This document shows, one piece after another, positions 1 through 64,000 of a DNA stretch of 64,000 nt (the stretch's first letter is position 1; each line of letters opens with the position of its first letter). The notes under the pieces are model-generated. The model saw nothing but the letters and a program-made list of their open reading frames with translations. It did no database searches and had not been told where the DNA came from. The stretch covers positions 6,661-70,660 of the forward strand of contig CACBPP010000004.1 in NCBI GenBank assembly GCA_902541175.1. Reading direction: 5' to 3'. Source of the stretch: an uncultured SAR86 cluster bacterium (lineage in GTDB: Bacteria; Pseudomonadota; Gammaproteobacteria; Magnimaribacterales; D2472). The position numbers were made by a program, and so were the translations under genes.

Positions 1-1
1 A

Positions 2-634
2 TTAATTCAGGCCAGACCGAGATATGAAAGCGAAGGTAGATTAAAACTCTTAGATGAAATATTTAAGTCAGACACACTTAAACAATCCAATAAACCTTTT
101 TTATGTTATGCATATGATATTGAAAATAGATCTAATAAGGTATTTGATTCTTTTAATACTCCAGATATTACTTTTAAAGATGCAATAGCTGCCTCAAGCG
201 CAGCACCTATGTATTTTCCTTCATATCAAATGGAAGATAAATCATGGATGATTGATGGAAGTATAATAACTAATAATCCAACTTTAATAGGATATTCATA
301 TTCTAAGAATTTGCTTGAGACAAATAATATAAGAATTCTTAGCCTTGGATCCGGACAAAACAAAATAAAAATTGATGGAGAAAATTCCACTAACTGGGGC
401 GGCGTAGGGTGGTTAAGAAATGACATTATGGGGATGTTGCTTGATTCAGAGATACATAATCAAATATCTTCCAGTTTCTTTGAAGATAATTATTTAAGAG
501 TAAACTCACCATTAGGAAAAGTTAATAAATTGTTAGATGACGATTCTGAAGAAAATTTAGAGAAAATACATTTAATGGGCATGGAATGGTGGTCTGACTA
601 TGGTGAACAAGCATTGAATTTTATAGATCTTTAA
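2..634 (+). CDS. Patatin-like phospholipase, 5'-truncated by the window edge
   Basis: Frame is open from base 2 (LIQARPRYES...) into ORF 209..634. Patatin motifs ASSAAPMYFP and DGSIITNNP (DGG-type catalytic Asp block), plus ILSLGSG. Confidence 0.8.
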   Translation, partial: LIQARPRYESEGRLKLLDEIFKSDTLKQSNKPFLCYAYDIENRSNKVFDSFNTPDITFKDAIAASSAAPMYFPSYQMEDKSWMIDGSIITNNPTLIGYSYSKNLLETNNIRILSLGSGQNKIKIDGENSTNWGGVGWLRNDIMGMLLDSEIHNQISSSFFEDNYLRVNSPLGKVNKLLDDDSEENLEKIHLMGMEWWSDYGEQALNFIDL

Positions 635-674
635 GTTTTTCTAACCAAGTGCATAGAAATACGCCTAATTTATC

Positions 675-703
675 TTGACATAAATTGGTCAAAAACGTCT
701 AAT
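675..703 (+). promoter_or_regulatory. Putative sigma70 promoter of the TBDR with an overlapping inverted repeat
   Basis: TTGACA (675-680), 17 nt, TCTAAT. TTGAC-N8-GTCAA palindrome (675-692) overlaps the -35. Confidence 0.4.
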
Positions 704-746
704 AATGTTGAAAATTTAAATTTCTTGAAATACCTGGGGGGTAATC

Positions 747-3734
747 GTGAAAAAGTACTTATTATCATTATTATTAATGTTGCCTATCTCTATGTTTTCT
801 ATTGCACAGGAAACTAATACAGATGATGAGGTCGAGGAAGTTGTTGTAACTGGAATTAAGAAAAGCTTAATCAGCGCAATTGATATAAAAAGAAGCAATG
901 TTGGAGTTGTTGATGCAATTACTGCAGAAGATTTTGGTAAATTCCCAGACAATAATTTAGCTGAATCTCTTGCAAGAGTAGTAGGTATAGGTATTGATAG
1001 AAGTAACGTTGAAGGAGAAAGAGTTGCTGTAAGGGGATTTGGCCCGGAGTTAAACTTAGTTACTCTCAACGGTCGTCAAATGCCAACAGTTCCTGGTCAA
1101 TGGGGCGGAGGAAGATCTTTTAATTTTGGAGATATTTCATCTCATGGTGTTGCAGCTGTTGAGGTCTATAAATCTACAAATAGCTCATTACCGTCTGGTG
1201 GTATTGGCTCGACAATTAACATGGTTACAACAAAACCATTATCAATAAATGGTACTTTGAATTCATTTTCAGTTGACGTTTTAGACGACACTACAAGTAG
1301 TGATGGTTTAAAGCCTGAATTTAATTTTGTTCATAGCTCAAACTTTGGTAAGTTTGGTTTTGCAGTATCAGGCTCATTTCAAGACAGAAATAATGTTGAA
1401 GAAGGTACTCGAGAATCTAACTGGATAACTGTAGAGGACTTAGCTGCTATAGAGGGATATTCCAGAGTAGACAAAACAGCTGCTGGAATAACTAACAATA
1501 ATACAAGAGCTGATGGTAAAACTTTTTACCAAGAGCCAGCAGCTTATCAAATTAAGGAAAATGATAGAGAAAGAACAAATGCTCAAGTAACAATGCAGTA
1601 TGCCTTTTCTGATAATGTGATGGCAACAGTTGATTATACCTATTCTAAGGTTGAATTTAGTTCAATTGGACAAATGTTTGGATCTTGGCTTGGTGGGTGG
1701 ACAACTTCTCAAGGAACAATAAATGAAAACGGTGTATATACTGATGTTGTTGTTGGAGATAGAGGATATGATCATCAGTTAATCTGGGGTGATACTGAAA
1801 ATGAGAATGGTTCATTAGGTTTAAATATTGAATGGAACTATTCTGACGCTCTTTCTTTTGTTTTTGATTATCACGACTCATCTGCTGAAAAAACTGGAAC
1901 AGAGCTACCTAATGAACTTGGTTTTTCTACTCCAGCCACTGCAACTATTTATAGTTATAACGGCGGTAAAAATGGTATAAATACTTTCCTCTATGACAGA
2001 GATTTTGATTCTGATGATTTTATGTATGGATCACTATATTACAGAGATGCCTTCAAAGAAAATCAAATGGAGCAAATGCAGTTCAAAGGCAAATGGGAAA
2101 ATTTAGATGGCAAAATAAGTGATTCAATAAAATCTATTGAATTTGGCATTTCAAGTGCTGAATCTGAATTTAATGACATCAGATCAGAGCAGATTAACAA
2201 TGCTACGCCAAACACTTCAGCAAGTGCTTCAATTTTTTCCAAAACTTCTTTATCTGGTTTTATGGGCCTTACAGATATACTTACTACTTATTATTTTGAT
2301 ATTAATAAAAACACGGCAATTAATGAGTGGGTTTCAAACTTTGGCGAAATAACATCAGGTCCTATTGATATAAACGATAAAATTGAAGAGACACTTAATG
2401 CAGCGTTCATTCAAGTTAATATGGAGTTTATATTGAATGATAAGCCTCTAAATGTAGTTGCTGGTGTAAGATACGAAGAATCTGATACAACTTCAACAGC
2501 ATTAGAAGCTACTCCTTCATTGATAAGATGGGACTTTATTAATGGTCTTATTTATCCAAGTGGTGGCGAAGTTGCTGCTGCAAGATCAGGAAGTAATGAT
2601 ATTGTCCTACCTCAATTAGCAATGGCTTATGAATTAACTGATGATCAAGTATTAAGGTTTAGCTATGGTAAGTCTATGGGTAGACCATCATTGCAAGATC
2701 TTAGAAGTTCTTTCCAATTTGGGAATAGAGACTTTTTAGTTCCAACAGCATCAGGTGGAAACCCAGGATTGGAGCCACTTGAGTCTGAAAATATTGATCT
2801 TGCTTATGAATATTACTATGACGAAGGTAGTTATTTTTCAATCAATTACTTTAAAAAAGATATTGATAACTTTATAAGTTCAGATGTTTCACTAGGTGCT
2901 ATTGATGGATTAACGAATCCTGCTAATGGTGAAATAGGTGCTTTTGCTCAAGCTTGTGTTCAAGAATGGGATACAGCTGGTAGGCCGGATACTGTCTCAT
3001 ATGGTGAGCCAGGATCATGGACATACTGTCCATCGCAACAAGCTATCTGGGCTCAATCATGGATGAATATATATCAACACATGGCGTGGGTTGCTTTAGC
3101 AATGCAAGCTCATGGTGGCTCTTTACCTGAAACATGGAATAACGGTTGGGCTTTTGATTATGGTGGAGGTTCACCTAACTGTAATGATGGTGGTTGGTGG
3201 AGATGTAATCCAGGATACATTGATGGTACAAGTTCAGATCCAGCGGCTATTTTTGAGATTATGAGACCTCTTAACCTTGAATCAGGCTCTGTAGATGGTT
3301 TTGAAATCGTACTTCAACATCTATTTGGTGATTCAGGTTTTGGAACACAAATTAATGCAACTTTTGTATCTGGTGGAGATGTTGATATTGATAGAAATGA
3401 CTTAAGCCGACAATTTATTTTACCTGGTCTTGGTGATTCAAGTAATTTTTCAGTATTCTATGAAGACTCTAAGATAACAGCTAGAGTTGCTCTAAATTCA
3501 AGAGGAGAAACAGTTGCTGGTTTTGGAAACTATGATCAACCATTATATGTTGAAGAACGAAATCAGTGGGACATATCAATGGCATATAATGTAAATGAAG
3601 ATGCAGTGGTATTCTTTGAGATCCAAAATATTAATGATGAACCAACAAGACTATATGCCAGATATGAAGAGATGTTATTTTTATCTCAAGATCATGGCCC
3701 AATTAGAAGGTTAGGCTTTAGATATAAGTTTTAA
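747..3734 (+). CDS. TonB-dependent receptor (glycan-uptake type)
   Basis: Signal peptide, TonB box EEVVVTG, plug motifs DAITAEDFGKFPDNNLAESLAR and VRGFGP, GNPGLEP, C-terminal RYKF. GTG start preceded by GGGGGG SD. Confidence 0.95.
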   Translation: MKKYLLSLLLMLPISMFSIAQETNTDDEVEEVVVTGIKKSLISAIDIKRSNVGVVDAITAEDFGKFPDNNLAESLARVVGIGIDRSNVEGERVAVRGFGPELNLVTLNGRQMPTVPGQWGGGRSFNFGDISSHGVAAVEVYKSTNSSLPSGGIGSTINMVTTKPLSINGTLNSFSVDVLDDTTSSDGLKPEFNFVHSSNFGKFGFAVSGSFQDRNNVEEGTRESNWITVEDLAAIEGYSRVDKTAAGITNNNTRADGKTFYQEPAAYQIKENDRERTNAQVTMQYAFSDNVMATVDYTYSKVEFSSIGQMFGSWLGGWTTSQGTINENGVYTDVVVGDRGYDHQLIWGDTENENGSLGLNIEWNYSDALSFVFDYHDSSAEKTGTELPNELGFSTPATATIYSYNGGKNGINTFLYDRDFDSDDFMYGSLYYRDAFKENQMEQMQFKGKWENLDGKISDSIKSIEFGISSAESEFNDIRSEQINNATPNTSASASIFSKTSLSGFMGLTDILTTYYFDINKNTAINEWVSNFGEITSGPIDINDKIEETLNAAFIQVNMEFILNDKPLNVVAGVRYEESDTTSTALEATPSLIRWDFINGLIYPSGGEVAAARSGSNDIVLPQLAMAYELTDDQVLRFSYGKSMGRPSLQDLRSSFQFGNRDFLVPTASGGNPGLEPLESENIDLAYEYYYDEGSYFSINYFKKDIDNFISSDVSLGAIDGLTNPANGEIGAFAQACVQEWDTAGRPDTVSYGEPGSWTYCPSQQAIWAQSWMNIYQHMAWVALAMQAHGGSLPETWNNGWAFDYGGGSPNCNDGGWWRCNPGYIDGTSSDPAAIFEIMRPLNLESGSVDGFEIVLQHLFGDSGFGTQINATFVSGGDVDIDRNDLSRQFILPGLGDSSNFSVFYEDSKITARVALNSRGETVAGFGNYDQPLYVEERNQWDISMAYNVNEDAVVFFEIQNINDEPTRLYARYEEMLFLSQDHGPIRRLGFRYKF

Positions 3735-3752
3735 TATATTCTCGATACTAAT

Positions 3753-3780
3753 AAAAAAGAGGGTTTAGTCCCTCTTTTTT
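3753..3780 (+). terminator. Rho-independent terminator (bidirectional)
   Basis: AAAAAAGAGGG-TTTAGT-CCCTCTTTTTT immediately after the TBDR. Confidence 0.85.
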
Positions 3781-3795
3781 ATATATACTATTTTT

Positions 3796-6096
3796 ATGAG
3801 TTTACTAAGAACAATAATTATTATTTTTGTGATATCTTCCTGTGGAGGAGGAGGCGGAGGTGGCGGAAGTCAAACTCCATCTGTTCCTTTCGCAATAACA
3901 TTAGGCTTAACTTCTTTTAGCTTAGATGAAGATTCTTCTTTTACTGGTTCAATAGCTGCAACTGCAAATGAAGTAGTTACTTTTTCATATTCTATTGATG
4001 ACCAAGCTCAAAACGGATCAGTCACTCTTTCATCTACTGGACCACAAATAACATATAAACCAAATGCTAATTTTAATGGAAGTGATCAATTTAAATATAC
4101 AGTTACAGCTTCAAATAATAGAACTAAAAGTGCTACAGTAAATATAACTGTTAATCCTGTAAATGATCCTCCTTCATTGATTTTGTTAGAGTTAAATGAT
4201 TCCTATGAAGACAAATTCTCTGATGAAAACTTTACAATAAAAGTTCAAGTTGAAGATGTTGATAACGATATTTCTGAACTAGTCTTCTCATCAAGTAGTT
4301 TATACGGCGATCTCAATACATCTTTTAACTCTGTTGATAGTATTGTTAGTATTGATACTGCAAATTTTAATTTTGCGGGACCATTAGATGTTGATTTATC
4401 TGTCTCAGATGGAACTGATTCAGCTTCAACGCAGGTCAAATTCTGGAACCTAAAAAACATATCCGATGAACAATCTGTAAATTCTGTATATACATTTCTT
4501 GGCAATCACCTAAATAACGATAGACGTATAAATTACGTTATTTTCATTGATGCATTTGAAGATGATGAATTGAGTGGTATTCGTCAAGGGCTTAAAGAAT
4601 GGGTGGATTTTATAAATGATGATGGGATTGGCTATTTCGTAAACAATTTTTTTAACATAAATTTAATTGAATTAAGTTCTGAAGAAACAAAACTCAAAAT
4701 ACAAACAGGAAGAACTATAAAAGAAGATAATGATTTTGATTCAATGACTGAAGAAGAAATTGATGAATTTTATGATGGAATATTTTCTGAAAGTGGGTGC
4801 GGATTAAGAGATGATAATATGTATTGTTTTAATAATGAATTTGTAACAAGTGCAGAAGATCTTATAAAAACTTACGGAATAAATGATATCGATAATATTT
4901 CAATCTTAACTTCAACTGAAGGTCGAGGAACTGCATGTGGAGGTTGTAGCACACCAATTAATATTCAAGACGTTTATATTGGTACTAATGCTTCTCAAGA
5001 CGTTTATATTAGACTGGTTATGGCTACCTTAAAACATGAGTTTGGTCACTCCTTTAATGACATGGCTGATGAATATAGATCTGATTATTGGGATCCTGAT
5101 GAGAATCCTGATGGATCTATTAATTGTAAATCAGTCAATGATTATTATGATGACTTAATAGAATATGATGTAAATGATGATGGAGTAATTGACGACGAGG
5201 AGAATACAGAAATTGAAAGAGATGGCTTAATATTTGATTGGACATGTGGCTGGGTTGATGCAAGTCCTAACACAACCTCTGAAGATGAGCCCGAGTTTCT
5301 AAAATGGAAACACTTACTAGCAAATCCTGACAACATTCCTGGTTATCATGATGAGGAGACAACAGAAGGGTTAGGCATGTTTAAAGGTACATACTATGGA
5401 ATAGAGAATACATATAGACCAACATATGAAAATATTATGGGAAGTCCTAATAGAGATGATAGAGAAGAATGGTGGTATTTTGGTAATAAAACGCCTGCAA
5501 TGTCTTGGGATAAAGTTGGAGTAGAAAGTTTTGTTATTCAAGCACTCAAATATCAAGGACTTCATAATCTTAGCTATCAATTTGGTGAAAATAGTCTTGT
5601 AATTAATCTAGACTTTGTAATGCCAGATGATATTTTTGAAATTAGGTGGTTTATAGACGGAGTTGAAAACAATTCATACAGAAATTCAACTTCAATTACA
5701 TTACCAAAACTAAGTTCTGGATGGCAAAAAATAGCTTATAGAATTTTTGAAAACAATAATGAATATAATTTTTTATCAGCCGAAGATTCTCTTGATACTT
5801 TTGCAGATGTATATCAAGGATTTTTTACATCATTTAACCAATTACATTATTGCGATGAACCCTTCACAGATGCTGAAGGTTATGAAGATCCTATTTGTCA
5901 TGGAACAGTAACTGCTTATGATATTCAAGACGATGGAACTACAGCACAAGGTTATGGAGCATATGATGTAAAAAATTTCAGTGATTTAATAGATCTTTAT
6001 TGCTCTAATTGCAGTGAAAGTAATCATTGGATGGAGTATTATGTTGAATACTCAGGTCTGGGGGGTCAGATTGGAATAAACTGGAACAATTTATGA
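3796..6096 (+). CDS. Surface lipoprotein: Ig-like/cadherin-type repeats plus M64-like zinc metallopeptidase
   Basis: Lipobox ISSC followed by poly-Gly; YKPNANFNGSDQFKYTV...VNPVNDPP (Big_9/cadherin-like); HEFGHSFNDMADEY zincin motif typical of peptidase M64; EF-hand-like DVNDDGVIDDEE. Confidence 0.75.
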   Translation: MSLLRTIIIIFVISSCGGGGGGGGSQTPSVPFAITLGLTSFSLDEDSSFTGSIAATANEVVTFSYSIDDQAQNGSVTLSSTGPQITYKPNANFNGSDQFKYTVTASNNRTKSATVNITVNPVNDPPSLILLELNDSYEDKFSDENFTIKVQVEDVDNDISELVFSSSSLYGDLNTSFNSVDSIVSIDTANFNFAGPLDVDLSVSDGTDSASTQVKFWNLKNISDEQSVNSVYTFLGNHLNNDRRINYVIFIDAFEDDELSGIRQGLKEWVDFINDDGIGYFVNNFFNINLIELSSEETKLKIQTGRTIKEDNDFDSMTEEEIDEFYDGIFSESGCGLRDDNMYCFNNEFVTSAEDLIKTYGINDIDNISILTSTEGRGTACGGCSTPINIQDVYIGTNASQDVYIRLVMATLKHEFGHSFNDMADEYRSDYWDPDENPDGSINCKSVNDYYDDLIEYDVNDDGVIDDEENTEIERDGLIFDWTCGWVDASPNTTSEDEPEFLKWKHLLANPDNIPGYHDEETTEGLGMFKGTYYGIENTYRPTYENIMGSPNRDDREEWWYFGNKTPAMSWDKVGVESFVIQALKYQGLHNLSYQFGENSLVINLDFVMPDDIFEIRWFIDGVENNSYRNSTSITLPKLSSGWQKIAYRIFENNNEYNFLSAEDSLDTFADVYQGFFTSFNQLHYCDEPFTDAEGYEDPICHGTVTAYDIQDDGTTAQGYGAYDVKNFSDLIDLYCSNCSESNHWMEYYVEYSGLGGQIGINWNNL

Positions 6097-6548
6097 AGAT
6101 TTTTCTAATTCTTTTAATTACTTTGAATTCGAATTCAATATTGGCTGAGTTTAAGTTAAAAATAGATCATCATGGTAATGTTGTTAATCCAATAAGTTTA
6201 AATAAAACTCAAATTGATCTTCAGGCCGTTGAGTTTGATAAGGAATTGAAATTTTCATCTGAATTAATTAAGCAACACTTAAAACGTGTTTCAGAAATTG
6301 TTCCTGTAAATACTTTTGTTGTTTTATATGGCGATAAAGATGGAATAGTTAATGAATTTAATAAAACCTATTTTCAAAAAGAAATATCTCTTTCTCATAC
6401 TGGAGAGGATCATCACTATCATCCAGAATTCTTTTTGCATGACACATTAGAAATAGATATTGAATTAGATGAGCATCAAAAATCTATTTTTATACTGCAA
6501 AAAAAGAAAACAACATTAATACCTATAAAAAAATTAGTTTTAAATTAA
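6093..6548 (+). CDS. Exported hypothetical protein, translationally coupled to the peptidase
   Basis: ATGA overlap with upstream stop; signal peptide; His cluster HTGEDHHYH. Confidence 0.7.
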   Translation: MKIFLILLITLNSNSILAEFKLKIDHHGNVVNPISLNKTQIDLQAVEFDKELKFSSELIKQHLKRVSEIVPVNTFVVLYGDKDGIVNEFNKTYFQKEISLSHTGEDHHYHPEFFLHDTLEIDIELDEHQKSIFILQKKKTTLIPIKKLVLN

Positions 6549-6607
6549 ATTTATAATTTTCTATTGTAAGAATCTACTTAAATATGTATAGTCAGTTTCA
6601 CTTCATA

Positions 6608-6683
6608 GCGGTACTAGCTCAGTTGGTAGAGCGTCTGCTTGCCAAGCAGAAGGCCGCCGGTTCGAGACCGGCGTACCGCACCA
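6608..6683 (+). tRNA. tRNA-Gly (anticodon GCC)
   Basis: 76-nt cloverleaf: acceptor GCGGTAC/GTACCGC, anticodon arm TCTGC-TTGCCAA-GCAGA, TTCGAGA T-loop, encoded CCA. Confidence 0.95.
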
Positions 6684-6769
6684 ACATTTATAATTAAAAA
6701 ACATACATAATTATTAATTCCGTCCCAATATATTTTTGTTATATTATTTATTTATATTAGGAGAGATTT

Positions 6770-7474
6770 ATGAAAAAATTTTTTTATAGTTTGCTAACAG
6801 TTCTATTTGTTTCCTCGCAATCATTGGTTGCTGCTGGATATATAGCAACATATTCTTTGAATGTTTCTAATCCAGGAGCATACGTCGAAGCAATGGATGA
6901 TTTAATGGAATCTGATTGGGGAAAATCTTTTCCCGCTGTTGTTAATTTACACCAATATGTTTTTAATGGTTATGATGACGCTACCCACGTAGTAGTTCTT
7001 AATTATGAAGATACTGAAAGTCTTGGAAAAGGTACAGAATCATTTTCTGCACCAGTATTTCAAAAGTTCCTAGCAAAAACATCTGAATTTACTGAACAAG
7101 TGGAGCAATCATTGAACATGAAGCTAATAAGCGGTGGAAATTATGAACCAGAAAATAATCAAGTTTATACTATTTACAGAATGAAGGTTGATGATGCTGC
7201 TGCATATGCAAAGGCTTACTCAAAAGTAACCAAAGCTCAAGAAGAAGCTGGAAATGTAGCTGGAAGCTATGGTTTAAGGGCTCAAATGAGTGGTAGTGTA
7301 AATTATTATACTCACTATGCATATACTAGCGCAGGAAGTATGACAGAGGCGATGAAATCTGCTGAAACATTATATTCAAGTGATTCATTTGCTGAATTCT
7401 CAAAAGACGTTGACGGCAACAGAGAGGTTAGAAACATTTCAATGATTCAATCCGTCAAAGTGTATAACAACTAG
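6770..7474 (+). CDS. Exported hypothetical protein with two internal repeats (NIPSNAP/dimeric alpha-beta barrel-like)
   Basis: SD AGGAGAG, signal peptide, two ~110-aa halves (YIATYSLNVSNPGAYVEA / YTIYRMKVDDAAAYAKA; THVVV / THYAY). Confidence 0.7.
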   Translation: MKKFFYSLLTVLFVSSQSLVAAGYIATYSLNVSNPGAYVEAMDDLMESDWGKSFPAVVNLHQYVFNGYDDATHVVVLNYEDTESLGKGTESFSAPVFQKFLAKTSEFTEQVEQSLNMKLISGGNYEPENNQVYTIYRMKVDDAAAYAKAYSKVTKAQEEAGNVAGSYGLRAQMSGSVNYYTHYAYTSAGSMTEAMKSAETLYSSDSFAEFSKDVDGNREVRNISMIQSVKVYNN

Positions 7475-7490
7475 ATTTAAACGAACTTTC

Positions 7491-7516
7491 AAGGGAGCTT
7501 AATGCTCCCTTTTTTT
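7491..7516 (+). terminator. Rho-independent terminator
   Basis: AAGGGAGC-TTAAT-GCTCCCTT followed by a T tract. Confidence 0.85.
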
Positions 7517-7544
7517 ATTAAATTTACTGCATTAACATATAGGC

Positions 7545-8495
7545 GTGAAAAAATACAAAATAGCTTTCTTAATCTTTCTACTGTCATCATGTGGTGGAGG
7601 TGGGTCTTCTAATTCTCAAGATACAAATATTCTTCCTGAAGCAGATAATGATGATTTATTAAATGAGACATGCGCCAATACCAATAGGGCCGGTATGAAG
7701 AGATGCGATTTAAAGCATGATAATTTGGATAGATACTATTATATTTATATGCCAGATAATCTAAATGAAAGTTCTAGTATTCCAGTTCTGTTTGCACTGC
7801 ACGGTTATGGATCTTCTGCTGCTCGGCATTTAGATTACACTAATTATTTTTCAATTGCAGACGAAAATAATCTAATTGTTGTATATCCACAAGGCGCATC
7901 AACTGCTTCCTTATCTGCACATTGGAATGTTGGAGGTTGGACTTCAAAAAGTCCTATCAAAGACCTCGATTTTTTTAATACCCTTATAGATTTAATAAAA
8001 TTAAAAATTCAAATTGATGAGACTAGAATTTATTCTTCTGGTATGTCTAATGGTGGTTATATGTCATATCACTTAGCTTGTAATTTAAGTGAAAAGTTTG
8101 CAGCAATAGCATCAGTAACTGGATCAATGACAAATGATACTTATAATGAATGTAATCCAAGTCATCCAACACCTATTTTACAAATTCACGGATTATTGGA
8201 TTTTGTAGTTCCATACAATGGCAACGCAGGATCAAAAAGTATTCCTGATATAATTGATTATTGGGTCAACTATAACTCATGTAATACAGACCCAAAAACA
8301 ATTATTAAATATAGCGATTATTCATTAATTTCATATGAAACTCATATAAATTGTTTAAATGATGTAAATGTTAAATTAATTCTTCATCCTGAAATGGGGC
8401 ACGATTGGCCCACAACACAATCATACAATGTTAATGCATCCTCTGAGATTTGGGATTTTGTATCTAAATACAATATTTACGGTTTAATAGAATAG
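7545..8495 (+). CDS. Lipoprotein esterase, PHB depolymerase/LpqC family (alpha/beta hydrolase)
   Basis: Lipobox LSSC-GGGG; FALHGYG; nucleophile GMSNGG; IHGLLDFVVPY; GHDW. Confidence 0.85.
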   Translation: MKKYKIAFLIFLLSSCGGGGSSNSQDTNILPEADNDDLLNETCANTNRAGMKRCDLKHDNLDRYYYIYMPDNLNESSSIPVLFALHGYGSSAARHLDYTNYFSIADENNLIVVYPQGASTASLSAHWNVGGWTSKSPIKDLDFFNTLIDLIKLKIQIDETRIYSSGMSNGGYMSYHLACNLSEKFAAIASVTGSMTNDTYNECNPSHPTPILQIHGLLDFVVPYNGNAGSKSIPDIIDYWVNYNSCNTDPKTIIKYSDYSLISYETHINCLNDVNVKLILHPEMGHDWPTTQSYNVNASSEIWDFVSKYNIYGLIE

Positions 8496-8577
8496 TTACA
8501 AAAAATATACATAAATTTAATAAAAATTTTAAATCTTGATGATATATTAGAAGTGTTTAAATAATAGGGAGATAATT

Positions 8578-9330
8578 ATGAAATTACTTTTAAGTATATC
8601 TTTGCTCTTCAGTTTTGTAGTTCTAGCCGATGATCATGTTGAATCATCAGGTTATGAGCCAAATGTAGCTGAGTACTATGTTAGTTCTTTTAAAGAAGGT
8701 AAGGATATGGATGATATGATGAAATGGGCTGCAAAGTGGACTAAATGGGCTGAAGAAAGTGAAGCGCTTAAAGATTATAGATCTGCAATGTTAGTTCCAT
8801 ACTATCATTCTGGCGAATTGCCTCATGATTTTGTTTGGGTTGGCATTAGTCCAAATCCTGAAGCACATTATGGCGGCAATGATCATTGGATTAATAATGG
8901 TCAGAAACTTCAAGCAGAGCTAAACACAATTCTTGAGTCTGGAAATCAAGCAATTTTTACATGGCAAAGAACAGTTTCAGAAACTCCAGATGGTCAAGCT
9001 AGCTATGCAGTATATAGTGACTGCAGATTAGCAGAAGGAGTTACCTCAGAAGATGTTTATAACGCATATTATGCATATGCAAAAGCAGCAAAAGAACTTG
9101 GTGATGTGGCTGGAAGAAAAATGATTTTTCCAGGAGCAGGAACAGGTTCTGATTGGGATTATGATTATGTTCAATTAGTTACAACATCAACAATTGCTGA
9201 TTACGGTAAAAATTGGACAAATTTTTGGTCAGATCAAGCAGGAGAGATGCCGGAGCTTAAAGCTCTTGAAGAACTTGGTGGTGTTTGTGAAAACGAACGA
9301 TCTTACAGTATTGTTCCCGTCAAGAATTAA
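8578..9330 (+). CDS. Exported hypothetical two-domain protein (same family as 19903 and 20770)
   Basis: SD AGGGAG, signal peptide, EGKDMDD...DFVWV and CRLAEGVT...DYVQL repeats, C-terminal Cys. Confidence 0.75.
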   Translation: MKLLLSISLLFSFVVLADDHVESSGYEPNVAEYYVSSFKEGKDMDDMMKWAAKWTKWAEESEALKDYRSAMLVPYYHSGELPHDFVWVGISPNPEAHYGGNDHWINNGQKLQAELNTILESGNQAIFTWQRTVSETPDGQASYAVYSDCRLAEGVTSEDVYNAYYAYAKAAKELGDVAGRKMIFPGAGTGSDWDYDYVQLVTTSTIADYGKNWTNFWSDQAGEMPELKALEELGGVCENERSYSIVPVKN

Positions 9331-9349
9331 AATATTGTCTTATTAATTT

Positions 9350-9376
9350 AAGGGAGTTTTTTAACTCCCTTTTTTT
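9350..9376 (+). terminator. Rho-independent terminator
   Basis: AAGGGAGTT-TTTT-AACTCCCTT followed by a T tract. Confidence 0.85.
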
Positions 9377-9390
9377 ATTTTCCCAGACTA

Positions 9391-9449
9391 AAAAAACTAT
9401 TTTTTTTTGCAAAAAAAGTGTTGACATCTAATTTAGTAGGAGTAATATT
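9391..9449 (+). promoter_or_regulatory. Strong sigma70-type promoter with A/T-tract UP element, driving the ncRNA
   Basis: A/T tracts 9391-9418, perfect TTGACA at 9421-9426, TAATAT at 9443-9448. Confidence 0.7.
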
Positions 9450-9453
9450 AAAT

Positions 9454-9676
9454 GTACGGATGGCAACCGACTAGTGACCAACTGCAGACGGGAAGCTAGA
9501 GAGAAAGCCAGACGGAGAGACCGAAGGGTGAAAGCATTTGCAAGAGTCGATGATAAAAAATAGCTTGCAGATCCACCAAGGATTCAAGAGAAAGAATCCA
9601 AGGAGCTAAAGAAAATCTCACTTTAGACCCCTGAGGAATCGATTGAAAGAAACAGAGCTAGTCTCTGTTTTTTTTT
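9454..9676 (+). ncRNA. ~220-nt structured non-coding RNA, IMES-1-like
   Basis: GC- and purine-enriched intergenic island with its own promoter and terminator (GAAACAGAG-CTAGT-CTCTGTTT, T tract). Stems TGCAAG/CTTGCA, GGATTC/GAATCC, GGTG/CACC, CTCA/TGAG. Segments ACCAACTGCAGACGGGA and AATCTCACTTTAGACCCCTGAGGA resemble the marine IMES-1 motif as I recall it; not verified by search. Confidence 0.7.
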
Positions 9677-9716
9677 GCCTTGCAAAATGTCATTTATTCA
9701 TTAATATCGTCATGTT

Positions 9717-11126
9717 ATGGCTTTTACAAGAACAAAAATAATTTGCACTATTGGACCACAAAGCTCTAATAAGGCAACATTATGTAAACTTCATTCAGCT
9801 GGTATGAATGTTGCCAGGATTAATATGTCCCACGCAACTCATAAAAATGCAAAAGAGATTATAGATATAATTAAAAGTATTAATGAGACCAAAAATAGTA
9901 AGTTATCTAACATTGGTATATTGCTTGATACTCAAGGTCCAGAAATAAGAACAGGTGATACCTCTCTTCCAATTAATCTCAAAGTTGGTGACAAAGTTAC
10001 ATTAACTGTTCGTGATGAAGTCGACGTAGAAACCTCATCTATAAAGGTCAATTACAAAGGTCTTGTTCATAGTGTTGATGTTGGCTCAAGGATTTCTGTT
10101 GATAATGGATTGATTAGTTTTAGAGTTCTTTCAAAAGAATCAGATAATTTAGTTTGTAAAGTAATTCACGGAGGAAAGGTAGGCTCAAAAAGACATGTAA
10201 ATTTGCCAGGCGTAAGATTAGATATGCCTTCAATAACTTCAAAAGATATGAAAGACATTACCTTTGGAATTAAAAATAATGTAGATTTTATTGCTGCTTC
10301 ATTTGTCAGAAATAAAAAAGACCTTAAGATATTAGAAGACCTTCTTCTTAAACAAAAATCAGAGTCAAAAATCATAGCTAAAATTGAAAATCAAGAGGGA
10401 TTAGATAATATTGATGAAATTTGTGAATCTGCTTGGGGCATCATGGTCGCAAGAGGTGATTTAGGTATTGAAACTAGTCTTACAGACTTACCAAATATTC
10501 AAAGAAAAATAATGCATTCTTGTGCAAAAAGGGGCAAAAGATCTATTGTTGCTACTCATTTGCTTGAATCAATGATACAAAATCCAACACCAACAAGAGC
10601 AGAGGTTACTGATGTTGCAAATGCTGTATATGAAGGTGCTGACGCCATAATGTTATCTGGAGAAACTAGTATTGGTAAATATCCAGTTGAATGTGTGAAA
10701 TATTTAAAATCAATATCTAAAAGAACAGAAAAATTTCAAACTTTAGAATATGAAAAAGAACTCATAAGAAACTCAGATTGGGAGTCAATTGCTGTTGCTG
10801 CTAGAGACTTAAGTGAGTCTATAAAGGCTGATGGAATAATTGCTGTTACAAGAACTGGATCAACTGCTGGTTATATATCAAACGCAAAACCAAAAGATAT
10901 TCCAATCTATACATTTACCAACAATAACAACACATTAAATCAATTGTCTTTAGTGGGCTCAGTCATTCCTTTCTATTTAAAGAGATTAAATAATCATAAA
11001 AAGACTCTTGAGCATGTTAAGGATGTACTAAAACCATTACATAGAAAAAAGAAATTAAAATTTGTTATGGTTTCTGGCATATTCTCTGAGAAACATTCAG
11101 AGGCAATTCAAATAATTAATTTTTAG
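9717..11126 (+). CDS. pyk: Pyruvate kinase
   Basis: RTKIICTIGP, ARINMSH, LLDTQGPEIRTG, IIAKIEN, MVARGDLG, PTRAEVTDVANAVYEGADAIMLSGET. Confidence 0.97.
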   Translation: MAFTRTKIICTIGPQSSNKATLCKLHSAGMNVARINMSHATHKNAKEIIDIIKSINETKNSKLSNIGILLDTQGPEIRTGDTSLPINLKVGDKVTLTVRDEVDVETSSIKVNYKGLVHSVDVGSRISVDNGLISFRVLSKESDNLVCKVIHGGKVGSKRHVNLPGVRLDMPSITSKDMKDITFGIKNNVDFIAASFVRNKKDLKILEDLLLKQKSESKIIAKIENQEGLDNIDEICESAWGIMVARGDLGIETSLTDLPNIQRKIMHSCAKRGKRSIVATHLLESMIQNPTPTRAEVTDVANAVYEGADAIMLSGETSIGKYPVECVKYLKSISKRTEKFQTLEYEKELIRNSDWESIAVAARDLSESIKADGIIAVTRTGSTAGYISNAKPKDIPIYTFTNNNNTLNQLSLVGSVIPFYLKRLNNHKKTLEHVKDVLKPLHRKKKLKFVMVSGIFSEKHSEAIQIINF

Positions 11127-11176
11127 ATAATTTTTTTACTAATAAATTGTTACAATAAGCATACACATCATATTAA

Positions 11177-12751
11177 TTGGGGATCATGTTTTACACTTTA
11201 GATTGGATAATCATTGGGCTTTATTGTATCGGTATAATTTCACTTGCCACTTATGTTTCTAGAAAAAAATCTGGATCTGAAAGAAGTGCTGAAGATTATT
11301 TTCTTGCAGGAAGATCTCTACCATGGTGGGCTATAGGTGCTTCACTAATTGCAGCAAATATATCTGCAGAGCAAATTATTGGAATGTCAGGTCAAGGTTT
11401 TGTGGTTGGAATGGCAATAGCAGTTTGGGAGTTAACCGCAGCAATTGCTTTAATAGTGATGGCTAAATTTTTCTTACCGCTTTTCTTGGAAAGGAAAATA
11501 TATACGATGCCACAATTTTTGGAACAAAGATTTGATAAGAGAGTAAGCTTGGTTTTGTCATTTTTCTGGTTAACTGTATACATTTTTGTAAACCTTACAG
11601 CGGTACTTTGGCTTGGTTCACTGGCGATAAATACTTTGACAGGAATGTCATTAGTAAATGGAATGATTCTTCTTGCATTTTTATCGCTTGCATACTCACT
11701 TTCAGGTGGATTAAAGGCAGTAGCAATGACTGATATAGTTCAAGTAGTTTTGTTGATCTTTGGCGGATTAGCAGTGTCATATATTGCTTTGACTAAAATT
11801 GGTGATGGAAATATTGCAACCGGAATGGTTCAAGTCTATCAACAGATGCCAGAAAAATTTGACATGATATTGTCTCCTGATAATCCTTCGTACAATAACT
11901 TACCAGGGATATGGATTCTAATTGGTGCAGGAGTTTGGATCGGACATTTTGCATATTGGGGGTTTAATCAATATATCACTCAAAGAGCTCTTGGAGCTAA
12001 ATCTCTTAAAGAAGCTCAAAAAGGAGTCATGTTTGCAGCTTATTTAAAACTTTTAATGCCATTAGTTATAGTCTTACCAGGAATATGTGCCGCAATTCTA
12101 TTTCCGGTTTTAGATAAAACCGATCAAGCATATCCAACTATGATGATTGAGCTACTACCAAGTGGTTTATTAGGATTAACTTTTGCTGCACTAATCGCTG
12201 CAATAGTTTCTTCATTAGCATCTATGACAAATAGCATTAGTACTATTTTTACAATGGATATCTGTAGATCATTTTCAAAAAATGAAATTCAACAGCAATC
12301 TTTAATATTAATTGGAAGAAGTGCTGTGGTTGGATCTATGCTAATAGCGCTAGTAATGGCAAAACCCATCTTAGGAAACTCTGATCAAATTTTTCAATAT
12401 ATACAAAATTTTACTGGATTATTTACACCTGGAATACTTGTAATATTTCTTGTGGCTTTATTTTGGAAAAAAGCTACAACTCTCTCAGTTCTTGTGGCTG
12501 CAGTTCTTTCAGTTGTAATGTCTATATTTATCCAAGCATCCTTTCCAGATTTCCCATATATTCATAGAATGGGTGTTGTTTTCTTTACTTCAGGAATGGG
12601 ATGTTATTTAACATCATTGGCTCAAGGGTATTTAGATCAAGAAAAAGCTATTGACTTAAACGGAATAAATTTTAAAACATCAAAGGCATTTAATGTTAAT
12701 AGTTTAATTATTGTAAGTATTCTTACTTTGATTTATGTAACTTTAGGGTAA
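11177..12751 (+). CDS. Sodium/sugar symporter (SSS family, vSGLT-like)
   Basis: DYFLAGRSLPWWAIGASLIAANISAEQIIGMSG, YWGFNQYITQRALGA, many TM helices. Start could be ATG 11186. Confidence 0.92.
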   Translation: MGIMFYTLDWIIIGLYCIGIISLATYVSRKKSGSERSAEDYFLAGRSLPWWAIGASLIAANISAEQIIGMSGQGFVVGMAIAVWELTAAIALIVMAKFFLPLFLERKIYTMPQFLEQRFDKRVSLVLSFFWLTVYIFVNLTAVLWLGSLAINTLTGMSLVNGMILLAFLSLAYSLSGGLKAVAMTDIVQVVLLIFGGLAVSYIALTKIGDGNIATGMVQVYQQMPEKFDMILSPDNPSYNNLPGIWILIGAGVWIGHFAYWGFNQYITQRALGAKSLKEAQKGVMFAAYLKLLMPLVIVLPGICAAILFPVLDKTDQAYPTMMIELLPSGLLGLTFAALIAAIVSSLASMTNSISTIFTMDICRSFSKNEIQQQSLILIGRSAVVGSMLIALVMAKPILGNSDQIFQYIQNFTGLFTPGILVIFLVALFWKKATTLSVLVAAVLSVVMSIFIQASFPDFPYIHRMGVVFFTSGMGCYLTSLAQGYLDQEKAIDLNGINFKTSKAFNVNSLIIVSILTLIYVTLG

Positions 12752-12757
12752 GCATTT

Positions 12758-14629
12758 ATGAAAAAAATATTACTATTAATTTTCTTAAATTCGTATATTG
12801 TTGCTGATGTTGATTGGTCAAATACTAATGAGTGTGAACTTCCCGATTATTCATCCTTTGTAAATAAAATTGTTAATGAAATGACCTTGAAACAAAAAGT
12901 CGGTCAAATAATAATGCCTGAGATTAATAGTATTTCACCGGCTCAAGTAAAGAAATTTCAACTAGGTACCATTCTTAATGGCGGTGGCGGATTTCCAAAT
13001 CAAAATAAAAATAGCGATATTCAGGATTGGAAAGACTTAAGTGAAAGCTACTATGATGCATCTCCAGAGGTTAGTGGTATTAAGATACCAATTCTGTGGG
13101 GAACAGATGCCGTTCATGGCCATAATAATGTTATTGGCGCTACGATTTTTCCTCATAATATTGGCCTTGGATCTACAAGAAATCCTAATTTGATAAAAGA
13201 GATTGGAAGTGCTGTTGCAAAAGAAGTTGCGTCCACTGGAATTATATGGACTTTTGCTCCAACAATTGCTGTACCTCAGAATGATACATGGGGTAGAACT
13301 TACGAAGGATACTCTGAAAACTATAATTTAGTGTCTGAATTGGGATCAAACTTTATACTTGGTTTACAGGGCGAAGGAGATTCATTCCTAGGTAAAAATA
13401 ATGTTTTAGCTACCGCAAAACATTTTTTAGGTGATGGCGGAACCTATCAAGGAATTGATCAAGGCAATACAATAATTTCAGAATCAAAACTTAAAGAGGT
13501 TCACGGTACTCCATATTATGATGCCATTGATTCATGTGCACTTTCAATAATGGCAAGTTTTAACTCTTGGAATGGCAAAAAGCTTCATGGTGATAGATAT
13601 TTATTAACAGAAATTTTAAAAACTCAAATGGAATTTGATGGTTTTATAGTTGGTGACTGGAATGGGCATGGACAGATACCAGGTTGTGAGGATGCAAACT
13701 GTCCTCAAGCATTAAATGCTGGTGTTGATATATTTATGGTTCCTACAGAATGGGAGCCTCTTTATTGGAATACTCTTGATCAGGTTAAGAAAGGAATAAT
13801 TCCAATAGAAAGACTCAATGATGCAGTTTCACGAATTTTAAAAGTCAAAAAACATCTTGGGCTTTTTGATAATAGAGTGCCTCATGCCTACAAAGAGAAT
13901 TATATTGGAAATTCAGATCATAGAAATCTTGCACGACAAGCAGTAAGAGAGTCTATAGTGCTGTTAAAAAATAATGATGTCCTTCCTATGAACCCAAAGA
14001 AGAGTTTTTTAATAATTGGAGATCAATCCAAAAAAATCGAGAATCAAATGGGTGGCTGGACCATAACGTGGCAAGGAAAAAGCTGGGAGGGAGTTTCACT
14101 TTCTAACGAAGACTTTCCTAATACTAACAGTATTTATGAGTCTTTATCTCAACATATTCTAAATCTTGGTGGTAACGTTGAGTTTTCGAGTGACGGCTCA
14201 TACTCACAAAAACCTGATTATGTAATTTTTGTATATGGTGAAACTCCATATGCTGAGGGAGAAGGAGATATTGATGAACTTAATTTTTCAAATACCAATA
14301 AAGATTTAATTAAACTCTTAAAAGATTTTAGGAAAAATAATATCTCAACAATTTCGTTATTTTTAACAGGAAGACCTTTAATTACAGATAAAGAAATCAA
14401 ATACTCTGACTCTTTTGTATCCATTTGGTTGCCAGGAACAGCAGTTGAGGGAATGAATGACGTTATCTTTAGCAATCTTGATGGATCTATTAATTATGAC
14501 TTTAAAGGTAAGTTATCATTTTCTTGGCCAAGCACTTCTTCGAATAACCCATTGAATTTTAACGATAAGAATTATTCTCCAAAATTTGAATATGGGTATG
14601 GATTAACATACAAAGAAACAAATGAATAG
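12758..14629 (+). CDS. Exported GH3 beta-glucosidase / exo-beta-glucanase
   Basis: Signal peptide; GTDAVHGHNN, FPHNIGLG, WGRTYEG, AKHFLGDG, nucleophile VGDWNG, GETPYAEG. Confidence 0.93.
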   Translation: MKKILLLIFLNSYIVADVDWSNTNECELPDYSSFVNKIVNEMTLKQKVGQIIMPEINSISPAQVKKFQLGTILNGGGGFPNQNKNSDIQDWKDLSESYYDASPEVSGIKIPILWGTDAVHGHNNVIGATIFPHNIGLGSTRNPNLIKEIGSAVAKEVASTGIIWTFAPTIAVPQNDTWGRTYEGYSENYNLVSELGSNFILGLQGEGDSFLGKNNVLATAKHFLGDGGTYQGIDQGNTIISESKLKEVHGTPYYDAIDSCALSIMASFNSWNGKKLHGDRYLLTEILKTQMEFDGFIVGDWNGHGQIPGCEDANCPQALNAGVDIFMVPTEWEPLYWNTLDQVKKGIIPIERLNDAVSRILKVKKHLGLFDNRVPHAYKENYIGNSDHRNLARQAVRESIVLLKNNDVLPMNPKKSFLIIGDQSKKIENQMGGWTITWQGKSWEGVSLSNEDFPNTNSIYESLSQHILNLGGNVEFSSDGSYSQKPDYVIFVYGETPYAEGEGDIDELNFSNTNKDLIKLLKDFRKNNISTISLFLTGRPLITDKEIKYSDSFVSIWLPGTAVEGMNDVIFSNLDGSINYDFKGKLSFSWPSTSSNNPLNFNDKNYSPKFEYGYGLTYKETNE

Positions 14630-15530
14630 AGGGCTCTTAGTTGATATTGGTGGTACCAATATGAGATATGCTATTGCCTCAAATGACCATGATGATCTTT
14701 CAAAAATTAATAAAATAGAATTTGATACATTAGATTTTGAAACTTTTCTCAATAAATTAGTTGTTGATAATGAAATTGATACATTAATCATTTCTGTTGC
14801 AGGTCCAAAAATAAACAACTCAATTAAAATGACCAACAGAGATTATTCAATAAATTCAGATGAAATAAAAAAAAGTTTAAATCTTAAAGAATGCATAGTG
14901 CTAAATGATTGGGAAGCCATTGCTCATAGTTATGAATATATCTCTAGTGAAATTGAGACATTAAAAGATGGATCTATATTCAATAGCACAAAACTTTTTT
15001 TAGGTCCTGGAACGGGCTTGGGAGCGGCTGTATCCATAGGTGAAATTGTTTTTCCAACTGAAATAGGGAACACGCTTAATCCAAGCCTAAAATTGCAACG
15101 TAATTATGATATTCAAAACGATAGTCTTTTGGTGCTTGAGGATCTTGTTTCAGGTACAGCAATATCAAAGATATATGAATTAAAAACTAATAAAAAATTA
15201 TCTTCTGAGATGGTATATAAGAAATTTAAAGAAAATGATGAAATTGCTACAAAAGTAATAAATGGTTTCATTAAATCTCTTGCAGAAACTTTATCAGATA
15301 TAGCTTTAACATTTTTACCTGGTGAGGGTATTTTTCTTGCAGGAAACTTAATTCGTAATCTTTATAAAGACATAAATAAAAATCATTTTAATAATACTTT
15401 TGTTGGAAACAGAAAAGATACTCATAAAAATATTTTGGATATGATATCTATTAATGTGATTATGAAAGAAAGAACTCCTTTGTATGGAAATCTTAAATTA
15501 TTTAAGAATATTTCAAAAGATTGTGTATAA
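14622..15530 (+). CDS. glk: Glucokinase
   Basis: VDIGGTNMR, LNDWEA, GPGTGLG, EDLVSG. Confidence 0.85.
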   Translation: MNRGLLVDIGGTNMRYAIASNDHDDLSKINKIEFDTLDFETFLNKLVVDNEIDTLIISVAGPKINNSIKMTNRDYSINSDEIKKSLNLKECIVLNDWEAIAHSYEYISSEIETLKDGSIFNSTKLFLGPGTGLGAAVSIGEIVFPTEIGNTLNPSLKLQRNYDIQNDSLLVLEDLVSGTAISKIYELKTNKKLSSEMVYKKFKENDEIATKVINGFIKSLAETLSDIALTFLPGEGIFLAGNLIRNLYKDINKNHFNNTFVGNRKDTHKNILDMISINVIMKERTPLYGNLKLFKNISKDCV

Positions 15531-15542
15531 TCTTCACCCATA

Positions 15543-15737
15543 ATGGCAGATAAAAAACAAACTAAAGTATATTTAATACCTGAGGATGAAACACGCGATA
15601 GTCATACCTATCACTACACAGCCATTAAAACCAGAAAGTTTACTCTTGAAAATAAAAAGATGAGGCTAAAAAAATTCAATCCTGTAAAAAGAGTTCACGA
15701 ATGGTTTGTTGAAGCTAAATTACCGCCTCACAATTAA
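15543..15737 (+). CDS. rpmG: 50S ribosomal protein L33, Cys-less divergent form
   Basis: Basic 64-aa protein: YHYTAIK...KMRLKKFNPVKRVHEWFVEAK. Confidence 0.8.
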   Translation: MADKKQTKVYLIPEDETRDSHTYHYTAIKTRKFTLENKKMRLKKFNPVKRVHEWFVEAKLPPHN

Positions 15738-16840
15738 TTATTTGTTAATCTTATTTCTGTCGAAGAAATATCATCCCTGAACATTTCTTCATCAATTCCA
15801 GTACATCTATCGGCAATAATTTCTGGAACTTTTAAGTTGTTAAGTGAAATAAATTTTTTATTAATTTTTCTTCCAAATACTAGAAAATTTATGTTGTGAT
15901 CATTAAACCTTTGAATATGATTCATCATATCTTTATAGTTTTTATAAAATTTCTCATCGAATACTCTCATCAAAGTATCCGCTCCAATTATAAATACTGA
16001 ATTTGGAAACATTTCAGCTTTTTCACTAAATCTCCCAGCAGATGTGAGCATCCAACTTTCATCATTTTGAAATTGATCAAGAGTTCTTTTTATTTCATAA
16101 AATGTTAATGGCGGCTTATCAGCGTTGTTAGCACAAATTTCAAATGTAGTATGCATACCTGTTTTTTTTTCAGCTAATTCTTTCATTTTTATGTGTCCCT
16201 CATGAAGAGGGTTAAATGAACCAGGAAATATCAGCTCTGGGTTGCTCTTATTATTTGATATGAATCCTACTTTGTTATTAAATAATTTTACCCATGATTT
16301 TTCTGCAGTAACTTTTTTTATTAATATATCTTCATCAATATCAGGAATACTAAATTCAAAACCACATGAGTCTGCTAATAGACCAATAACACATGCAGTG
16401 ATAAGTTCTTCCTCTTCTTCTCTTGTTCTTTTACCTTTATCTAAATAGCATTCAAGATATTTTGTATAGTTATATGCTTGAACAACAATAAAAAACTTAT
16501 GATCTCCTTTTTTTTCATAAGTTGTTGCAAGATTAGCAGTAATAGAAATCCCCAAGAGATGTTTTGTTTTTGAAGTTGTATCAATTTGTTTAGACTTCTT
16601 AAAAGCGTTTGCTGCCATATTCAAACAAGTATCTAAAGAACAATAATGATCAGGTTTTTTGTTTAAAAAAGAGTTCATAGATTCCTTTGAGTAGGGTATA
16701 TGTGATTCAAGAATAGTATTACTTGCTCCTGGAACTTCTAACAGAGCTGATATTGCATTAGTCCCACCTCCGCTTGATACAATTGTAAGCTTGTAGGGAG
16801 ATTTATGAACTTCGTTAACGATGTCTAAATATTTTTTCAA
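15734..16840 (-). CDS. CinA/PncC-like domain fused to an HxGH nucleotidyltransferase (NadD-like)
   Basis: N-terminal VPGASNTILE...MA (CinA C-terminal-like); C-terminal FPGSFNPLHEGH, IIGADT, ISSTEIR. Confidence 0.7.
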   Translation of the reverse strand: MKKYLDIVNEVHKSPYKLTIVSSGGGTNAISALLEVPGASNTILESHIPYSKESMNSFLNKKPDHYCSLDTCLNMAANAFKKSKQIDTTSKTKHLLGISITANLATTYEKKGDHKFFIVVQAYNYTKYLECYLDKGKRTREEEEELITACVIGLLADSCGFEFSIPDIDEDILIKKVTAEKSWVKLFNNKVGFISNNKSNPELIFPGSFNPLHEGHIKMKELAEKKTGMHTTFEICANNADKPPLTFYEIKRTLDQFQNDESWMLTSAGRFSEKAEMFPNSVFIIGADTLMRVFDEKFYKNYKDMMNHIQRFNDHNINFLVFGRKINKKFISLNNLKVPEIIADRCTGIDEEMFRDDISSTEIRLTNN

Positions 16841-16902
16841 TTATCTTCGCTTAAATATATTTATTTTAACCCAATATTAATAATTCATTGTTAGAATAAA
16901 TC

Positions 16903-17757
16903 ATGCTCTCAAAAAAAAGCGTAATTTATTTTCTATTTCTATTTTTTTCATGTGAATTTTTATCTGATTCTGTAGAAAAAGTCACTTATGCGTCATGGAG
17001 TAAACCTGATGTAGAAATGTTGTATGTTCTTCCAAAGAAAATTAATGAAAATACAAAAGTGTTATTTATTATTCATGGAAATTCTCGAGATGTTGAAAAA
17101 TATCTCAATAAGTGGATAGAGCCATCTAAAGATAAAAATGTAATTTTAGTGGCACCATATTTTGATAATATTAGTTATCCAAATTTTGCAACACTTCAAA
17201 TGGCAACATCTTCTGGCAAAATTTTAAAGGACCAATCAAATAACTTAAAAAACTCACTATCTTCATTTTTCTCATATTTCAAAAGTAAATACAACCTGAG
17301 TACTACATCATATTCAATATTTGGATTCTCAGCTGGATCTCAATTTACTCACAGGTATATGCTATTTAGCGATGATAAACAAATTGATAAAGTTGTTCTT
17401 GGAAGTGCGGGGTGGTATACATTTCTAAATAATGAGCCATTTCCATATGGCATGAGAAATATGCCTATTGAAAGAGAGAGATATGAATGGTTTTTATCAA
17501 GACAAGTTCTTTTTATACTTGGTGCTAAAGATAATGATCCAAATCATGAATCACTAAATAATAGCAGAGGCGCAAGAAAACAAGGTTCAAATAGATTTGA
17601 TAGAGGAGCCAGCTATTTTAAAAATATAGTTAGTTATAGTGAAAAAAATAAGATTCCGTTAAGATGGCGCTATAAAGTCATTTCTAATTTAGACCATAAC
17701 ATATCAATTATCTCTCAAAATGCTATACAATTCTTGCTTGAGGATCTTGATTACTAG
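16903..17757 (+). CDS. Exported alpha/beta hydrolase
   Basis: Signal peptide, IIHGNSR, nucleophile elbow FGFSAGSQF. Confidence 0.75.
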   Translation: MLSKKSVIYFLFLFFSCEFLSDSVEKVTYASWSKPDVEMLYVLPKKINENTKVLFIIHGNSRDVEKYLNKWIEPSKDKNVILVAPYFDNISYPNFATLQMATSSGKILKDQSNNLKNSLSSFFSYFKSKYNLSTTSYSIFGFSAGSQFTHRYMLFSDDKQIDKVVLGSAGWYTFLNNEPFPYGMRNMPIERERYEWFLSRQVLFILGAKDNDPNHESLNNSRGARKQGSNRFDRGASYFKNIVSYSEKNKIPLRWRYKVISNLDHNISIISQNAIQFLLEDLDY

Positions 17758-17759
17758 CT

Positions 17760-19256
17760 TTAAATTGTATTTTCTTTAATAAATATCTCTGCTTTTTTAA
17801 ATATATCTTTTTTTCTTTCTTTATTCATTTTTTCTAAGGATCTAGTCATAACTGCTAATCTAGGATTGGATTTAAAAAAGTTAATATTTTTTTCAACAAA
17901 TCTCCAATATAAACCATCTACCGTATCGCACCATTCGTCTTTTTTGTAATTAGACATTTTAAGCATATAACTTGATCCACAAATGTAAGGTTTGGTGGAA
18001 AATATTCCACCATCAGCATATGAACCCATACCATATACATTAGGAACCATAACCCAATCGTATGAATCGATATACATTTCCATAAACCATCTATACATTT
18101 CATTAGGGTTAATGCCAGTAAGATTCATAAGATTTGCAATGATCATTAATCTATTTATGTGATGAGTATAAGCAAATTTGCTTGATTCAGTTATTGCATC
18201 ATCAAGGGGAGGGATGCCAGTAGTTCCTTCATACCAGTTAGAATTTAACTTACCTTTATGAGACCAAAAGTTAAGATTTTTATACTTGGGCATATTTTCC
18301 CAATACACACCCTTAATAAACTCTCTCCATCCTAATACTTGTCTTATAAAACCCTCAACAGAATTTATTGGAATTTCTCCGTTCGATTCGTAATATTTTT
18401 TTTCTGCTTTTTTAATACAAATTTTTGGATCAAGGAGGCCACAATTAAGATAAGGTGATAATAAAGAGTGAAACATAAAAGTGTTTTCTTTATTTATCGC
18501 ATCTTGAAATGATCCATAATTTAAAAGATATCTTTCAATGAAGTCATCTAACAAATCTTCAGCTTCTTCATGAGTAGTAGCCCAATTAAAGTTTTCCAAG
18601 GCACCAATTGATTTTGGAAAACACTCCTCTACATCAACCATGGCATCAAAAGTTATTTGATCAGGTATTAATTTTTTTCTTTCAGGAATATCTGACTTAA
18701 GCTGCTTGATTCCCTTTCTATTATCTTTATCGAAATTCCATTTATCTCCAATAGGCTTGCCTTCCTCATTCATAAATATATCGTATTTTTTTCTTAACCA
18801 ACGATAGTAATATTCTTGTATTCTCGTTTTTTTATCTGATGCCCAATCAGTAAAATCCTCTACATTTGAAATAAATTTTTTATCTTCTAAAATTTCTAAT
18901 TCGATATTGTTTGATTGTGAAAAAAATAAAAGGTCTTTATAAATCTTAAAATCTGATGGCTTTGATACCATAATTTTATTTATATTGTTTTTATCAACAA
19001 TTTTAAATAACGCATCTTTAAAGTTTTGGTTATTTTTTTTAGTAACTTTATGATGAATGATATTGGTATGTTTAACTTTTGTTACTAACTTTCTAAGAGA
19101 TGATATTAGAAGTGTAATTTTATGTTTATGATGCCTTATCTCATAAAAAGTATCTAATGGCTCATAAAATAATAAAAAATCATCTTTATTTAGGTTATTT
19201 AAAGCTAAATTTGTTAATGATAATTGATCTGCAAAAATAATTCTTAAAACTTTCAT
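17760..19256 (-). CDS. Cryptochrome/photolyase family protein, PhrB/(6-4)-photolyase type
   Basis: FADQL, HHKHKI, KWNFDKDNRK, FHSLLSPYLNCGLL, EGFIRQVLGWREF, HHINRLM, DSYDWV, KPY. Confidence 0.92.
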   Translation of the reverse strand: MKVLRIIFADQLSLTNLALNNLNKDDFLLFYEPLDTFYEIRHHKHKITLLISSLRKLVTKVKHTNIIHHKVTKKNNQNFKDALFKIVDKNNINKIMVSKPSDFKIYKDLLFFSQSNNIELEILEDKKFISNVEDFTDWASDKKTRIQEYYYRWLRKKYDIFMNEEGKPIGDKWNFDKDNRKGIKQLKSDIPERKKLIPDQITFDAMVDVEECFPKSIGALENFNWATTHEEAEDLLDDFIERYLLNYGSFQDAINKENTFMFHSLLSPYLNCGLLDPKICIKKAEKKYYESNGEIPINSVEGFIRQVLGWREFIKGVYWENMPKYKNLNFWSHKGKLNSNWYEGTTGIPPLDDAITESSKFAYTHHINRLMIIANLMNLTGINPNEMYRWFMEMYIDSYDWVMVPNVYGMGSYADGGIFSTKPYICGSSYMLKMSNYKKDEWCDTVDGLYWRFVEKNINFFKSNPRLAVMTRSLEKMNKERKKDIFKKAEIFIKENTI

Positions 19257-19312
19257 TTTTTATAAAAGGGGTTGGTAAAGATATTCTATAAAACAAAATA
19301 TACAAGAACAAG

Positions 19313-19373
19313 TTTGACATTTATGTTACATTTATGTAACATAATTTACATATATGTCACACATTTGACACAT
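19313..19373. promoter_or_regulatory. Array of 11-bp-period direct repeats / palindrome (Pho-box-like OmpR-family site)
   Basis: ACAT at 19317, 19328 and 19339. Minus strand reads ATGTTACATAA-ATGTAACATAA-ATGTCAA. Perfect palindrome ATGTTACAT-TT-ATGTAACAT at 19323-19342. Confidence 0.6.
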
Positions 19374-19384
19374 AGGAGGGAGCT

Positions 19385-19810
19385 ATGAAATTATCAAATT
19401 TAACTTTATTTTTATTTATTTTATTAAGTTTTTATGATGTTCAATCGGATGAAGTAATTTTTAACGATGCAAAGAGTGATCTTGAATTAGAATCACCTTA
19501 TATTGATGTTATTTACGATAAAGATAAAGTATCTGAAATATGTCCTAAATATTCTATTGGATGTTATTTATCAAAAGATGGAGGCTATATTTTAATTAGT
19601 GATGAAATACCATCAAATCATCACGATGTAGTTTTATACGGTCTTTATAGTGATTATTTGCAACACAATAATTCAGGACTGATTAATGATGTATTAACAT
19701 GTGACTTAAAAGTAAATTATCTTAATGAAAATCAAAAACATGAACTTGCTAGGCTATATTCTGGTCAATGTGATTCTTTATTTAGAAACAAAGTAATAGT
19801 AATGAATTAA
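19385..19810 (+). CDS. Exported hypothetical protein (4 Cys)
   Basis: Strong SD AGGAGG, signal peptide, own terminator. Confidence 0.75.
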   Translation: MKLSNLTLFLFILLSFYDVQSDEVIFNDAKSDLELESPYIDVIYDKDKVSEICPKYSIGCYLSKDGGYILISDEIPSNHHDVVLYGLYSDYLQHNNSGLINDVLTCDLKVNYLNENQKHELARLYSGQCDSLFRNKVIVMN

Positions 19811-19830
19811 AATTAAATAAAGTTTTATAC

Positions 19831-19857
19831 AAACCCAGAAATATTTCTGGGTTTTTT
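19831..19857 (+). terminator. Rho-independent terminator
   Basis: AAACCCAGAAA-TA-TTTCTGGGTTT followed by T residues. Confidence 0.8.
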
Positions 19858-19902
19858 ATTTAAACAATACAAATAATATTAAGTTTATTTATAATCTTTC
19901 TT

Positions 19903-20637
19903 ATGTATTCTCCAAAGATAATTTCATTAATTTCATTAATACTTATTTCTTGCTCTTCTGAGAATACTAAACAAATAGAGGCAAATTTATTAATAGAACC
20001 AAATTTTGAATTTTCAGCAGAATTTTTTGAATGTAAGCTCAATGATGGTTATACCTTGCTTAATCTTGAATCGTTTCTCTCAACATTAGTAAGATCAGAT
20101 TTGGAGCAAAATAATGTCAAATACGATATTAATGTCTATTTTCCAAAGCCAAATTATGTAGATCAATTTATTATTAACGTTAAAAACTACTCAGATCAGG
20201 ATATATATAACTATATTCTTGATAGATTAAGCAGAAGGGGATTTGATGAGATTGCTGGTTGTAAATTTGATAAGGAGGAGTTATTCGGACAAAGCTTATT
20301 AGCAAATGAAATTGAAATAAATAACCCTGACTATGTTTCTGAAATTTTACGTTGTGAATATAATAAGGGATATAACTTTGGAACATTTAGAATTGCAATA
20401 GAAAGATTTTCTTTGGAAATAAAATCATTAAACATATCATATGAGGCTTTGTATCTTCATAACAAGGATTATCCAAACTCTTTTATATGGATAAATAATA
20501 TTTATAAAGATAACTTTTCAAGTGAGATTAACGCAAACTGGATTAATAATCCCATTGCAGAAAATGTAAAAAAAGAGTTCCAAGAAAATGCCAAATGTAT
20601 CGATTCAAAGATATATGACGCTTTCCTTATAACTTGA
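19903..20637 (+). CDS. Hypothetical two-domain lipoprotein (family of 8578 and 20770)
   Basis: Lipobox LISC; CKLNDGY / CEYNKGY repeats; FIWIN; C-terminal Cys. Confidence 0.7.
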   Translation: MYSPKIISLISLILISCSSENTKQIEANLLIEPNFEFSAEFFECKLNDGYTLLNLESFLSTLVRSDLEQNNVKYDINVYFPKPNYVDQFIINVKNYSDQDIYNYILDRLSRRGFDEIAGCKFDKEELFGQSLLANEIEINNPDYVSEILRCEYNKGYNFGTFRIAIERFSLEIKSLNISYEALYLHNKDYPNSFIWINNIYKDNFSSEINANWINNPIAENVKKEFQENAKCIDSKIYDAFLIT

Positions 20638-20650
20638 GTATTTAAAAAAT

Positions 20651-20674
20651 AGGGAGCATATTGCTCCCTTTTTT
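20651..20674 (+). terminator. Rho-independent terminator
   Basis: AGGGAGCA-TAT-TGCTCCCT followed by a T tract. Confidence 0.8.
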
Positions 20675-20693
20675 ATTATAATTTCCCGACAAA

Positions 20694-20769
20694 GCGGGTG
20701 TGGTGTTAATGGCTAGCACAATAGCCTTCCAAGCTATTGGTACGGGTTCGAATCCCGTCACCCGCTCCA
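20694..20769 (+). tRNA. tRNA-Gly (anticodon TCC)
   Basis: Acceptor GCGGGTG/CACCCGC, anticodon arm ATAGC-CTTCCAA-GCTAT, GGTTCGAATCC, U73, CCA. Confidence 0.95.
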
Positions 20770-21516
20770 TTATCTTCTAATTGCTACTCCAGAAAAATCA
20801 ACATTGTTACATGTGAATGCTGCACCTGTTGTTGAAGGAAGATCACTATTATTATATTTGTTTTGTGCAATTTCTTTTTCAGTACTATTGGCCCATAAAT
20901 TTAACCAAACAAAGTCTGGTGCTGGATCCGCTGGTTCAAATTTTGGGTCTAAAAGGCCATACCAATATGAATCACTCCAATTTGTTGCAGCTATATCATC
21001 TCTAAAGGTATCAAGATCAGCCTCGGAGTAGCCTTCATTATAGTTACAAAAGTTAAAGCTATTAACAAATGACCCAGTAGCATTTTCAACTTTTGGATAC
21101 TGTCCTATTGTCCAACCAAAAAGATAAACATTATCTAAATCATATTGCATAATGCCATCTATCATAGTGTCCCAATTTGACTGTAAATTTGAAGTCCAAT
21201 CATTCCAACATGCATCTCGGCTGCTTTGAGAATCCCACAGCAAAACCCAAATAAAATCATATCCTTCATTCGCAACCTCGGGAGTTAAGATGTTTGCACC
21301 CGTCATTCCGCTACACATAGCATCATCTATCATGCCATTCCAGGATCTAATTAACATAGCAAGATTATCTGCTGAAAAGTCTGATCCAGCTTTATGCCAT
21401 ACATATTCTACGAGAGATGTTGGTGCTTCAGTTGTTTCACTCTGATTTTGATTATCACTTTGTGAACAAGCAGTAATTATAAATATTGAAGTAAGCAGTA
21501 AAGTAAATTTTTTCAT
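20770..21516 (-). CDS. Hypothetical two-domain lipoprotein (family of 8578 and 19903)
   Basis: Lipobox ITAC; YDFIWVLLW / PDFVWLNLW repeats; CNYNEGYS; C-terminal Cys. Confidence 0.75.
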   Translation of the reverse strand: MKKFTLLLTSIFIITACSQSDNQNQSETTEAPTSLVEYVWHKAGSDFSADNLAMLIRSWNGMIDDAMCSGMTGANILTPEVANEGYDFIWVLLWDSQSSRDACWNDWTSNLQSNWDTMIDGIMQYDLDNVYLFGWTIGQYPKVENATGSFVNSFNFCNYNEGYSEADLDTFRDDIAATNWSDSYWYGLLDPKFEPADPAPDFVWLNLWANSTEKEIAQNKYNNSDLPSTTGAAFTCNNVDFSGVAIRR

Positions 21517-21579
21517 ATTTGTTTATTTAAATTAATTTCTCTATTTATAACATATTTCTGATAATAAAAATAAAAATAT

Positions 21580-21655
21580 AAAAAAAAGCAGGCATTTTTT
21601 GCCTGCTTTTAAGACCTAGGGGATATGAACTGTGAGGATATTCAAAGGCCTTTAT
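21580..21655 (-). ncRNA. Candidate sigmaE-dependent small RNA (~75 nt)
   Basis: Lies between a sigmaE-consensus promoter and a GC hairpin with U tail (AAAAGCAGGCA/TGCCTGCTTTT). Body folds AAGGCCU/AGGUCUU and UGAA/UUCA, leaving unpaired UAUCCUCAC and UAUCCCCU. Confidence 0.6.
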
Positions 21656-21658
21656 CAA

Positions 21659-21685
21659 TATGACTAATTAATAAATGAAAAGTTC
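21659..21685 (-). promoter_or_regulatory. sigmaE (RpoE)-type promoter
   Basis: Minus strand GAACTT-N16-TCATA (gTCAtA), matching the GAACTT-N16-TCwrA consensus; overlaps the last codons of pilD. Confidence 0.6.
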
Positions 21686-22491
21686 ATTAAATTTAATACA
21701 AAATAGATCAAAGAACTAAGTATCAAAAAAGACCCGAATGGCAACTCGCCATTAACTGCCTTCTTAGAAAATATAAAATAAAGACACCCCAAAAAAGATC
21801 CTATAAACAATATTGCTGGTAATGCGATTGGACCATGGATTGAACCAATTCCTCCAAATAAGATAAAGTCTCCTCCACCAATACCATCCTTTTTCTTTAT
21901 AACTTTAAATATAAGATTTATTAACCAAAGTGAAGAGTAACCAAAAAAAAGGCCATAAAACGCAAAAGAAATTGGCCTGATGCCTAAGATCAAAAAAGTT
22001 TCATCTATGAATAATTGATATTGAGCATTAAAAGTTATTCCTAAAAGTACTATTAATAAATTTATGTATACAGGTAGATATAAATATTTATAATCAAGAA
22101 AAAATAGTATGTAGAAACAAAAAATAATTACTGTATAGACAATAGTTGATAGACCAATTCCATAGTTAGTTGTAAGTAAAATACCAATTAATAAAAAAAA
22201 TATTTCTGTAAACGGATAAAATTTTGAAATATTTGAATTACAAAACTTACATTTTCCACTTTGAATCATAAACCCAAACAAAGGTATCAAATTAATAGCA
22301 TCAATTTTTTTAGAACATGAAGGACAACAAGATCTTATTTTAGATAAAGGAAATGGGCTGTTAGGAGCAAGCCTAAAAATTATTGACGAACAGAAACTGC
22401 CAATCGATAAAAAAAATATTGAAATTATTATTAAATCAATAATTGAAAAAGAACTTAGACTTATAAAAACTGGATTATAGATATTAATCAA
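21664..22491 (-). CDS. pilD: Prepilin peptidase (A24, PilD/GspO)
   Basis: IGSFCS..IFRL, RSCCPSC...GKCKFC Zn motif, catalytic FLD and GGGD. Confidence 0.9.
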   Translation of the reverse strand: MINIYNPVFISLSSFSIIDLIIISIFFLSIGSFCSSIIFRLAPNSPFPLSKIRSCCPSCSKKIDAINLIPLFGFMIQSGKCKFCNSNISKFYPFTEIFFLLIGILLTTNYGIGLSTIVYTVIIFCFYILFFLDYKYLYLPVYINLLIVLLGITFNAQYQLFIDETFLILGIRPISFAFYGLFFGYSSLWLINLIFKVIKKKDGIGGGDFILFGGIGSIHGPIALPAILFIGSFLGCLYFIFSKKAVNGELPFGSFLILSSLIYFVLNLMNFSFIN

Positions 22492-22494
22492 TTT

Positions 22495-22581
22495 CTACTT
22501 TTTTGTAATATAAAAACAAAATGTTAAAAGGAATAAAACAGGCAATGCATAAGCACCAATTATCAACAATTTATCAATCAC
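22495..22581 (-). CDS. Small membrane protein, 28 aa (not in ORF track)
   Basis: GTG start overlapping the ggt stop, SD AGGGA; MIDKLLIIGAYALPVLFLLTFCFYITKK; fills the ggt-pilD gap. Confidence 0.5.
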   Translation of the reverse strand: MIDKLLIIGAYALPVLFLLTFCFYITKK

Positions 22582-24319
22582 TTATATTCCCTGAAGCTAA
22601 TGCATCCACTCGTCTAAAATCTCCATATCCATAATAAATACCATCTTTAAACATTATAGTTTGAAGACAAGTCAATGGTAGCTTTGATTCAGTTTTATAC
22701 CCCATCTTTTTTAGGTTTTTCTCAATTGAACTATCTAATGTAAATTCGTATTCAAGAATATCTGGATACCACTGATGATGTATTCTTTTTGCTGCAGTTG
22801 TATCTTCTAAGTCCATATCAAAATCTATAATGTTTAAAATTGATTGCAATACTGCTGATATTATCCTTGCTCCTCCTGGACTTCCAGTCGTAAAAAATAA
22901 TTCCTTATCTTTTAGAACTATTGTTGGAGTCATTGAACTCAAAGGTCTCTTAAATGGAATTATTTCATTAGCTTCTGCTCCTAGTAAATTAAATTGATTT
23001 GGTATTCCTGGGGCTGCAGAAAAATCATCCATTTCGTTATTCATTAATATTCCAGTTCCTTCAATAACAACCTTTGAACCAAATGTAGAATTTAAAGTGT
23101 ATGTCATAGAAATCACATTACCTGTTTTATCTACTACAGAAAAATGAGTTGTTTCATGACTTTCACCATCCATATATTTTCCAGGATTGATTTCATTAAC
23201 AGGTGTCAATTTTCCAATTTGAATATTTTTATTGATGTCATTAGCATATTTTTTACTGGTTATTTTTTTAATAGGAACATCATAAAAATCCGGGTCACCT
23301 AAATATTTTGATCTGTCCGCATATGCAAATTTCATTACTTCAGTCAATAAATTTATATACTCTAGTGAGTTATGACCAATTTTTTTTATGTCATAATTTT
23401 CAAGTATGTTTAGCATTTGTATTACGTGAAGACCTCCTGAGGAGGGTGGTCCCATAGTAATAATCTCAGTATCTCTATAATTTGAGATTAACGGCTCTCT
23501 CCAAACTGGAGAGTAATTTTTTAGATCTGATTTTGAAATAAGACCATTATTTTTTTTAATTTCACTAGATATCTTCTCAGCAATTTCACCTTCGTAAAAT
23601 CCTTTCCTTCCCTTAGATGCAATTATTTTAAGAGTATTTGCTAAATCCTTTTGAACAAGAGTTTTATTTTTGAAATTAGGATAATGTAATTGAAATATTT
23701 CTTTAGTTTCTGAAAATAAAGATAGGGATTCACTATATCTTAATAATATATCTGCTAGAAATGGAGTTATTTCAAACCCATTTTCTGCATAATAAATAGC
23801 ATCTTCGATTAATTCATCCCATGGCAATGAACCAAATTTTTGATGAACCTCCCATAAACCGGCCACTGTTCCTGGAACGCCAATTGCTAAATAACCAACT
23901 GTAGATAGGTTTTTATCATTAAAAGAACCATCTTTATTTAAATACATATCTTTTGTTGATAGTTCAGGAGCTTTTTCTCTAAAGTCTATGGTGTAAGGCT
24001 GTTCTGTTTCTTTATCATAAACCACCATAAATCCGCCTCCACCAATATTGCCTGCTCTTGGCAAAACTACTGCAAGTGTGAAAGCAACCGCAATAGATGC
24101 ATCATATGCATTACCTCCTCGATTTAGAATTTTCTCTCCAACTTGAGTAGCCAAGAAATGCTGAGTTGTTATCATTCCGTTTTTACTAGAGGCTATCTCT
24201 TTTTGAGCAGGTTCGTAACCTAAGGAATTAAGGTAAGCTATAGGCTCTATTGCATAAAGGTATGTTGATGCAATAACAGCAACAACAAGCGAAATATTTT
24301 TATTATTTAAAACTTTCAT
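22574..24319 (-). CDS. ggt: Gamma-glutamyltransferase
   Basis: GGNAYDA, GNIGGGGF, PPSSGG, autocleavage ETTHFS, NNEMDDF, RPLSSMTP, GSPGG. Start reassigned to ATG 24319 (signal peptide follows). Confidence 0.95.
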   Translation of the reverse strand: MKVLNNKNISLVVAVIASTYLYAIEPIAYLNSLGYEPAQKEIASSKNGMITTQHFLATQVGEKILNRGGNAYDASIAVAFTLAVVLPRAGNIGGGGFMVVYDKETEQPYTIDFREKAPELSTKDMYLNKDGSFNDKNLSTVGYLAIGVPGTVAGLWEVHQKFGSLPWDELIEDAIYYAENGFEITPFLADILLRYSESLSLFSETKEIFQLHYPNFKNKTLVQKDLANTLKIIASKGRKGFYEGEIAEKISSEIKKNNGLISKSDLKNYSPVWREPLISNYRDTEIITMGPPSSGGLHVIQMLNILENYDIKKIGHNSLEYINLLTEVMKFAYADRSKYLGDPDFYDVPIKKITSKKYANDINKNIQIGKLTPVNEINPGKYMDGESHETTHFSVVDKTGNVISMTYTLNSTFGSKVVIEGTGILMNNEMDDFSAAPGIPNQFNLLGAEANEIIPFKRPLSSMTPTIVLKDKELFFTTGSPGGARIISAVLQSILNIIDFDMDLEDTTAAKRIHHQWYPDILEYEFTLDSSIEKNLKKMGYKTESKLPLTCLQTIMFKDGIYYGYGDFRRVDALASGNISD

Positions 24320-25922
24320 TAGCAATATTTTTGGCCCATTTATAATTTGCCTTGCCATTCGGAGCACGCTCAACTTGTTCCACAAATATTACTTTCTTAG
24401 GTAGTTTATAGCCAGCAATATATGATCTGGTTGCATCTACTAGCGAATCTTCATTAATATCTTTATTTTTTTCAAGAGAGACAACAGCTACCACTTTTTG
24501 ACCAAATTTTTCGTCATCAACTCCAACAACAAGACAATCAAAGACTTCATCATTTCTTTTAATAGCTTCTTCTACTTCTTCGGGATATATTTTCTCTCCT
24601 GCAGAATTTATACAATTACTTCCTCGTCCTAGAAGAGTTATTGTTCCATCTTCTTCAAGTTTGGCATAATCACCAGGAAAGCTATATCTAACTCCGTTTA
24701 CTTCTCTAAATGTTTCTGCAGATTTTTTTTCATCTTTATAATAACCAACTGGAACAAGACCACTTGTTCCAATTAGACCAATTTTTTCTGAACCTGGCTG
24801 TAGAATTTCACCATCATCAGCAATTATTATTACACCTGGGTTTATTGAAAATTTTGCAGTCTTTGGAGGGTTGTCTCTTGTAGATACCGAACTACCCATG
24901 CCTCCTTCTGTTGATCCCATGGTATCCATCAACATCATATCATGATGCCTTAAAAGACCATTCTTAATTTCTTCGCTCCACATAACACCACTAGAAATAA
25001 TAACTTTAACACTACTTAAATCATATGGCTTTCCGCTTTCTTCTGCTCTATCCAAAGCATCTAACATTGGTTTTGCAAATGCATCACCAACAATAACAAT
25101 ATTTGTAGTTCCTGTATCTTCAACTTGTGTCCACATTTGATCCGGATCAAATCCTAAATTACGGGATGTAACTGCTGTACCACCAAGAAGAAGAGGTAAA
25201 AAAGCGCCAAGCCACATTCCTGTTCCATGCATAAGCGGACACCCAATCAAACTTTTTATGAATGTATTGTCTTTTTTAAAGTTATGTATTTGTTCCTCTA
25301 GATTATTTATATCTTCTGGAACGTCATAACCCATTGCTTTCAATGTTCTAAAAAGAAAAACCAAGAATTCGCCTTGTTTATACATTACTCCTTTTGGCAT
25401 TCCAGTTGTTCCGCCTGTATAGAGCATATAAATGGTATTTGGATCTCTATGAATTCTTTCCATAGGATCACAGCTATCAAGAAGCTCTTCAAACTTTAGT
25501 GAGTCTTCAAATTCTGATTTAGTACCATCAGCAATTTCAATCCAGGCTTTAATATTAGGAAGCGAGCCTGAAATCTCTTTAATTCTGCTGCTGTAACATG
25601 CATGATAAAAGACAGCCTCTGAATCAGAGTTATCTAGAAGATAAATTAACTCTTCAGCAACATACCTATAGTTAACATTAATAGGGACACCACCAATCTT
25701 GAAAATTGCATTTTGACCGATAAGATATTCATTTGAATTATTTAGATAAAGTCCAGCCTTTGAATTTGGACCTAATCCTGCATTTTTTAATGCTGTTGCA
25801 ATCTTACTCGATTGAAAATCATAATCTTTCCAAGAAATAATTTCGTCACCACATATCAAGGCGTCATTTTCAGGAACGATATCTGAAATCATCTCCCAGA
25901 CTGATGCAAAGTCTAAATTCAT
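24303..25922 (-). CDS. Acyl-CoA synthetase (AMP-binding, FadD19-like)
   Basis: YTGGTTGMPKG, PLMHGTG, GSTEG, PGD, GRGSNCINSAGEKIYPEEVE, NGK. Confidence 0.9.
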   Translation of the reverse strand: MNLDFASVWEMISDIVPENDALICGDEIISWKDYDFQSSKIATALKNAGLGPNSKAGLYLNNSNEYLIGQNAIFKIGGVPINVNYRYVAEELIYLLDNSDSEAVFYHACYSSRIKEISGSLPNIKAWIEIADGTKSEFEDSLKFEELLDSCDPMERIHRDPNTIYMLYTGGTTGMPKGVMYKQGEFLVFLFRTLKAMGYDVPEDINNLEEQIHNFKKDNTFIKSLIGCPLMHGTGMWLGAFLPLLLGGTAVTSRNLGFDPDQMWTQVEDTGTTNIVIVGDAFAKPMLDALDRAEESGKPYDLSSVKVIISSGVMWSEEIKNGLLRHHDMMLMDTMGSTEGGMGSSVSTRDNPPKTAKFSINPGVIIIADDGEILQPGSEKIGLIGTSGLVPVGYYKDEKKSAETFREVNGVRYSFPGDYAKLEEDGTITLLGRGSNCINSAGEKIYPEEVEEAIKRNDEVFDCLVVGVDDEKFGQKVVAVVSLEKNKDINEDSLVDATRSYIAGYKLPKKVIFVEQVERAPNGKANYKWAKNIANESFK

Positions 25923-26023
25923 TTCATTCTCCTCTATAAAGCTAATGTTTTAATATGCTATATATTAAATATAGTATCGTTATAGTAATATTTATAAAAG
26001 TAAAATAATATCCATCACATAAA

Positions 26024-27706
26024 ATGACAGATTCAAATCAATTATTCAATGAAATCGTATCTGAATTAACCAAACCTGGCCAAATTTTTGAAACACGAGA
26101 AATTAAGCATGAAAACGGTAATTCTTTCAGCGAATATGTAACTTTTCCTGATAATTTGAAAGGGTATTTTGACTTCGGTTTACTTCATGCAGATAAAGAT
26201 TTTTTAGTTTATGAGTCGGAGAGACATACTTTTAAAGAAACAATCTCAAAGGCAGCTCAAGTTGGAAACGCTCTTATCGAAGAGGGGATTCAAAAAGGGG
26301 ACAGAGTTGCAATATGTATGCAAAACAATCCAGAGTTTATTTTTGCATATATGGGCATTGTTGGAATAGGCGCAGTTTGTGTTCCATTAAATTCTTGGTG
26401 GGTTCCTGATGAAATAATTTACGCAATGGAGCATTGCGATGCAAAAGTTTTATTTGGAGATCAAAAAAGATTAAAAGGACTTGAATCTTTAACAAATGTA
26501 AAGAAAATCATAACCACCTACACGCCTGATGATAGCTTCGAATCATTTGATGATTTTACAAAAAATCACTCTGAAGAATGGCCCGATATTGATATTAATA
26601 GAGATGACCATGCAATAATTTACTATACTTCTGGATCAACCGGGAAGCCAAAAGGAGTCTTATCGTCACAACGTGGAGTTATATCTTCCATGTTTAGTTG
26701 GGCATTTATTTCAACTGTTTTAAGTCAAAGAGAAGCAAGACTTGGTAAAGACGCCACTCCATTGGCAAGTTCAGAATCTTCAATTCTATTATGCGTTCCT
26801 TTATTTCATGCCACTGGAAGTCATGTTGCATTTCTAATGTCTATTTTGGTTGGGAGAAAGGTTGTTATGATGAAAAAATGGGACGCTGGTGATGCAATTA
26901 GACTAATTAGTGAAGAAAAAGTATCGGATATAACTGGAGTTCCCACGCAAACTTGGGAGTTATTGAATCATCCAGATAGAGATAAATATGATCTTTCCTC
27001 TTTAAAAGTATTAGGTGGAGGAGGTGGTCCAAGGCCAGCAGAGCATGTAAAACTTTTAGATGAGAATTTTAAAGGAAGGCCTGGTATTGGATACGGATTA
27101 ACAGAAACAAATGCATTAGGAACACTTGCAAGCGGCGATGAATATATTCAAAATCCATCTTCTGCTGGCAGAGTTGTTCCACCATTAACAGAAATAAAAA
27201 TAATTGACTCGAATTGGAATGAATTACCTGAAGGTGAAATCGGTGAAGTTGCAATTAAATCTCAATCAAATATGTTGGGATATTGGAAAAATGAAGATGC
27301 GACAAAAGAATGTATGAACAATGAAGGATGGTTTAAATCAGGAGATATGGGTAAATTTGATGGTCCTTTTTTATACATCGTGGACAGAATTAAAGATATG
27401 GTAATTAGAGGTGGTGAAAATATTGCATGCCCTGAAGTTGAAAATGCTATATATGAACATCCAGATGTTCTTGAAGCATCAGTTTTTGGAATTCCTGATG
27501 AAAGACTGGGAGAAATTTTATGCTCAGCAGTAGTCTTAAGAGAAGGATCTAATCTAAATAAAGATGATTTAGTAAAGTTTTTATCTGACAAATTGGCAGC
27601 ATTTAAAATTCCAGCTTTAATTAAATTTATGGACTCAAATCTTCCTCTTGTAGCATCTGGGAAATTTGACAAGCCAGCTCTAAGAGAAATTTTTACTCAA
27701 GAGTAA
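26024..27706 (+). CDS. Long-chain fatty-acid-CoA ligase
   Basis: YTSGSTGKPKG, PLFH, GYGLTET, SGD, DRIKDMVIRGGENI, SGK. Confidence 0.92.
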   Translation: MTDSNQLFNEIVSELTKPGQIFETREIKHENGNSFSEYVTFPDNLKGYFDFGLLHADKDFLVYESERHTFKETISKAAQVGNALIEEGIQKGDRVAICMQNNPEFIFAYMGIVGIGAVCVPLNSWWVPDEIIYAMEHCDAKVLFGDQKRLKGLESLTNVKKIITTYTPDDSFESFDDFTKNHSEEWPDIDINRDDHAIIYYTSGSTGKPKGVLSSQRGVISSMFSWAFISTVLSQREARLGKDATPLASSESSILLCVPLFHATGSHVAFLMSILVGRKVVMMKKWDAGDAIRLISEEKVSDITGVPTQTWELLNHPDRDKYDLSSLKVLGGGGGPRPAEHVKLLDENFKGRPGIGYGLTETNALGTLASGDEYIQNPSSAGRVVPPLTEIKIIDSNWNELPEGEIGEVAIKSQSNMLGYWKNEDATKECMNNEGWFKSGDMGKFDGPFLYIVDRIKDMVIRGGENIACPEVENAIYEHPDVLEASVFGIPDERLGEILCSAVVLREGSNLNKDDLVKFLSDKLAAFKIPALIKFMDSNLPLVASGKFDKPALREIFTQE

Positions 27707-27776
27707 ATTATTTTTATTTTTTACTTTCAAAATATCAAAAAAAAAGTAAAAATACATTTTAAATATTGGGGTAACT

Positions 27777-28463
27777 GTGAATATATTAGTTATTGAAGAT
27801 GAGCCAGATATAAGAAAAAATCTGGAATATAATCTCTCAAGAGAAAACTATACTGTGACAAGTGCATCTTCATTATCTGAGGCACAATCTGTTTTAAATT
27901 CAAATAAGTATTCTTTGATTCTTTTAGATCTTATGTTGCCTGATGGTTCAGGTTTAGATTTGTGTAAAAAAATGAAATCTAATCCTGAGACAGAAACCAT
28001 TCCAATAATTATCCTAACCGCTAAAGACGATGAGGTTGATAAAGTGGTTGGTTTTGAATTAGGGGCTGATGATTATGTAACTAAACCTTTTAGTGTTCGA
28101 GAATTAATTTTAAGAATTAAAGCCATTTTAAAAAGAGGTCAAAAAAAAGAAGATGTTTTAGAGGTTGGGCGTCAATTTGGTGATCTAAGTATTGATGTTG
28201 AATCTCACGAAGTTCAAGTTAACAATGATCAAATAGATTTAACAGCTTTAGAATTTAGATTGTTGAGACAACTTGTTGATAGAAGAGGAAGAGTTCAATC
28301 TAGAGATCAGTTGCTCAGTGACGTTTGGGGTTACAGCTCTGAAGTTACAACAAGGACTGTTGATACTCACATAAAACGCCTTAGAGAAAAACTTGGGCCA
28401 ATGGGTAAATATGTTCAAACTATTAGAGGCGTTGGCTATAAATTCTCTAGATCACCGGATTAG
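27777..28463 (+). CDS. phoB: OmpR-family response regulator, PhoB/PhoP type
   Basis: IEDE, LDLMLP, GADDYVTKPFS, RTVDTHIKRLREKL, TIRGVGY; context of phosphate genes. Confidence 0.85.
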   Translation: MNILVIEDEPDIRKNLEYNLSRENYTVTSASSLSEAQSVLNSNKYSLILLDLMLPDGSGLDLCKKMKSNPETETIPIIILTAKDDEVDKVVGFELGADDYVTKPFSVRELILRIKAILKRGQKKEDVLEVGRQFGDLSIDVESHEVQVNNDQIDLTALEFRLLRQLVDRRGRVQSRDQLLSDVWGYSSEVTTRTVDTHIKRLREKLGPMGKYVQTIRGVGYKFSRSPD

Positions 28464-28467
28464 ATAG

Positions 28468-30237
28468 ATGGGAATAGGATCCCGATTATTTTTAATTATC
28501 TTTATATCCCTAGGATTAGGTATTTTTGTTTCATACATTATTGCTGAAAGAGATATCACCGATACCTTTCAAAAGCACATTATTAATGAGTTACAAAATC
28601 AAGCCTCTCTTCTTGTAGAAGTTGTTGATGAAGTTGATACTATTGGAGATCTTAATGAAGCTGACTCTTTAGCTGACAGACTGGGTAGTGCTTCAAATTC
28701 TAGAATAACACTTATATTGTCTGATGGTAGAGTAATTGGTGACTCAGATGTTGATACTCAGAATATTAATGACATGGATAATCATATTAATAGACCTGAG
28801 GTTCAAGACGCTTTTTTAAAAGGAAGAGGCTGGTCTATTCGTTATAGCGATACCGTAAAACAACAGCAGATGTATTACGCTATTCTGGATAATAATGACG
28901 TGAGTCCAAATGTTATTAGAATAGCAGTTCCCTATGTAAATGTTGATTCTGCAATAGGAAGTTTAAATCTTTCTATAATTTTAATTGCTTTGGTTGCTTT
29001 TATTGTTACATCAATAGCATCTGGTATAGCTGCGAACTATGCCTACAGAAGTATTGCAGATCTAGCTTATGCAACTTCAAAAATTGCAGATGCAGATGGA
29101 AAGGCAAGAAAGAAAGACTTAAAAGCACTTCCTACTGAGAGGACTGATGAATTCGGTAATGTTGCCCAAAGTGTTTCACAAATCTCAGAGGAGCTTAAAT
29201 CAAAAATCAATTTAATTGCTAAACAAAGAGATCAGTTTGGTTCAGTCTTAGATGATTTAGGAGAGGGTATTATAGTTGCTGATATAGATGGCAAAATCAC
29301 ATATGAAAATGAACAAGTGTCATTGATCTTAAATAAAAATGAATTAGTTGGAAAAAAAATTACTGACCTTAATATCAAATCACTTAATTATTTATTAAAA
29401 AGGGCAAAAAAGAAAAAAAGAGCCGATATTGAATTTGAAATTGAGTTAAACGATAGAAGTACAAGATGGGTTCTTGCAACAATAAATCAATCTAAAACTA
29501 CAAAAGAATTTATTTTGGTTGTTCATGACATTACTCAACTAAGAAGATTTAGCTCTATGAGAAGAGATTTTATATCAAATGTTTCTCATGAATTAAGAAC
29601 ACCAGTAAGTGTTATCATGGCAAACTCTGAAACTCTTGTCGATGGTGCGCTTGATGACAAAAAACAGTCAAAAGTTTTTGCAAAGGCTATTTTACATAAC
29701 GCTGAAAGACTTAGCGATATGGTATCTTCTTTACTTGATTTATCAAGAATCGATTATGGAGAGCTAAAACTAAACATTGAAGAACTCCCAATAAATGAAC
29801 ATATTAATAAAGCCATTGATTCTCTAAAAAATCTTGGCAAAAGAAAAAATATATCTATTACGTGCTCTTGCTCTAAAGGAAAAATAGTTTTAGCAGATAA
29901 AAATGCTCTTGAAAGAATTCTAAATAACCTAATTGAAAATGCTTTTAAGTATTCTGATTCTCAATCGACAATCAATATCTCTACAAAAAAAGTAAAAGAC
30001 CATTTGGAAATTAGTGTAAAAGACAGTGGAAGAGGCATTCCTGATGAAGAGCAAGACTTTTTATTTGATAGGTTTTACAGAACGGCTGAAGCTAGAGCAA
30101 CTGAGGAAAAAGGAAGTGGTCTAGGTCTTGCTATTGTAAAAAATCTTGTAAATAATTTAAATGGTGAGGTTGGGGTAAAAAATGCAAAACCTCAGGGATC
30201 AATCTTTTGGTTTACTTTACCTTTAAAGATTTCATAA
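28468..30237 (+). CDS. phoR: Sensor histidine kinase, PhoR type (periplasmic domain, HAMP, PAS, HisKA, HATPase)
   Basis: Two TMs, DNHINRPEV periplasmic motif, MRRDFISNVSHELRTP, NLIENAFKY, FDRFYR, GSGLGL. Confidence 0.85.
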   Translation: MGIGSRLFLIIFISLGLGIFVSYIIAERDITDTFQKHIINELQNQASLLVEVVDEVDTIGDLNEADSLADRLGSASNSRITLILSDGRVIGDSDVDTQNINDMDNHINRPEVQDAFLKGRGWSIRYSDTVKQQQMYYAILDNNDVSPNVIRIAVPYVNVDSAIGSLNLSIILIALVAFIVTSIASGIAANYAYRSIADLAYATSKIADADGKARKKDLKALPTERTDEFGNVAQSVSQISEELKSKINLIAKQRDQFGSVLDDLGEGIIVADIDGKITYENEQVSLILNKNELVGKKITDLNIKSLNYLLKRAKKKKRADIEFEIELNDRSTRWVLATINQSKTTKEFILVVHDITQLRRFSSMRRDFISNVSHELRTPVSVIMANSETLVDGALDDKKQSKVFAKAILHNAERLSDMVSSLLDLSRIDYGELKLNIEELPINEHINKAIDSLKNLGKRKNISITCSCSKGKIVLADKNALERILNNLIENAFKYSDSQSTINISTKKVKDHLEISVKDSGRGIPDEEQDFLFDRFYRTAEARATEEKGSGLGLAIVKNLVNNLNGEVGVKNAKPQGSIFWFTLPLKIS

Positions 30238-30239
30238 AT

Positions 30240-30272
30240 CTGTAACAAATCTGAAATACTTAGTAACAAAAT
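30240..30272 (+). promoter_or_regulatory. Pho box
   Basis: CTGTAAC-AAAT-CTGAAAT (consensus CTGTCAT-AWAW-CTGTMAY) plus a third half-site TAGTAAC, upstream of the lipoprotein-TBDR-T2SS genes. Confidence 0.7.
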
Positions 30273-30356
30273 TGTTTTTTTAATTTTCGTTAAGTTCAAT
30301 CTTTAGTAACTCAACTAGATTTAAATATCATTATGTAATCTCTGGAGGTGCTTATT

Positions 30357-33320
30357 ATGATTTTTAACTCTATCAAAAAAACAACTTTAATATTATCAAC
30401 ATTTATACTCGTAGCATGTGGCGGGGGTGGCGATACAAGTATTGTATCACCTGGTGAATTAGGATCTTTAGATGATCCTACTGGTGGCGGTGGTTCAGGC
30501 GGCGCTGGCAGTAATATTCGTTCTGGAGTGTGTCCAGAATCTCCGTTTATAACAAATGGATCCCCAGTTGCAGGAAACACAGTTTGTGCAATTCAAGGAC
30601 CTATTACGAGTGACCTTACTCTAACAGCTGACGTTATGTATAGAATGCTTGGAAAGGTTGATGTTGGTGTCGACATGGGTGGTGATGGAACAAAATCAGG
30701 TGGTGTTTCAGCTATATTAACAATACCTGCTGATGCTGTGATCTTAGGAAAAGTTTCTCAGGATTATCTTGTTGTTAACAGGGGTTCAAAAATCATAGCT
30801 AATGGTACACAATCAAAACCAATTAGATTTACACACAATACTGCAATTGAAGGCACAGTTGGAGAATTAGAGAGAGGTCTATGGGGTGGCTTGGTTATTC
30901 TAGGTCAAGCACCAATCAATAAGTGTTCAAACGATGTAAGAGGTACTGCAGAGTGTGAAAGAGTTGTTGAGGGTTCAAACGCACTAATGGGCGGCGCTAA
31001 CAAAAATGATAATTCAGGTAAATTAAATTTTGTGAGAGTTGAATACGCAGGATATGAGATTTTTCCAGGCAATGAATTAAATGGCATAACTTTTGGTGGT
31101 GTTGGTGATGCTACAGAAGTCGATTTTGTTCAAGTTCATAACAACCAAGATGATTGTGTTGAGTTTTTTGGTGGCACTGTCAATGTTAAGCATCTAATTT
31201 GCACAAATGCTGGTGATGACAATCTCGATATCGATTGGGGATATCAAGGAAAAATGCAATTTGTAGTTGTTAAACAATCTTCAGATGCAAGTGATCACGT
31301 AGTAGAGTCAGATAATACTAACTCAGATAGCTCAGTTGGCTATCTTACAGAACCAAGATCACGTCCTATGGTTTCAAATTTTACATTTTTAGCTCAAGGT
31401 GCTGATGAACCTCTAAAATATAAAGAGGGAGTTTCTGGTATTTACATTAATGGTATTGTAAAAAATAACGTATCTCAAAATCTTATTGAATCTACTAATA
31501 TTGAGACTATCCAAGATGGCGCCATAACACCAAAAATTCAGCATCACTCCGTCTTTATGGATGCTGCAGGTGATACATCTCCTTTTAAGGCTGATACCTC
31601 TTCTAGTGGAGTAACCGCAGAACAATTAGAGGCTTCAATTAAAGAAAGAGCAACAGATTTAGTAATTGGAACAAATACTCTTGTTTCAGGATTCTTTTTA
31701 GGTGATAACGAGAGTGCGGTCACTTCTGCTTTTGATGTAACAAAAGTTCAGGGTATGTGTGCAGTTGGACCTCATGCTGCAGGAACACCTACAGATTTAT
31801 GTCCAACTTATAGCTCAAAAGAGGAGAGATATATTGTTGATACTTGGTTTTCAGCTACTAACTATATTGGAGCATTTTCCCCTGGGTCTGATATAGAAAA
31901 CAACTGGGCTTCTGGTTGGACTTTAGGATTATTCACAGATCCTGAATGTCCAGCTGGAACGCTCGAATCAGAGGTGCTCCTAGGAAGGAAGGTATGTTCA
32001 TTATCTGGAGTTCTAACAACTGATTTAACTTTAGTTGCTGGAAACTATTATAAATTGGATGGCAAGGTTGCTGTAGGTATTGATATGGGATCAGATGGAA
32101 CAAAAACAGGTGGCGCTAGTGCTACATTAACAATTGAACCTGGTGTTACTGTTTTTGGAGAATCTGGAAACGATTATTTGGTTGTCACAAGAGGTTCTAA
32201 AATTAACGCAGTTGGAACTTCATCCGCACCAATTATTATGACTGGTAGACAGGATATTTTAGGTGAAGCAGATATTGTTAATACAAGAGGTTTATGGGGC
32301 GGATTAGTTTTGCTTGGAAAATCTCCTATCAATAAATGCTCATTCTCAACACCAGGTACTTCATCAACAGCTGGAACAAGAGTTAACCCTTGTGAAAAAG
32401 ACGTTGAAGGATCCGTTGGAGATACTATGGGTGGTGAAATTCCAACTGATAGTAGCGGAACTTTAAAATATGTAAGAGTACAATACGCAGGATATGAAGT
32501 TTTTCCTGGTAACGAACTTAATGGAATAACATTCGGTGGTGTTGGGAGTGGAACAGATGTTTCATATATACAAGTCCATAACAACGCTGATGATTGTGTT
32601 GAATTTTTTGGTGGAACTGTCGATGTTAAGTACCTCGTTTGTACAGGTGCTGATGATGATAACTTAGATATTGACTGGGGTTATCAAGGTAGACTTCAAT
32701 ATGTAATTGTCCAACAATCCAATGATAAAGGCGACCATATTGTAGAGTCAGATAATACAAACGCTGATAAGGCAGTTGGTTATTTGACTGAACCAAGATC
32801 TAATGCAGTTGTCTCAAACTTTACTTTCATTTCAAAAGGATTTGATGATGTTTTCAAGCTTAAGGAAGGTGTCTCAGGCCAATATTTAAATGGAGTTGCA
32901 ATAGTAAACAGTGCTGTAACAGGCCGAACCACAAATTGCATCGAAACAACATTCTTAGAAACAGTTCAAGCAGGAGCTGTTACGCCAACATTCTCAATGA
33001 ATTCAGTTGCAATGGATTGTCCTGGTTACATAAAAACAGATGCATCAGAGGGTGGAGCAACTATTGCACAGGTAGATGCGATCGTTAAAGCAGGATCAAA
33101 TAATCTTTATGGCGCTAATTCTGGAGGTGGTTCATACGTAAATACTCTTACTGGAGTCGTTAATGGAACCGCAGAGTCAGCGGCAACCGTAACCGCAATA
33201 CCAGATGCATATAACACTGACAGCTGGTTTACAACACCAACATATATAGGGGCCGTTAGCAGCGCTACTGATACTTGGTATAAGAACTGGACTTTGTCTG
33301 GAACTATAGAAGTTCAATAA
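30357..33320 (+). CDS. Large surface lipoprotein with a tandemly duplicated beta-helix-like module (ElpS-like)
   Basis: SD GGAGG, lipobox LVAC-GGGG. Two copies of RGSKI.A.GT...GLWGGLV.LG..PINKC...VRV.YAGYE.FPGNELNGITFGGVG...QVHNN.DDCVEFFGGTV...DDNLDIDWGYQG...ESDN. Confidence 0.8.
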   Translation: MIFNSIKKTTLILSTFILVACGGGGDTSIVSPGELGSLDDPTGGGGSGGAGSNIRSGVCPESPFITNGSPVAGNTVCAIQGPITSDLTLTADVMYRMLGKVDVGVDMGGDGTKSGGVSAILTIPADAVILGKVSQDYLVVNRGSKIIANGTQSKPIRFTHNTAIEGTVGELERGLWGGLVILGQAPINKCSNDVRGTAECERVVEGSNALMGGANKNDNSGKLNFVRVEYAGYEIFPGNELNGITFGGVGDATEVDFVQVHNNQDDCVEFFGGTVNVKHLICTNAGDDNLDIDWGYQGKMQFVVVKQSSDASDHVVESDNTNSDSSVGYLTEPRSRPMVSNFTFLAQGADEPLKYKEGVSGIYINGIVKNNVSQNLIESTNIETIQDGAITPKIQHHSVFMDAAGDTSPFKADTSSSGVTAEQLEASIKERATDLVIGTNTLVSGFFLGDNESAVTSAFDVTKVQGMCAVGPHAAGTPTDLCPTYSSKEERYIVDTWFSATNYIGAFSPGSDIENNWASGWTLGLFTDPECPAGTLESEVLLGRKVCSLSGVLTTDLTLVAGNYYKLDGKVAVGIDMGSDGTKTGGASATLTIEPGVTVFGESGNDYLVVTRGSKINAVGTSSAPIIMTGRQDILGEADIVNTRGLWGGLVLLGKSPINKCSFSTPGTSSTAGTRVNPCEKDVEGSVGDTMGGEIPTDSSGTLKYVRVQYAGYEVFPGNELNGITFGGVGSGTDVSYIQVHNNADDCVEFFGGTVDVKYLVCTGADDDNLDIDWGYQGRLQYVIVQQSNDKGDHIVESDNTNADKAVGYLTEPRSNAVVSNFTFISKGFDDVFKLKEGVSGQYLNGVAIVNSAVTGRTTNCIETTFLETVQAGAVTPTFSMNSVAMDCPGYIKTDASEGGATIAQVDAIVKAGSNNLYGANSGGGSYVNTLTGVVNGTAESAATVTAIPDAYNTDSWFTTPTYIGAVSSATDTWYKNWTLSGTIEVQ

Positions 33321-33357
33321 GGTTGTATTTAAAAACATATATTTAATGGAGAGATAA

Positions 33358-35988
33358 ATGAAATCAAAAAATACATTAAAGTTTCTTAAGTACAACATTA
33401 TTATTGGATTTTCACTATTTTCAATTTTTAGTGTTTCTCAAGAAATCGAAGAAGTGGTTGTAAGTGGTTCTTTTATTCCAGATGAAAAAAGAGATACTTC
33501 TGAAATTTCTGCGATTCTTGATTCATCTGAGATAGAAAGAACAGGAGATGATAATATTGCTATAGCTCTAACAAGATTAACTGGTTTAAGTCTTGTTAGA
33601 GGCAAATATGTTTATGTTAGAGGTCTAGGAGAGAGATATTCTGCTGCAACTTTAAATGGTTCAGGTCTTCCAAGCCCAGAACCGCTTAAAAGAGTAGTTC
33701 CCTTAGATTTGTTTCCAACCCAGCTTATTGAATCATCAATTGTTCAAAAGACCTACTCAGCAGATATGCCAGGTGAATTTGGTGGCGGTATCATAGAGAT
33801 TAATACCAAAGCTGTTCCCTCAGAAAGAATTTTAGATCTATCTTTTTCATCAGGATACAATTCTGAAACATCCCTATCAGACGGCCTTTTGTATGATGGT
33901 GGTGATGACGATGATCTTGGATATGATGATGGTACAAGAGATTTTCCGTCATTTGTTCAAAGAGCAATTAATGCTAATCAAAAGCTTGATAGGTCAAATT
34001 TCAAAACTTATCAACTTTCAAATGCAGGTCGAGAGTTTGTTAATTCAGAACTTTGGGTTATTCAAGCAGGTGATGTGCCATTGGATAACTCGGTAAGTTT
34101 CACCTATGGGGATGAACTAGATATAGGCATTGATGATATTCTTGATGATGAATCTGCAACTATCGGTGTTCTTCTTACAGCTGGCGTAAAAAGCTCTTGG
34201 GAAACTCAAGAAGGAATCAGACAAACTGGTGATATTCAAGCTCAAGGAGATGGGAGTTCAATAGTTATACGAGGCAATGATAAGACATTTAAGTCTACTT
34301 CAAATGATGTAACTTCATATCTTATGGCTGTTTCAGGTATTAAAACAGACTCTGCAGAACTTAAATATACTGGCATGTATATTCATAAAGGTACAAAAGA
34401 GGCTAGAACCCTTCAAGGATATGATACCTCTGATTCAGGAAATGTCAGAGAAGATTTCACTGAGTTTTTTGAAAGAGAGCTTATAAATCACCAACTTAAC
34501 TATAATTATCTTTTTCAAAATAATATGGAGCTTGACATAAGGCTTGCTGGTGGTGATGCTTCAAGATATGCACCATACGAAAGAGTAGTCTTCTATGAAG
34601 ATACTGATGATAGAGGCTTTTATCGTTACGATGTAAATACCGGCAGGAATCAAACACAATTTAGTTATGTAAATGATGATAATGAGAATTTTGGTATCGA
34701 TTTAACATTCCCACTACAACTTGGAGACCAGGAAGTAATTATAAAGACAGGGTTTGATCAATCAAATAACTATAGAGACGCACAGGTTAGAAGTTATAGA
34801 TTTTTAGCTGAGGGTGGACCAATACCAACCGATGGATTAGACAACAGAATTGATTATATATTTGAAGATAAAAATTTTGATCCATCAAGATTAATAGTAA
34901 TTGAAAATACTGCAGCTTCATCGCCAGCAGGTTATCAAGGCGATTTAGAAATTTCCTCTTTATATTTCAACCTAGATGCTTATTTAAATGAAAATTTTAG
35001 ATTGGCAGCAGGCTTAAGGTTCGAAGACGGCGAACAAATGGTAAACACCTATGATGTATTCCAAATTGTTGACAACAATATAGAGAAAGTTATTGATGAA
35101 GATTACACTTTACCTTCTTTCACATTAACTTATTTACCTGAATTTGATGAAAATCTTCAAATAAGATTTGGTCTTTCTCAAACTATTGCGAGACCAACAT
35201 TTAGGGAGCTATCCCCAACATTATTTATTGATGTTGATACTGATAGGGTTATATCAGGTTCTCTATACTTGGAAAATTCTGAAATAGACAATATTGATTT
35301 AAGAGTTGAATATTATTGGGGATTTAACCAGTTCTTAACAGCAGGCTTATTCTTTAAAGATATTTCAAAACCAATTGAAGAAGTTGTAAATGAATCTGGT
35401 GACTTAATTATTACTTCATATCAAAACGTACCTTCAGCTGAAGTTACTGGTTTTGAAATTGAGTATGAAAGAATTTATGAAGATCTATTACCTGATTCAA
35501 AATGGGGTAGCACTAAGGAATTTATTTTTAAAATGAATTTTACTGCTACTGATTCTGAGGTAATTTACAGTGATACGGATACGTATATAAATACACAAGG
35601 AAGAGAAGTTAATGCTGCCAGCTTGTTTGCAAATGGAAGAGATACAAGACTTCAAGGCCAATCTGAAGAAATTGCAAACCTTCAACTTGGATGGGACGAT
35701 TTACAAAATGGCACTCAAGGAACACTCATAGTTAATTATGTAAGTGACAGAGTTAGAGCGAGGGGTATTGACGTTCTTCCAGATATATATGAGGAACCGC
35801 CACTTCTAGTAGATTTTGTATATTCAAAAACAATTTCATATATGGGCAGTGACTCTGATCTTAAGATATCACTAGAATTAAGAAACATCCTTGATGAGGA
35901 GTATTATGCTGCAATGGCTGATACTGTTATATATGATCAATATAATCTTGGAACTTCATTATCTTTAGGCTTTAAATTAAGTTTTTAA
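33358..35988 (+). CDS. TonB-dependent receptor
   Basis: EEVVVSG, plug [41 protein letters not shown]-terminal Phe. Confidence 0.93.
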
Positions 35989-36001
35989 TTTATATTTAAC
36001 T

Positions 36002-36030
36002 AAAATGAGCTACACTTAGTAGCTCATTTT
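36002..36030 (+). terminator. Terminator / stabilising hairpin between the TBDR and gspC
   Basis: AAAATGAGCTAC-ACTTA-GTAGCTCATTTT. Confidence 0.75.
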
Positions 36031-36034
36031 AATT

Positions 36035-36439
36035 ATGAATTTTATTAGATTTAAACAAGTGATAATTACAATTCTGGCTATTCCTGTGCTTTATTTTTTA
36101 TGCCTTTTATTTATTTCTTTTATTAATAAACCAGTAATTAAAAATATAAATGTCCCAGATATGACAGATTTTGAATTTAAAAGTAATCAAAATGACATCA
36201 GGGATAACAATAATCAAATTGAAAGCCCCTTAACTTTTGATTATAAATTAATTGGTTATAGAGCAGGATCAAACAATTCTTCAGTGATTTTAAAAAAAGG
36301 CAATAAAGAATTTGTTGTGGCTAAAGGTGAAAAACTTGAGGATGTCTATGAATTGATTGAGGTCACAAAAGATGAAGTAATATTTCGTAATGAGGAAAAA
36401 TTATATAAAATTGAGAACCTTGTCGGAAAAAACTTATGA
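36035..36439 (+). CDS. gspC: T2SS protein C (short, no PDZ domain)
   Basis: N-terminal TM followed by an HR domain (YKLIGYR...SSVIL...GEKL...LIEVTKDEVIF); first gene of the gsp cluster. Confidence 0.7.
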   Translation: MNFIRFKQVIITILAIPVLYFLCLLFISFINKPVIKNINVPDMTDFEFKSNQNDIRDNNNQIESPLTFDYKLIGYRAGSNNSSVILKKGNKEFVVAKGEKLEDVYELIEVTKDEVIFRNEEKLYKIENLVGKNL

Positions 36440-38283
36440 AAAAATTATACAAATATAAGCTTCTAGGATTATTTTTATTAGTATTCACCAATTTACAAGC
36501 TCAGGATTCCTTTATTTTGAACTACGAAGATGTTGATATTAAGAAAGTTACTCAAGATATTGCTCAGTTTTCAAAGAAAACAATAATTTTAGATCCAAGA
36601 GTAAAAGGTAAGGTTACAATTTATTCAAATGCTAATCTCAATAGAAGACAAGTCTGGGATGTATACCTTAGAACAATTCAAGTAAACGGATTTAGCGCGA
36701 TTTCTGAGGATGGATTTCTTAGAGTAGTCCCTGAAAACGAAGCAACTAGAGACGAAACTCAGGATTTTTCAGGAGGCGGATTTGAAACTGTTGTTATTCC
36801 GTTGATAAATAGATCTACAGAAGAGATTTTACCGATGATTAAACCAATTACGGGAAGACAATCTCATTTATCAAGTATACCGTCAGTAAATTCTATTCTT
36901 CTTGTTGACAGAGCAAGTAATGTTGAACGAATCAAAAATTTACTTAAAGATTTAGATAAAAATAATACGGCCAAGATATCTATTATAAAACTTGATAATC
37001 TATCATCAATAGAAGCTGTTAGGATCTTGGATAGATTAAAAACACAAAATAATCCAACTATAAATCAATTTGTTGCTATCCCTTTTACACCATCAAATTC
37101 TGTTATTTTATCTGCAAATGATTTAATAACTAATAATATTCTGTCCACACTTAATTCTTTAGATCGAGATGTTACTTCAGATGATTCAATGGATGTGATT
37201 TATTTGAAATATGCTCGAGCTGAGGATTTATCTGCAATACTAAATTCTATCTCAGGAAGTTTCATAACTGATGCTGAAGGTAAAAAAACAGTAATTACGC
37301 ATCACGAAAAAACTAATTCTCTTATAATTTCATCAGCTGAAGATAATTTAAATTCTATAAGAAATATCGTGTCAAAATTAGATATAAGAAGGGCACAAGT
37401 TTTAGTAGAGGCTATCGTTGTTGATTTATCAGAAAAAGCTGCAACCAGGCTCGGTGTTGAAGCAATATATTCTGGAAATGACAAAAACAGTATTCCAGTT
37501 GGTATAACAAGATTTTCAGGCACCGGTGCAGATCTTCTTGCTATAGCAGGAGCTGCTGATGATGAAACTGACGTTACATTAACAACGACTGCAGTGTCCT
37601 CTCTATTAAATACACAGGGATTAGTTGCAGGATTTGGTGATCTAACAAAAGGAGAAGATAATTTTGTTGGAATCTTGAATGCGATTGCGGATGATACAGA
37701 CTCAAATATATTATCTACTCCATCTATTCTCGCAATGGATAATGAACCAGCAAGATTATTTATTGGTCAGGAAATACCAATTACTACTGGGGAGAGTTTA
37801 GGAACAAATAACTCTAATCCATTTAGAACAACATCTAGGCAAGAAGTTGGAATTGAGCTAGAAATAACACCTCAAATTAATGAGGGAGCATCTGTAATAC
37901 TTAATATAAAACAAGGCGTTTCTGGTGTTGCTGGAGTTGCTCAAAGTGGTCTGGATTTGATTACAAATAAAAGAGAAATTGAAACAACTGTTCTCGTTGA
38001 TAATAATCAGATTATTGTATTAGGTGGATTAATTGACGAAGATATTCAAGAAGTTATATCTAAAGTACCTTTACTAGGTTCTATTCCAATACTAGGAAGA
38101 ATTTTTCAATCTTCATCTACTAGCACAAGTACAAAAAATTTGATGGTTTTCTTAAAGCCAACTATTCTTACAAATTCTGATGTTGCTAATGAAATTTCAT
38201 TAGAAAAATATAATTATTTCAAAGCAGAACAAGAATTAAAAAATAATAAATCTATTATTGACCTTACAAAATCTAAAGAGTAG
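36436..38283 (+). CDS. gspD: T2SS secretin
   Basis: IILDPRVKGKVTI, LDIRRAQVLVEAIVV, NILSTPSI, VPLLGSIPILGRIF, NLMVFLKPTI. Confidence 0.96.
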   Translation: MKKLYKYKLLGLFLLVFTNLQAQDSFILNYEDVDIKKVTQDIAQFSKKTIILDPRVKGKVTIYSNANLNRRQVWDVYLRTIQVNGFSAISEDGFLRVVPENEATRDETQDFSGGGFETVVIPLINRSTEEILPMIKPITGRQSHLSSIPSVNSILLVDRASNVERIKNLLKDLDKNNTAKISIIKLDNLSSIEAVRILDRLKTQNNPTINQFVAIPFTPSNSVILSANDLITNNILSTLNSLDRDVTSDDSMDVIYLKYARAEDLSAILNSISGSFITDAEGKKTVITHHEKTNSLIISSAEDNLNSIRNIVSKLDIRRAQVLVEAIVVDLSEKAATRLGVEAIYSGNDKNSIPVGITRFSGTGADLLAIAGAADDETDVTLTTTAVSSLLNTQGLVAGFGDLTKGEDNFVGILNAIADDTDSNILSTPSILAMDNEPARLFIGQEIPITTGESLGTNNSNPFRTTSRQEVGIELEITPQINEGASVILNIKQGVSGVAGVAQSGLDLITNKREIETTVLVDNNQIIVLGGLIDEDIQEVISKVPLLGSIPILGRIFQSSSTSTSTKNLMVFLKPTILTNSDVANEISLEKYNYFKAEQELKNNKSIIDLTKSKE

Positions 38284-38286
38284 GTA

Positions 38287-39786
38287 ATGAGCGATCCTGG
38301 TCAAGAAAATATAATAACAGACCTTTTTCCATACGACTTTGTTAAAGAGAATGAAGTTATTGCAGTTAAAAATGGAAAAGGCATCGTAGTATCATCACCC
38401 AAACAAATCTCTTTAAATCTATATAAAGAAATACAAAGATACTTAGATTCAAACTTTACATTTGAACTATGCAAACCTGATGAATTTAATGAAATTCTAA
38501 CTAGTTCATTTTCTGTGAGTGAACATCAAGATAATTTATCTGAAGAATTATCTGATGAGTTTGATCTTCAAGATTTCGCTGGCAGCATTAATGCAACTGA
38601 AGATCTATTAAGCGGAAATAATGATGCTCCAATTATTAAGTTAATCAATGGAGTAATAAGTCAAGCTATAAAGAGTAGAGCATCAGATATTCACTTTGAG
38701 CCATATGAAGATTTTATAATTATACGATTTCGAATTGATGGAATTTTAAAAGAAATATTAAGGCAAGATAGTAAAATTGCCTCTGTTCTTATTTCTAGGA
38801 TTAAAATTATTTCAGGTTTAGATATATCTGAGAGAAGGTTGCCTCAAGATGGAAGGGTTTCCTTGTCTCTTGGAGATAAAAGTGTTGATGTAAGGGTATC
38901 AACTCTCCCATCATCATATGGTGAAAGAATTGTATTAAGAATTTTAGATAAACAAGCTGCTCAAATAAATATAGATGATTTAGGATTACCAAAAAAAATT
39001 CTTTCTAACTATAAGAGTTCTTTAAAAAATCCAGAAGGAATAATACTTTTTACAGGACCTACAGGATCAGGTAAAACAACCACTTTATATGCAGGTTTAA
39101 GGTATTTAAGTGATTCATCTCAAAACATTCTTACTGTTGAAGATCCAATTGAATATACCCTTAATGGAATTGGTCAAACACAAGTTAATACCAAAACAGG
39201 ATATACATTTGCAAAAGGTTTAAGAGCAATTTTAAGACAGGATCCTGATGTAGTTATGGTTGGTGAAATGAGAGATATTGAAACTGCTCAAATTGGAATT
39301 CAATCAAGCCTTACAGGACATCTTGTATTGTCAACAGTTCATACCAATAGTGCTGTAGCAGCAATTACAAGACTAAGAGATATGGGAATTGAATCATTTT
39401 TACTAGCCTCTAGCTTAAGAACAATAATTTCACAAAGGTTAGTTAGACGATTGTGTTCGCATTGTAAATCTGAGAATAAACCAACTAAAGAATCAATTGA
39501 TATATTTGGATTGGATAAAACTAAATCAGTATATTCTGCAGAGGGTTGTGATCATTGCAATTTTACTGGCTATCAGGGAAGAATAGCTATAGCAGAATGC
39601 ATTCAAGTAGATAAAACTTTAAAAGATATGATTCATAACAATGACTCTGAAAATGAAATAGCAGATTATGTATTTAAAGATAATCAATCTATTGACCAAG
39701 CATCGATTGACTTGATTATTGATGGAGTAACATCTTGTGAGGAAATAATAAGAGTTAATAATATTAAAGAAGATGCCAGCTTATAG
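38287..39786 (+). CDS. gspE: T2SS ATPase
   Basis: ASDIHFEP, GPTGSGKTTTLY, LRQDPDVVMVGEMRD, TGHLVLST, two CxxC motifs. Confidence 0.96.
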   Translation: MSDPGQENIITDLFPYDFVKENEVIAVKNGKGIVVSSPKQISLNLYKEIQRYLDSNFTFELCKPDEFNEILTSSFSVSEHQDNLSEELSDEFDLQDFAGSINATEDLLSGNNDAPIIKLINGVISQAIKSRASDIHFEPYEDFIIIRFRIDGILKEILRQDSKIASVLISRIKIISGLDISERRLPQDGRVSLSLGDKSVDVRVSTLPSSYGERIVLRILDKQAAQINIDDLGLPKKILSNYKSSLKNPEGIILFTGPTGSGKTTTLYAGLRYLSDSSQNILTVEDPIEYTLNGIGQTQVNTKTGYTFAKGLRAILRQDPDVVMVGEMRDIETAQIGIQSSLTGHLVLSTVHTNSAVAAITRLRDMGIESFLLASSLRTIISQRLVRRLCSHCKSENKPTKESIDIFGLDKTKSVYSAEGCDHCNFTGYQGRIAIAECIQVDKTLKDMIHNNDSENEIADYVFKDNQSIDQASIDLIIDGVTSCEEIIRVNNIKEDASL

Positions 39787-40963
39787 TTACACAGCCATAA
39801 ACGAAGCTGGAATAAAGAAAAAAGGAATCCTGAGTGCTGATTCAGAAAGAGAAGCAAGAAAGCTTGTAAAGGATCTTAAACTCACACCATTAAAAATATC
39901 TGAATCAAAGAATTTAGGTAAAACTCTAAGAATTAAAGATAAAGAGATTGTTTTAATGACAAGACAACTTTCAACGTTGCTTGAAGCTAGTACACCAATC
40001 GTTGATGCGATTGATATTACTTCAAAGCAACTACAGAACAAAAACCTTGTATATATATTGTTAAATTTAAAAGAGGACCTTATTCAAGGTAAAAGACTTG
40101 GTAATTCTATGAAGAAATTCCCTGGAGTTTTTTCAGATACATACATATCCATGGTGTCGGCTGGAGACTCATCAGGAAATCTTGATGTAGTATTTTCTAG
40201 ATTAGCAGACTATCTAGAGGAAAGTTCATCAATTAGACAAAAAGTAATATCTGCTCTTACTTATCCATTAATTTTAATTGGATTCTCTATAATTGTTATT
40301 ATTTCATTATTAGCATTTGTGCTTCCTCAGGTTGTAAATCAATTTATTAAAGCGGGCGCAGAATTGCCATTTATTACAAAGTTTTTAATTGGCATTTCAA
40401 ATAATATTGTCCCAATATTATTAGTTTTTTTCATATTGTCATTAGGCACATATTACCTTTACAAAAATTACGTGAAAAAAATTGAAAACAGATTATTAAT
40501 TGATAAAAAAATACTAGGCATACCGCTTTTAGGAAATTTTATATTGAATTCTGAAATAGAACGATTTTCCAGTACCATGGAGTTACTTTTAGCGTCAGGA
40601 ACTAATCTTGATATCTCTTTGGAAGAATGTTCAAAAATTTTTAATAATCAGTTTCTAGCAACCATTGTTTTGAATGCAAAAAATGACGTTGTTGAAGGAA
40701 AAGATTTCATTTCTGCTTTAAAACAAGATGGAGTTTTTCCAGATATATTTATACAACTTGTTTCAAGTGGTTATAGATCTGGAAATCTTGTAAAAATGTT
40801 TAATAAAGTTTCAAATTTCATGAAATCCGAAATTGAAAATAAAAGAGCTGTATTTTTATCACTTTTAGAGCCAATAGTAATAATTTTTATGGGCGGATTT
40901 ATTATGATGATAGTTCTAGCTATACTAATACCAATAATGCAAATGAATACGTTAGCGATATGA
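39773..40963 (+). CDS. gspF: T2SS inner-membrane platform protein
   Basis: TRQLSTLL, SAGDSSGNL, ALTYP, LLEP. Confidence 0.95.
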   Translation: MPAYSYTAINEAGIKKKGILSADSEREARKLVKDLKLTPLKISESKNLGKTLRIKDKEIVLMTRQLSTLLEASTPIVDAIDITSKQLQNKNLVYILLNLKEDLIQGKRLGNSMKKFPGVFSDTYISMVSAGDSSGNLDVVFSRLADYLEESSSIRQKVISALTYPLILIGFSIIVIISLLAFVLPQVVNQFIKAGAELPFITKFLIGISNNIVPILLVFFILSLGTYYLYKNYVKKIENRLLIDKKILGIPLLGNFILNSEIERFSSTMELLLASGTNLDISLEECSKIFNNQFLATIVLNAKNDVVEGKDFISALKQDGVFPDIFIQLVSSGYRSGNLVKMFNKVSNFMKSEIENKRAVFLSLLEPIVIIFMGGFIMMIVLAILIPIMQMNTLAI

Positions 40964-41397
40964 AAAAAAATAACAATGAAAAAGGCTTTACTTTAATAGA
41001 ATTAATGGCTGTTTTAGTTATCTTGGGTATTTTAGCTACAGTTGTTGTAGTAAGTGTAGATCCAGTATTTCAAAGAGCAAATCTTGAAAAAATTAGAGCT
41101 GATATGGCAAATACTAATAAAGCTCTAGAGTTATATAGATTTAATGAATTAACATATCCATCAACATCTCAAGGTTTAGAGGCGTTGGTCAATCCTCACT
41201 CAGAATTGAAAAATCCTTTTTTATATCCTGAGGGCGGTTATATTTCCTCAATTCCAAAAGATCCTTGGGGTAGAGAATATATCTATGAACATCCTTCAAG
41301 ACGATCTTTAAAATATGACCTATACACTTTAGGTGCAGATGGTATTGAGGGAGGATCAGGTGAGGACGCTGATGTCGGAAATTGGATGCAACAATAA
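40960..41397 (+). CDS. gspG: T2SS major pseudopilin
   Basis: KGFTLIELM, YPSTSQGLEAL, PKDPWGREY, LGADG. Confidence 0.96.
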   Translation: MKKNNNEKGFTLIELMAVLVILGILATVVVVSVDPVFQRANLEKIRADMANTNKALELYRFNELTYPSTSQGLEALVNPHSELKNPFLYPEGGYISSIPKDPWGREYIYEHPSRRSLKYDLYTLGADGIEGGSGEDADVGNWMQQ

Positions 41398-41881
41398 AGC
41401 ATATAAGAAAGGATTTACCTTAATTGAAATTCTTGTTGTTTTAATTATTATTGGAGTTGCAACAACATTAATTACTCTTAACTTCAGCTCTATAGACTCT
41501 GTAAAGAAACAAACGAATTCTTTTCATAATACTATTAGATATCTAACAGAAGAGAGTATTGTTACTGGCAGTATAATAGGACTGTATCTAAGTTCAGATT
41601 CTCAATATGCAGAATACCTTTCAAATCAAGAAACGAATGAACTAAATACAAATTTGAAAAGCGCTTTTTGGACAGATACATCCTCATTACGGAAAACATT
41701 TAAGTTTGAAGATGGCTCTGTTATAGAGCTTGTTGAGGAAAGATTTAATTATCCTACTTTAATTTTTTATCCTTCAGGCGAAAATTCAGGCGGCCGGCTA
41801 GAAATATATCACCCAAATTACATTCAAAGAATAGTTGTAAATACTAATGGATTAATAAAAGATGAAATCATCAGTTATTAA
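41372..41881 (+). CDS. gspH: T2SS minor pseudopilin H
   Basis: KKGFTLIEILVV, FYPSGE; start reassigned to ATG 41372. Confidence 0.85.
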   Translation: MSEIGCNNKAYKKGFTLIEILVVLIIIGVATTLITLNFSSIDSVKKQTNSFHNTIRYLTEESIVTGSIIGLYLSSDSQYAEYLSNQETNELNTNLKSAFWTDTSSLRKTFKFEDGSVIELVEERFNYPTLIFYPSGENSGGRLEIYHPNYIQRIVVNTNGLIKDEIISY

Positions 41882-42230
41882 TAGAGGATTTAGTCTAATT
41901 GAGGTTGTGGTTGCTCTTTTTATATTTAGCATTTCTGTAATAACAATTTATAATCTCATATTATCGACAGCAGCCTCAAGCTTTGATTTAGAACAAAGAT
42001 ATCTTGCAAAGGAAGTAGCTAATAATCGTATATCACTAATAAATACCATTGAAAAATCTTCAAGACCAATTGAAAGAAGTGGTGAAATGATTATGGGCGG
42101 CCAAAAATGGAAATGGGATGAGATAATTAATATTAGCTCAAATGACGAATTTTTTGAATATACAATTTCTGTGAAAAGTTTTGATAGTGATTCCTACATT
42201 TACTCAATAAATGGATATTATACAAAATGA
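41862..42230 (+). CDS. gspI: T2SS minor pseudopilin I
   Basis: RGFSLIEVVVAL, LAKEVANN, GGQKWKW. Confidence 0.9.
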   Translation: MKSSVINRGFSLIEVVVALFIFSISVITIYNLILSTAASSFDLEQRYLAKEVANNRISLINTIEKSSRPIERSGEMIMGGQKWKWDEIINISSNDEFFEYTISVKSFDSDSYIYSINGYYTK

Positions 42231-42820
42231 GAAAGGGCTTTACTTTAATTGAAGTTCTAGTTTCATTAGTAATTCTTTCAATGATTGCAGTAATTTCATC
42301 AAATATCCTTCAATCATCCCTAGAAACTGAATTTAACTCATCTGAAAGATTACATTCTGCAAGAAAATTAAATTTTTCATCAATAACTTTAAGAAGAGAT
42401 ATTAGGCAAATAATTAATGTGCCACTAAGAGATTTTTATGGAAATCAAATAAAAGGAACATTTATTGGAAATAATATTGATAATAAGATTGCTTTTAACA
42501 CTAAAATAAAATCAATATCTAATGAAATATCTCCCATAAAGAGAGTCGAATATGTATTTGAGGAAAATAACTTAGTAAGAAAACAGTTTTACTCTTCCAA
42601 TCCATATGATGCTGAGGAATTTATAAAATCAGTTTTAATTGAAGAAGTTTCTGAAATAGATATAAGATTTTTGCATGAGAAAATATGGTATCAAGAATGG
42701 CCGGTCGACCCAATCACTCAAAGAAAAATTCCAGAATTAATAAAGCTCGAGTTTACAAAAAATAATAAAGAATATACATGGATAATAGAACCAAATTTTG
42801 ATTATGTCTTCAAGTACTAA
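42227..42820 (+). CDS. gspJ: T2SS minor pseudopilin J
   Basis: KGFTLIEVLVSL, RRDIRQ, RVEY, W..EWP. Confidence 0.9.
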   Translation: MRKGFTLIEVLVSLVILSMIAVISSNILQSSLETEFNSSERLHSARKLNFSSITLRRDIRQIINVPLRDFYGNQIKGTFIGNNIDNKIAFNTKIKSISNEISPIKRVEYVFEENNLVRKQFYSSNPYDAEEFIKSVLIEEVSEIDIRFLHEKIWYQEWPVDPITQRKIPELIKLEFTKNNKEYTWIIEPNFDYVFKY

Positions 42821-43772
42821 AGGAGTTGTTCTCATTTCAATACTCCTGATGGTTTTACTATTATCATCAGTAGCAATATTATTTGGGAATAAATATTTCT
42901 TATCATTAAAGAGGGCTCAATACATAGAATTTCAGGCTTTATCTTTAAATATTTTTAGGAATCTAGAATCTTTATCAAAAGATAAGATAGAAACAGAATT
43001 GAGATTTAATTCAAATAAATTATCTAAAAATAATCCAATTTTAAAAGAACCATTTGTGTTTAATTTAAATGGGGCAGAAGTCATTACCAAGATATTAGAT
43101 GGAAGTAATTGTTTTAATATTAATTCAATAGTTATCTTAAATGATGGTAAATTTGTAGAAAATAAAAATTCCACAGCCGCATTAAGAAAAATTCTATTTC
43201 TAGAGGAAATTGATAACAACATAATTGAAGAAGTTATTGATCAAGTCATTGATTGGATAGATAAAGATACAAATCCTAGAGCTTATGGATTAGAAGATTA
43301 TTATTATTCTGGTCCATTACATAATCCAAGAGAATATACGGGCATGAGGTTAATGGTTTCTATAGATGAATTAAAAAGCCTTCCTGCAGTAAAGAAAGTT
43401 AATTGGGAAATATTCAGTAAGCATTTTTGCGCAATGCCTGAAGCAAATAAAATCTCACTTAATGTGAATACTCTTGATTTAGAGGATGTTTTTCTTCTTA
43501 GTTCTATTTTTCCAAATCTGCCTATCAAAGATGCTCAATACATTATTGAAAATATTCCTTTATCTGGTTTTGATGACATAAATAGTTTTATGAAGAGTTT
43601 TCCAAATATAGATTTTAATGATCCAAATGGCGAGCTTAAATTTTTATCGAATATTTTTGAAATCAATACAGAGATCATTTTTAATGAATTTACATCTTCT
43701 TCCTCAAGCAAAATAATTTATGGAAATAATAATAATGGTTTTATTATTTCAAGAATTTATAATGGAATCTAA
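42804..43772 (+). CDS. gspK: T2SS minor pseudopilin K
   Basis: KGVVLISILL (no Glu5), FNIN, IDWIDKD, LNVNT. Confidence 0.9.
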   Translation: MSSSTKGVVLISILLMVLLLSSVAILFGNKYFLSLKRAQYIEFQALSLNIFRNLESLSKDKIETELRFNSNKLSKNNPILKEPFVFNLNGAEVITKILDGSNCFNINSIVILNDGKFVENKNSTAALRKILFLEEIDNNIIEEVIDQVIDWIDKDTNPRAYGLEDYYYSGPLHNPREYTGMRLMVSIDELKSLPAVKKVNWEIFSKHFCAMPEANKISLNVNTLDLEDVFLLSSIFPNLPIKDAQYIIENIPLSGFDDINSFMKSFPNIDFNDPNGELKFLSNIFEINTEIIFNEFTSSSSSKIIYGNNNNGFIISRIYNGI

Positions 43773-44929
43773 TGAATACAATTATTGCATATCCAAATAA
43801 TCTAGATTTTAGCAATGGAAATTATCATCAAAGTTCTGATAATTTTAAAAAAGCAAATAAATTTTTAGATTTTAATGAATTTCAATCTTTAACACATAAA
43901 GATACATTTATTTATTTAATTCCCTCATCAATTATTGGAAATTATGTTTTTGAAAGTAACAAAAATCTATCAAAGCAGAATAATTTAGCGAATTTCATAT
44001 CTGAGATTGATACATACATAGTTAGTGATATTTCTAAAAATGAATTTTTTATTTCTGATCAAAATGGCTTTGTAATAGATAAATCACTTTACAAAAAAAT
44101 TAATAATCTTTTAAATTCGTTAAATTGTAAAGTTATCGCAATACCCGATTATTTTCTAAATAATAAAACAGACAAAGATACTATCACTGAATTTAATGAT
44201 AATTTTTTGTTTTCATTTAAAGATGGCACTGGTGGATCAATTGACCATGATTCTCTTAAACAGTATTTAGATACAGTAAAATCATCTCATCCAGATTTTA
44301 ATCCAGACGTTTTCTCAGATAAAAATATAAAAGAATTACAAACTTTTAACATTAATAAGAATATTAAAGTACCTGAATTCTTAAAAAATATGAAACCTGA
44401 TTTACCTAATTTATTTAAATTCAAATTTACAATTAAAAATATCTTCAATAAATTGAGTTTTTCTAGGACAGAGATGTACTTATGTATTTTGTTATTAGTA
44501 TCCTGTTTATCTTTACCACATGTGTTTATTGCTCAAAATAACAAACATATCAATATATATGAGTCAGAGACATTCAATATTTTTAGATCGATAGATAAGA
44601 ATACAAAAAAGATTGTGACACCGAAATTACAAATGGATCAATTACTAGAACAAATATCAGTTTCATCTTTGGTTCAAGCCAAAGATATAAAATCAAATTT
44701 CGCAAATTTTAGGTTTTTGATATCAATAGGTGACGACTATTTAAATAATGTTCAAATCGATTTTAACTCAAATGAGGCTACTTTATCTTTTATTAATTTA
44801 CCGGATTTACAGTATCGCTTATTAAAAAATTCAGCAACAAGCTTCAATATTGAGATCCTTAATGAGGATATATTAAATAATGAAAATAAAATAAATGGTC
44901 AAATCAAAATTGGATTTAATAATGAATAA
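43772..44929 (+). CDS. gspL: T2SS protein L (divergent)
   Basis: Position after gspK; cytoplasmic domain with IPDYF, single TM, periplasmic tail (TPKLQM). Confidence 0.7.
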   Translation: MNTIIAYPNNLDFSNGNYHQSSDNFKKANKFLDFNEFQSLTHKDTFIYLIPSSIIGNYVFESNKNLSKQNNLANFISEIDTYIVSDISKNEFFISDQNGFVIDKSLYKKINNLLNSLNCKVIAIPDYFLNNKTDKDTITEFNDNFLFSFKDGTGGSIDHDSLKQYLDTVKSSHPDFNPDVFSDKNIKELQTFNINKNIKVPEFLKNMKPDLPNLFKFKFTIKNIFNKLSFSRTEMYLCILLLVSCLSLPHVFIAQNNKHINIYESETFNIFRSIDKNTKKIVTPKLQMDQLLEQISVSSLVQAKDIKSNFANFRFLISIGDDYLNNVQIDFNSNEATLSFINLPDLQYRLLKNSATSFNIEILNEDILNNENKINGQIKIGFNNE

Positions 44930-45371
44930 CTTTTTTGGTAATTTAAATACAAGAGAAAAAAATTTAATTTTAGCTGCATCATTTCTGATAGCTACAGTTA
45001 TTGTTTTTTTAACAATTAACAATACTATGCAAAGTTTAAGCTTTTCATCAAAAAGGCTAGAAAAAGCTAAGACTGATTATGAGTACGTAGCTACAAAAGC
45101 AGAGCAACTTAGCAATGCATTGATTAATCAGTCAAATGATCCAACCGAGATAAAATCATTTTTAGATAATACTATAGATTTAGAAATAAAAAATCTTAAG
45201 ATAGCTAAAATTGAAAATTATTTAAAAATTTCTTTTGAAACCATCAATTTAAAAGAATCAATTTCTATTGCAGATGAGATAGCATCAATGCTGAACAAAG
45301 ATTTTAGTAAAGTAACTTATTCAAAAAACGAGAAGGGATCTGTTACAGAGCTTTTTATAATCAATCCTTAA
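44922..45371 (+). CDS. gspM: T2SS protein M
   Basis: LNTREKNLI followed by a TM; position after gspL. Confidence 0.7.
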   Translation: MNNFFGNLNTREKNLILAASFLIATVIVFLTINNTMQSLSFSSKRLEKAKTDYEYVATKAEQLSNALINQSNDPTEIKSFLDNTIDLEIKNLKIAKIENYLKISFETINLKESISIADEIASMLNKDFSKVTYSKNEKGSVTELFIINP

Positions 45372-45996
45372 AGAAAAATTTATAAAATATAAACGCTATA
45401 ATTGATCCGACAATCTGTGCCACACAAAATAAGAAAACATTTTCGGGACTTATACCAGCAAAGCTGTCAGAGAACATACGTCCAATCGTCCCGGCCAGGT
45501 TTGCAAATGAAGTAGATGACGTAAACCAATATGCTGAACCAATGTATGATGCAACAATTAACGCAATCTTTTCTTTGCTTGAAATTAATATAAAAAATAC
45601 TAACCCAAAAGTAGCAATAATTTCGGAAAGATAAATATTGAATCCAGACCTGTTTTTATTAGAGAGCTGAAATAATTCAACATCAAACATAATATTTGCA
45701 GTCAAAACTCCAATGATTGCTCCTAAAATCTGCAAAAGTGTAAATAGTACAAACGTTTTAAAAGAAATTTCTTTGTTTAAAAAAAATGCTAGAGATACAA
45801 CTGGATTAAAATGATTACTGTATGACTCAAATGATGAAATTAAGAAATAAAGAGCGAAAAAAGTTATAACAGCATTAACAAACAAAATAATTGATTCATC
45901 ATTGGTAAGTGATTGACCCATTATTCCGGAGCCCACAACTGCACAGAATAGAAAAGCTGTTCCTAAAAACTCAGAAATATATTTATTTAATTTCAT
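45361..45996 (-). CDS. MIP-family channel (AqpS-like) with non-canonical NPA motifs
   Basis: SEFLGTAFL..VVGSGIMG, HFNPVVS, YWFTSSTSFANLAGTIGR. Confidence 0.85.
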   Translation of the reverse strand: MKLNKYISEFLGTAFLFCAVVGSGIMGQSLTNDESIILFVNAVITFFALYFLISSFESYSNHFNPVVSLAFFLNKEISFKTFVLFTLLQILGAIIGVLTANIMFDVELFQLSNKNRSGFNIYLSEIIATFGLVFFILISSKEKIALIVASYIGSAYWFTSSTSFANLAGTIGRMFSDSFAGISPENVFLFCVAQIVGSIIAFIFYKFFFKD

Positions 45997-46856
45997 TTTT
46001 CATTATATATTGATATTTTTTTTGAATAAATTTCATGGAAAATTTTAACTGCAATTGAATCAGAGACACCCCATTTGGTTGATTGTATAGTTTTAATCTC
46101 TAATTTTTTTATAATTCTCTCATAGATTTTTAATCCAAAATCAATGACGTCAGCTCTATCATTTGCAAATCCATACTTGTTAATTTTTTCTTCTATTTCA
46201 AGATTTCTTAGATTCTTATATTTTTTTAAAAAATCATCAGATTTCATTTTTTTTAATTTATGAGCATTTAAAAAGGCTCTAATGTTACCTCCAAGTCCTA
46301 TGATCTCTGTTATATCATTGAATTGCTTTAACCATTTATCCAATCTATCCCATTCTTTTCTCTTATCTTTTTTAAGCATTAATCTAACACCACCTAATTG
46401 AAAAGATTGAATTGAATGTTTTGGATTATTGTAAATATAGATCTCAGTACTTCCCCCACCAACATCAACATATGCTTTATTATTTTCTTTTTGTGCCTTT
46501 GGATGAAAACCTATTAACTGAGCTTCTTCAAGACCTGAAATTATTCGAATTGGATGTTCAATTTTATTTTCTATATATGTTCTTGCTTCTTCCGAGTTAG
46601 TGGTATTTCTTAATGCGCTAGTAGCAATAATTTCGTATTGATCAATTTTATCTTTAGTAAATTTTTTCTGATATCTTTTTAGCGTACTTACTAATTCTCT
46701 TAGTTTTTTATCAGATATCTTTCCCCCTTCAAAAACTTCTGCTCCAAGACGAATTGGGGAACGTATTCCATCAATAAACTTAATTGAGGTGGGTGTTGTT
46801 TCAAAAATCTTAGATTTTACTGCATTTGTGCCAATATCTACGGAAGCAATTTTCAT
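45993..46856 (-). CDS. ppx: Exopolyphosphatase (Ppx/GppA family, no HD domain)
   Basis: VDIGTNAV, ATSALR, ISGLEEA, DVGGGSTE, DRADVI. Confidence 0.9.
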   Translation of the reverse strand: MKIASVDIGTNAVKSKIFETTPTSIKFIDGIRSPIRLGAEVFEGGKISDKKLRELVSTLKRYQKKFTKDKIDQYEIIATSALRNTTNSEEARTYIENKIEHPIRIISGLEEAQLIGFHPKAQKENNKAYVDVGGGSTEIYIYNNPKHSIQSFQLGGVRLMLKKDKRKEWDRLDKWLKQFNDITEIIGLGGNIRAFLNAHKLKKMKSDDFLKKYKNLRNLEIEEKINKYGFANDRADVIDFGLKIYERIIKKLEIKTIQSTKWGVSDSIAVKIFHEIYSKKISIYNEK

Positions 46857-47695
46857 TATATGTCGTCGCTATATTTGCTTATGATCATAAATTGCTCATA
46901 TGAAAGGTTGTCAAATTTTACTCCTTCTAGACTTGTTGAATAATTATTTAGAGACTTTGACCATTTTGCAGGCTTAAGAATCTTCTTCCCATGATATTCA
47001 GTTTTATTCAATAGATATCTTAGTGATGTTAACCGCGCAATCATTTTATTATTCGAATTAATTGAAACCCATGGACTAACTTCAGTTCCAGTTTTTTCAA
47101 ACATCTGCTCTTTGTATAATGTGAAGGCGTTCCATTTAGTAATTACTTTTTCATCATTTTTTGTAAGCTTCCAATACTTAAGTTCAGAATTTTTTCTTGC
47201 TTTCATTCTAATTTTTTGTTGATCTTTTGATAGTGAAAAATAAAATTTTGTTAATTCAACTCCATCACTTATTAATTGCTCTTCCCAATTATTAACTTTT
47301 TTCATAAACGCTCTGTATTGATTTTCAGTGCAATAACCCATAATGGGTTCAGTTATTGCTCGTGTATACCAAGATCTGTCAAGAAATGAAATTTGACCGC
47401 TATTTGGAATTACCTTTTTCCATCTCTGGAACCAGTGAGATGATTCCCATTTTGTTGGAATTCCTAGCTGAATGTAATTAAAATGTTTTGGCATTAAGTA
47501 TTCTGAAAAGAATCTAATTGCTGTACTTTTGCCAGCAGTGTCTCTGCCCTCAAATACGATACATATTCTTCTATTATTTTTAATTACATCTTCTTGAAGT
47601 TTCAAAAATTCAATTCTTAGTCTTCTTTTTTCTAAATCGTAAGATTTTGCATCAAGTTTTTTATAATCAGTTTGATCTAAATTTATAATTTTCAT
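46856..47695 (-). CDS. ppk2: Polyphosphate kinase 2
   Basis: FEGRDTAGKST, DRSWYTRA..EPIMG, WKL. Confidence 0.93.
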   Translation of the reverse strand: MKIINLDQTDYKKLDAKSYDLEKRRLRIEFLKLQEDVIKNNRRICIVFEGRDTAGKSTAIRFFSEYLMPKHFNYIQLGIPTKWESSHWFQRWKKVIPNSGQISFLDRSWYTRAITEPIMGYCTENQYRAFMKKVNNWEEQLISDGVELTKFYFSLSKDQQKIRMKARKNSELKYWKLTKNDEKVITKWNAFTLYKEQMFEKTGTEVSPWVSINSNNKMIARLTSLRYLLNKTEYHGKKILKPAKWSKSLNNYSTSLEGVKFDNLSYEQFMIISKYSDDI

Positions 47696-47784
47696 TTTCT
47701 ATTTAAATTAGATGACACCTAAAAGTTTTATATTCTTAACACAAATGATAACATTTAAGCGTAAAATTTTTTCTCATAAATAAT

Positions 47785-49032
47785 ATGGAAACTCTGTTCT
47801 TAAGCCCTCTTGTAATAGTAATTATAGCATCTATAGTTGGGTTCTTTATGGCATATGGAATAGGTGCCAATGATGTTGCAAATGCTATGGGAACTTCAGT
47901 TGGAAGCAAGGCAATTACTCTAAAACAGGCTATTATTATTGCTGCAATATTTGAATTTCTTGGAGCATATTTTGGAGGTGGTGAAGTTACCTCAACAATA
48001 AGAAAAGGAATTGTTGACCCAACAATTTATGAGGATGCAAATAAATTTATTATTGGAATGTTATCGTCATTATTAGCCGCAGGAACATGGTTAATTATTG
48101 CCTCAAGAAGAGGCTGGCCAGTCTCCACAACTCATTCAATCGTTGGTGCAATAATTGGTTTTGTTTCAATTTCAAAAGGAGTGATTTATGTATCTTGGGG
48201 GACAGTAGGTGGCATAGCTTCAAGTTGGGTAACATCGCCAGTAATTGCAGGATTCCTAGCATTTTTAATTTATTTAAGTGCAAAAAAATCCATTCTTGAT
48301 AGTGCTAATCCAGGTGGAAGAGCCGTTAAAATAATTCCTATATATAGTTTTTATGTTGCTTTTATTATTTCATTAGTTATAGCAAGAAAAGGACTGAAAA
48401 ATATAGGACTTGAGTTATCAGAGTCAGATGTATATATGTTTAGTTCAATTTTTGGAATTATTGCAGCTGCAATTACTTATACTCTTTTAAGACAGAATTT
48501 TTCAAAAATCAAAGAAAATGGAATTGAATCTGCATTTGCAATTTTAATGATTGTCTCGGCATGTGCAATGGCTTTTGCTCATGGCTCAAATGATGTTGCT
48601 AATGCAATTGGACCTCTTGCAGCAATCGTTTCCACTGTAAATTCAAATGGTATTATAGATACTTCGTCTCCAGTTCAAGCTTGGATTCTTTTTTTAGGTG
48701 CAACAGGGATTGTTTTTGGTTTAAGCATGCTTGGAAAAAATGTAATAAAAACTGTAGGAGAAAAAATTACTGCATTAAAGCCTAGTCTTGGTTTTTCAGC
48801 TGAACTTGCTACAGCAACTACAGTTGTTGTTGCTTCTTACGTTGGATTTCCAATTTCAACTACTCATACACTAGTTGGAGGAGTTATTGGAGTTGGATTG
48901 GCAAAAGGGGCTAAACATTTAAATACTAAGTCAATAACAAGAATTATTACTTCATGGTTAATTACAATTCCAATTGGAGCTTTTTTAACAATCTTGTATT
49001 GGGTTTTTCTAAGATTAATATTCGGAGTTTGA
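47785..49032 (+). CDS. pit: Inorganic phosphate transporter (PiT family)
   Basis: GANDVANAMGTSVG, PVSTTHSIVG, HGSNDVANAIGP, PISTTH. Confidence 0.95.
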   Translation: METLFLSPLVIVIIASIVGFFMAYGIGANDVANAMGTSVGSKAITLKQAIIIAAIFEFLGAYFGGGEVTSTIRKGIVDPTIYEDANKFIIGMLSSLLAAGTWLIIASRRGWPVSTTHSIVGAIIGFVSISKGVIYVSWGTVGGIASSWVTSPVIAGFLAFLIYLSAKKSILDSANPGGRAVKIIPIYSFYVAFIISLVIARKGLKNIGLELSESDVYMFSSIFGIIAAAITYTLLRQNFSKIKENGIESAFAILMIVSACAMAFAHGSNDVANAIGPLAAIVSTVNSNGIIDTSSPVQAWILFLGATGIVFGLSMLGKNVIKTVGEKITALKPSLGFSAELATATTVVVASYVGFPISTTHTLVGGVIGVGLAKGAKHLNTKSITRIITSWLITIPIGAFLTILYWVFLRLIFGV

Positions 49033-49034
49033 TT

Positions 49035-49628
49035 TTACCTTTTTATCCAGCTGGTCATGTATGCAACCACAGCTCTAGATGCTTCAATTTTTCCAATATC
49101 ATTTAATTTACCACTTTCTTTTGTGTTTAATGAAAATATTGAAAGAATAATTTGAGCTACAACTCTGCAAACACCTTCTTTATTAAAAACATTATCGAGA
49201 CTTATGGATTCTTCGTAAGTTTCTTGAATGACATTACCTAACTGATGAATTGAATCTGAGTCTAAAGGCGGATTTATGGTATTACTAAGAATTAATTTTT
49301 GTGCTATTGAAGAATAAAAGAAATATTCATAAATATTATAAATAATATAATTTGTAACTTTTATAAGATCTCCTTTATCACTATCACTTAAGATGTTTTT
49401 TGAAAAGTTTTCTAGACACTCATTAATACATTTTAAGATTATTAGTTTTTTTAAGAAATCTACAGTTGGTATGAATTTATAAGTCGATGTTCTTTTTAAA
49501 CCAGATTTTTCTGCTACTTTTGCAAGAGTAAGATCATCAATCTCACCATCTTCAACAATATTAATTGCAGCATCAATTATTTTATTAATTCTTTCTTTGC
49601 TTCTGTCTTGTTTTGCTAAAGTCTCCAC
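49035..49628 (-). CDS. TetR-family regulator
   Basis: QDRSKERINKIIDAA...LTLAKVAEKSGLKRTSTYKF helix-turn-helix. Confidence 0.85.
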   Translation of the reverse strand: METLAKQDRSKERINKIIDAAINIVEDGEIDDLTLAKVAEKSGLKRTSTYKFIPTVDFLKKLIILKCINECLENFSKNILSDSDKGDLIKVTNYIIYNIYEYFFYSSIAQKLILSNTINPPLDSDSIHQLGNVIQETYEESISLDNVFNKEGVCRVVAQIILSIFSLNTKESGKLNDIGKIEASRAVVAYMTSWIKR

Positions 49629-49638
49629 TATTTAATTA

Positions 49639-49652
49639 TGGACAAATGTCTA
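49639..49652. promoter_or_regulatory. Possible TetR operator
   Basis: Palindrome tgGACA-AA-TGTCta overlapping the -10 of the TetR gene. Confidence 0.35.
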
Positions 49653-49680
49653 TAAATGTAAACATAAAAGAACTTAAAAA

Positions 49681-49702
49681 ATTCACATAATGTTCACAAA
49701 TT
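49681..49702 (+). promoter_or_regulatory. Pho-box-like direct repeat upstream of the TBDR-phytase operon
   Basis: TTCACA at 49682 and 49693 (11-bp period): ATTCACATAAT-GTTCACAAATT. Confidence 0.5.
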
Positions 49703-49758
49703 AATGTTATTTCTGTTGCACTCCAAATTTAAAATTTCTGCATTATATTGGAGATTTC

Positions 49759-52296
49759 ATGAAAAAATATATATTCCCATTGTTTCTATCACTATCTTTA
49801 TTTTCTCAAGAGTCAGAAAATAATACTAACGATGAGCAAGTTGAAGAAGTTGTAGTAGTTGGTACAAAAGCTAGTATTGTTTCTGCTATTGAAAAACAAA
49901 GACAATCAAATTTAATTGTTTCTGTCGTAGATTCTGATGCTTTAGGTGACTTTCCAGATACAACAGCAGCTGAAGCCATAAGAAGACTATCAGGTATTTC
50001 AGTTGAAAACGATCAAGGCGAAGGCAGATATGTAAATATAAGAGGTATATCTGGTGATCTTAATTCAATTGCAGTTAACGGTGCTCTTGTTCCTGCTCCA
50101 GAGGGAGGTAGGGCTGTTATGCTTGATGGTCTGCCAACTGAATTGCTAGATTCAATAGAAGTATACAAGACACTAACAGCAGATAAAGATGCTGACTCAA
50201 TTGGCGGAAGAATTGAGTTTAATACTAAAAGAGCTACTTCAATTGACGGAACACTTCTAAAATTTAAAGCAGACACTTCATACAATGAGCAATCTAAAAA
50301 TTCTGATAATCCAAAAATGGCGTTTACTTATGGTTCAATGATTAATGAAAATATTGGACATGTTCTTGGTTTTACATACGCATCTAAGCAGATTGTTACC
50401 TACAACAACGAAACCGGTTTTCCAGCTTGGGATACTGACGACGGAAATATCTTTCTTGATGATGATTGGGAGATGAGGTTTTATGATTTAACAAGAGAAA
50501 GAACAGGTGTTACATATGATATCGATATGATGATAGATGACGATACATCAATTTATGCAAATCTTTTATATAACAAATATGATGATGATGAATTAAGGAA
50601 TAAAGAAGAATTTGGCTCTCTTAGAACCGGTAACGTATATGCAGGCTCAAGCGAGATTAATAGAGTTAGAAGAGATGCTGAAGTTAGAAAAAGAATAGAA
50701 ACACGTGAAATAAGAACCGTGATATTGGGCGGTGAGACATTGATAAACGGCTGGTTCGCAGAAGTGCAGTTTAGTCACTCTTACGCTGAAGAAAATGATA
50801 CAGATAATGTTGATGTAACATTTAGAAGCGATAGAATTGATACTGATGATTGCGGAGGTCCTTGTGGCTCATTCTTTTATCAAGATCCTCAAAAAGTCGG
50901 TTTATCTCTCTCATCATATGCTCAAGGTGTGCTTTATGCTGATTTAAATGTTGATGCATGGGAAGAAGATTGGAGTTTAATCAAAGATACTGAAACAGCG
51001 TTTAGTATAGATATGACGAAAGATGGATTTACGTTTATGGATGTTCCAACAACAGTAAAATATGGTTTTAAATATAAGTCTAGAGAGAAAAAAGGTGATA
51101 GCAATCAAATAGAAGTTGATGATGATAATGTGCAAGCTTTACTTCAATCTGAATTTGGACCATACATAAGATCTTGGCCATTCGCCGGACAACAGTACGG
51201 TCCTCATGCTGATGAAAATCTTTTATATGCAAGAAAGGGTCAGTACACTGGTGGTCCTGATTATGATAACTTTGAAGAAGACTTTACAACAAATGAAGAT
51301 ATTACCGCGATATATTTTATGGGTACAATGGATTTTGATAAGGCAATTGTTATAGCAGGTATTAGGGTTGAAGATACTGATTTCGATACTCTTGGATATA
51401 ATGATGGTGATGTAGATGATGTGTTAACAGCATCAAAGAGTTACACGTTTGTCTCGCCAAGTTTAAATGTTAAATATTTCTTAGATGATCAAACTATCAT
51501 TAGAGGTGCAATATGGAGAGCATTATCTAGACCGGGTTTTGGTCAAGCAAACTTGATAGCAGATATAAGAGAAAGAGATGATGGTAATTATCGAGGTGAG
51601 ATGGGTAACCCAGATCTTGACCCGTATGAAGCAACTAATTTTGATTTATCAATTGAATATTACGGTGATGGCTCTTTCGCATCATTTGGATATTTTAAGA
51701 AAGAAATCGAAAATGCAATTTATCCACTTGCAGTGGCTAATACAACAGTAAATGGTTTGCTTTTTGACGAATTATTGACATTTGTAAATACAGATGACTC
51801 TGATGTTGATGGTTTTGAATTAAATATATTTCAAGAGCTAAATATGCTGCCAGAACCCTTTGATGGCCTGTTTGTTTCAATGAACTTTACTACTACTGAT
51901 GGAACTTCGTCATTAGATGTAGATAATGGAACTGTAACATTTCCATTCAGAAAATTATCAGAAGATGTTTCTAATATCTCTATAGGTTACGATAAAAATA
52001 AATTTGATATAAGGCTATCGTCTGTTTCAAGATCGCCTTATTTAGATTACCTTGCAGATGATGATAGCGAAACCATTCAAGAGGATTTAGATAATAATAA
52101 TATTAGGTATACAGATGATCACACTCAAATTGATTTTAATCTTAAATATAAAATTAATGACAATCTAAGTCTTAAATTTGATATCAATAACATAACTGAT
52201 GAACCAGAGTTTTACTATTGGGGAACTCCAAACAGATTATCTCAATATGACGAGTATGGAACAACATATTCAATTGGCATAAGATATAATTTATAA
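49759..52296 (+). CDS. TonB-dependent receptor (phytase-associated type)
   Basis: EEVVVVG, DALGDFPDTTAAEAIRRLSGISVENDQGEGRYV, GNPDLDPY, C-terminal RYNL. Confidence 0.95.
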   Translation: MKKYIFPLFLSLSLFSQESENNTNDEQVEEVVVVGTKASIVSAIEKQRQSNLIVSVVDSDALGDFPDTTAAEAIRRLSGISVENDQGEGRYVNIRGISGDLNSIAVNGALVPAPEGGRAVMLDGLPTELLDSIEVYKTLTADKDADSIGGRIEFNTKRATSIDGTLLKFKADTSYNEQSKNSDNPKMAFTYGSMINENIGHVLGFTYASKQIVTYNNETGFPAWDTDDGNIFLDDDWEMRFYDLTRERTGVTYDIDMMIDDDTSIYANLLYNKYDDDELRNKEEFGSLRTGNVYAGSSEINRVRRDAEVRKRIETREIRTVILGGETLINGWFAEVQFSHSYAEENDTDNVDVTFRSDRIDTDDCGGPCGSFFYQDPQKVGLSLSSYAQGVLYADLNVDAWEEDWSLIKDTETAFSIDMTKDGFTFMDVPTTVKYGFKYKSREKKGDSNQIEVDDDNVQALLQSEFGPYIRSWPFAGQQYGPHADENLLYARKGQYTGGPDYDNFEEDFTTNEDITAIYFMGTMDFDKAIVIAGIRVEDTDFDTLGYNDGDVDDVLTASKSYTFVSPSLNVKYFLDDQTIIRGAIWRALSRPGFGQANLIADIRERDDGNYRGEMGNPDLDPYEATNFDLSIEYYGDGSFASFGYFKKEIENAIYPLAVANTTVNGLLFDELLTFVNTDDSDVDGFELNIFQELNMLPEPFDGLFVSMNFTTTDGTSSLDVDNGTVTFPFRKLSEDVSNISIGYDKNKFDIRLSSVSRSPYLDYLADDDSETIQEDLDNNNIRYTDDHTQIDFNLKYKINDNLSLKFDINNITDEPEFYYWGTPNRLSQYDEYGTTYSIGIRYNL

Positions 52297-52313
52297 TTCA
52301 AATAAATTTAAAT

Positions 52314-52345
52314 AATAAGGCAAGTCTTTAACTTGCCTTATTTTT
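52314..52345 (+). terminator. Terminator / stabilising hairpin
   Basis: AATAAGGCAAGT-CTTTA-ACTTGCCTTATT followed by T residues. Confidence 0.75.
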
Positions 52346-52352
52346 ATAAGAA

Positions 52353-53438
52353 ATGAAATACTTATTAACAACATTATTTATATATTCGCTTTCTGTAGTA
52401 TCTGATCCTATAGATAAAATTATTCATATAGTTCCTGCAATCGACGAGACTCCTCAAGTAATCTCAAAAGGAGATGCTGCAGATGATCCTGCCATTTGGC
52501 TAAATAAATTAAATCCAGATAGATCACTAGTATTTGGAACAGATAAGAGAAGTGGCATATATACATATAACTTAAAGGCCGAAAAAATAGGCTACACAGA
52601 AATTGGAGATATCAATAATATTGATGTTAGAACAATGAATGTTACTGATGATGATAACAAAGACATAGGTAGTTATTCATTTATCTTTGCATCAAATAGA
52701 ACTTCAAACACACTTGATATTTGGGTATATAAAGACACTAATATTGATAAGGCTATAAAGGATAATAATTTTGAAATTTCAAAAGAGCCATACATAAATG
52801 CTAAAGCAAACATGGTAGTTTATGGAGTTTGTGCAGGCATTGATTCAAGATTTGGATTAATAGCATTTCTAACAGAAGATGAGGGATCAAAGGTACAGAT
52901 GTGGAATTATGGTCCCTTTGGAATGACTCTTTTAACAACATTTAATAATGGAAATGCAACTCAATCTGAGGGATGTGTTTACGACGATGAAAATAGAACT
53001 CTTTTTATATCTGAAGAACAAGATAGAGGTATTTTAAGAGCCTATAAAATAAATAACGAGTTAGATTTTTCAAGTCCTATTATTATTGATAATAGATCTG
53101 GAAATATAGATGATGATCCTGAAGGTGTAACAGTTTATAAGTCTTCTGAAAAAGATGGCTATGTTATCGTTTCATCTCAAGGTGATAGTTCTTTTAATAT
53201 TTATAATCGACAAGAGCCTTATAACTACCTAGGCAGTTTTAAAGTTGGTAGTAACAAGGACATTGATAATGTTAATGACACTGATGGTATTGACGTTATT
53301 AATTTCAATTTTGGTAATAAATATCCTATGGGTTTATTTGTGCTGCAGGATGGAACAAATGATGGTAAAAATAAGGTTAAGAGACAGAATTTTAAATATG
53401 TTTCTTTTGCTGATGTTCTAGAAAAATTAGATCTTTAG
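52353..53438 (+). CDS. phy: Beta-propeller 3-phytase
   Basis: GDAADDPAIW, GTDK, NNIDVR, QSEGCVYD, DPEGV, SSQG, TDGID, QDG, QNFK. Confidence 0.93.
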   Translation: MKYLLTTLFIYSLSVVSDPIDKIIHIVPAIDETPQVISKGDAADDPAIWLNKLNPDRSLVFGTDKRSGIYTYNLKAEKIGYTEIGDINNIDVRTMNVTDDDNKDIGSYSFIFASNRTSNTLDIWVYKDTNIDKAIKDNNFEISKEPYINAKANMVVYGVCAGIDSRFGLIAFLTEDEGSKVQMWNYGPFGMTLLTTFNNGNATQSEGCVYDDENRTLFISEEQDRGILRAYKINNELDFSSPIIIDNRSGNIDDDPEGVTVYKSSEKDGYVIVSSQGDSSFNIYNRQEPYNYLGSFKVGSNKDIDNVNDTDGIDVINFNFGNKYPMGLFVLQDGTNDGKNKVKRQNFKYVSFADVLEKLDL

Positions 53439-54548
53439 TTTCTTTATAAATTCTATAATATCCTTAGAAAGTGACTCAGGTTGCTCTAAGGCTGCAAAAT
53501 GTCCGCCTTTGTGAGTATTCCATTGAACTACATTATAGATTTCTTCAGCCCATGCTCTTGGAGGTGCAATTAAGTCTCTTTCAAAAACTGCGCCTGCCAT
53601 AGGTTGCTTAATGTTCTCAAAAGAAAATCCTAAGTCTCCATTTTCTTTATATAACCTTGTTGATGAAGTTATTGATTCACTAAACCAATACAAAGATATT
53701 ATTGCCAAAACATCATCATCAGAGACAACTAGTTTATTCTCTTCACCATCAAACCATCCATAAAACTTCTCTACAATCCATGCAGCAAGTCCAACAGGAG
53801 AATCATTTAAGCCATAACCAAGTGTTTGTGGTTTTGTTTTTTGTATCTCATAGTACCCAACTCCTTGTTCTTTATATTTTTCATAATTTGCCATTAATTT
53901 TTGTTCTTCTTGTGAGGTATTTTCTAATGGATCTTTATCAGCAGGTGGCCAAGCAATAATCATATTAAGATGAATGCCAATACAATGATCTGGATAAAGT
54001 TCAGCCATCCATTTGCTTATGGTAGCTCCCCAGTCACCACCTTGAACAATATATTTATCATATCCAAGAGCTATTAGAAGCTCATGTTGCAAAATAGCAA
54101 TCTGTTTGGAATCCATACCAACTTCTTTTGGTTTATCAGAAAATCCAAACCCTGGGAGAGAAGGGCAAATAATATCAATTGGAATATCAGAGTTTTTTTG
54201 AATGATTGGTATTATTTTTAAAAATTCCTGGATGCTTCCAGGCCATCCATGAGTCATTACTAATGGAATAGCATTATCATTGTTTGACTTTGAATGAAGG
54301 AAATGAAGTTTAAGTCTGGACTTGGTTGTATATCTGTAGCTACCAATGTCATTAATCTTTTTTTCATGATCTCGCCAATTAAATTCATTTCGCCAATAGT
54401 TTGTTAGTTCTTTTAAGAAATTAAGATCCGTTCCATGAGACCATCTATGATTTATTTCATCAGGCCATCTTGTTAGATCTATTTTTTTATTTAGTAAATC
54501 AATATCTTTTTCAGATACTTTAACTATAAATTCTTCTATATTTTTCAT
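53427..54548 (-). CDS. Epoxide hydrolase (microsomal-type, EHN domain)
   Basis: TRWPDE, HGWPGS, PSLPGFGFS, QGGDWGA, GGHFAALEQP. Confidence 0.93.
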   Translation of the reverse strand: MKNIEEFIVKVSEKDIDLLNKKIDLTRWPDEINHRWSHGTDLNFLKELTNYWRNEFNWRDHEKKINDIGSYRYTTKSRLKLHFLHSKSNNDNAIPLVMTHGWPGSIQEFLKIIPIIQKNSDIPIDIICPSLPGFGFSDKPKEVGMDSKQIAILQHELLIALGYDKYIVQGGDWGATISKWMAELYPDHCIGIHLNMIIAWPPADKDPLENTSQEEQKLMANYEKYKEQGVGYYEIQKTKPQTLGYGLNDSPVGLAAWIVEKFYGWFDGEENKLVVSDDDVLAIISLYWFSESITSSTRLYKENGDLGFSFENIKQPMAGAVFERDLIAPPRAWAEEIYNVVQWNTHKGGHFAALEQPESLSKDIIEFIKKLKI

Positions 54549-54619
54549 AAGCAATTATTTAGTTTAATTTATATCACACCTTAAATATATTGAAGTAAAA
54601 TATCTTTTTTTAGGTAGAT

Positions 54620-55123
54620 ATGTTTGAGAATATAGAGTCTTTTCTTAGTAATAATAATGAATTAGCTTGGATTGCTATATTCATGTTTGCTTTTATGGAA
54701 TCGTTTATCTTATCTGGCATTATTGTTTCAAGTGCTATTTTGTTTTCAGTATGCATTTTTGTTTTCAATATGGAGTTATTACCTTTATACACAATTGTAA
54801 TGGTTGCAATGCTTGGCGCTCATTTGGGTGATGTTTCAGGCTTCTTTTTTGGGAAAACTGTTGGTCCAAGCTTGTTAGCAACTAAATTTATTTCTAAAAG
54901 AGAAAAGACAATAAAAAGAGCTCAAAAATTTTTGGATAAAACAGGACAATACACTGTAATTTTCGGTAGATTTGTTCCTGCCATAAGACCGATTGTTCCT
55001 TTTTTGCTTGGTATTTCTGATCTAAAAGCTGTAAGATTTTATATTGCTGATGTCGTCGCATGTACATGTTGGGGAATTGCCTTAGCATTACTGGTAACAG
55101 GAGTCGGATCTTTAATAGGATAA
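54620..55123 (+). CDS. DedA-family membrane protein
   Basis: FMESFILSG, LGDVSGFFFGK, FGRFVPAIRP. Confidence 0.88.
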   Translation: MFENIESFLSNNNELAWIAIFMFAFMESFILSGIIVSSAILFSVCIFVFNMELLPLYTIVMVAMLGAHLGDVSGFFFGKTVGPSLLATKFISKREKTIKRAQKFLDKTGQYTVIFGRFVPAIRPIVPFLLGISDLKAVRFYIADVVACTCWGIALALLVTGVGSLIG

Positions 55124-55127
55124 AAAT

Positions 55128-55316
55128 ATGTTAAGTATGTTTATATTAGTAGTTAGTTCAATAGCAGTTTTATTTTTGTTATTTCAATTAATCAAAGCAA
55201 GCAGACAAGGTAGATTTCTTCAGACCTTAAGAGATCTCTTAATTATACTTTTAGCTATTTTGATGACGGCAGCAATTTTTTATATTGGATTTAGATTCTT
55301 CAGAACCTTTATTTAG
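55128..55316 (+). CDS. Small membrane protein
   Basis: SD AGGA, two hydrophobic segments, fits between dedA and HIT. Confidence 0.6.
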   Translation: MLSMFILVVSSIAVLFLLFQLIKASRQGRFLQTLRDLLIILLAILMTAAIFYIGFRFFRTFI

Positions 55317-55317
55317 A

Positions 55318-55659
55318 ATGTCATTAACTTTATTTGAAAAAATTATTAATAAAGAAATACCTGCTGAAATTATTTATGAAGATGACGTTTCTATTGTTAT
55401 CGAAGATATCAATCCACAAGCGCCCACACACTTACTGATTATTCCAAAAAAAGTAATTCCTAAATTGTCTGATGCATCAAATGAGGATCAAGAAATATTA
55501 GGTCACTTAATGCTTGTAGCTGGGAAAATTGCAGATCAGCTTGGTTTAGATGAAACTTTTAGATTAGTTGTTAATAACGGCGCAAAAGCTGGGCAAAGTG
55601 TTTTTCATCTTCATCTTCACCTTATTTCAGGAAGGCCTCTTAATTGGCCTCCAGGCTAA
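55318..55659 (+). CDS. hinT: HIT-family nucleotide-binding protein
   Basis: TLFEKII, DINPQAPTH, GQSVFHLHLHL; start reassigned to ATG 55318. Confidence 0.93.
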   Translation: MSLTLFEKIINKEIPAEIIYEDDVSIVIEDINPQAPTHLLIIPKKVIPKLSDASNEDQEILGHLMLVAGKIADQLGLDETFRLVVNNGAKAGQSVFHLHLHLISGRPLNWPPG

Positions 55660-55754
55660 AAATAAATATAAGCGCCTAGACCTAATAAAAAAACAATAAT
55701 TCCTATTCCTATAGCAAAATAAGAACCATACTTTAAAGTTGAACTGTCATCCAT
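55656..55754 (-). CDS. Small membrane protein, 32 aa (not in ORF track)
   Basis: SD AAGGGGA followed by ATG; MDDSSTLKYGSYFAIGIGIIVFLLGLGAYIYF. Confidence 0.6.
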   Translation of the reverse strand: MDDSSTLKYGSYFAIGIGIIVFLLGLGAYIYF

Positions 55755-55847
55755 AATAAATCCCCTTAAAAAAAATATATCAAAAATTAATTCTTTTTCA
55801 AACGATTTTTTAAGATAAAATGGTCTAAAATTCATAACTATTAAATC

Positions 55848-57095
55848 TTGAGTAAATCAAAACTATCTAGAGAAATAAAAGCTTGGATATCTTATGATCT
55901 AGGTAACTCAGCTTTTGCAACTACTGTTTTAGCAGCGTTTTTTCCTATCTTTTACAATCAATATTGGGCGTCTACATTAGACTCTACTTTATCAGCAGAG
56001 TATCTAAGTTGGACTCTAGTAATTTCAAATCTTACTTTATTATTCACCGCACCTCTCATAGGAGCTATAACCGATATAAGTAAGTCTACTAAATTGATGT
56101 TTATATCAATGGTTTCAATATCCATTATTTGCGTTGGTTTATTATATTTTTTACAAGTTGGATCCTGGTTATATGCTTTAGTATTTTTTGGTATTGCTAA
56201 CTATTTCTTTTCTGCATCAAATGTTCTGTATGACAAAATTTTAGTTCAAATAGCATCTCCTGATTTATTTTCAAAGATTTCAGGTTACGGGTATGCCTGG
56301 GGATATTTTGGAGGAGGGTTGCTTTTTCTTGTAAATGCTTTGATGAGCCTTTATCCAGAAATGTTTGGATTGAGCTCTCAAGCTGATGCAATAAGATGGT
56401 CATTTATTACAGTATCTGTCTGGTGGACAATATTCCTATTACCTCTATCAATTACATACAAAGAAAGAGTTGTTAATTCATCACAAAGGGTACTTAAGGA
56501 TTCTTTTAGAAATTTTGTTAATACTCTTAAATCTGTATCAGAGTATAGAAATGCATTCATATTTTTGATCGCTTTTTTTCTATTTATAGATGGCGTTCAT
56601 ACTGTTATAGCACTTGCTTCAACCTTTGCTATAAATCTAGGTCTTGATACAAGCTCAATTATTATTGCTTTAATTTTAGTTCAATTTGTAGCATTCCCCT
56701 CAACATTGATGTGGGCATTTGTTGCAGAAAAGTACGGAGATAAATTAGTAATTAATATAACGATTATTATCTACATCATATTAATTTTGTATTCATTTAA
56801 TTTATCTGATGGAATTGAATTTTATATTCTTGCAGGATTAATAGGTTTTATTCAAGGAGGCATTCAGGGTAGTTCTCGTAGCTTATTTGCTAAGTTAGTC
56901 CCATCTGATAAAGCAGGAGCATTTTTTGGTTTGTTTAATACCTTCGGAAAGGCTGCAGCATTTATTGGTCCAGCACTTATAGGTATTTTCTTAGCAATAT
57001 TTAAAGATACAACATTAATGCTTTTGCCTTTATTAATTTTATTTGTATTAGGCATTGTTGTTTTATATTTTGTTGATACCGATGAAGTTATTTAG
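55848..57095 (+). CDS. MFS transporter (UMF1-like)
   Basis: AWISYDLGNSAF, ISGYGYAWGYFGG, GGIQGSSRSLFA; 12 TMs. Confidence 0.88.
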   Translation: MSKSKLSREIKAWISYDLGNSAFATTVLAAFFPIFYNQYWASTLDSTLSAEYLSWTLVISNLTLLFTAPLIGAITDISKSTKLMFISMVSISIICVGLLYFLQVGSWLYALVFFGIANYFFSASNVLYDKILVQIASPDLFSKISGYGYAWGYFGGGLLFLVNALMSLYPEMFGLSSQADAIRWSFITVSVWWTIFLLPLSITYKERVVNSSQRVLKDSFRNFVNTLKSVSEYRNAFIFLIAFFLFIDGVHTVIALASTFAINLGLDTSSIIIALILVQFVAFPSTLMWAFVAEKYGDKLVINITIIIYIILILYSFNLSDGIEFYILAGLIGFIQGGIQGSSRSLFAKLVPSDKAGAFFGLFNTFGKAAAFIGPALIGIFLAIFKDTTLMLLPLLILFVLGIVVLYFVDTDEVI

Positions 57096-57267
57096 CACAA
57101 AATCAATAATTTTTTATAGCATATTAGGGGCAATAACAGCCTTTTTAATCGCTCCATTTATAAGAAGTCTTATTGATTTTAGTACTGGTATTGAGTTACT
57201 TATCACCACAGCAATAATAATACCAATGTATGCTGTCATCACAAGATTTTTAAAAAAGTATCTTTAA
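57082..57267 (+). CDS. Small membrane protein, 61 aa
   Basis: ATG overlapping the MFS 3' end; two TMs. Confidence 0.55.
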   Translation: MKLFSTKSIIFYSILGAITAFLIAPFIRSLIDFSTGIELLITTAIIIPMYAVITRFLKKYL

Positions 57268-57998
57268 GATTTTTGAAGTGTTTCAAATAAAAGTTTTGGT
57301 TTGTCAGTAATTATTCCATCAACTTTAAGATCGATCAAATAATTGAATGTTTTAACATCATTAATTGTCCAAACCATTATTTTGAGCCCTTTTGACTTTA
57401 GGTACTTAACAAATCTTTTTGTCACAATCCTTACTCCGTAATATCTAATAGGTATTTGAAGACAATCACCAGGAACGATTCCCCTAAAGATACCAAAACT
57501 CGACATAAGTGTTTTGGCAACCTCATTGGGACCCATGGATATGCATAAATGCGGATGAGTTGATCTTACATTATTTAATCTTTCGCTATTAAAACTTGCC
57601 ACACAGACTCTTTCAGAGGCGTTTGATTTTGATATAACTTCTAATGCAGGATTAACAACTTCGTCTGTTTTAAAGTCTATTTGAAATGAAGTTGAAGGAA
57701 AGGTATTTAAAGCATCGACTAATTTAGGAATTTTATGATCACCAAATATTCTCAAATCATCAATTTCTTGACTAGAGAGGCTATCAAATTTAAAAGGTAA
57801 ATCACAAATTCTTTTGAGATCATTGTCATGAAAAATATATGGGATACCATCAGAGGACACTTGCACATCAGTTTCAATGAATTTACAGCCTAAAGATATT
57901 GAGTATTCAAAAGATTCAAGCGTATTTTCTGCTGCTTCTTCAGCTCCACCTCTGTGAGCTAGCACCTCTAGACCATCATATTTTAGATAAGTTTTCAT
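57264..57998 (-). CDS. Glycerophosphodiester phosphodiesterase
   Basis: AHRGG, ENTLESF, IETDV, HD, VWTIND, VDGIITD. Confidence 0.93.
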   Translation of the reverse strand: MKTYLKYDGLEVLAHRGGAEEAAENTLESFEYSISLGCKFIETDVQVSSDGIPYIFHDNDLKRICDLPFKFDSLSSQEIDDLRIFGDHKIPKLVDALNTFPSTSFQIDFKTDEVVNPALEVISKSNASERVCVASFNSERLNNVRSTHPHLCISMGPNEVAKTLMSSFGIFRGIVPGDCLQIPIRYYGVRIVTKRFVKYLKSKGLKIMVWTINDVKTFNYLIDLKVDGIITDKPKLLFETLQKS

Positions 57999-58062
57999 TA
58001 ATCGATATTGTATACGTTAATATTGTAAAATATGTCTCTTTAATGAGAAGTTAACTATTTCA

Positions 58063-59172
58063 GTGAAAAAATTTGATTCTATAAGACCATATCATGATGA
58101 TGAAGTTCATCAAGTTTTGATTGATCTATCTAACAACAGAAGATTTTTAAAAATGTTATTTTCTACAGGTAGGTTTAATAAAATAAGATACCTACCTTTT
58201 TCAAGAAAAGTTCTTAGCCTTGTTCTTAAAAACAGAATTAAAAATATAAAAAGTGTTAGTCAGTATCAAGATGCATTTGAAGCAGTGGTCTCTGAAGTAA
58301 TAAAGAATTCAATCAAAAAATTTTCAATAACTGGTATCGAAAATTTAGATTCTAATAAAGGATATCTTTTTGTAGCAAACCATCGAGATATAACCCTTGA
58401 TTCAGCATTACTTAATTTTACATTGCATCAAAATAATTTTAAGACCACTTATAACGCAGTTGGCAATAATTTATTGAGTGAGAAGTGGGCATCAGATCTT
58501 ATGCGATTAAATAAAAGTTTTATTATTGATAGAAGTGATAAATCAAAAAGAGATATATATAAAAGTTTAAATCTTGCATCAGAATTTATCTACAACACAA
58601 TAGTTAATGAGAACGAGTCTATTTGGATTGCACAAAAACAAGGCAGATCTAAAGATGGTAATGATTACACAGATCCATCAGTGATTAAAATGATTCATTT
58701 GAACGCAAGAAAAAAATTATATGTAAATGATTATCTTAATAGTTTAAATCTTATTCCAGTTTCAATATCTTATGAAAAAGATCCTAATGATCTACTTAAA
58801 GCCAAAGAAATGTACCTAACAGACCTTAATCAAAAATACATAAAAGAAAGAAAAGAAGATATGGAAAGCATTTTTCAAGGTATTAATGGCTCAAAAGGAG
58901 ATGTGCATTTAAATATTGGTAAAGTAATGCACTTTGATTCAGATTCTTATGAAGAATGTTCTGATCAAATTACTGAAGCAATAAAGCAATCATATCAACT
59001 ACATTCAACAAATTACGCTGCTGCTTTAATACAAGGAAAACCAAATAACAATAGCAAATATTCACCAGAAGAAATTAATGAAGCAATAGAGTATCTTGAA
59101 AATAGAATGAACCTCATACCAGATGATATGAGGCCATATTTTCTTAATCAATATTCCAATTCTGTGATATAG
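58063..59172 (+). CDS. Glycerolipid acyltransferase (PlsB/PlsC superfamily)
   Basis: FDSIRPY, NHRDITLD (HX4D-type), GNNLL, WIAQKQGRSKDGND, SYEKDP. Confidence 0.85.
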   Translation: MKKFDSIRPYHDDEVHQVLIDLSNNRRFLKMLFSTGRFNKIRYLPFSRKVLSLVLKNRIKNIKSVSQYQDAFEAVVSEVIKNSIKKFSITGIENLDSNKGYLFVANHRDITLDSALLNFTLHQNNFKTTYNAVGNNLLSEKWASDLMRLNKSFIIDRSDKSKRDIYKSLNLASEFIYNTIVNENESIWIAQKQGRSKDGNDYTDPSVIKMIHLNARKKLYVNDYLNSLNLIPVSISYEKDPNDLLKAKEMYLTDLNQKYIKERKEDMESIFQGINGSKGDVHLNIGKVMHFDSDSYEECSDQITEAIKQSYQLHSTNYAAALIQGKPNNNSKYSPEEINEAIEYLENRMNLIPDDMRPYFLNQYSNSVI

Positions 59173-59189
59173 ACATTTAAAAAAAGAAT

Positions 59190-59225
59190 AAAAAAAGAGA
59201 AGAGCTACTTCCGTAACTCTTCTCT
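59190..59225 (-). terminator. Bidirectional Rho-independent terminator (amtB / acyltransferase)
   Basis: AGAGAAGAG...CTCTTCTCT flanked by A tracts. Confidence 0.8.
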
Positions 59226-59286
59226 AAAAAATTTAATATTCTGACTTAGTTATTGGGGGAGCACTATGACAGTCATCATTATTAAA

Positions 59287-60519
59287 TTATTTAAACTCTG
59301 GATAAGCTTCTATACCTATCTCAGAAACATCAAGACCAAGATCTTGTTCTTCATCTGTAGCTCTAATTGGCATTACTGAATTGATAGCCATTGTTGCTAG
59401 ATAACTCATAATAAAAGTGAATCCAGCTATTGCTAATACACCTATCAATTGTGTTACAAAACTTGCACCACCAGTAAAGCTAACTGCTAATACTCCGAAG
59501 ATTCCAACTGTTCCGTGAGCAGAAATAGCTCCTACAGGGTCATCAATTCCAGATTTCTCGAGATATAAGATTGAGAAATAAACAATGACACCACCTATAG
59601 CACCTACTAATACTGCCATACCACCAGAAGGACTTAATGGATCTGCAGTAATAGCTACAAGTCCAGCAATTGCACCATTCATAGCCATTGTTACATCCAT
59701 TTTTCCTGTCATGATTAAGCTAACTAAAAGCGCAGCAACAACTCCGCCTGCAGCAGCCATATTTGTATTCATAAATACCTGACTTACAGCAATAGCACTT
59801 CCTTCACTAGCAACAGCAAGTTCAGATCCACCATTGAATCCAAACCAACCAAGCCATAGAATCCAGACACCTAATGCTGCCATTGGAATATTTGATCCTG
59901 GCATTGGATTGACGGATCCGTCATATCCGTATTTACCTTTTCTTGGACCTAATATACTTACAACACCTAAAGCTGCAGCTGCACCACATAAATGCACAGT
60001 ACCTGAGCCAGCGTAGTCAGAATATCCCATTGCGTTTAAGAAACCACCACCCCAGTTCCAATAACCTTGGATAGGGTATATAAATCCTGTCAGAATGACT
60101 GCGAATATAAAAAATGGTAATAACTTCATTCTTCCTGCAACAGCTCCAGATACAATAGACATCGCTGTAGCTACGAATACAACTTGGAAAAAGAAGTCAG
60201 CTTGTTGGGAATAATCCATTCCATAGGGCATACCAATTTCTTCATTTGGTAATGCTGTAGATAAACCTAGAGATGTTCCAATTGATGGTATTACACCTTC
60301 AATTAGAGATCCTCCAGGATACATTAGTACAAAACCGCAAACTAAATACATAATACATGCTATTGAATATAGTCCTAGGTTTTTAGTAACAATTTCAGAT
60401 ACATCTTTTTTTTGAACTAGTCCTGCTTCAAGCATAGTAAATCCTGCTGCCATCCACATAACTAATGCACCCGCCATAACGGCATAAAATGTATCTAATG
60501 CAAATTTAATTTCTTCCAT
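59287..60519 (-). CDS. amtB: Ammonium transporter
   Basis: FFFQVVF, DYAGSGTVH, LWLGWFGFNGGS, DDPVGAISAHG. Confidence 0.96.
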   Translation of the reverse strand: MEEIKFALDTFYAVMAGALVMWMAAGFTMLEAGLVQKKDVSEIVTKNLGLYSIACIMYLVCGFVLMYPGGSLIEGVIPSIGTSLGLSTALPNEEIGMPYGMDYSQQADFFFQVVFVATAMSIVSGAVAGRMKLLPFFIFAVILTGFIYPIQGYWNWGGGFLNAMGYSDYAGSGTVHLCGAAAALGVVSILGPRKGKYGYDGSVNPMPGSNIPMAALGVWILWLGWFGFNGGSELAVASEGSAIAVSQVFMNTNMAAAGGVVAALLVSLIMTGKMDVTMAMNGAIAGLVAITADPLSPSGGMAVLVGAIGGVIVYFSILYLEKSGIDDPVGAISAHGTVGIFGVLAVSFTGGASFVTQLIGVLAIAGFTFIMSYLATMAINSVMPIRATDEEQDLGLDVSEIGIEAYPEFK

Positions 60520-60532
60520 AATTTCTCCTTAT

Positions 60533-61467
<935 letters not shown>

Positions 61468-61502
61468 TTTAATCTCCTTTAAAATATACTTACTAACTAA
61501 TA

Positions 61503-61519
61503 TGCAATTGGTGTGCCAA
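61503..61519 (-). promoter_or_regulatory. sigma54 (-24/-12) promoter
   Basis: Minus strand TTGGCAC-ACCAA-TTGCA, matching TGGCAC-N5-TTGCW. Confidence 0.88.
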
Positions 61520-61582
61520 TTATGTAATTGTTTAATTTATATAAAAAAAAGTTATAATTTTTAGTAAATTTTAGGAGAAAAT

Positions 61583-62353
61583 ATGGATCTAAATAATAAA
61601 GTAGCTTTAGTTACAGGTGGAGCATCTGGTTTAGGACAGGCTACCGTAGAAGCTTACGTGGCTAAAGGAGCAAAAGCAGTCATATTAGATATAAATGAAG
61701 ATAAAGCTCTAGAAATAATAAAAAATTTAGGTGAGGACAAAGTTATATTTATTTCTACAGATATTATGAAAGAAGATCCAGTAGTGGAGGCAATAAATAA
61801 GATAAAAGATAATTTTGGAGGACTCCATATTGCAGTAAATTGTGCTGGAACTGGATACCCGGGAAGAATATTAGGTAAAGAAGCACCTCATCCATTGGAT
61901 GCCTTTCAATTTATTGTTAATTTAAACCTTGTTGGGACTTTTAACGTTATGAGAATAGCAGCTGAATTAATGGATAAGAATGAACCAGATGAAAAAGGTG
62001 AAAAGGGAGTAATTATTAACACGGCTTCTATCGCAGGTATTGAGGGTCAAATTGGTCAATCAGCATATAGTGCATCTAAAGCAGGTGTTATTGGATTAAC
62101 TATTACTGCTGCTAGAGATCTCGCAAGACATGCTATAAGAGTATGTACAATTGCTCCAGGAATTTTTGATACTCCGCTAATGCAATTAGCGCCAGATAAA
62201 GTACGAGATCCTTTATTAGAATCTACTCAATTTCCTCATAGATTTGGGCAGCCAAATGAATTTGCCGATTTGGCAGTTCATATTGTAGAAAATACATACC
62301 TTAATGGTGAAACAATTAGGTTAGATTCTGGGATGAGAATGAAACCAAGATAA
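61583..62353 (+). CDS. SDR, 3-hydroxyacyl-CoA dehydrogenase type II-like
   Basis: TGGASGLG, VNCAG, NTASIA, YSASK, NGETIRLD. Confidence 0.9.
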   Translation: MDLNNKVALVTGGASGLGQATVEAYVAKGAKAVILDINEDKALEIIKNLGEDKVIFISTDIMKEDPVVEAINKIKDNFGGLHIAVNCAGTGYPGRILGKEAPHPLDAFQFIVNLNLVGTFNVMRIAAELMDKNEPDEKGEKGVIINTASIAGIEGQIGQSAYSASKAGVIGLTITAARDLARHAIRVCTIAPGIFDTPLMQLAPDKVRDPLLESTQFPHRFGQPNEFADLAVHIVENTYLNGETIRLDSGMRMKPR

Positions 62354-62354
62354 A

Positions 62355-62486
62355 TTATTGAACAGCCACCCAGTATGTCATTGCGATAACAGCAACAATA
62401 ATTAAAAACAAAATAACCTTAGCATCGCTCTTGCTATCAAGGTTTGCTTCATCTGATTCATAGTATTCTTTATAGTCATCCTTCAT
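62355..62486 (-). CDS. Small membrane protein, 43 aa (not in ORF track)
   Basis: SD GGAG followed by ATG directly after acuI; MKDDYKEYYESDEANLDSKSDAKVILFLIIVAVIAMTYWVAVQ. Confidence 0.6.
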   Translation of the reverse strand: MKDDYKEYYESDEANLDSKSDAKVILFLIIVAVIAMTYWVAVQ

Positions 62487-62488
62487 AT

Positions 62489-63472
62489 TTATTCTCCATG
62501 TTGTATCACAACTCTTCCAATTTGTTCACCTTTCAGAATTTTATCAATTTCTTCGTTAATTTCTGAAATTTTTACTATTTTCGTTTGATATGAAAGATCA
62601 AGCGACCATTCATTTGATAATAATTCCCACAAGTCTTTTTTTAGTTCTATGGATGATTCGGCTGAATCAATTCCACTTAACTGAATACCTCTTAAAATAA
62701 AAGGAAATACAGATGAGGAGAATTTTGGTCCAGCAACATTTCCACAGCATGAAACTACACCATGATTTGCAATCATTGTTAGCATTTTAGATAAAATGTC
62801 ACCACCTACAGTATCTACCGCTGCAGAGTATTGAGCTTTATCCATGGGTTTCACAGGATCTGTCATATATTCATTTCTGTCTATAATTTCATTAGCTCCC
62901 ATCATTTTAAGAGTATCGACTTGTGAGGATTTCCCTGAAATTGCATGAACTTCATATCCAACTTTTGAGAGGATTCCCACTGAAATTGAGCCAACACCAC
63001 CTGTAGAACCAGATACTAAAACTGGAAGTTTCTTTGAACAATCACTATCAACAATTTTTTTTATACATGCTGCAGCAGTAATACCAGCGGTTCCATATGA
63101 CATGCTCTTTATGTGATCTAACTCAGACGGCATTTTTATTACCCAATTGCTTGGAAGATGAACGATTTCTCCAAAACCTCCAAATTCAGACATTCCAATT
63201 TTATATCCTGTTGCAATAACATTATCACCGATAGAAAAATCTGGAGTTGATGATTCAATTATTTCTCCAGCTACATCTATTCCGGGAACAAATGGATATG
63301 AAGATGCTACACCTTTTGCTCCGGAGGCAGCGAGAGCATCTTTATAATTTAATGATGAGTAATGAACCTTTATTAATACTCGGCCTTGTTCAAGTTTTGG
63401 AATATCAATATCTTCTAAAGAACCGTTAAAATTCCCTTCGTTTTCTCTTACAAGATAACCTTTAAATTTCAT
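62489..63472 (-). CDS. acuI: Acryloyl-CoA reductase (YhdH/AcuI family MDR)
   Basis: YSSLNYKDALA, PGID, GTAGITA, GSTGGVGS, VDTVGG, PFILRG..L.GIDS. Confidence 0.88.
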   Translation of the reverse strand: MKFKGYLVRENEGNFNGSLEDIDIPKLEQGRVLIKVHYSSLNYKDALAASGAKGVASSYPFVPGIDVAGEIIESSTPDFSIGDNVIATGYKIGMSEFGGFGEIVHLPSNWVIKMPSELDHIKSMSYGTAGITAAACIKKIVDSDCSKKLPVLVSGSTGGVGSISVGILSKVGYEVHAISGKSSQVDTLKMMGANEIIDRNEYMTDPVKPMDKAQYSAAVDTVGGDILSKMLTMIANHGVVSCCGNVAGPKFSSSVFPFILRGIQLSGIDSAESSIELKKDLWELLSNEWSLDLSYQTKIVKISEINEEIDKILKGEQIGRVVIQHGE

Positions 63473-63474
63473 TG

Positions 63475-64000
<526 letters not shown>

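Follow-up and report, generated by a model that had tools for sequence, protein, structure and literature searches.

A free-standing gene for IMES-1 RNA in SAR86 bacteria, with two self-complementary loops that point to self-association

IMES-1 is an RNA known for its marine origin and for being very strongly represented in marine RNA libraries. To our knowledge, its function has been open since 2009. The motif is held in Rfam as RF02034 and presumably goes back to Weinberg, Perreault, Meyer and Breaker (2009); IMES-1 appeared as an RNA in no paper of the literature searched, a search that did not reach the 2009 paper, which may mention palindromes. A second relevant report is Dupont et al. 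2012 (PMC3358033). In the sections of that paper accessible to us, an ncRNA abundant in metatranscriptomes is placed in the SAR86 genome region for glycolysis and glucose uptake, Shi, Tyson and DeLong 2009 is cited, and RNA-based control of carbon assimilation is already suggested.

The locus described here lies in a 64,000-nt stretch of DNA, which we call the window. It belongs to a 1.16-Mb SAR86 (Magnimaribacterales) genome that is 90% complete. The assignment to SAR86 draws on pyk, which is 70% similar to that of AAA076-P13, a record that PMC9771814 names as a SAR86 genus, and on agreement with the description in Dupont et al. 2012. On the plus strand, which carries all parts of the RNA gene given below, positions 9461-9652 match RF02034 at 190 bits (gathering score 81, E = 6.5e-43), and the match spans the whole model (positions 1-191 of 191). 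The interval is a full-length member of a known family and, as a gene call, ordinary: it shares with the IMES-1 motif the multi-stem covarying architecture, the marine origin and the high metatranscriptome representation, and differs in nothing essential. The IMES-1 label that a preliminary description of this DNA had given was right. 6S RNA resembles IMES-1 in length, in having its own promoter and in its high abundance, but it is a rod with a central bubble, whereas the IMES-1 fold is branched. An identity with 6S RNA was rejected on that ground and because IMES-1 is the only Rfam family that the interval matches. A role as a 6S replacement was rejected because 6S RNA has a gene of its own in this genome (G000:C1:289160-289332, 54 bits to RF00013).

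The RNA is highly structured. Among 46 sequences, 85.7% of the pair cells of the RF02034 structure are paired, compared with 27-55% when the pairing is slid along the alignment and with no equally high value in 500 shuffles, and both sides have changed in 28 of the 35 pairs. The predicted fold of 9455-9680 has an energy of -59.1 kcal/mol versus -47.0 +/- 4.2 kcal/mol for shuffled sequences (z = -2.9; 3 of 200 shuffles were equally good). RNAalifold, run on a MAFFT alignment, independently recovered P3, P4, P5 and the terminator; it missed the 5' domain and P2, owing to the poor alignment of that part. The 5' domain (9457-9514) is predicted to consist of a proposed terminal helix, P0, together with P1 (9461-9464 with 9507-9510) and an inner hairpin (9471-9475 with 9495-9499), the latter two being in the Rfam structure and covarying. 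P0, which would pair 9457-9458 of the leader with 9513-9514, draws its covariation from one family of the order, here called f2: a sequence's own partner beats mismatched partners in 22 of 23 f2 copies, in 21 of 38 from the host's family (f1) and in 2 of 10 from f4. As a helix of f1 and f4 it was rejected, since covariation does not support it there, and a few f1 copies break it. Between the stems lie invariant, purine-rich junctions, AGAGAGAA, GNGAAAGC, CCACCAAG and CAAGGAGC, that have no assigned RNA partner. One junction, AAGGAG (9600-9605), holds a GGA that the Rfam structure leaves unpaired; in the RNAalifold structure the GG of this junction pairs with the CC of the invariant CCACC block, CC itself being invariant, and these pairs are the same in 61 of 61 sequences and hence give no covariation signal. 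A GGUG-CACC pairing flanking P3 was rejected, as its U changes to C or A while CCACC stays unchanged. What the present analysis adds to the Rfam structure is the 5' terminal helix, with its f2 support, and self-complementary hexamers in two loops.

Transcription of IMES-1 begins at a strong sigma-70-type promoter of its own and stops at an intrinsic terminator that also belongs to the gene. A/T tracts at 9391-9417 may act as an UP element; upstream of the -35 box, a T-run of at least 6 and an A-run of at least 5 occur together in 43 of 54 related copies. The -35 box, TTGACA (9421-9426), and the -10 box, TAATAT (9443-9448), are separated by a 16-nt spacer and together match the consensus at 10 of 12 positions. 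All 34 f1 copies have TTGAC at the same place (the full TTGACA in 24), copies from f2, f3 and f4 have TTG-type boxes, and a TAnnnT box stands at the -10 distance in 54 of 54 copies. The promoter scan alone is weak evidence, as it returned 3 promoter-like sites in 9200-9900 compared with 2.0 +/- 1.5 in shuffles. Transcription probably starts near 9456, at the A of the 5' leader ACGGA, a prediction based on its 8-nt spacing from the -10 box and on conservation of the leader. In most relatives the leader reads ACC, and RNA contigs that join the 3' part to a relative's ACC leader lend weak support to this start. The terminator (9645-9676) is predicted to fold as a 13-bp hairpin (9645-9675) with a G+C core at 9653-9667 and a loop at 9658-9662, and its U-run covers 9668-9676. 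All of the 54 related copies have a hairpin with T7 or longer behind it, and both partners of one stem pair have changed in 14 of 61 sequences; a consensus terminator scan listed only the terminator of the upstream gene, at 9350-9371, and not this one. Promoter, leader and terminator are all conserved among the 54 copies.

Transcription is also seen in RNA data. In four of four marine metatranscriptomes, each from a different study, contig depths over 9440-9691 add up to 7e4 to 3e6, compared with 0 to 0.8 in the promoter bin (9356-9439) and 0 to 55 over both flanking genes; these depths are rough sums over many relatives' contigs, which cannot rank genes or measure the expression of the window copy. 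All 24 of the matching RNA runs listed are marine, seawater or aquatic metatranscriptomes. The preliminary description had read the interval as an autonomous structured RNA of ~220 nt with multiple stems, UP-element-like tracts, a TTGACA promoter and an intrinsic terminator. The Rfam match, the fold, the covariation and the conserved flanking signals bear this out, each element lies where it had been placed, and the transcription that the description wanted checked is present.

How widespread is the gene? IMES-1 was found in 79 of 100 genomes of the host's family, and in 22 of the 26 that are at least 90% complete. A comparison across the order Magnimaribacterales found it in 34 of 39 f1, 31 of 40 f2, 24 of 30 f4 and 4 of 40 f3 genomes; the four f3 cases are weak matches, and canonical IMES-1 occurs in none of the 40. 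Among 151 genomes sampled across the class, the only two with IMES-1 belong to Magnimaribacterales, with none in the 149 other gammaproteobacterial families sampled. IMES-1 is specific to this order, in three of its four families.

Two of the loops carry a feature that is kept through sequence change. First, the apical loop of the 5' domain (the P1 loop) contains the hexamer CUGCAG (9482-9487); in each of the 131 copies the hexamer here is perfectly palindromic. It has two variants: CUGCAG, carried by 71 f1 copies, 24 f4 copies and a single f1-type copy from an f4 genome, and CUCGAG, carried by 35 f2 copies. Its mean predicted probability of being unpaired in the monomer is 0.65. This hexamer shows one change on the tree, and by our own estimate roughly one in five random changes to the central dinucleotide would give such a lone compensatory change by chance. 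Second, the P3 loop contains GUCGAU (9546-9551), self-complementary with two G.U pairs. The hexamer at this site is self-complementary in all 131 copies, through 11 variants, G.U intermediates among them; it is perfect in 104, and the other 27 need two G.U pairs. A perfect palindrome is present in 48 of 57 distinct P3 loops, whereas 5000 shuffles averaged 9.1 and never exceeded 19. The test is conservative but imprecise because the simple rule used to set loop boundaries makes some loops too long, which raises the shuffle expectation. On a tree built without its columns, the P3 hexamer has changed 10 to 25 times; the value of 25, from parsimony, is an upper-side estimate, as a tree from ~180 columns is noisy. 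Its predicted unpaired probability in the monomer is 0.77. Some P3 self-duplexes would be weak, with GUUGAC, GUUAAC and GUAUAC at -2.6 to -4.0 kcal/mol.

Such hexamers are not a general property of the RNA. There is no palindromic hexamer in the P5 loop, J2/3 or J3/4 in any of the 131 copies, and none in J1/2 (6 of 131 if G.U pairs are allowed); the P4 loop has one in 26 of 131, of which 24 are a single invariant f4 sequence. In genomes with two copies of the gene, the paralogs have the same P3 hexamer in 10 of 11 cases, and the eleventh pair is cross-compatible. Pairing of the P1 loop with the P3 loop, or of either with an invariant 3' CUCGA, was rejected by inspection, as the partners do not change together. 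Taken from sequence comparison, the two loop hexamers point to self-association by kissing loops.

What might self-association mean for the RNA? The explanation that we favour, with somewhat better than even confidence in the whole of it, is that the locus is a free-standing gene for the ~220-nt IMES-1 RNA of the SAR86 order and that this RNA self-associates through its two loops. IMES-1 would act in trans as an abundant folded particle, copies of which would bind each other through the hexamers of the 5'-domain apical loop and the P3 loop. This pairing would give at least dimers, and chains or closed rings would be possible because each molecule has two independent self-pairing sites. The invariant purine-rich junctions may then build the tertiary core or offer a partner a surface to dock on. 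For the more specific proposal that IMES-1, which ranks among the most abundant non-ribosomal RNAs of the surface ocean, is a self-assembling RNA, in which two covarying kissing loops join copies into dimers, alternating chains or closed rings, we put the chances at about even. The two self-complementary loops offer a concrete and cheap lead on IMES-1 function that can be tested decisively. A SAR86 isolate now exists for follow-up, according to the available text of PMC11582366; for the isolate HIMB1674, the family appears to carry IMES-1.

Self-association need not exclude proteins, and a possible but unlikely alternative is that IMES-1 serves as a scaffold or sponge for a protein, with the palindromic loops secondary or used to dimerise the ribonucleoprotein. 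Other abundant bacterial RNAs of similar size, namely 6S RNA, SRP RNA and tmRNA, act with proteins, and the four invariant junctions that have no RNA partner could be read in the same way. No neighbouring protein gene is conserved across families, however, and the preserved self-complementarity of the two loops through at least 10 changes goes unexplained unless the scaffold is combined with self-association.

A base-pairing sRNA that acts in trans to tune carbon-assimilation mRNAs, as suggested in the accessible part of Dupont et al. 2012 (PMC3358033), is improbable in our view. The suggestion has some appeal. Judging from its position, the ncRNA of that paper is probably IMES-1: it comes from the same lineage and the same variable region of glycolysis and glucose-uptake genes, although the name IMES-1 is absent from the text available to us. 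Copies in f1 often lie among genes for sugar or central-carbon metabolism (pyk, glucokinase, KDPG aldolase, malate synthase, a sodium:solute symporter), and the long invariant single-stranded blocks could be seeds. However, the neighbours are family-specific, with ETF-QO and DUF1285 genes in f2, and short-chain dehydrogenase and prephenate dehydratase genes in f4, and the adjacency behind the 2012 proposal holds only in part of one family. A search of 150 genomes from the order found no Hfq, and ProQ was not found in the one genome searched, that of the host. The structure, the order-wide invariance and the extreme abundance would also be more typical of housekeeping or scaffold RNAs than of sRNAs that act by a seed. 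The same paper bears on the preliminary description, which had placed such an RNA next to the glycolytic genes of a defined host. That placement holds at the window locus; neither host nor context is new, because the accessible part of the 2012 SAR86 paper had reported the abundant ncRNA in a sugar-gene region.

It is very improbable that IMES-1 regulates pyk and the downstream sugar-uptake genes in cis, as a leader or riboswitch. On the same strand, pyk follows IMES-1 after 40 nt, and a single RNA contig that spans 9646-9898 leaves room for some read-through into pyk. Against this, the strong terminator is present in every copy compared, and contig depth, again a sum over relatives' contigs, falls by at least four orders of magnitude there. 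The downstream genes also vary by locus: with INDEPENDENCE from neighbouring genes, pyk is the downstream gene at 13 of 31 loci from f1 and at none of 20 from f2, f3 and f4. Elsewhere the same-strand downstream gene is a glucokinase, transketolase-like, patatin-like or prephenate dehydratase gene, and at other loci opposite-strand genes converge on IMES-1 (KDPG aldolase, an ammonium transporter, OAD-beta, DUF1285). Two named single-cell loci (L039 and L042) have no IMES-1 next to pyk. This synteny largely refutes the leader reading. IMES-1 is not tied to pyk, and the link to pyk and carbon flux is a family-specific neighbourhood rather than a conserved association.

CsrB and RsmZ RNAs titrate CsrA through GGA motifs, and the preliminary description, which correctly located six GGA motifs and the duplicated contexts CAGACGG and CCAAGGA, proposed that IMES-1 likewise sequesters CsrA and so controls carbon flux; IMES-1 is not a CsrA sponge, and we give that proposal next to no credence. 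Its abundance and its GGA motifs would suit such a role, as would the GGA at 9602-9604 in CAAGGAGC, which 45 of 46 sequences keep and which the Rfam structure leaves unpaired. However, six GGAs are what chance provides (5.5 +/- 1.4 in dinucleotide shuffles, with at least 6 in 985 of 2000), and the other four of the five core motifs are unconserved. In order, column-exact conservation of the five is 22, 1, 19, 45 and 20 of 46 sequences, the second being shifted to AAGGAAG in most f1 copies. Two GGAs are wholly or partly inside covarying stems (one within, one straddling a stem end), one overlaps the proposed 5' terminal helix, and by the Rfam structure there is no GGA in short apical loops of the ANGGA type. 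CsrA itself (PF02599), which the preliminary description had wanted looked for, turned up neither in the host genome nor among 100 genomes from the same family; these genomes are incomplete, so absence means not found in those searched. By family, CsrA was found in 0 of 39 f1, 0 of 30 f4, 35 of 40 f2 and 36 of 40 f3 genomes. Thus, f2 has both IMES-1 and CsrA, f1 and f4 have IMES-1 without CsrA, and f3 has CsrA with almost no IMES-1. The Rfam models for CsrB, RsmX, RsmY and RsmZ gave no match at the gathering score, nor at E values up to 10 on 9380-9700. Like CsrB, RsmY and RsmZ, IMES-1 is an abundant, structured, purine-rich small RNA with some GGA motifs; unlike them, it has no GGA enrichment or conservation, no CsrA in the host's family and no match to their models. 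The sponge hypothesis falls on grounds that the preliminary description had itself named, and the four-family cross-table shows that IMES-1 is kept where CsrA is missing.

The closest parallels to the proposed self-association come from other systems. The retroviral dimerisation initiation site has, like IMES-1, an exposed self-complementary loop hexamer whose self-complementarity is preserved by covariation; in the 5'-domain loop of IMES-1 the hexamer stands between AA and A, an arrangement like that of the retroviral site. Among bacterial RNAs, the likeness is to the RNA-only assemblies OLE, ARRPOF, ROOL, GOLLD and HYER1 and their kissing loops (PMC12990946); IMES-1 is not mentioned in the part of that review available to us. 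As far as that text goes, IMES-1 differs in being much smaller (~0.2 kb compared with 0.26 to 0.8 kb) and in its host, a free-living, streamlined marine bacterium. If IMES-1 does self-assemble, it would do so in a bacterium that apparently lacks Hfq, ProQ and, in family f1, CsrA, and it would in principle be a small relative of the recently solved OLE, ROOL and GOLLD assemblies.

What is the feature upstream of pyk? It is a standard IMES-1 gene of a SAR86 genome: real, properly named and already known. The Rfam model RF02034 matches positions 9461-9652 of the forward strand over its full length (model positions 1-191 of 191; 190 bits against a gathering score of 81; E = 6.5e-43), confirming the label given in the preliminary description. 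The Rfam comparison suggested there gave no CsrB or Rsm family: these are absent from a permissive scan of 9380-9700, where the next best match is AgrB (27.7 bits against 40) and nothing else comes near its cut-off. Covariance models find only two tRNAs elsewhere in the 64-kb window, and 6S RNA has a separate gene on the minus strand of contig C1 of the same genome (G000:C1:289160-289332, locus L132; 54 bits against a cut-off of 46.4). IMES-1 lies in a spacer of 386 bp between a gene that ends at 9330, encoding a 250-aa protein without a Pfam family, and the pyruvate kinase gene, pyk, at 9717-11126 (PF00224, E = 1.4e-111).

The RNA has its own transcription signals. Upstream, on the forward strand, are A/T tracts (9391-9417), a perfect −35 element, TTGACA (9421-9426), and, after a 16-nt spacer, a −10 box, TAATAT (9443-9448). 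The promoter scan on its own is weak, with 3 sites in 700 nt against 2.0 expected; the case for a promoter comes instead from conservation of the layout, which is the same across 54 related copies. All 54 have a TAnnnT box and a hairpin followed by T7 or more, and all 34 of those from the window's own family have TTGAC. Judging by the distance from the −10 box, transcription should start near A9456. The predicted fold of 9455-9680 includes an intrinsic terminator on the same strand, with a 13-bp hairpin at 9645-9675 and a U-run at 9668-9676, only 40 nt from the pyk start codon; the terminator scan did not list it. A start near A9456 would give an RNA of ~220 nt, the length originally proposed.

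Transcripts matching this interval, those of relatives included, are found in the sea. Parts of 8600-11100 occur in 24 listed RNA runs from 14 studies, every one a metatranscriptome of marine, seawater or aquatic origin. The runs are kept as assembled contigs, and four, from four studies, were examined for depth. In three bins over 9440-9691, contig depths add up to 7e4 to 3e6; for the promoter bin (9356-9439) the sum is 0 to 0.8, and for both flanking genes it is 0 to 55. Because such sums include contigs of relatives (at least 92% likeness) and cannot rank genes, they are used here to show that the RNA is present and where its limits lie, and no ratio is drawn from them. The metatranscriptome check suggested earlier returned contigs of high summed depth, relatives included, across the RNA. 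One 276-nt contig (run X1, record 4) spans 9646-9898, from the IMES-1 terminator into pyk, and some read-through into pyk is possible. Separately, runs X1, X4 and X9 contain head-to-tail joints at 9463-9642, in which a 3′ part of IMES-1 is joined to the ACC leader carried by copies of relatives (depth 50-2700 against a total of 1e5-3e6). They may be an assembler artefact or come from RNA that is circular or concatenated; template switching at the 5′ end of the RNA is a third possibility, which would account for the joints and would agree with the predicted start.

IMES-1 is widespread in the SAR86 order, Magnimaribacterales, whose four families are called f1 (the window's own) to f4 here. Four SAR86 families and a first isolate have been described (PMC11582366); in the sections of that paper covered, "non-coding", "ncRNA", "small RNA" and "CsrA" do not occur. 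Judging by genus counts and genome sizes, family f1, with 10 genera, presumably corresponds to the D2472 or "Suzuki" family. The closest named relatives of the pyruvate kinase (60-76% identity) include "Gamma proteobacterium SCGC AAA076-P13" and "AAA168-P09"; AAA076-P13 and D2472 are listed as SAR86 cluster genera in the part of PMC9771814 covered. The host assembly (1,155,361 bp, 13 contigs, 90% complete) has one IMES-1 copy. The RNA was found in 79 of 100 f1 genomes, including 22 of the 26 that are at least 90% complete, with all 10 genera represented. Across the order, it occurs in 34/39 genomes of f1, 31/40 of f2, 24/30 of f4 and 4/40 of f3; among 151 genomes sampled across the class, one per genus, it occurs in the 2 from this order alone. 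Several copies lie at contig ends, so some apparent absences are probably assembly breaks. Many related genomes have two copies (G066:C7:42213-42729, G004:C2:70485-70991, G069:C11, G046/G052/G039, G040/G065/G025, G029, G027, G005), which are in tandem ~325 nt apart, separated by ~1.2, 7.6 or 10.4 kb, or distant and inverted. The f3 matches are confined to one genus, g12 (0/34 in other f3 genera), and reach only 31-35 bits, under the cut-off of 81. They represent a divergent IMES-1-like RNA of 157-159 nt (L129:3001-3159, L130:3001-3159, L131:3001-3157; genomes G101, G149, G167) with a similar promoter and terminator, a CUCGAG loop and a different 3′ half, upstream of a class-I Trp/Tyr tRNA synthetase gene. 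Two records are probably mis-binned: a 3.4-kb contig of an f4 genome with an f1-type IMES-1 near-identical to the window's (L118, G111:C31:1-3380), and SAR86 DNA in a MAG titled Methanobacteriota archaeon, whose pyruvate kinase is 96% identical to the window's (L032, NYXO01000071.1).

Is IMES-1 a leader of pyk? This reading was rejected: pyk lies downstream on the same strand in 13 of 31 f1 loci and in 0 of 20 loci from f2, f3 and f4. At other f1 loci the upstream neighbor is malate synthase, a GH2-like protein, indoleamine dioxygenase, peptidase M20 or isochorismatase, and the downstream neighbor is glucokinase, KDPG aldolase, an ammonium transporter, or a transketolase-like, OAD-beta or patatin-like gene, with several encoded on the opposite strand. 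In f2, IMES-1 lies between ETF-QO and a convergent DUF1285 gene (9/10 loci); in f4, it lies between a divergent short-chain dehydrogenase and prephenate dehydratase (6/6). With such variable neighbors, IMES-1 is a free-standing gene, and the sugar-gene surroundings are a trait of part of one family. Nor are the host and glycolytic context new: Dupont et al. 2012 (PMC3358033), in the part covered, inferred RNA-based control of carbon assimilation from an abundant non-coding RNA in the SAR86 region for glycolysis and glucose uptake which, judging by its position, is probably IMES-1, a name not used there.

Could IMES-1 instead be a CsrA sponge controlling carbon flux, as the preliminary description proposed? 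This reading was also rejected, for three reasons. First, the six GGA motifs are where they were said to be, but their number is that expected from composition (5.5 ± 1.4 in dinucleotide shuffles; at least 6 in 985 of 2000). Second, only one of the five core GGAs is conserved, with column-exact matches in 22, 1, 19, 45 and 20 of 46 copies. In most f1 copies a shifted AAGGAAG stands in place of the second, whose GG is proposed to pair with the 5′ leader; the GGA at 9580 begins stem P4 of the Rfam structure (stems P1-P5), and the G at 9635 closes P2. The conserved motif, CAAGGAGC (9602), sits in a junction, not an apical loop, and RNAalifold pairs its GG with the invariant CC of CCACC, in pairs that never vary. 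The supposed duplicated context CCAAGGA is simply both flanks of P4. Third, the suggested search for csrA found no CsrA (PF02599) in the window's genome or in 100 f1 genomes, which are incomplete (26 of the 100 at least 90% complete). Across the order, CsrA is patchy: 0/39 in f1, 0/30 in f4, 35/40 in f2 and 36/40 in f3. Two IMES-1-bearing families are therefore without detected CsrA, f3 has CsrA without canonical IMES-1, and f2 is alone in having both. Searches found no Hfq in 150 genomes of the order and no ProQ in the window's genome.

Covariation supports the Rfam structure. The fold of 9455-9680 (−59.1 kcal/mol, z = −2.9; equaled by 3 of 200 shuffles), apart from the terminator hairpin, reproduces the Rfam architecture. 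The Rfam structure was projected onto 46 copies, drawn from three families and aligned with MAFFT. Standard pairs then filled 85.7% of pair cells, against 27-55% with partners slid by 1-3 columns. Both sides change in 28 of 35 pairs, and none of 500 shuffles matched the observed covariation. The low score of 45% for the inner helix in the 5′ domain reflects misalignment by MAFFT. There are 124 distinct full transcripts; a blind RNAalifold run on 61 of them found P3, P4, P5 and the terminator again, with double changes in 15 of 28 pairs, but not the 5′ domain or P2. The 5′ leader, ACC in most copies and ACG in the window, can pair with the GG after P1. In f2 this helix is continuous with many compensatory variants, and a copy's own partner beats within-family mismatches in 22 of 23 cases; the figures are 21/38 in f1 and 2/10 in f4, where the bases hardly vary, and the helix is broken in a few f1 copies.

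What, then, might the structure do? Across 131 IMES-1 copies from 120 genomes, two loops are self-complementary. An invariant AA in the 5′ domain's apical loop is followed by a hexamer that is a perfect palindrome in all 131: CUGCAG in f1 (71), f4 (24) and one f1-type copy in an f4 genome, and CUCGAG in f2 (35), with a single change on the tree. The P3 loop has a self-complementary hexamer in 131/131 copies, 104 of them perfect and 27 with G.U pairs, in 11 variants. Seven are perfect (GUCGAC, GUAUAC, GUUAAC, GCUAGC, GGUACC, GCAUGC, GCCGGC) and four contain wobbles (GUCGAU, the window's own, GUCGGC, GUGCAU, GUUGAC). GUCGGC and GUUGAC are single-step intermediates linking perfect palindromes, as in GUCGAC to GUCGGC to GCCGGC. 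Among 57 distinct P3 loops, 48 have a perfect palindrome (mean 9.1, maximum 19 in 5000 shuffles), and all 57 do with G.U allowed (mean 15.6, maximum 26). The P3 hexamer required 25 parsimony changes (floor 10) on a noisy tree built without the loop columns. Among internal controls, the P5 loop and junctions J1/2, J2/3 and J3/4 each have a palindromic hexamer in 0/131 copies (6/131 for J1/2 with G.U allowed). The P4 loop has one in 26/131, of which 24 are AGAUCU, invariant in 24/24 f4 copies, so this third palindrome supports no conclusion. Predicted unpaired probability in the monomer is 0.65 for the 5′ apical hexamer and 0.77 for P3, against 0.50 over all positions. In 10 of 11 two-copy genomes, the P3 hexamer is identical between the paralogs.

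The simplest explanation for a hexamer that varies repeatedly while remaining its own reverse complement is pairing with its counterpart on a second molecule, that is, kissing-loop self-association, a reading that comes from comparative sequence analysis. With two self-pairing sites, dimers, chains or rings are possible. The best-supported mechanism is that of a very abundant, folded, trans-acting RNA whose copies would associate with each other through two loops. Among the papers searched, none names IMES-1, and the 2009 discovery paper may already mention the palindromes. IMES-1 is not among the RNAs in the part covered of a review on natural quaternary assemblies of RNA (PMC12990946). The assemblies that the review does describe, OLE, ARRPOF, ROOL, GOLLD and HYER1, use kissing loops or palindromic pairing.

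What the first reader, a model, noticed from the sequence alone, without database searches (positions are those of the whole stretch)
21580..21685. Candidate sigmaE-dependent sRNA with a 12-bp seed match to the SD of the TBDR at 747
Seen (minus strand): GAACTT-N16-TCATA promoter inside the pilD 3' end, a ~75-nt RNA, and a GC terminator with U tail. Its segment 5'-UAUCCCCUAGGU-3' (21625-21614) pairs continuously (10 Watson-Crick, 2 G:U) with 5'-ACCUGGGGGGUA-3' (732-743), which covers the SD and ends 3 nt before the TBDR start. Weaker matches occur at the SDs of 8578 (UAGGGAGAUA) and the 55754 small ORF (AGGGGAU). Known: sigmaE sRNAs (MicA, RybB, MicL, VrrA) repress outer-membrane protein synthesis by SD occlusion. 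Inference: an undescribed envelope-stress sRNA controlling TBDR load in a streamlined bacterium.
Basis: partly seen in the sequence, partly recalled or inferred. Interest (0 to 1): 0.85.

Follow-up and report, generated by a model that had tools for sequence, protein, structure and literature searches.

The report
Envelope-stress small RNA in SAR86
Just after the pilD gene of a SAR86-type marine bacterium lies a previously undescribed, strongly conserved gene for a roughly 73-base RNA that appears to be switched on by the cell's envelope-stress sigma factor and is built to pair with the ribosome-binding sites of outer-membrane nutrient receptors.

Summary
Taken alone, neither the promoter motif nor the 12-bp match beats chance: GAACTT-N16-TCNNA occurs 2 times in the window against 0.75 expected, and 4 of 60 shuffled loops pair as well.

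Comparative evidence makes it real. I collected 37 copies from 8 genera of one SAR86 family. GAAC and GTC are invariant at fixed spacing while the spacer varies. A stem with compensatory changes encloses a loop carrying UCCUC and UCCCC motifs, and a terminator follows. Three copies lack pilD upstream but keep the promoter.

The same bipartite motif precedes rpoE in 28 of 29 family genomes, and also precedes lptD and rseP. RpoE is the genome's only ECF sigma. Hfq was found in 0 of 57 genomes of the order.

The TonB-dependent receptor (TBDR) at 747 is the best of 1180 start regions. In 22 of 27 genus orthologues its ribosome-binding region keeps CCUAGGGGG while the rest of the 5'UTR drifts. This gives 9-12 contiguous pairs with the genome's own RNA in 12 of 13 genomes.

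Not shown: a discrete transcript, sigmaE dependence, or repression. GGGG-type ribosome-binding sites on TBDR genes also occur in SAR86 families where the RNA was not found. Nothing in Rfam matches.

The parts
21680..21685 (-). -35-like element GAACTT of the sigmaE-type promoter, inside the last codons of pilD
   Evidence: GAAC is invariant in 37 of 37 copies at fixed spacing from GTC. It sits in a different pilD reading frame in distant relatives and is retained in 3 copies with no pilD upstream.
21659..21664 (-). -10-like element GTCATA, overlapping the pilD stop codon
   Evidence: GTC is invariant in 37 of 37 copies; the variants are GTCATA, GTCTTA, GTCAAA, GTCTAT and GTCTCA. The same variants occur upstream of rpoE in the family.
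21580..21652 (-). Predicted RNA of about 73 nt. The 5' end is inferred 6-8 nt after the -10 element and the 3' end lies in the U run.
   Evidence: Fold -22.5 kcal/mol, z = -4.3, 0 of 200 shuffles as good. Covariance models R1-R3 find one copy in this genome and copies in 8 genera of the family. The ends were not mapped.
21646..21652 (-). P1 stem, 5' arm (AAGGCCU)
   Evidence: Pairs with 21611-21617 in the minimum-energy fold of 37 of 37 copies. All 5 modelled pairs show double changes and 99.2% of cells are paired (that alignment was fitted to the model).
21634..21643 (-). Loop motif 1, GAAUAUCCUC (anti-SD-like CCUC)
   Evidence: Unpaired in the centroid fold. Invariant in the 14 genus copies. 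A UCCUC-type motif is kept in most other genera.
21618..21626 (-). Loop motif 2, AUAUCCCCU, the core of the proposed seed
   Evidence: CCC and the following GGUC are invariant across 30 copies from 4 genera. Unpaired in the folds.
21611..21617 (-). P1 stem, 3' arm (AGGUCUU). Its first four bases are also part of the 12-bp match to the TBDR leader.
21580..21610 (-). Intrinsic terminator: an 11-bp stem and a run of 8 U
   Evidence: The stem has compensatory changes.
732..743 (+). Proposed target site ACCUGGGGGGUA, covering the SD of the TBDR mRNA
   Evidence: Rank 1 of 1180 start regions. The block (A/G)CCUAGGGGG(U) is conserved in the genus: 22 of 27 orthologues are exact, while the upstream 5'UTR varies.
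747..3734 (+). TonB-dependent receptor gene (995 aa, GTG start)
21664..22491 (-). pilD (prepilin peptidase), the upstream neighbour whose 3' end hosts the promoter

Best explanation
This is an independent small-RNA gene of about 73 nt, conserved across one family of SAR86 (order Magnimaribacterales). It is transcribed from an RpoE (sigmaE)-type promoter that overlaps the end of pilD, and it ends at an intrinsic terminator.

The RNA folds into a 5' hairpin whose large loop displays two C-rich motifs, UCCUC and UCCCC, followed by the terminator hairpin. Under envelope stress the RNA would accumulate and pair, without Hfq, with G-rich Shine-Dalgarno regions. The loop CCCC would make first contact with a GGGG(G) SD, and pairing would then extend into the 3' arm of the stem. 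This would block ribosome binding on mRNAs of TonB-dependent receptors, the dominant large outer-membrane proteins of this organism. The clearest case is the receptor at window 747 in this genus.

Shown in silico: the conserved gene, the structure, the promoter class, and conserved complementarity. Inferred: transcription, sigmaE dependence, repression, and the breadth of the target set.
For: **The gene**
- In 15 of 15 genus loci (one cut by a contig end) the stretch after the pilD stop is nearly invariant, although PilD is only 43-87% identical.
- 37 copies were collected from 8 genera (g1, g10, g11, g12, g13, g14, g16, g17).
- There is one copy in this genome.

**The promoter**
- GAAC and GTC are invariant in 37 of 37 copies at fixed spacing. 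The spacer columns are only 30-80% conserved.
- GAACTT falls in different pilD reading frames.
- In 3 of 37 copies no pilD lies upstream. In the two whose neighbour I identified (G168 and G059; G102 was not checked) the RNA follows ggt directly, and all three keep GAACTT/GAACC-N16-GTCAAA.

**The sigma factor**
- The genome has three sigma-70-family genes. The only ECF one scores best against RpoE and has an RseA_N-like gene next to it.
- 28 of 29 family genomes carry AACTT-N16-(G)TCNNA upstream of rpoE, with the same -10 variants.
- The same motif precedes lptD (19 nt before the start) and rseP.

**The structure**
- P1 appears in the minimum-energy fold of 37 of 37 copies, with different arm sequences: AGACC/GGUCU, CUGACC/GGUCAG, GUUGACC/GGUCAAC, GUUGGU/ACCAAC, GGCUGCC/GGCAGUC and UUGUGA/UCACAA.
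- All 5 of 5 P1 pairs show double changes, and 0 of 500 shuffles reach the covariation score.

**The target**
- The TBDR at 747 ranks 1 of 1180 start regions.
- TBDR start regions score better than the rest (Mann-Whitney p = 7.6e-4).
- GGGG lies within -22..-3 in 7 of 13 TBDRs against 46 of 1168 other genes (Fisher p = 3.4e-7). Other signal-peptide-like genes are not enriched (8 of 46 GGGG genes are signal-peptide-like, against 177 of 1168 overall; p = 0.67).
- 22 of 27 genus orthologues keep CCUAGGGGG, with the G run ending 5-6 nt before the start codon, while upstream columns are 30-60% conserved.
- Pairing with the genome's own RNA reaches at least 9 bp in 12 of 13 genomes: 12 bp in 3, 11 bp in 7, 10 bp in 1 and 9 bp in 1.
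- In the thirteenth genome (G017) the RNA has CCUGGG and the target CCCAGG. A G-C pair stands where the genus-typical pair has A-U.

**Hfq and ProQ**
- Hfq was found in 0 of 57 genomes of the order, and ProQ in 0 of 1.
Against: - No transcript ends or strand were obtained. Contigs from 3 of 4 marine RNA runs cover the RNA but continue into pilD (21592-21850, 21507-21723, 21597-21707). RNA libraries can also carry DNA.
- Within one genome the 12-bp helix is matched by 4 of 60 shuffled loops.
- The long pairing is genus-specific. 747-type orthologues in g11, g10, g13 and g16 give 5-8 bp, and in g14 the SD is AGGAA with 5 bp.
- GGGG-type SDs on TBDR genes also occur where the RNA was not found: 2 of 12 (G025), 6 of 16 (G030) and 3 of 12 (G032). 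RNA-bearing genomes show 9 of 18, 7 of 16, 5 of 13 and 2 of 11. The SD variant therefore does not track the RNA.
- In a second TBDR group, seed and site do not always co-vary. G148 has an altered seed with an unchanged site (5 bp), and G129 has a mismatch.
- Four bases of the 12-bp match lie in the P1 stem and must be opened.
- RpoE scores 180 bits against a 236-bit equivalog cut-off, and RseA_N scores 23.6 against 24.
- My gene starts come from a home-made caller, and several were wrong.
Confidence: 0.55

Rival explanations
1. It is a genuine sigmaE-type small RNA, but TonB-dependent receptors are not its main direct targets. The C-rich loop may act on other mRNAs, on G-rich SDs in general, or as a decoy for a protein or another RNA.
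For: - The seed is conserved in 8 genera, but long pairing to the 747-type TBDR is seen in one genus only.
- GGGG SDs on TBDRs exist in families where the RNA was not found.
- 46 non-TBDR genes also have GGGG in the SD region.
- Motif 1 has a perfect 12-nt complement before a called serS start. That start looks mis-called, because the Pfam match begins at position 19 of the N-terminal domain model.
Against: - TBDRs are the only coherent class among the top hits. Ten other top hits are housekeeping or unrelated genes.
- The CCUAGGGGG block is conserved beyond what an SD needs.
Confidence: 0.25
2. The RNA is real, but its promoter is used by another sigma factor (the housekeeping or the heat-shock one). 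In that case it is not an envelope-stress RNA.
For: - In many copies TATAAT- or TATAAA-like hexamers overlap the pilD stop codon in this A+T-rich DNA.
- No experiment ties the motif to RpoE.
Against: - The invariant letters are GAAC and GTC. These are the letters I recall as the core of the sigmaE consensus, not of a -10 TAnnnT.
- Counting by hand on the copies printed, TTGAAC lies 21 nt from the TATAAT-like hexamer, which is too far for sigma-70.
- The AT-rich hexamers are not conserved in g16, g12 or g13.
- The identical motif stands before rpoE in 28 of 29 genomes and before lptD and rseP.
Confidence: 0.1
3. It is only the 3' untranslated region and terminator of the ggt-pilD transcript, a cis element with no promoter of its own.
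For: - RNA-run contigs bridge pilD and the element.
- Its position directly after a stop codon, with a terminator, is what any operon end looks like.
Against: - An ordinary terminator region would not stay nearly invariant where the protein upstream is 43-50% identical.
- The promoter letters are conserved across reading frames and where pilD is missing.
- The loop motifs are invariant and single-stranded, while the stem covaries.
Confidence: 0.07

Closest known systems
MicL of E. coli (PMC4102768, passages read)
   Same: A sigmaE-dependent small RNA whose promoter lies inside the coding sequence of the upstream gene (cutC) and which ends at that gene's terminator. It represses an abundant outer-membrane protein, and promoter conservation inside a coding sequence was used as evidence.
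   Different: - MicL is 308 nt, processed to 80 nt, has Hfq-binding features and targets lpp.
- Here the promoter is only about 30 nt from the stop codon, the RNA is about 73 nt, Hfq was not found in the order, and the proposed targets are TBDRs.
- No sequence relation: nothing in Rfam matches.
MicA, RybB (E. coli) and MicV, VrrA (Vibrio): sigmaE-dependent repressors of outer-membrane protein synthesis. MicA and RybB are described in PMC4102768 (passages read). For MicV I saw only the search-listing abstract of PMC6694218. VrrA is recalled.
   Same: The regulatory logic: the stress sigma factor induces a small RNA that lowers synthesis of outer-membrane proteins.
   Different: Those RNAs bind Hfq, and as I recall they use a single-stranded 5' end as seed. 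Here the seed sits in a hairpin loop and no Hfq gene is present. There is no homology.
ChvR of Caulobacter crescentus (PMC6237742, passages read)
   Same: An Hfq-independent small RNA that represses a TonB-dependent receptor. It uses stem-loop regions, includes a 12-bp continuous match, and has one site just upstream of the start codon.
   Different: ChvR is alphaproteobacterial. As I recall it is controlled by the ChvGI two-component system rather than an ECF sigma. It has two sites on one target, and the authors discuss it as having only a single target. There is no sequence relation.
Staphylococcal Rsa RNAs and RNAIII with unpaired UCCC motifs (PMC2790875, passages read). Listeria LhrC is known to me from a search-listing abstract only (PMC4132741).
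   Same: Hfq-independent RNAs with a 5' hairpin and a 3' terminator. They carry conserved unpaired C-rich motifs, often in several copies, that bind SD sequences and block initiation. LhrC is induced by cell-envelope stress.
   Different: These are Firmicutes RNAs with different regulators and no homology. To my knowledge this design has not been linked to sigmaE in a gammaproteobacterium. I ran no dedicated search for that beyond.
Yfr1 of marine cyanobacteria (PMC2796815 and PMC6778093, search listings only; the porin targets are recalled)
   Same: A short RNA in a streamlined marine bacterium with an ultraconserved unpaired C-rich motif between hairpins. As I recall, it targets outer-membrane porin mRNAs.
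   Different: A different phylum and a different regulator. No homology.
IMES-1 RNA (Rfam RF02034)
   Same: Another non-coding RNA of SAR86. It is present in this same window at 9461-9652. It is probably the 'abundant non-coding RNA' that Dupont et al. placed in SAR86 genomes (PMC3358033, passages read).
   Different: It is a different locus, about 190 nt long, and has no relation to the RNA studied here. The identity with Dupont's RNA is my inference, because their Supplementary Figure S5 could not be seen.

Membership tests
sigmaE-dependent envelope-stress small RNAs (MicA/RybB/MicL/MicV class) | A promoter of the sigmaE type that depends on sigmaE | tested here: inconclusive
   The motif match and its conservation are met: 37 of 37 copies, and the same motif before rpoE in 28 of 29 genomes and before lptD and rseP. 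Dependence on the sigma factor cannot be tested with these tools.
sigmaE-dependent envelope-stress small RNAs (MicA/RybB/MicL/MicV class) | The organism has rpoE with its anti-sigma system | tested here: met
   The RpoE-like gene scores 180 bits (below the 236-bit equivalog cut-off) and is the only ECF sigma among 3 sigma-70-family genes. Its neighbour scores RseA_N 23.6 against a cut-off of 24. RseP is present. RpoE was found in 31 of 31 family genomes.
sigmaE-dependent envelope-stress small RNAs (MicA/RybB/MicL/MicV class) | A discrete small transcript ending at an intrinsic terminator | tested here: inconclusive
   The terminator is present and conserved. RNA-run contigs cover the element but cannot show ends, and they continue into pilD.
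sigmaE-dependent envelope-stress small RNAs (MicA/RybB/MicL/MicV class) | Base-pairs with the start region of outer-membrane protein mRNAs and represses them | tested here: inconclusive
   Complementarity is predicted and conserved within the genus: at least 9 bp in 12 of 13 genomes, and the site is conserved in 22 of 27 orthologues. It is weak in other genera. Repression is not testable here.
sigmaE-dependent envelope-stress small RNAs (MicA/RybB/MicL/MicV class) | Acts through Hfq | tested here: not met
   The Hfq family PF17209 was found in 0 of 57 genomes of the order that are at least 90% complete, while the control genomes gave hits. ProQ was not found in this genome.
sigmaE-dependent envelope-stress small RNAs (MicA/RybB/MicL/MicV class) | Sequence or structure homology to a described family | tested here: not met
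   Rfam 15 at E up to 10 gives only noise over the element: L20_leader at 18.3 bits and IsrM at 12 bits, far below their cut-offs. Nothing reaches gathering score.
Hfq-independent C-rich-loop small RNAs (RsaE/RNAIII/LhrC type) | Conserved unpaired UCCC-type motifs, often more than one copy, between a 5' hairpin and a terminator | tested here: met
   The UCCUC and UCCCC motifs lie in the loop of P1 in 37 of 37 folds, and the CCCC core is invariant in 30 copies.
Hfq-independent C-rich-loop small RNAs (RsaE/RNAIII/LhrC type) | Homology or a taxonomic range in Firmicutes | tested here: not met
   The organism is a SAR86 gammaproteobacterium (record titles), and no Rfam family matches. The resemblance is in mechanism only.
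IMES-1 (RF02034) | A match to the covariance model | tested here: not met
   IMES-1 matches window 9461-9652 and does not match 21580-21652.

The most novel reading that the evidence does not exclude
SAR86 lacks Hfq and has only three sigma-70-family sigma factors. It may mark its TonB-dependent receptor mRNAs with an unusual GGGG-type ribosome-binding site. A single sigmaE-driven RNA with CCCC and CCUC loops would out-compete the ribosome at exactly those sites, using the loop as a toehold and then opening its own stem. One 73-nt RNA would thereby throttle the whole dominant class of outer-membrane proteins during envelope stress. This would amount to class-wide control through a private variant of the Shine-Dalgarno sequence.
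Probability: 0.2. Interest if true: 0.8.

Novelty: new member of a known kind. Interest (0 to 1): 0.64.

Why it matters
SAR86 is among the most abundant bacterial groups of the surface ocean. It takes up its food through many TonB-dependent receptors: 17 in this 1.16-Mb genome, and 'a highly disproportionate number' according to PMC3358033 (passage read). Almost nothing is known about how such streamlined cells regulate genes.

This would be, as far as my searches show, the first small RNA of SAR86 with a readable regulatory logic: its inducer, its structure, its seed and a candidate target class. It would also show that the 'stress sigma factor plus small RNA that lowers outer-membrane protein synthesis' circuit of enteric bacteria exists, rebuilt from unrelated parts and without Hfq, in an oligotrophic ocean bacterium.

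It is directly testable with reporter assays in E. coli and with strand-specific marine metatranscriptomes. The covariance model could also serve as an in-situ marker of envelope stress in SAR86 populations.

Tried and rejected
- **Full-length duplex folding.** Folding the RNA against 60-nt start regions gave long, unrealistic duplexes with large internal loops in this A+T-rich genome. I replaced it with a contiguous-helix scan.
- **Model R1 with strict filters.** It missed divergent copies and suggested presence in only 3 genera. Its g15 hit was a bare terminator. R2 and R3 then found copies in 5 more genera.
- **Low-scoring R2 and R3 hits.** By inspection 5 of 12 R2 hits were terminators only (G063, G043, G003:C4, G142, G154). 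All 10 R3 hits in families f2, f3 and f4 were terminators only. A hit at L204:2380-2471 was also a terminator.
- **Alignment A5.** It contained 5 spurious rows and was not used for counting. A6 was used instead.
- **Co-occurrence of GGGG SDs with the RNA.** This test failed: such SDs are also present in families where the RNA was not found.
- **Enrichment among exported proteins.** GGGG SDs are not enriched among signal-peptide-like genes other than TBDRs (p = 0.67).
- **Seed and target co-variation in a second TBDR group ('ADNPG' type).** g14 has AAUCCCC with GGGGAUU, and g1 and g11 have UAUCCCC with GGGGAUA. G148 and G129 are counter-examples, so I make no claim.
- **A repeated DNA site.** CCCCTAGG occurs only 3 times in the genome on both strands, and the other two lie inside genes.
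- **A small open reading frame.** Rejected because the loop has indels of 1 to 4 bases that are not multiples of three.
- **Sequencing runs.** 18 runs were listed, each holding 0.09-0.26 of the sampled words. In the 4 laid runs, parts without cover and the depth figures are not evidence.
- **Shi et al. 2009 (PubMed 19444216).** The paper is not held. Its small-RNA groups, and Supplementary Figure S5 of PMC3358033, could not be seen and might already list this RNA.
- **Search for prior description.** Full-text searches for 'SAR86' plus 'small RNA' (10 papers), for SAR86/TonB/sigma E and for sigma E-dependent/sRNA/TBDR found no description of this RNA.
Full report
**What is at the coordinates**

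Read on the minus strand, the last codons of a prepilin peptidase gene contain GAACTT at 21685-21680. This gene is pilD (21664-22491), confirmed by A24_N_bact and Peptidase_A24 hits. After 16 bases comes TCATA at 21663-21659, directly after the TAG stop.

About 7 bases further on begins a stretch that folds into a 7-bp stem (21652-21646 with 21617-21611). The stem encloses a 28-nt loop. Directly after it lies an 11-bp G+C-rich hairpin and a run of 8 T. The fold has z = -4.3, and 0 of 200 shuffles fold as well.

The segment at 21625-21614 pairs with 732-743 by 10 Watson-Crick and 2 G:U pairs. The match ends 3 nt before the GTG of a 995-aa TonB-dependent receptor (TBDR). Every coordinate in the finding is correct.

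**Is it more than chance within this one genome? Barely.**

- The motif GAACTT-N16-TCNNA occurs twice in the window against 0.75 expected, and 16 of 100 shuffles give at least two. It occurs 17 times in the genome.
- A scan for the best contiguous helix between the RNA's loop and 1180 start regions puts the 747 receptor first, at -19.7 kcal/mol. The gene starts come from my own caller.
- However, 4 of 60 shuffles of the loop reach that energy somewhere in the genome.

**The organism**

The window lies in a 1.16-Mb genome with 32% G+C and 90% completeness. Public contigs holding the RNA's core include a SAR86 single-cell genome and 'TMED' gammaproteobacterial MAGs (titles).

The order has four families, as in the published taxonomy of the SAR86 order Magnimaribacterales (PMC11582366, passages read). 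The family of this window has at least 9 genera in the sample. By number of genera that would fit the 'Suzuki' family of that paper, which is my inference.

**Conservation**

In all 15 loci of the genus that I examined (one cut by a contig end), the sequence after the pilD stop is almost invariant, although PilD itself is only 43-87% identical.

I built covariance models in three rounds:
- R1 found the RNA in g1, g11 and g14 only, using strict filters.
- R2, run without strict filters, found divergent copies in g10, g12, g13, g16 and g17.
- R3 found nothing but bare terminators in 15, 25 and 15 genomes of the other three families.
- In g15 no convincing copy was seen.

Among the 37 copies collected:
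- The letters GAAC and GTC are invariant at a fixed distance, while the 16-nt spacer is only 30-80% conserved per column.
- GAACTT falls in one pilD reading frame in this genome and another in distant species.
- In 3 of 37 copies no pilD lies upstream. In the two whose neighbour I identified (G168 and G059; G102 was not checked), the RNA follows the gamma-glutamyltranspeptidase gene that precedes pilD here. All three keep the bipartite motif.

This is the signature of a promoter, not of coding constraint or of an operon end.

**Which sigma factor**

The genome has three sigma-70-family genes. Their sizes are those of RpoD and RpoH, plus one ECF sigma. The ECF sigma scores best against RpoE, at 180 bits against an equivalog cut-off of 236. 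It is followed by a gene with a borderline RseA_N match.

Upstream of this rpoE, 28 of 29 genomes of the family carry AACTT-N16-(G)TCNNA. The -10 variants are GTCAGA, GTCATA, GTCTTA, GTCTGA and (G/T)TCAAA, which overlap those at the RNA gene. The 29th genome differs in the last letter.

In this genome the same motif stands 19 nt before lptD and upstream of rseP. As I recall, lptD, rseP and rpoE itself are classical members of the sigmaE regulon of E. coli, whose consensus I remember as GGAACTT-N16-TCAAA.

A sigma-70 reading is unlikely. Counting by hand on the copies printed, the TTGAAC that overlaps the -35 element lies 21 nt from the TATAAT-like hexamer present in some copies. That hexamer is also not conserved in g12, g13 or g16.

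**Structure**

All 37 copies fold with the stem P1 around the loop. The arm sequences differ between genera while pairing is kept:
- AGACC/GGUCU
- CUGACC/GGUCAG
- GUUGACC/GGUCAAC
- GUUGGU/ACCAAC
- GGCUGCC/GGCAGUC
- UUGUGA/UCACAA

On a model-fitted alignment of 25 copies, all 5 P1 pairs show changes on both sides and 99.2% of cells pair. None of 500 shuffles reaches the covariation score, and sliding the partner by one column drops pairing to 47-62%. That alignment leans towards the structure.

The loop carries two C-rich motifs. In this genome they read GAAUAUCCUC and UCAUAUCCCCU. The CCCC core and the following GGUC are invariant in 30 copies from four genera. Non-triplet indels in the loop exclude a small ORF.

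Rfam has no match.

**Chaperones**

Hfq was not found in this genome, nor in any of 57 genomes of the order that are at least 90% complete. ProQ was not found here either.

**Targets**

The genome has 17 Plug-domain receptors. For 13 of them I had a called start.
- Seven of these 13 have GGGG within -22..-3, against 46 of 1168 other genes (Fisher p = 3.4e-7).
- Other signal-peptide-like genes are not enriched.
- Four TBDRs fall in the top 20 of the helix scan, and the rank test gives p = 7.6e-4.
- Ten other top hits are unrelated genes, such as those for seryl-tRNA synthetase, riboflavin synthase, PRPP synthetase and ribosomal protein L2. Some have mis-called starts.

The strongest evidence comes from orthologues of the 747 receptor in the genus.
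- Of 27 genomes, 22 have exactly CCUAGGGGG and 25 have CU(A/G)GGGGG. The G run ends 5-6 nt before the start codon.
- That block is 70-99% conserved per column, while the 20 nt upstream are 30-60% conserved. The proteins are only 47-56% identical in most species.
- In the 13 genomes where I hold both partners, the contiguous helix with the genome's own RNA is 12 bp in 3, 11 bp in 7, 10 bp in 1, 9 bp in 1 and 7 bp in 1.
- The last case (G017) has G in the RNA and C in the target where the genus-typical pair has A and U.
- The conserved block extends 3-4 nt upstream of what the anti-SD of 16S rRNA would need. That judgement rests on my recollection of the anti-SD sequence.

**Limits**

- Orthologues in other genera give only 5-8 bp, and g14 has an AGGAA SD.
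- GGGG SDs on TBDR genes are also found in genomes of the three families where the RNA was not found: 2 of 12, 6 of 16 and 3 of 12. RNA-bearing genomes show 9 of 18, 7 of 16, 5 of 13 and 2 of 11.
- A second receptor group shows both agreeing and disagreeing seed and site changes.
- Genomes of one family are kin, so the counts overstate independence.

**Expression**

Eighteen public runs, 14 of them recorded as RNA, hold small shares of the stretch.

Laid contigs of three marine metatranscriptome runs from three studies cover the RNA from close relatives, but they continue into pilD. One bridges to the downstream gene. The fourth run covers only pilD. Contigs cannot show ends or strand, and DNA may be present in such libraries. 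Transcription as a discrete RNA is therefore not shown.

**Comparison with what is known**

- The logic is that of MicA, RybB and MicL. The placement of the promoter inside the upstream gene is that of MicL (PMC4102768).
- The design is an Hfq-independent RNA with a 5' hairpin, unpaired C-rich motifs aimed at SD sequences, and a terminator. This is the design of the staphylococcal Rsa RNAs (PMC2790875).
- The target class and the 12-bp Hfq-independent pairing recall ChvR of Caulobacter (PMC6237742).
- It is homologous to none of them.
- The only non-coding RNA reported for SAR86 in the papers I found is probably IMES-1 (PMC3358033), which sits elsewhere in this window at 9461-9652.

**Verdict**

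| Claim | My estimate |
|---|---|
| A real, previously undescribed small-RNA gene family of one SAR86 family | about 0.9 |
| Driven by a sigmaE-type promoter | about 0.75 |
| Represses TonB-dependent receptors, at least the 747 type in this genus | about 0.5 |

It is a new member of a known kind of circuit, rebuilt without Hfq in a streamlined ocean bacterium.

Noticed in passing
window 9461-9652 (+): A full-length IMES-1 RNA (Rfam RF02034, 190 bits against a gathering score of 81). This places the abundant marine metatranscriptome RNA in a SAR86 genome. It is probably the non-coding RNA mentioned by Dupont et al. (PMC3358033).
   Followed up: partly
window 58082-58108 (-): A second exact GAACTT-N16-(G)TCTTA motif, 83 nt upstream of a glycerophosphodiester phosphodiesterase gene (GDPD, 244 aa). 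It may be another sigmaE-type promoter.
   Followed up: no
G000 contigs C1:92261 (+) and C6:40416 (+); L001 2100-2060 (-): SigmaE-type motifs upstream of lptD, rseP and rpoE. Together with the RNA gene they outline a minimal envelope-stress regulon in a genome with only three sigma-70-family sigma factors.
   Followed up: partly
whole order (57 genomes): No Hfq gene was found in any of 57 SAR86 genomes that are at least 90% complete, across four families. ProQ was not found in this genome.
   Followed up: partly
TBDR start regions in G000, G019, G025, G030, G032, G040, G051, G087, G098: Many TonB-dependent receptor genes across all four SAR86 families use a GGGG(G)-type ribosome-binding site instead of GGAG. 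In G000 the figures are 7 of 13 TBDRs against 4% of other genes. The cause is unexplained in families where the RNA was not found.
   Followed up: partly
window 21535-21560 (-): A conserved block AATATGTTATAAAT (an extended -10-like TGTTATAAAT) lies between the RNA's terminator and the downstream 248-aa lipoprotein-like gene (20770-21516). It is present in most relatives. That gene has no Pfam family.
   Followed up: no
window 20651-20669: A perfectly palindromic hairpin that reads as a terminator on both strands, next to a tRNA gene at 20694-20766. In several relatives a tRNA gene on the opposite strand directly follows the RNA gene instead of the lipoprotein gene.
   Followed up: no
L004 (G004), L017, L019-L021, L023: Some pilD matches in relatives contain in-frame stop codons (1 TGA, or TAA), which suggests decay of pilD in parts of the order. 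pilD is missing between ggt and the RNA in G168 and G059.
   Followed up: no
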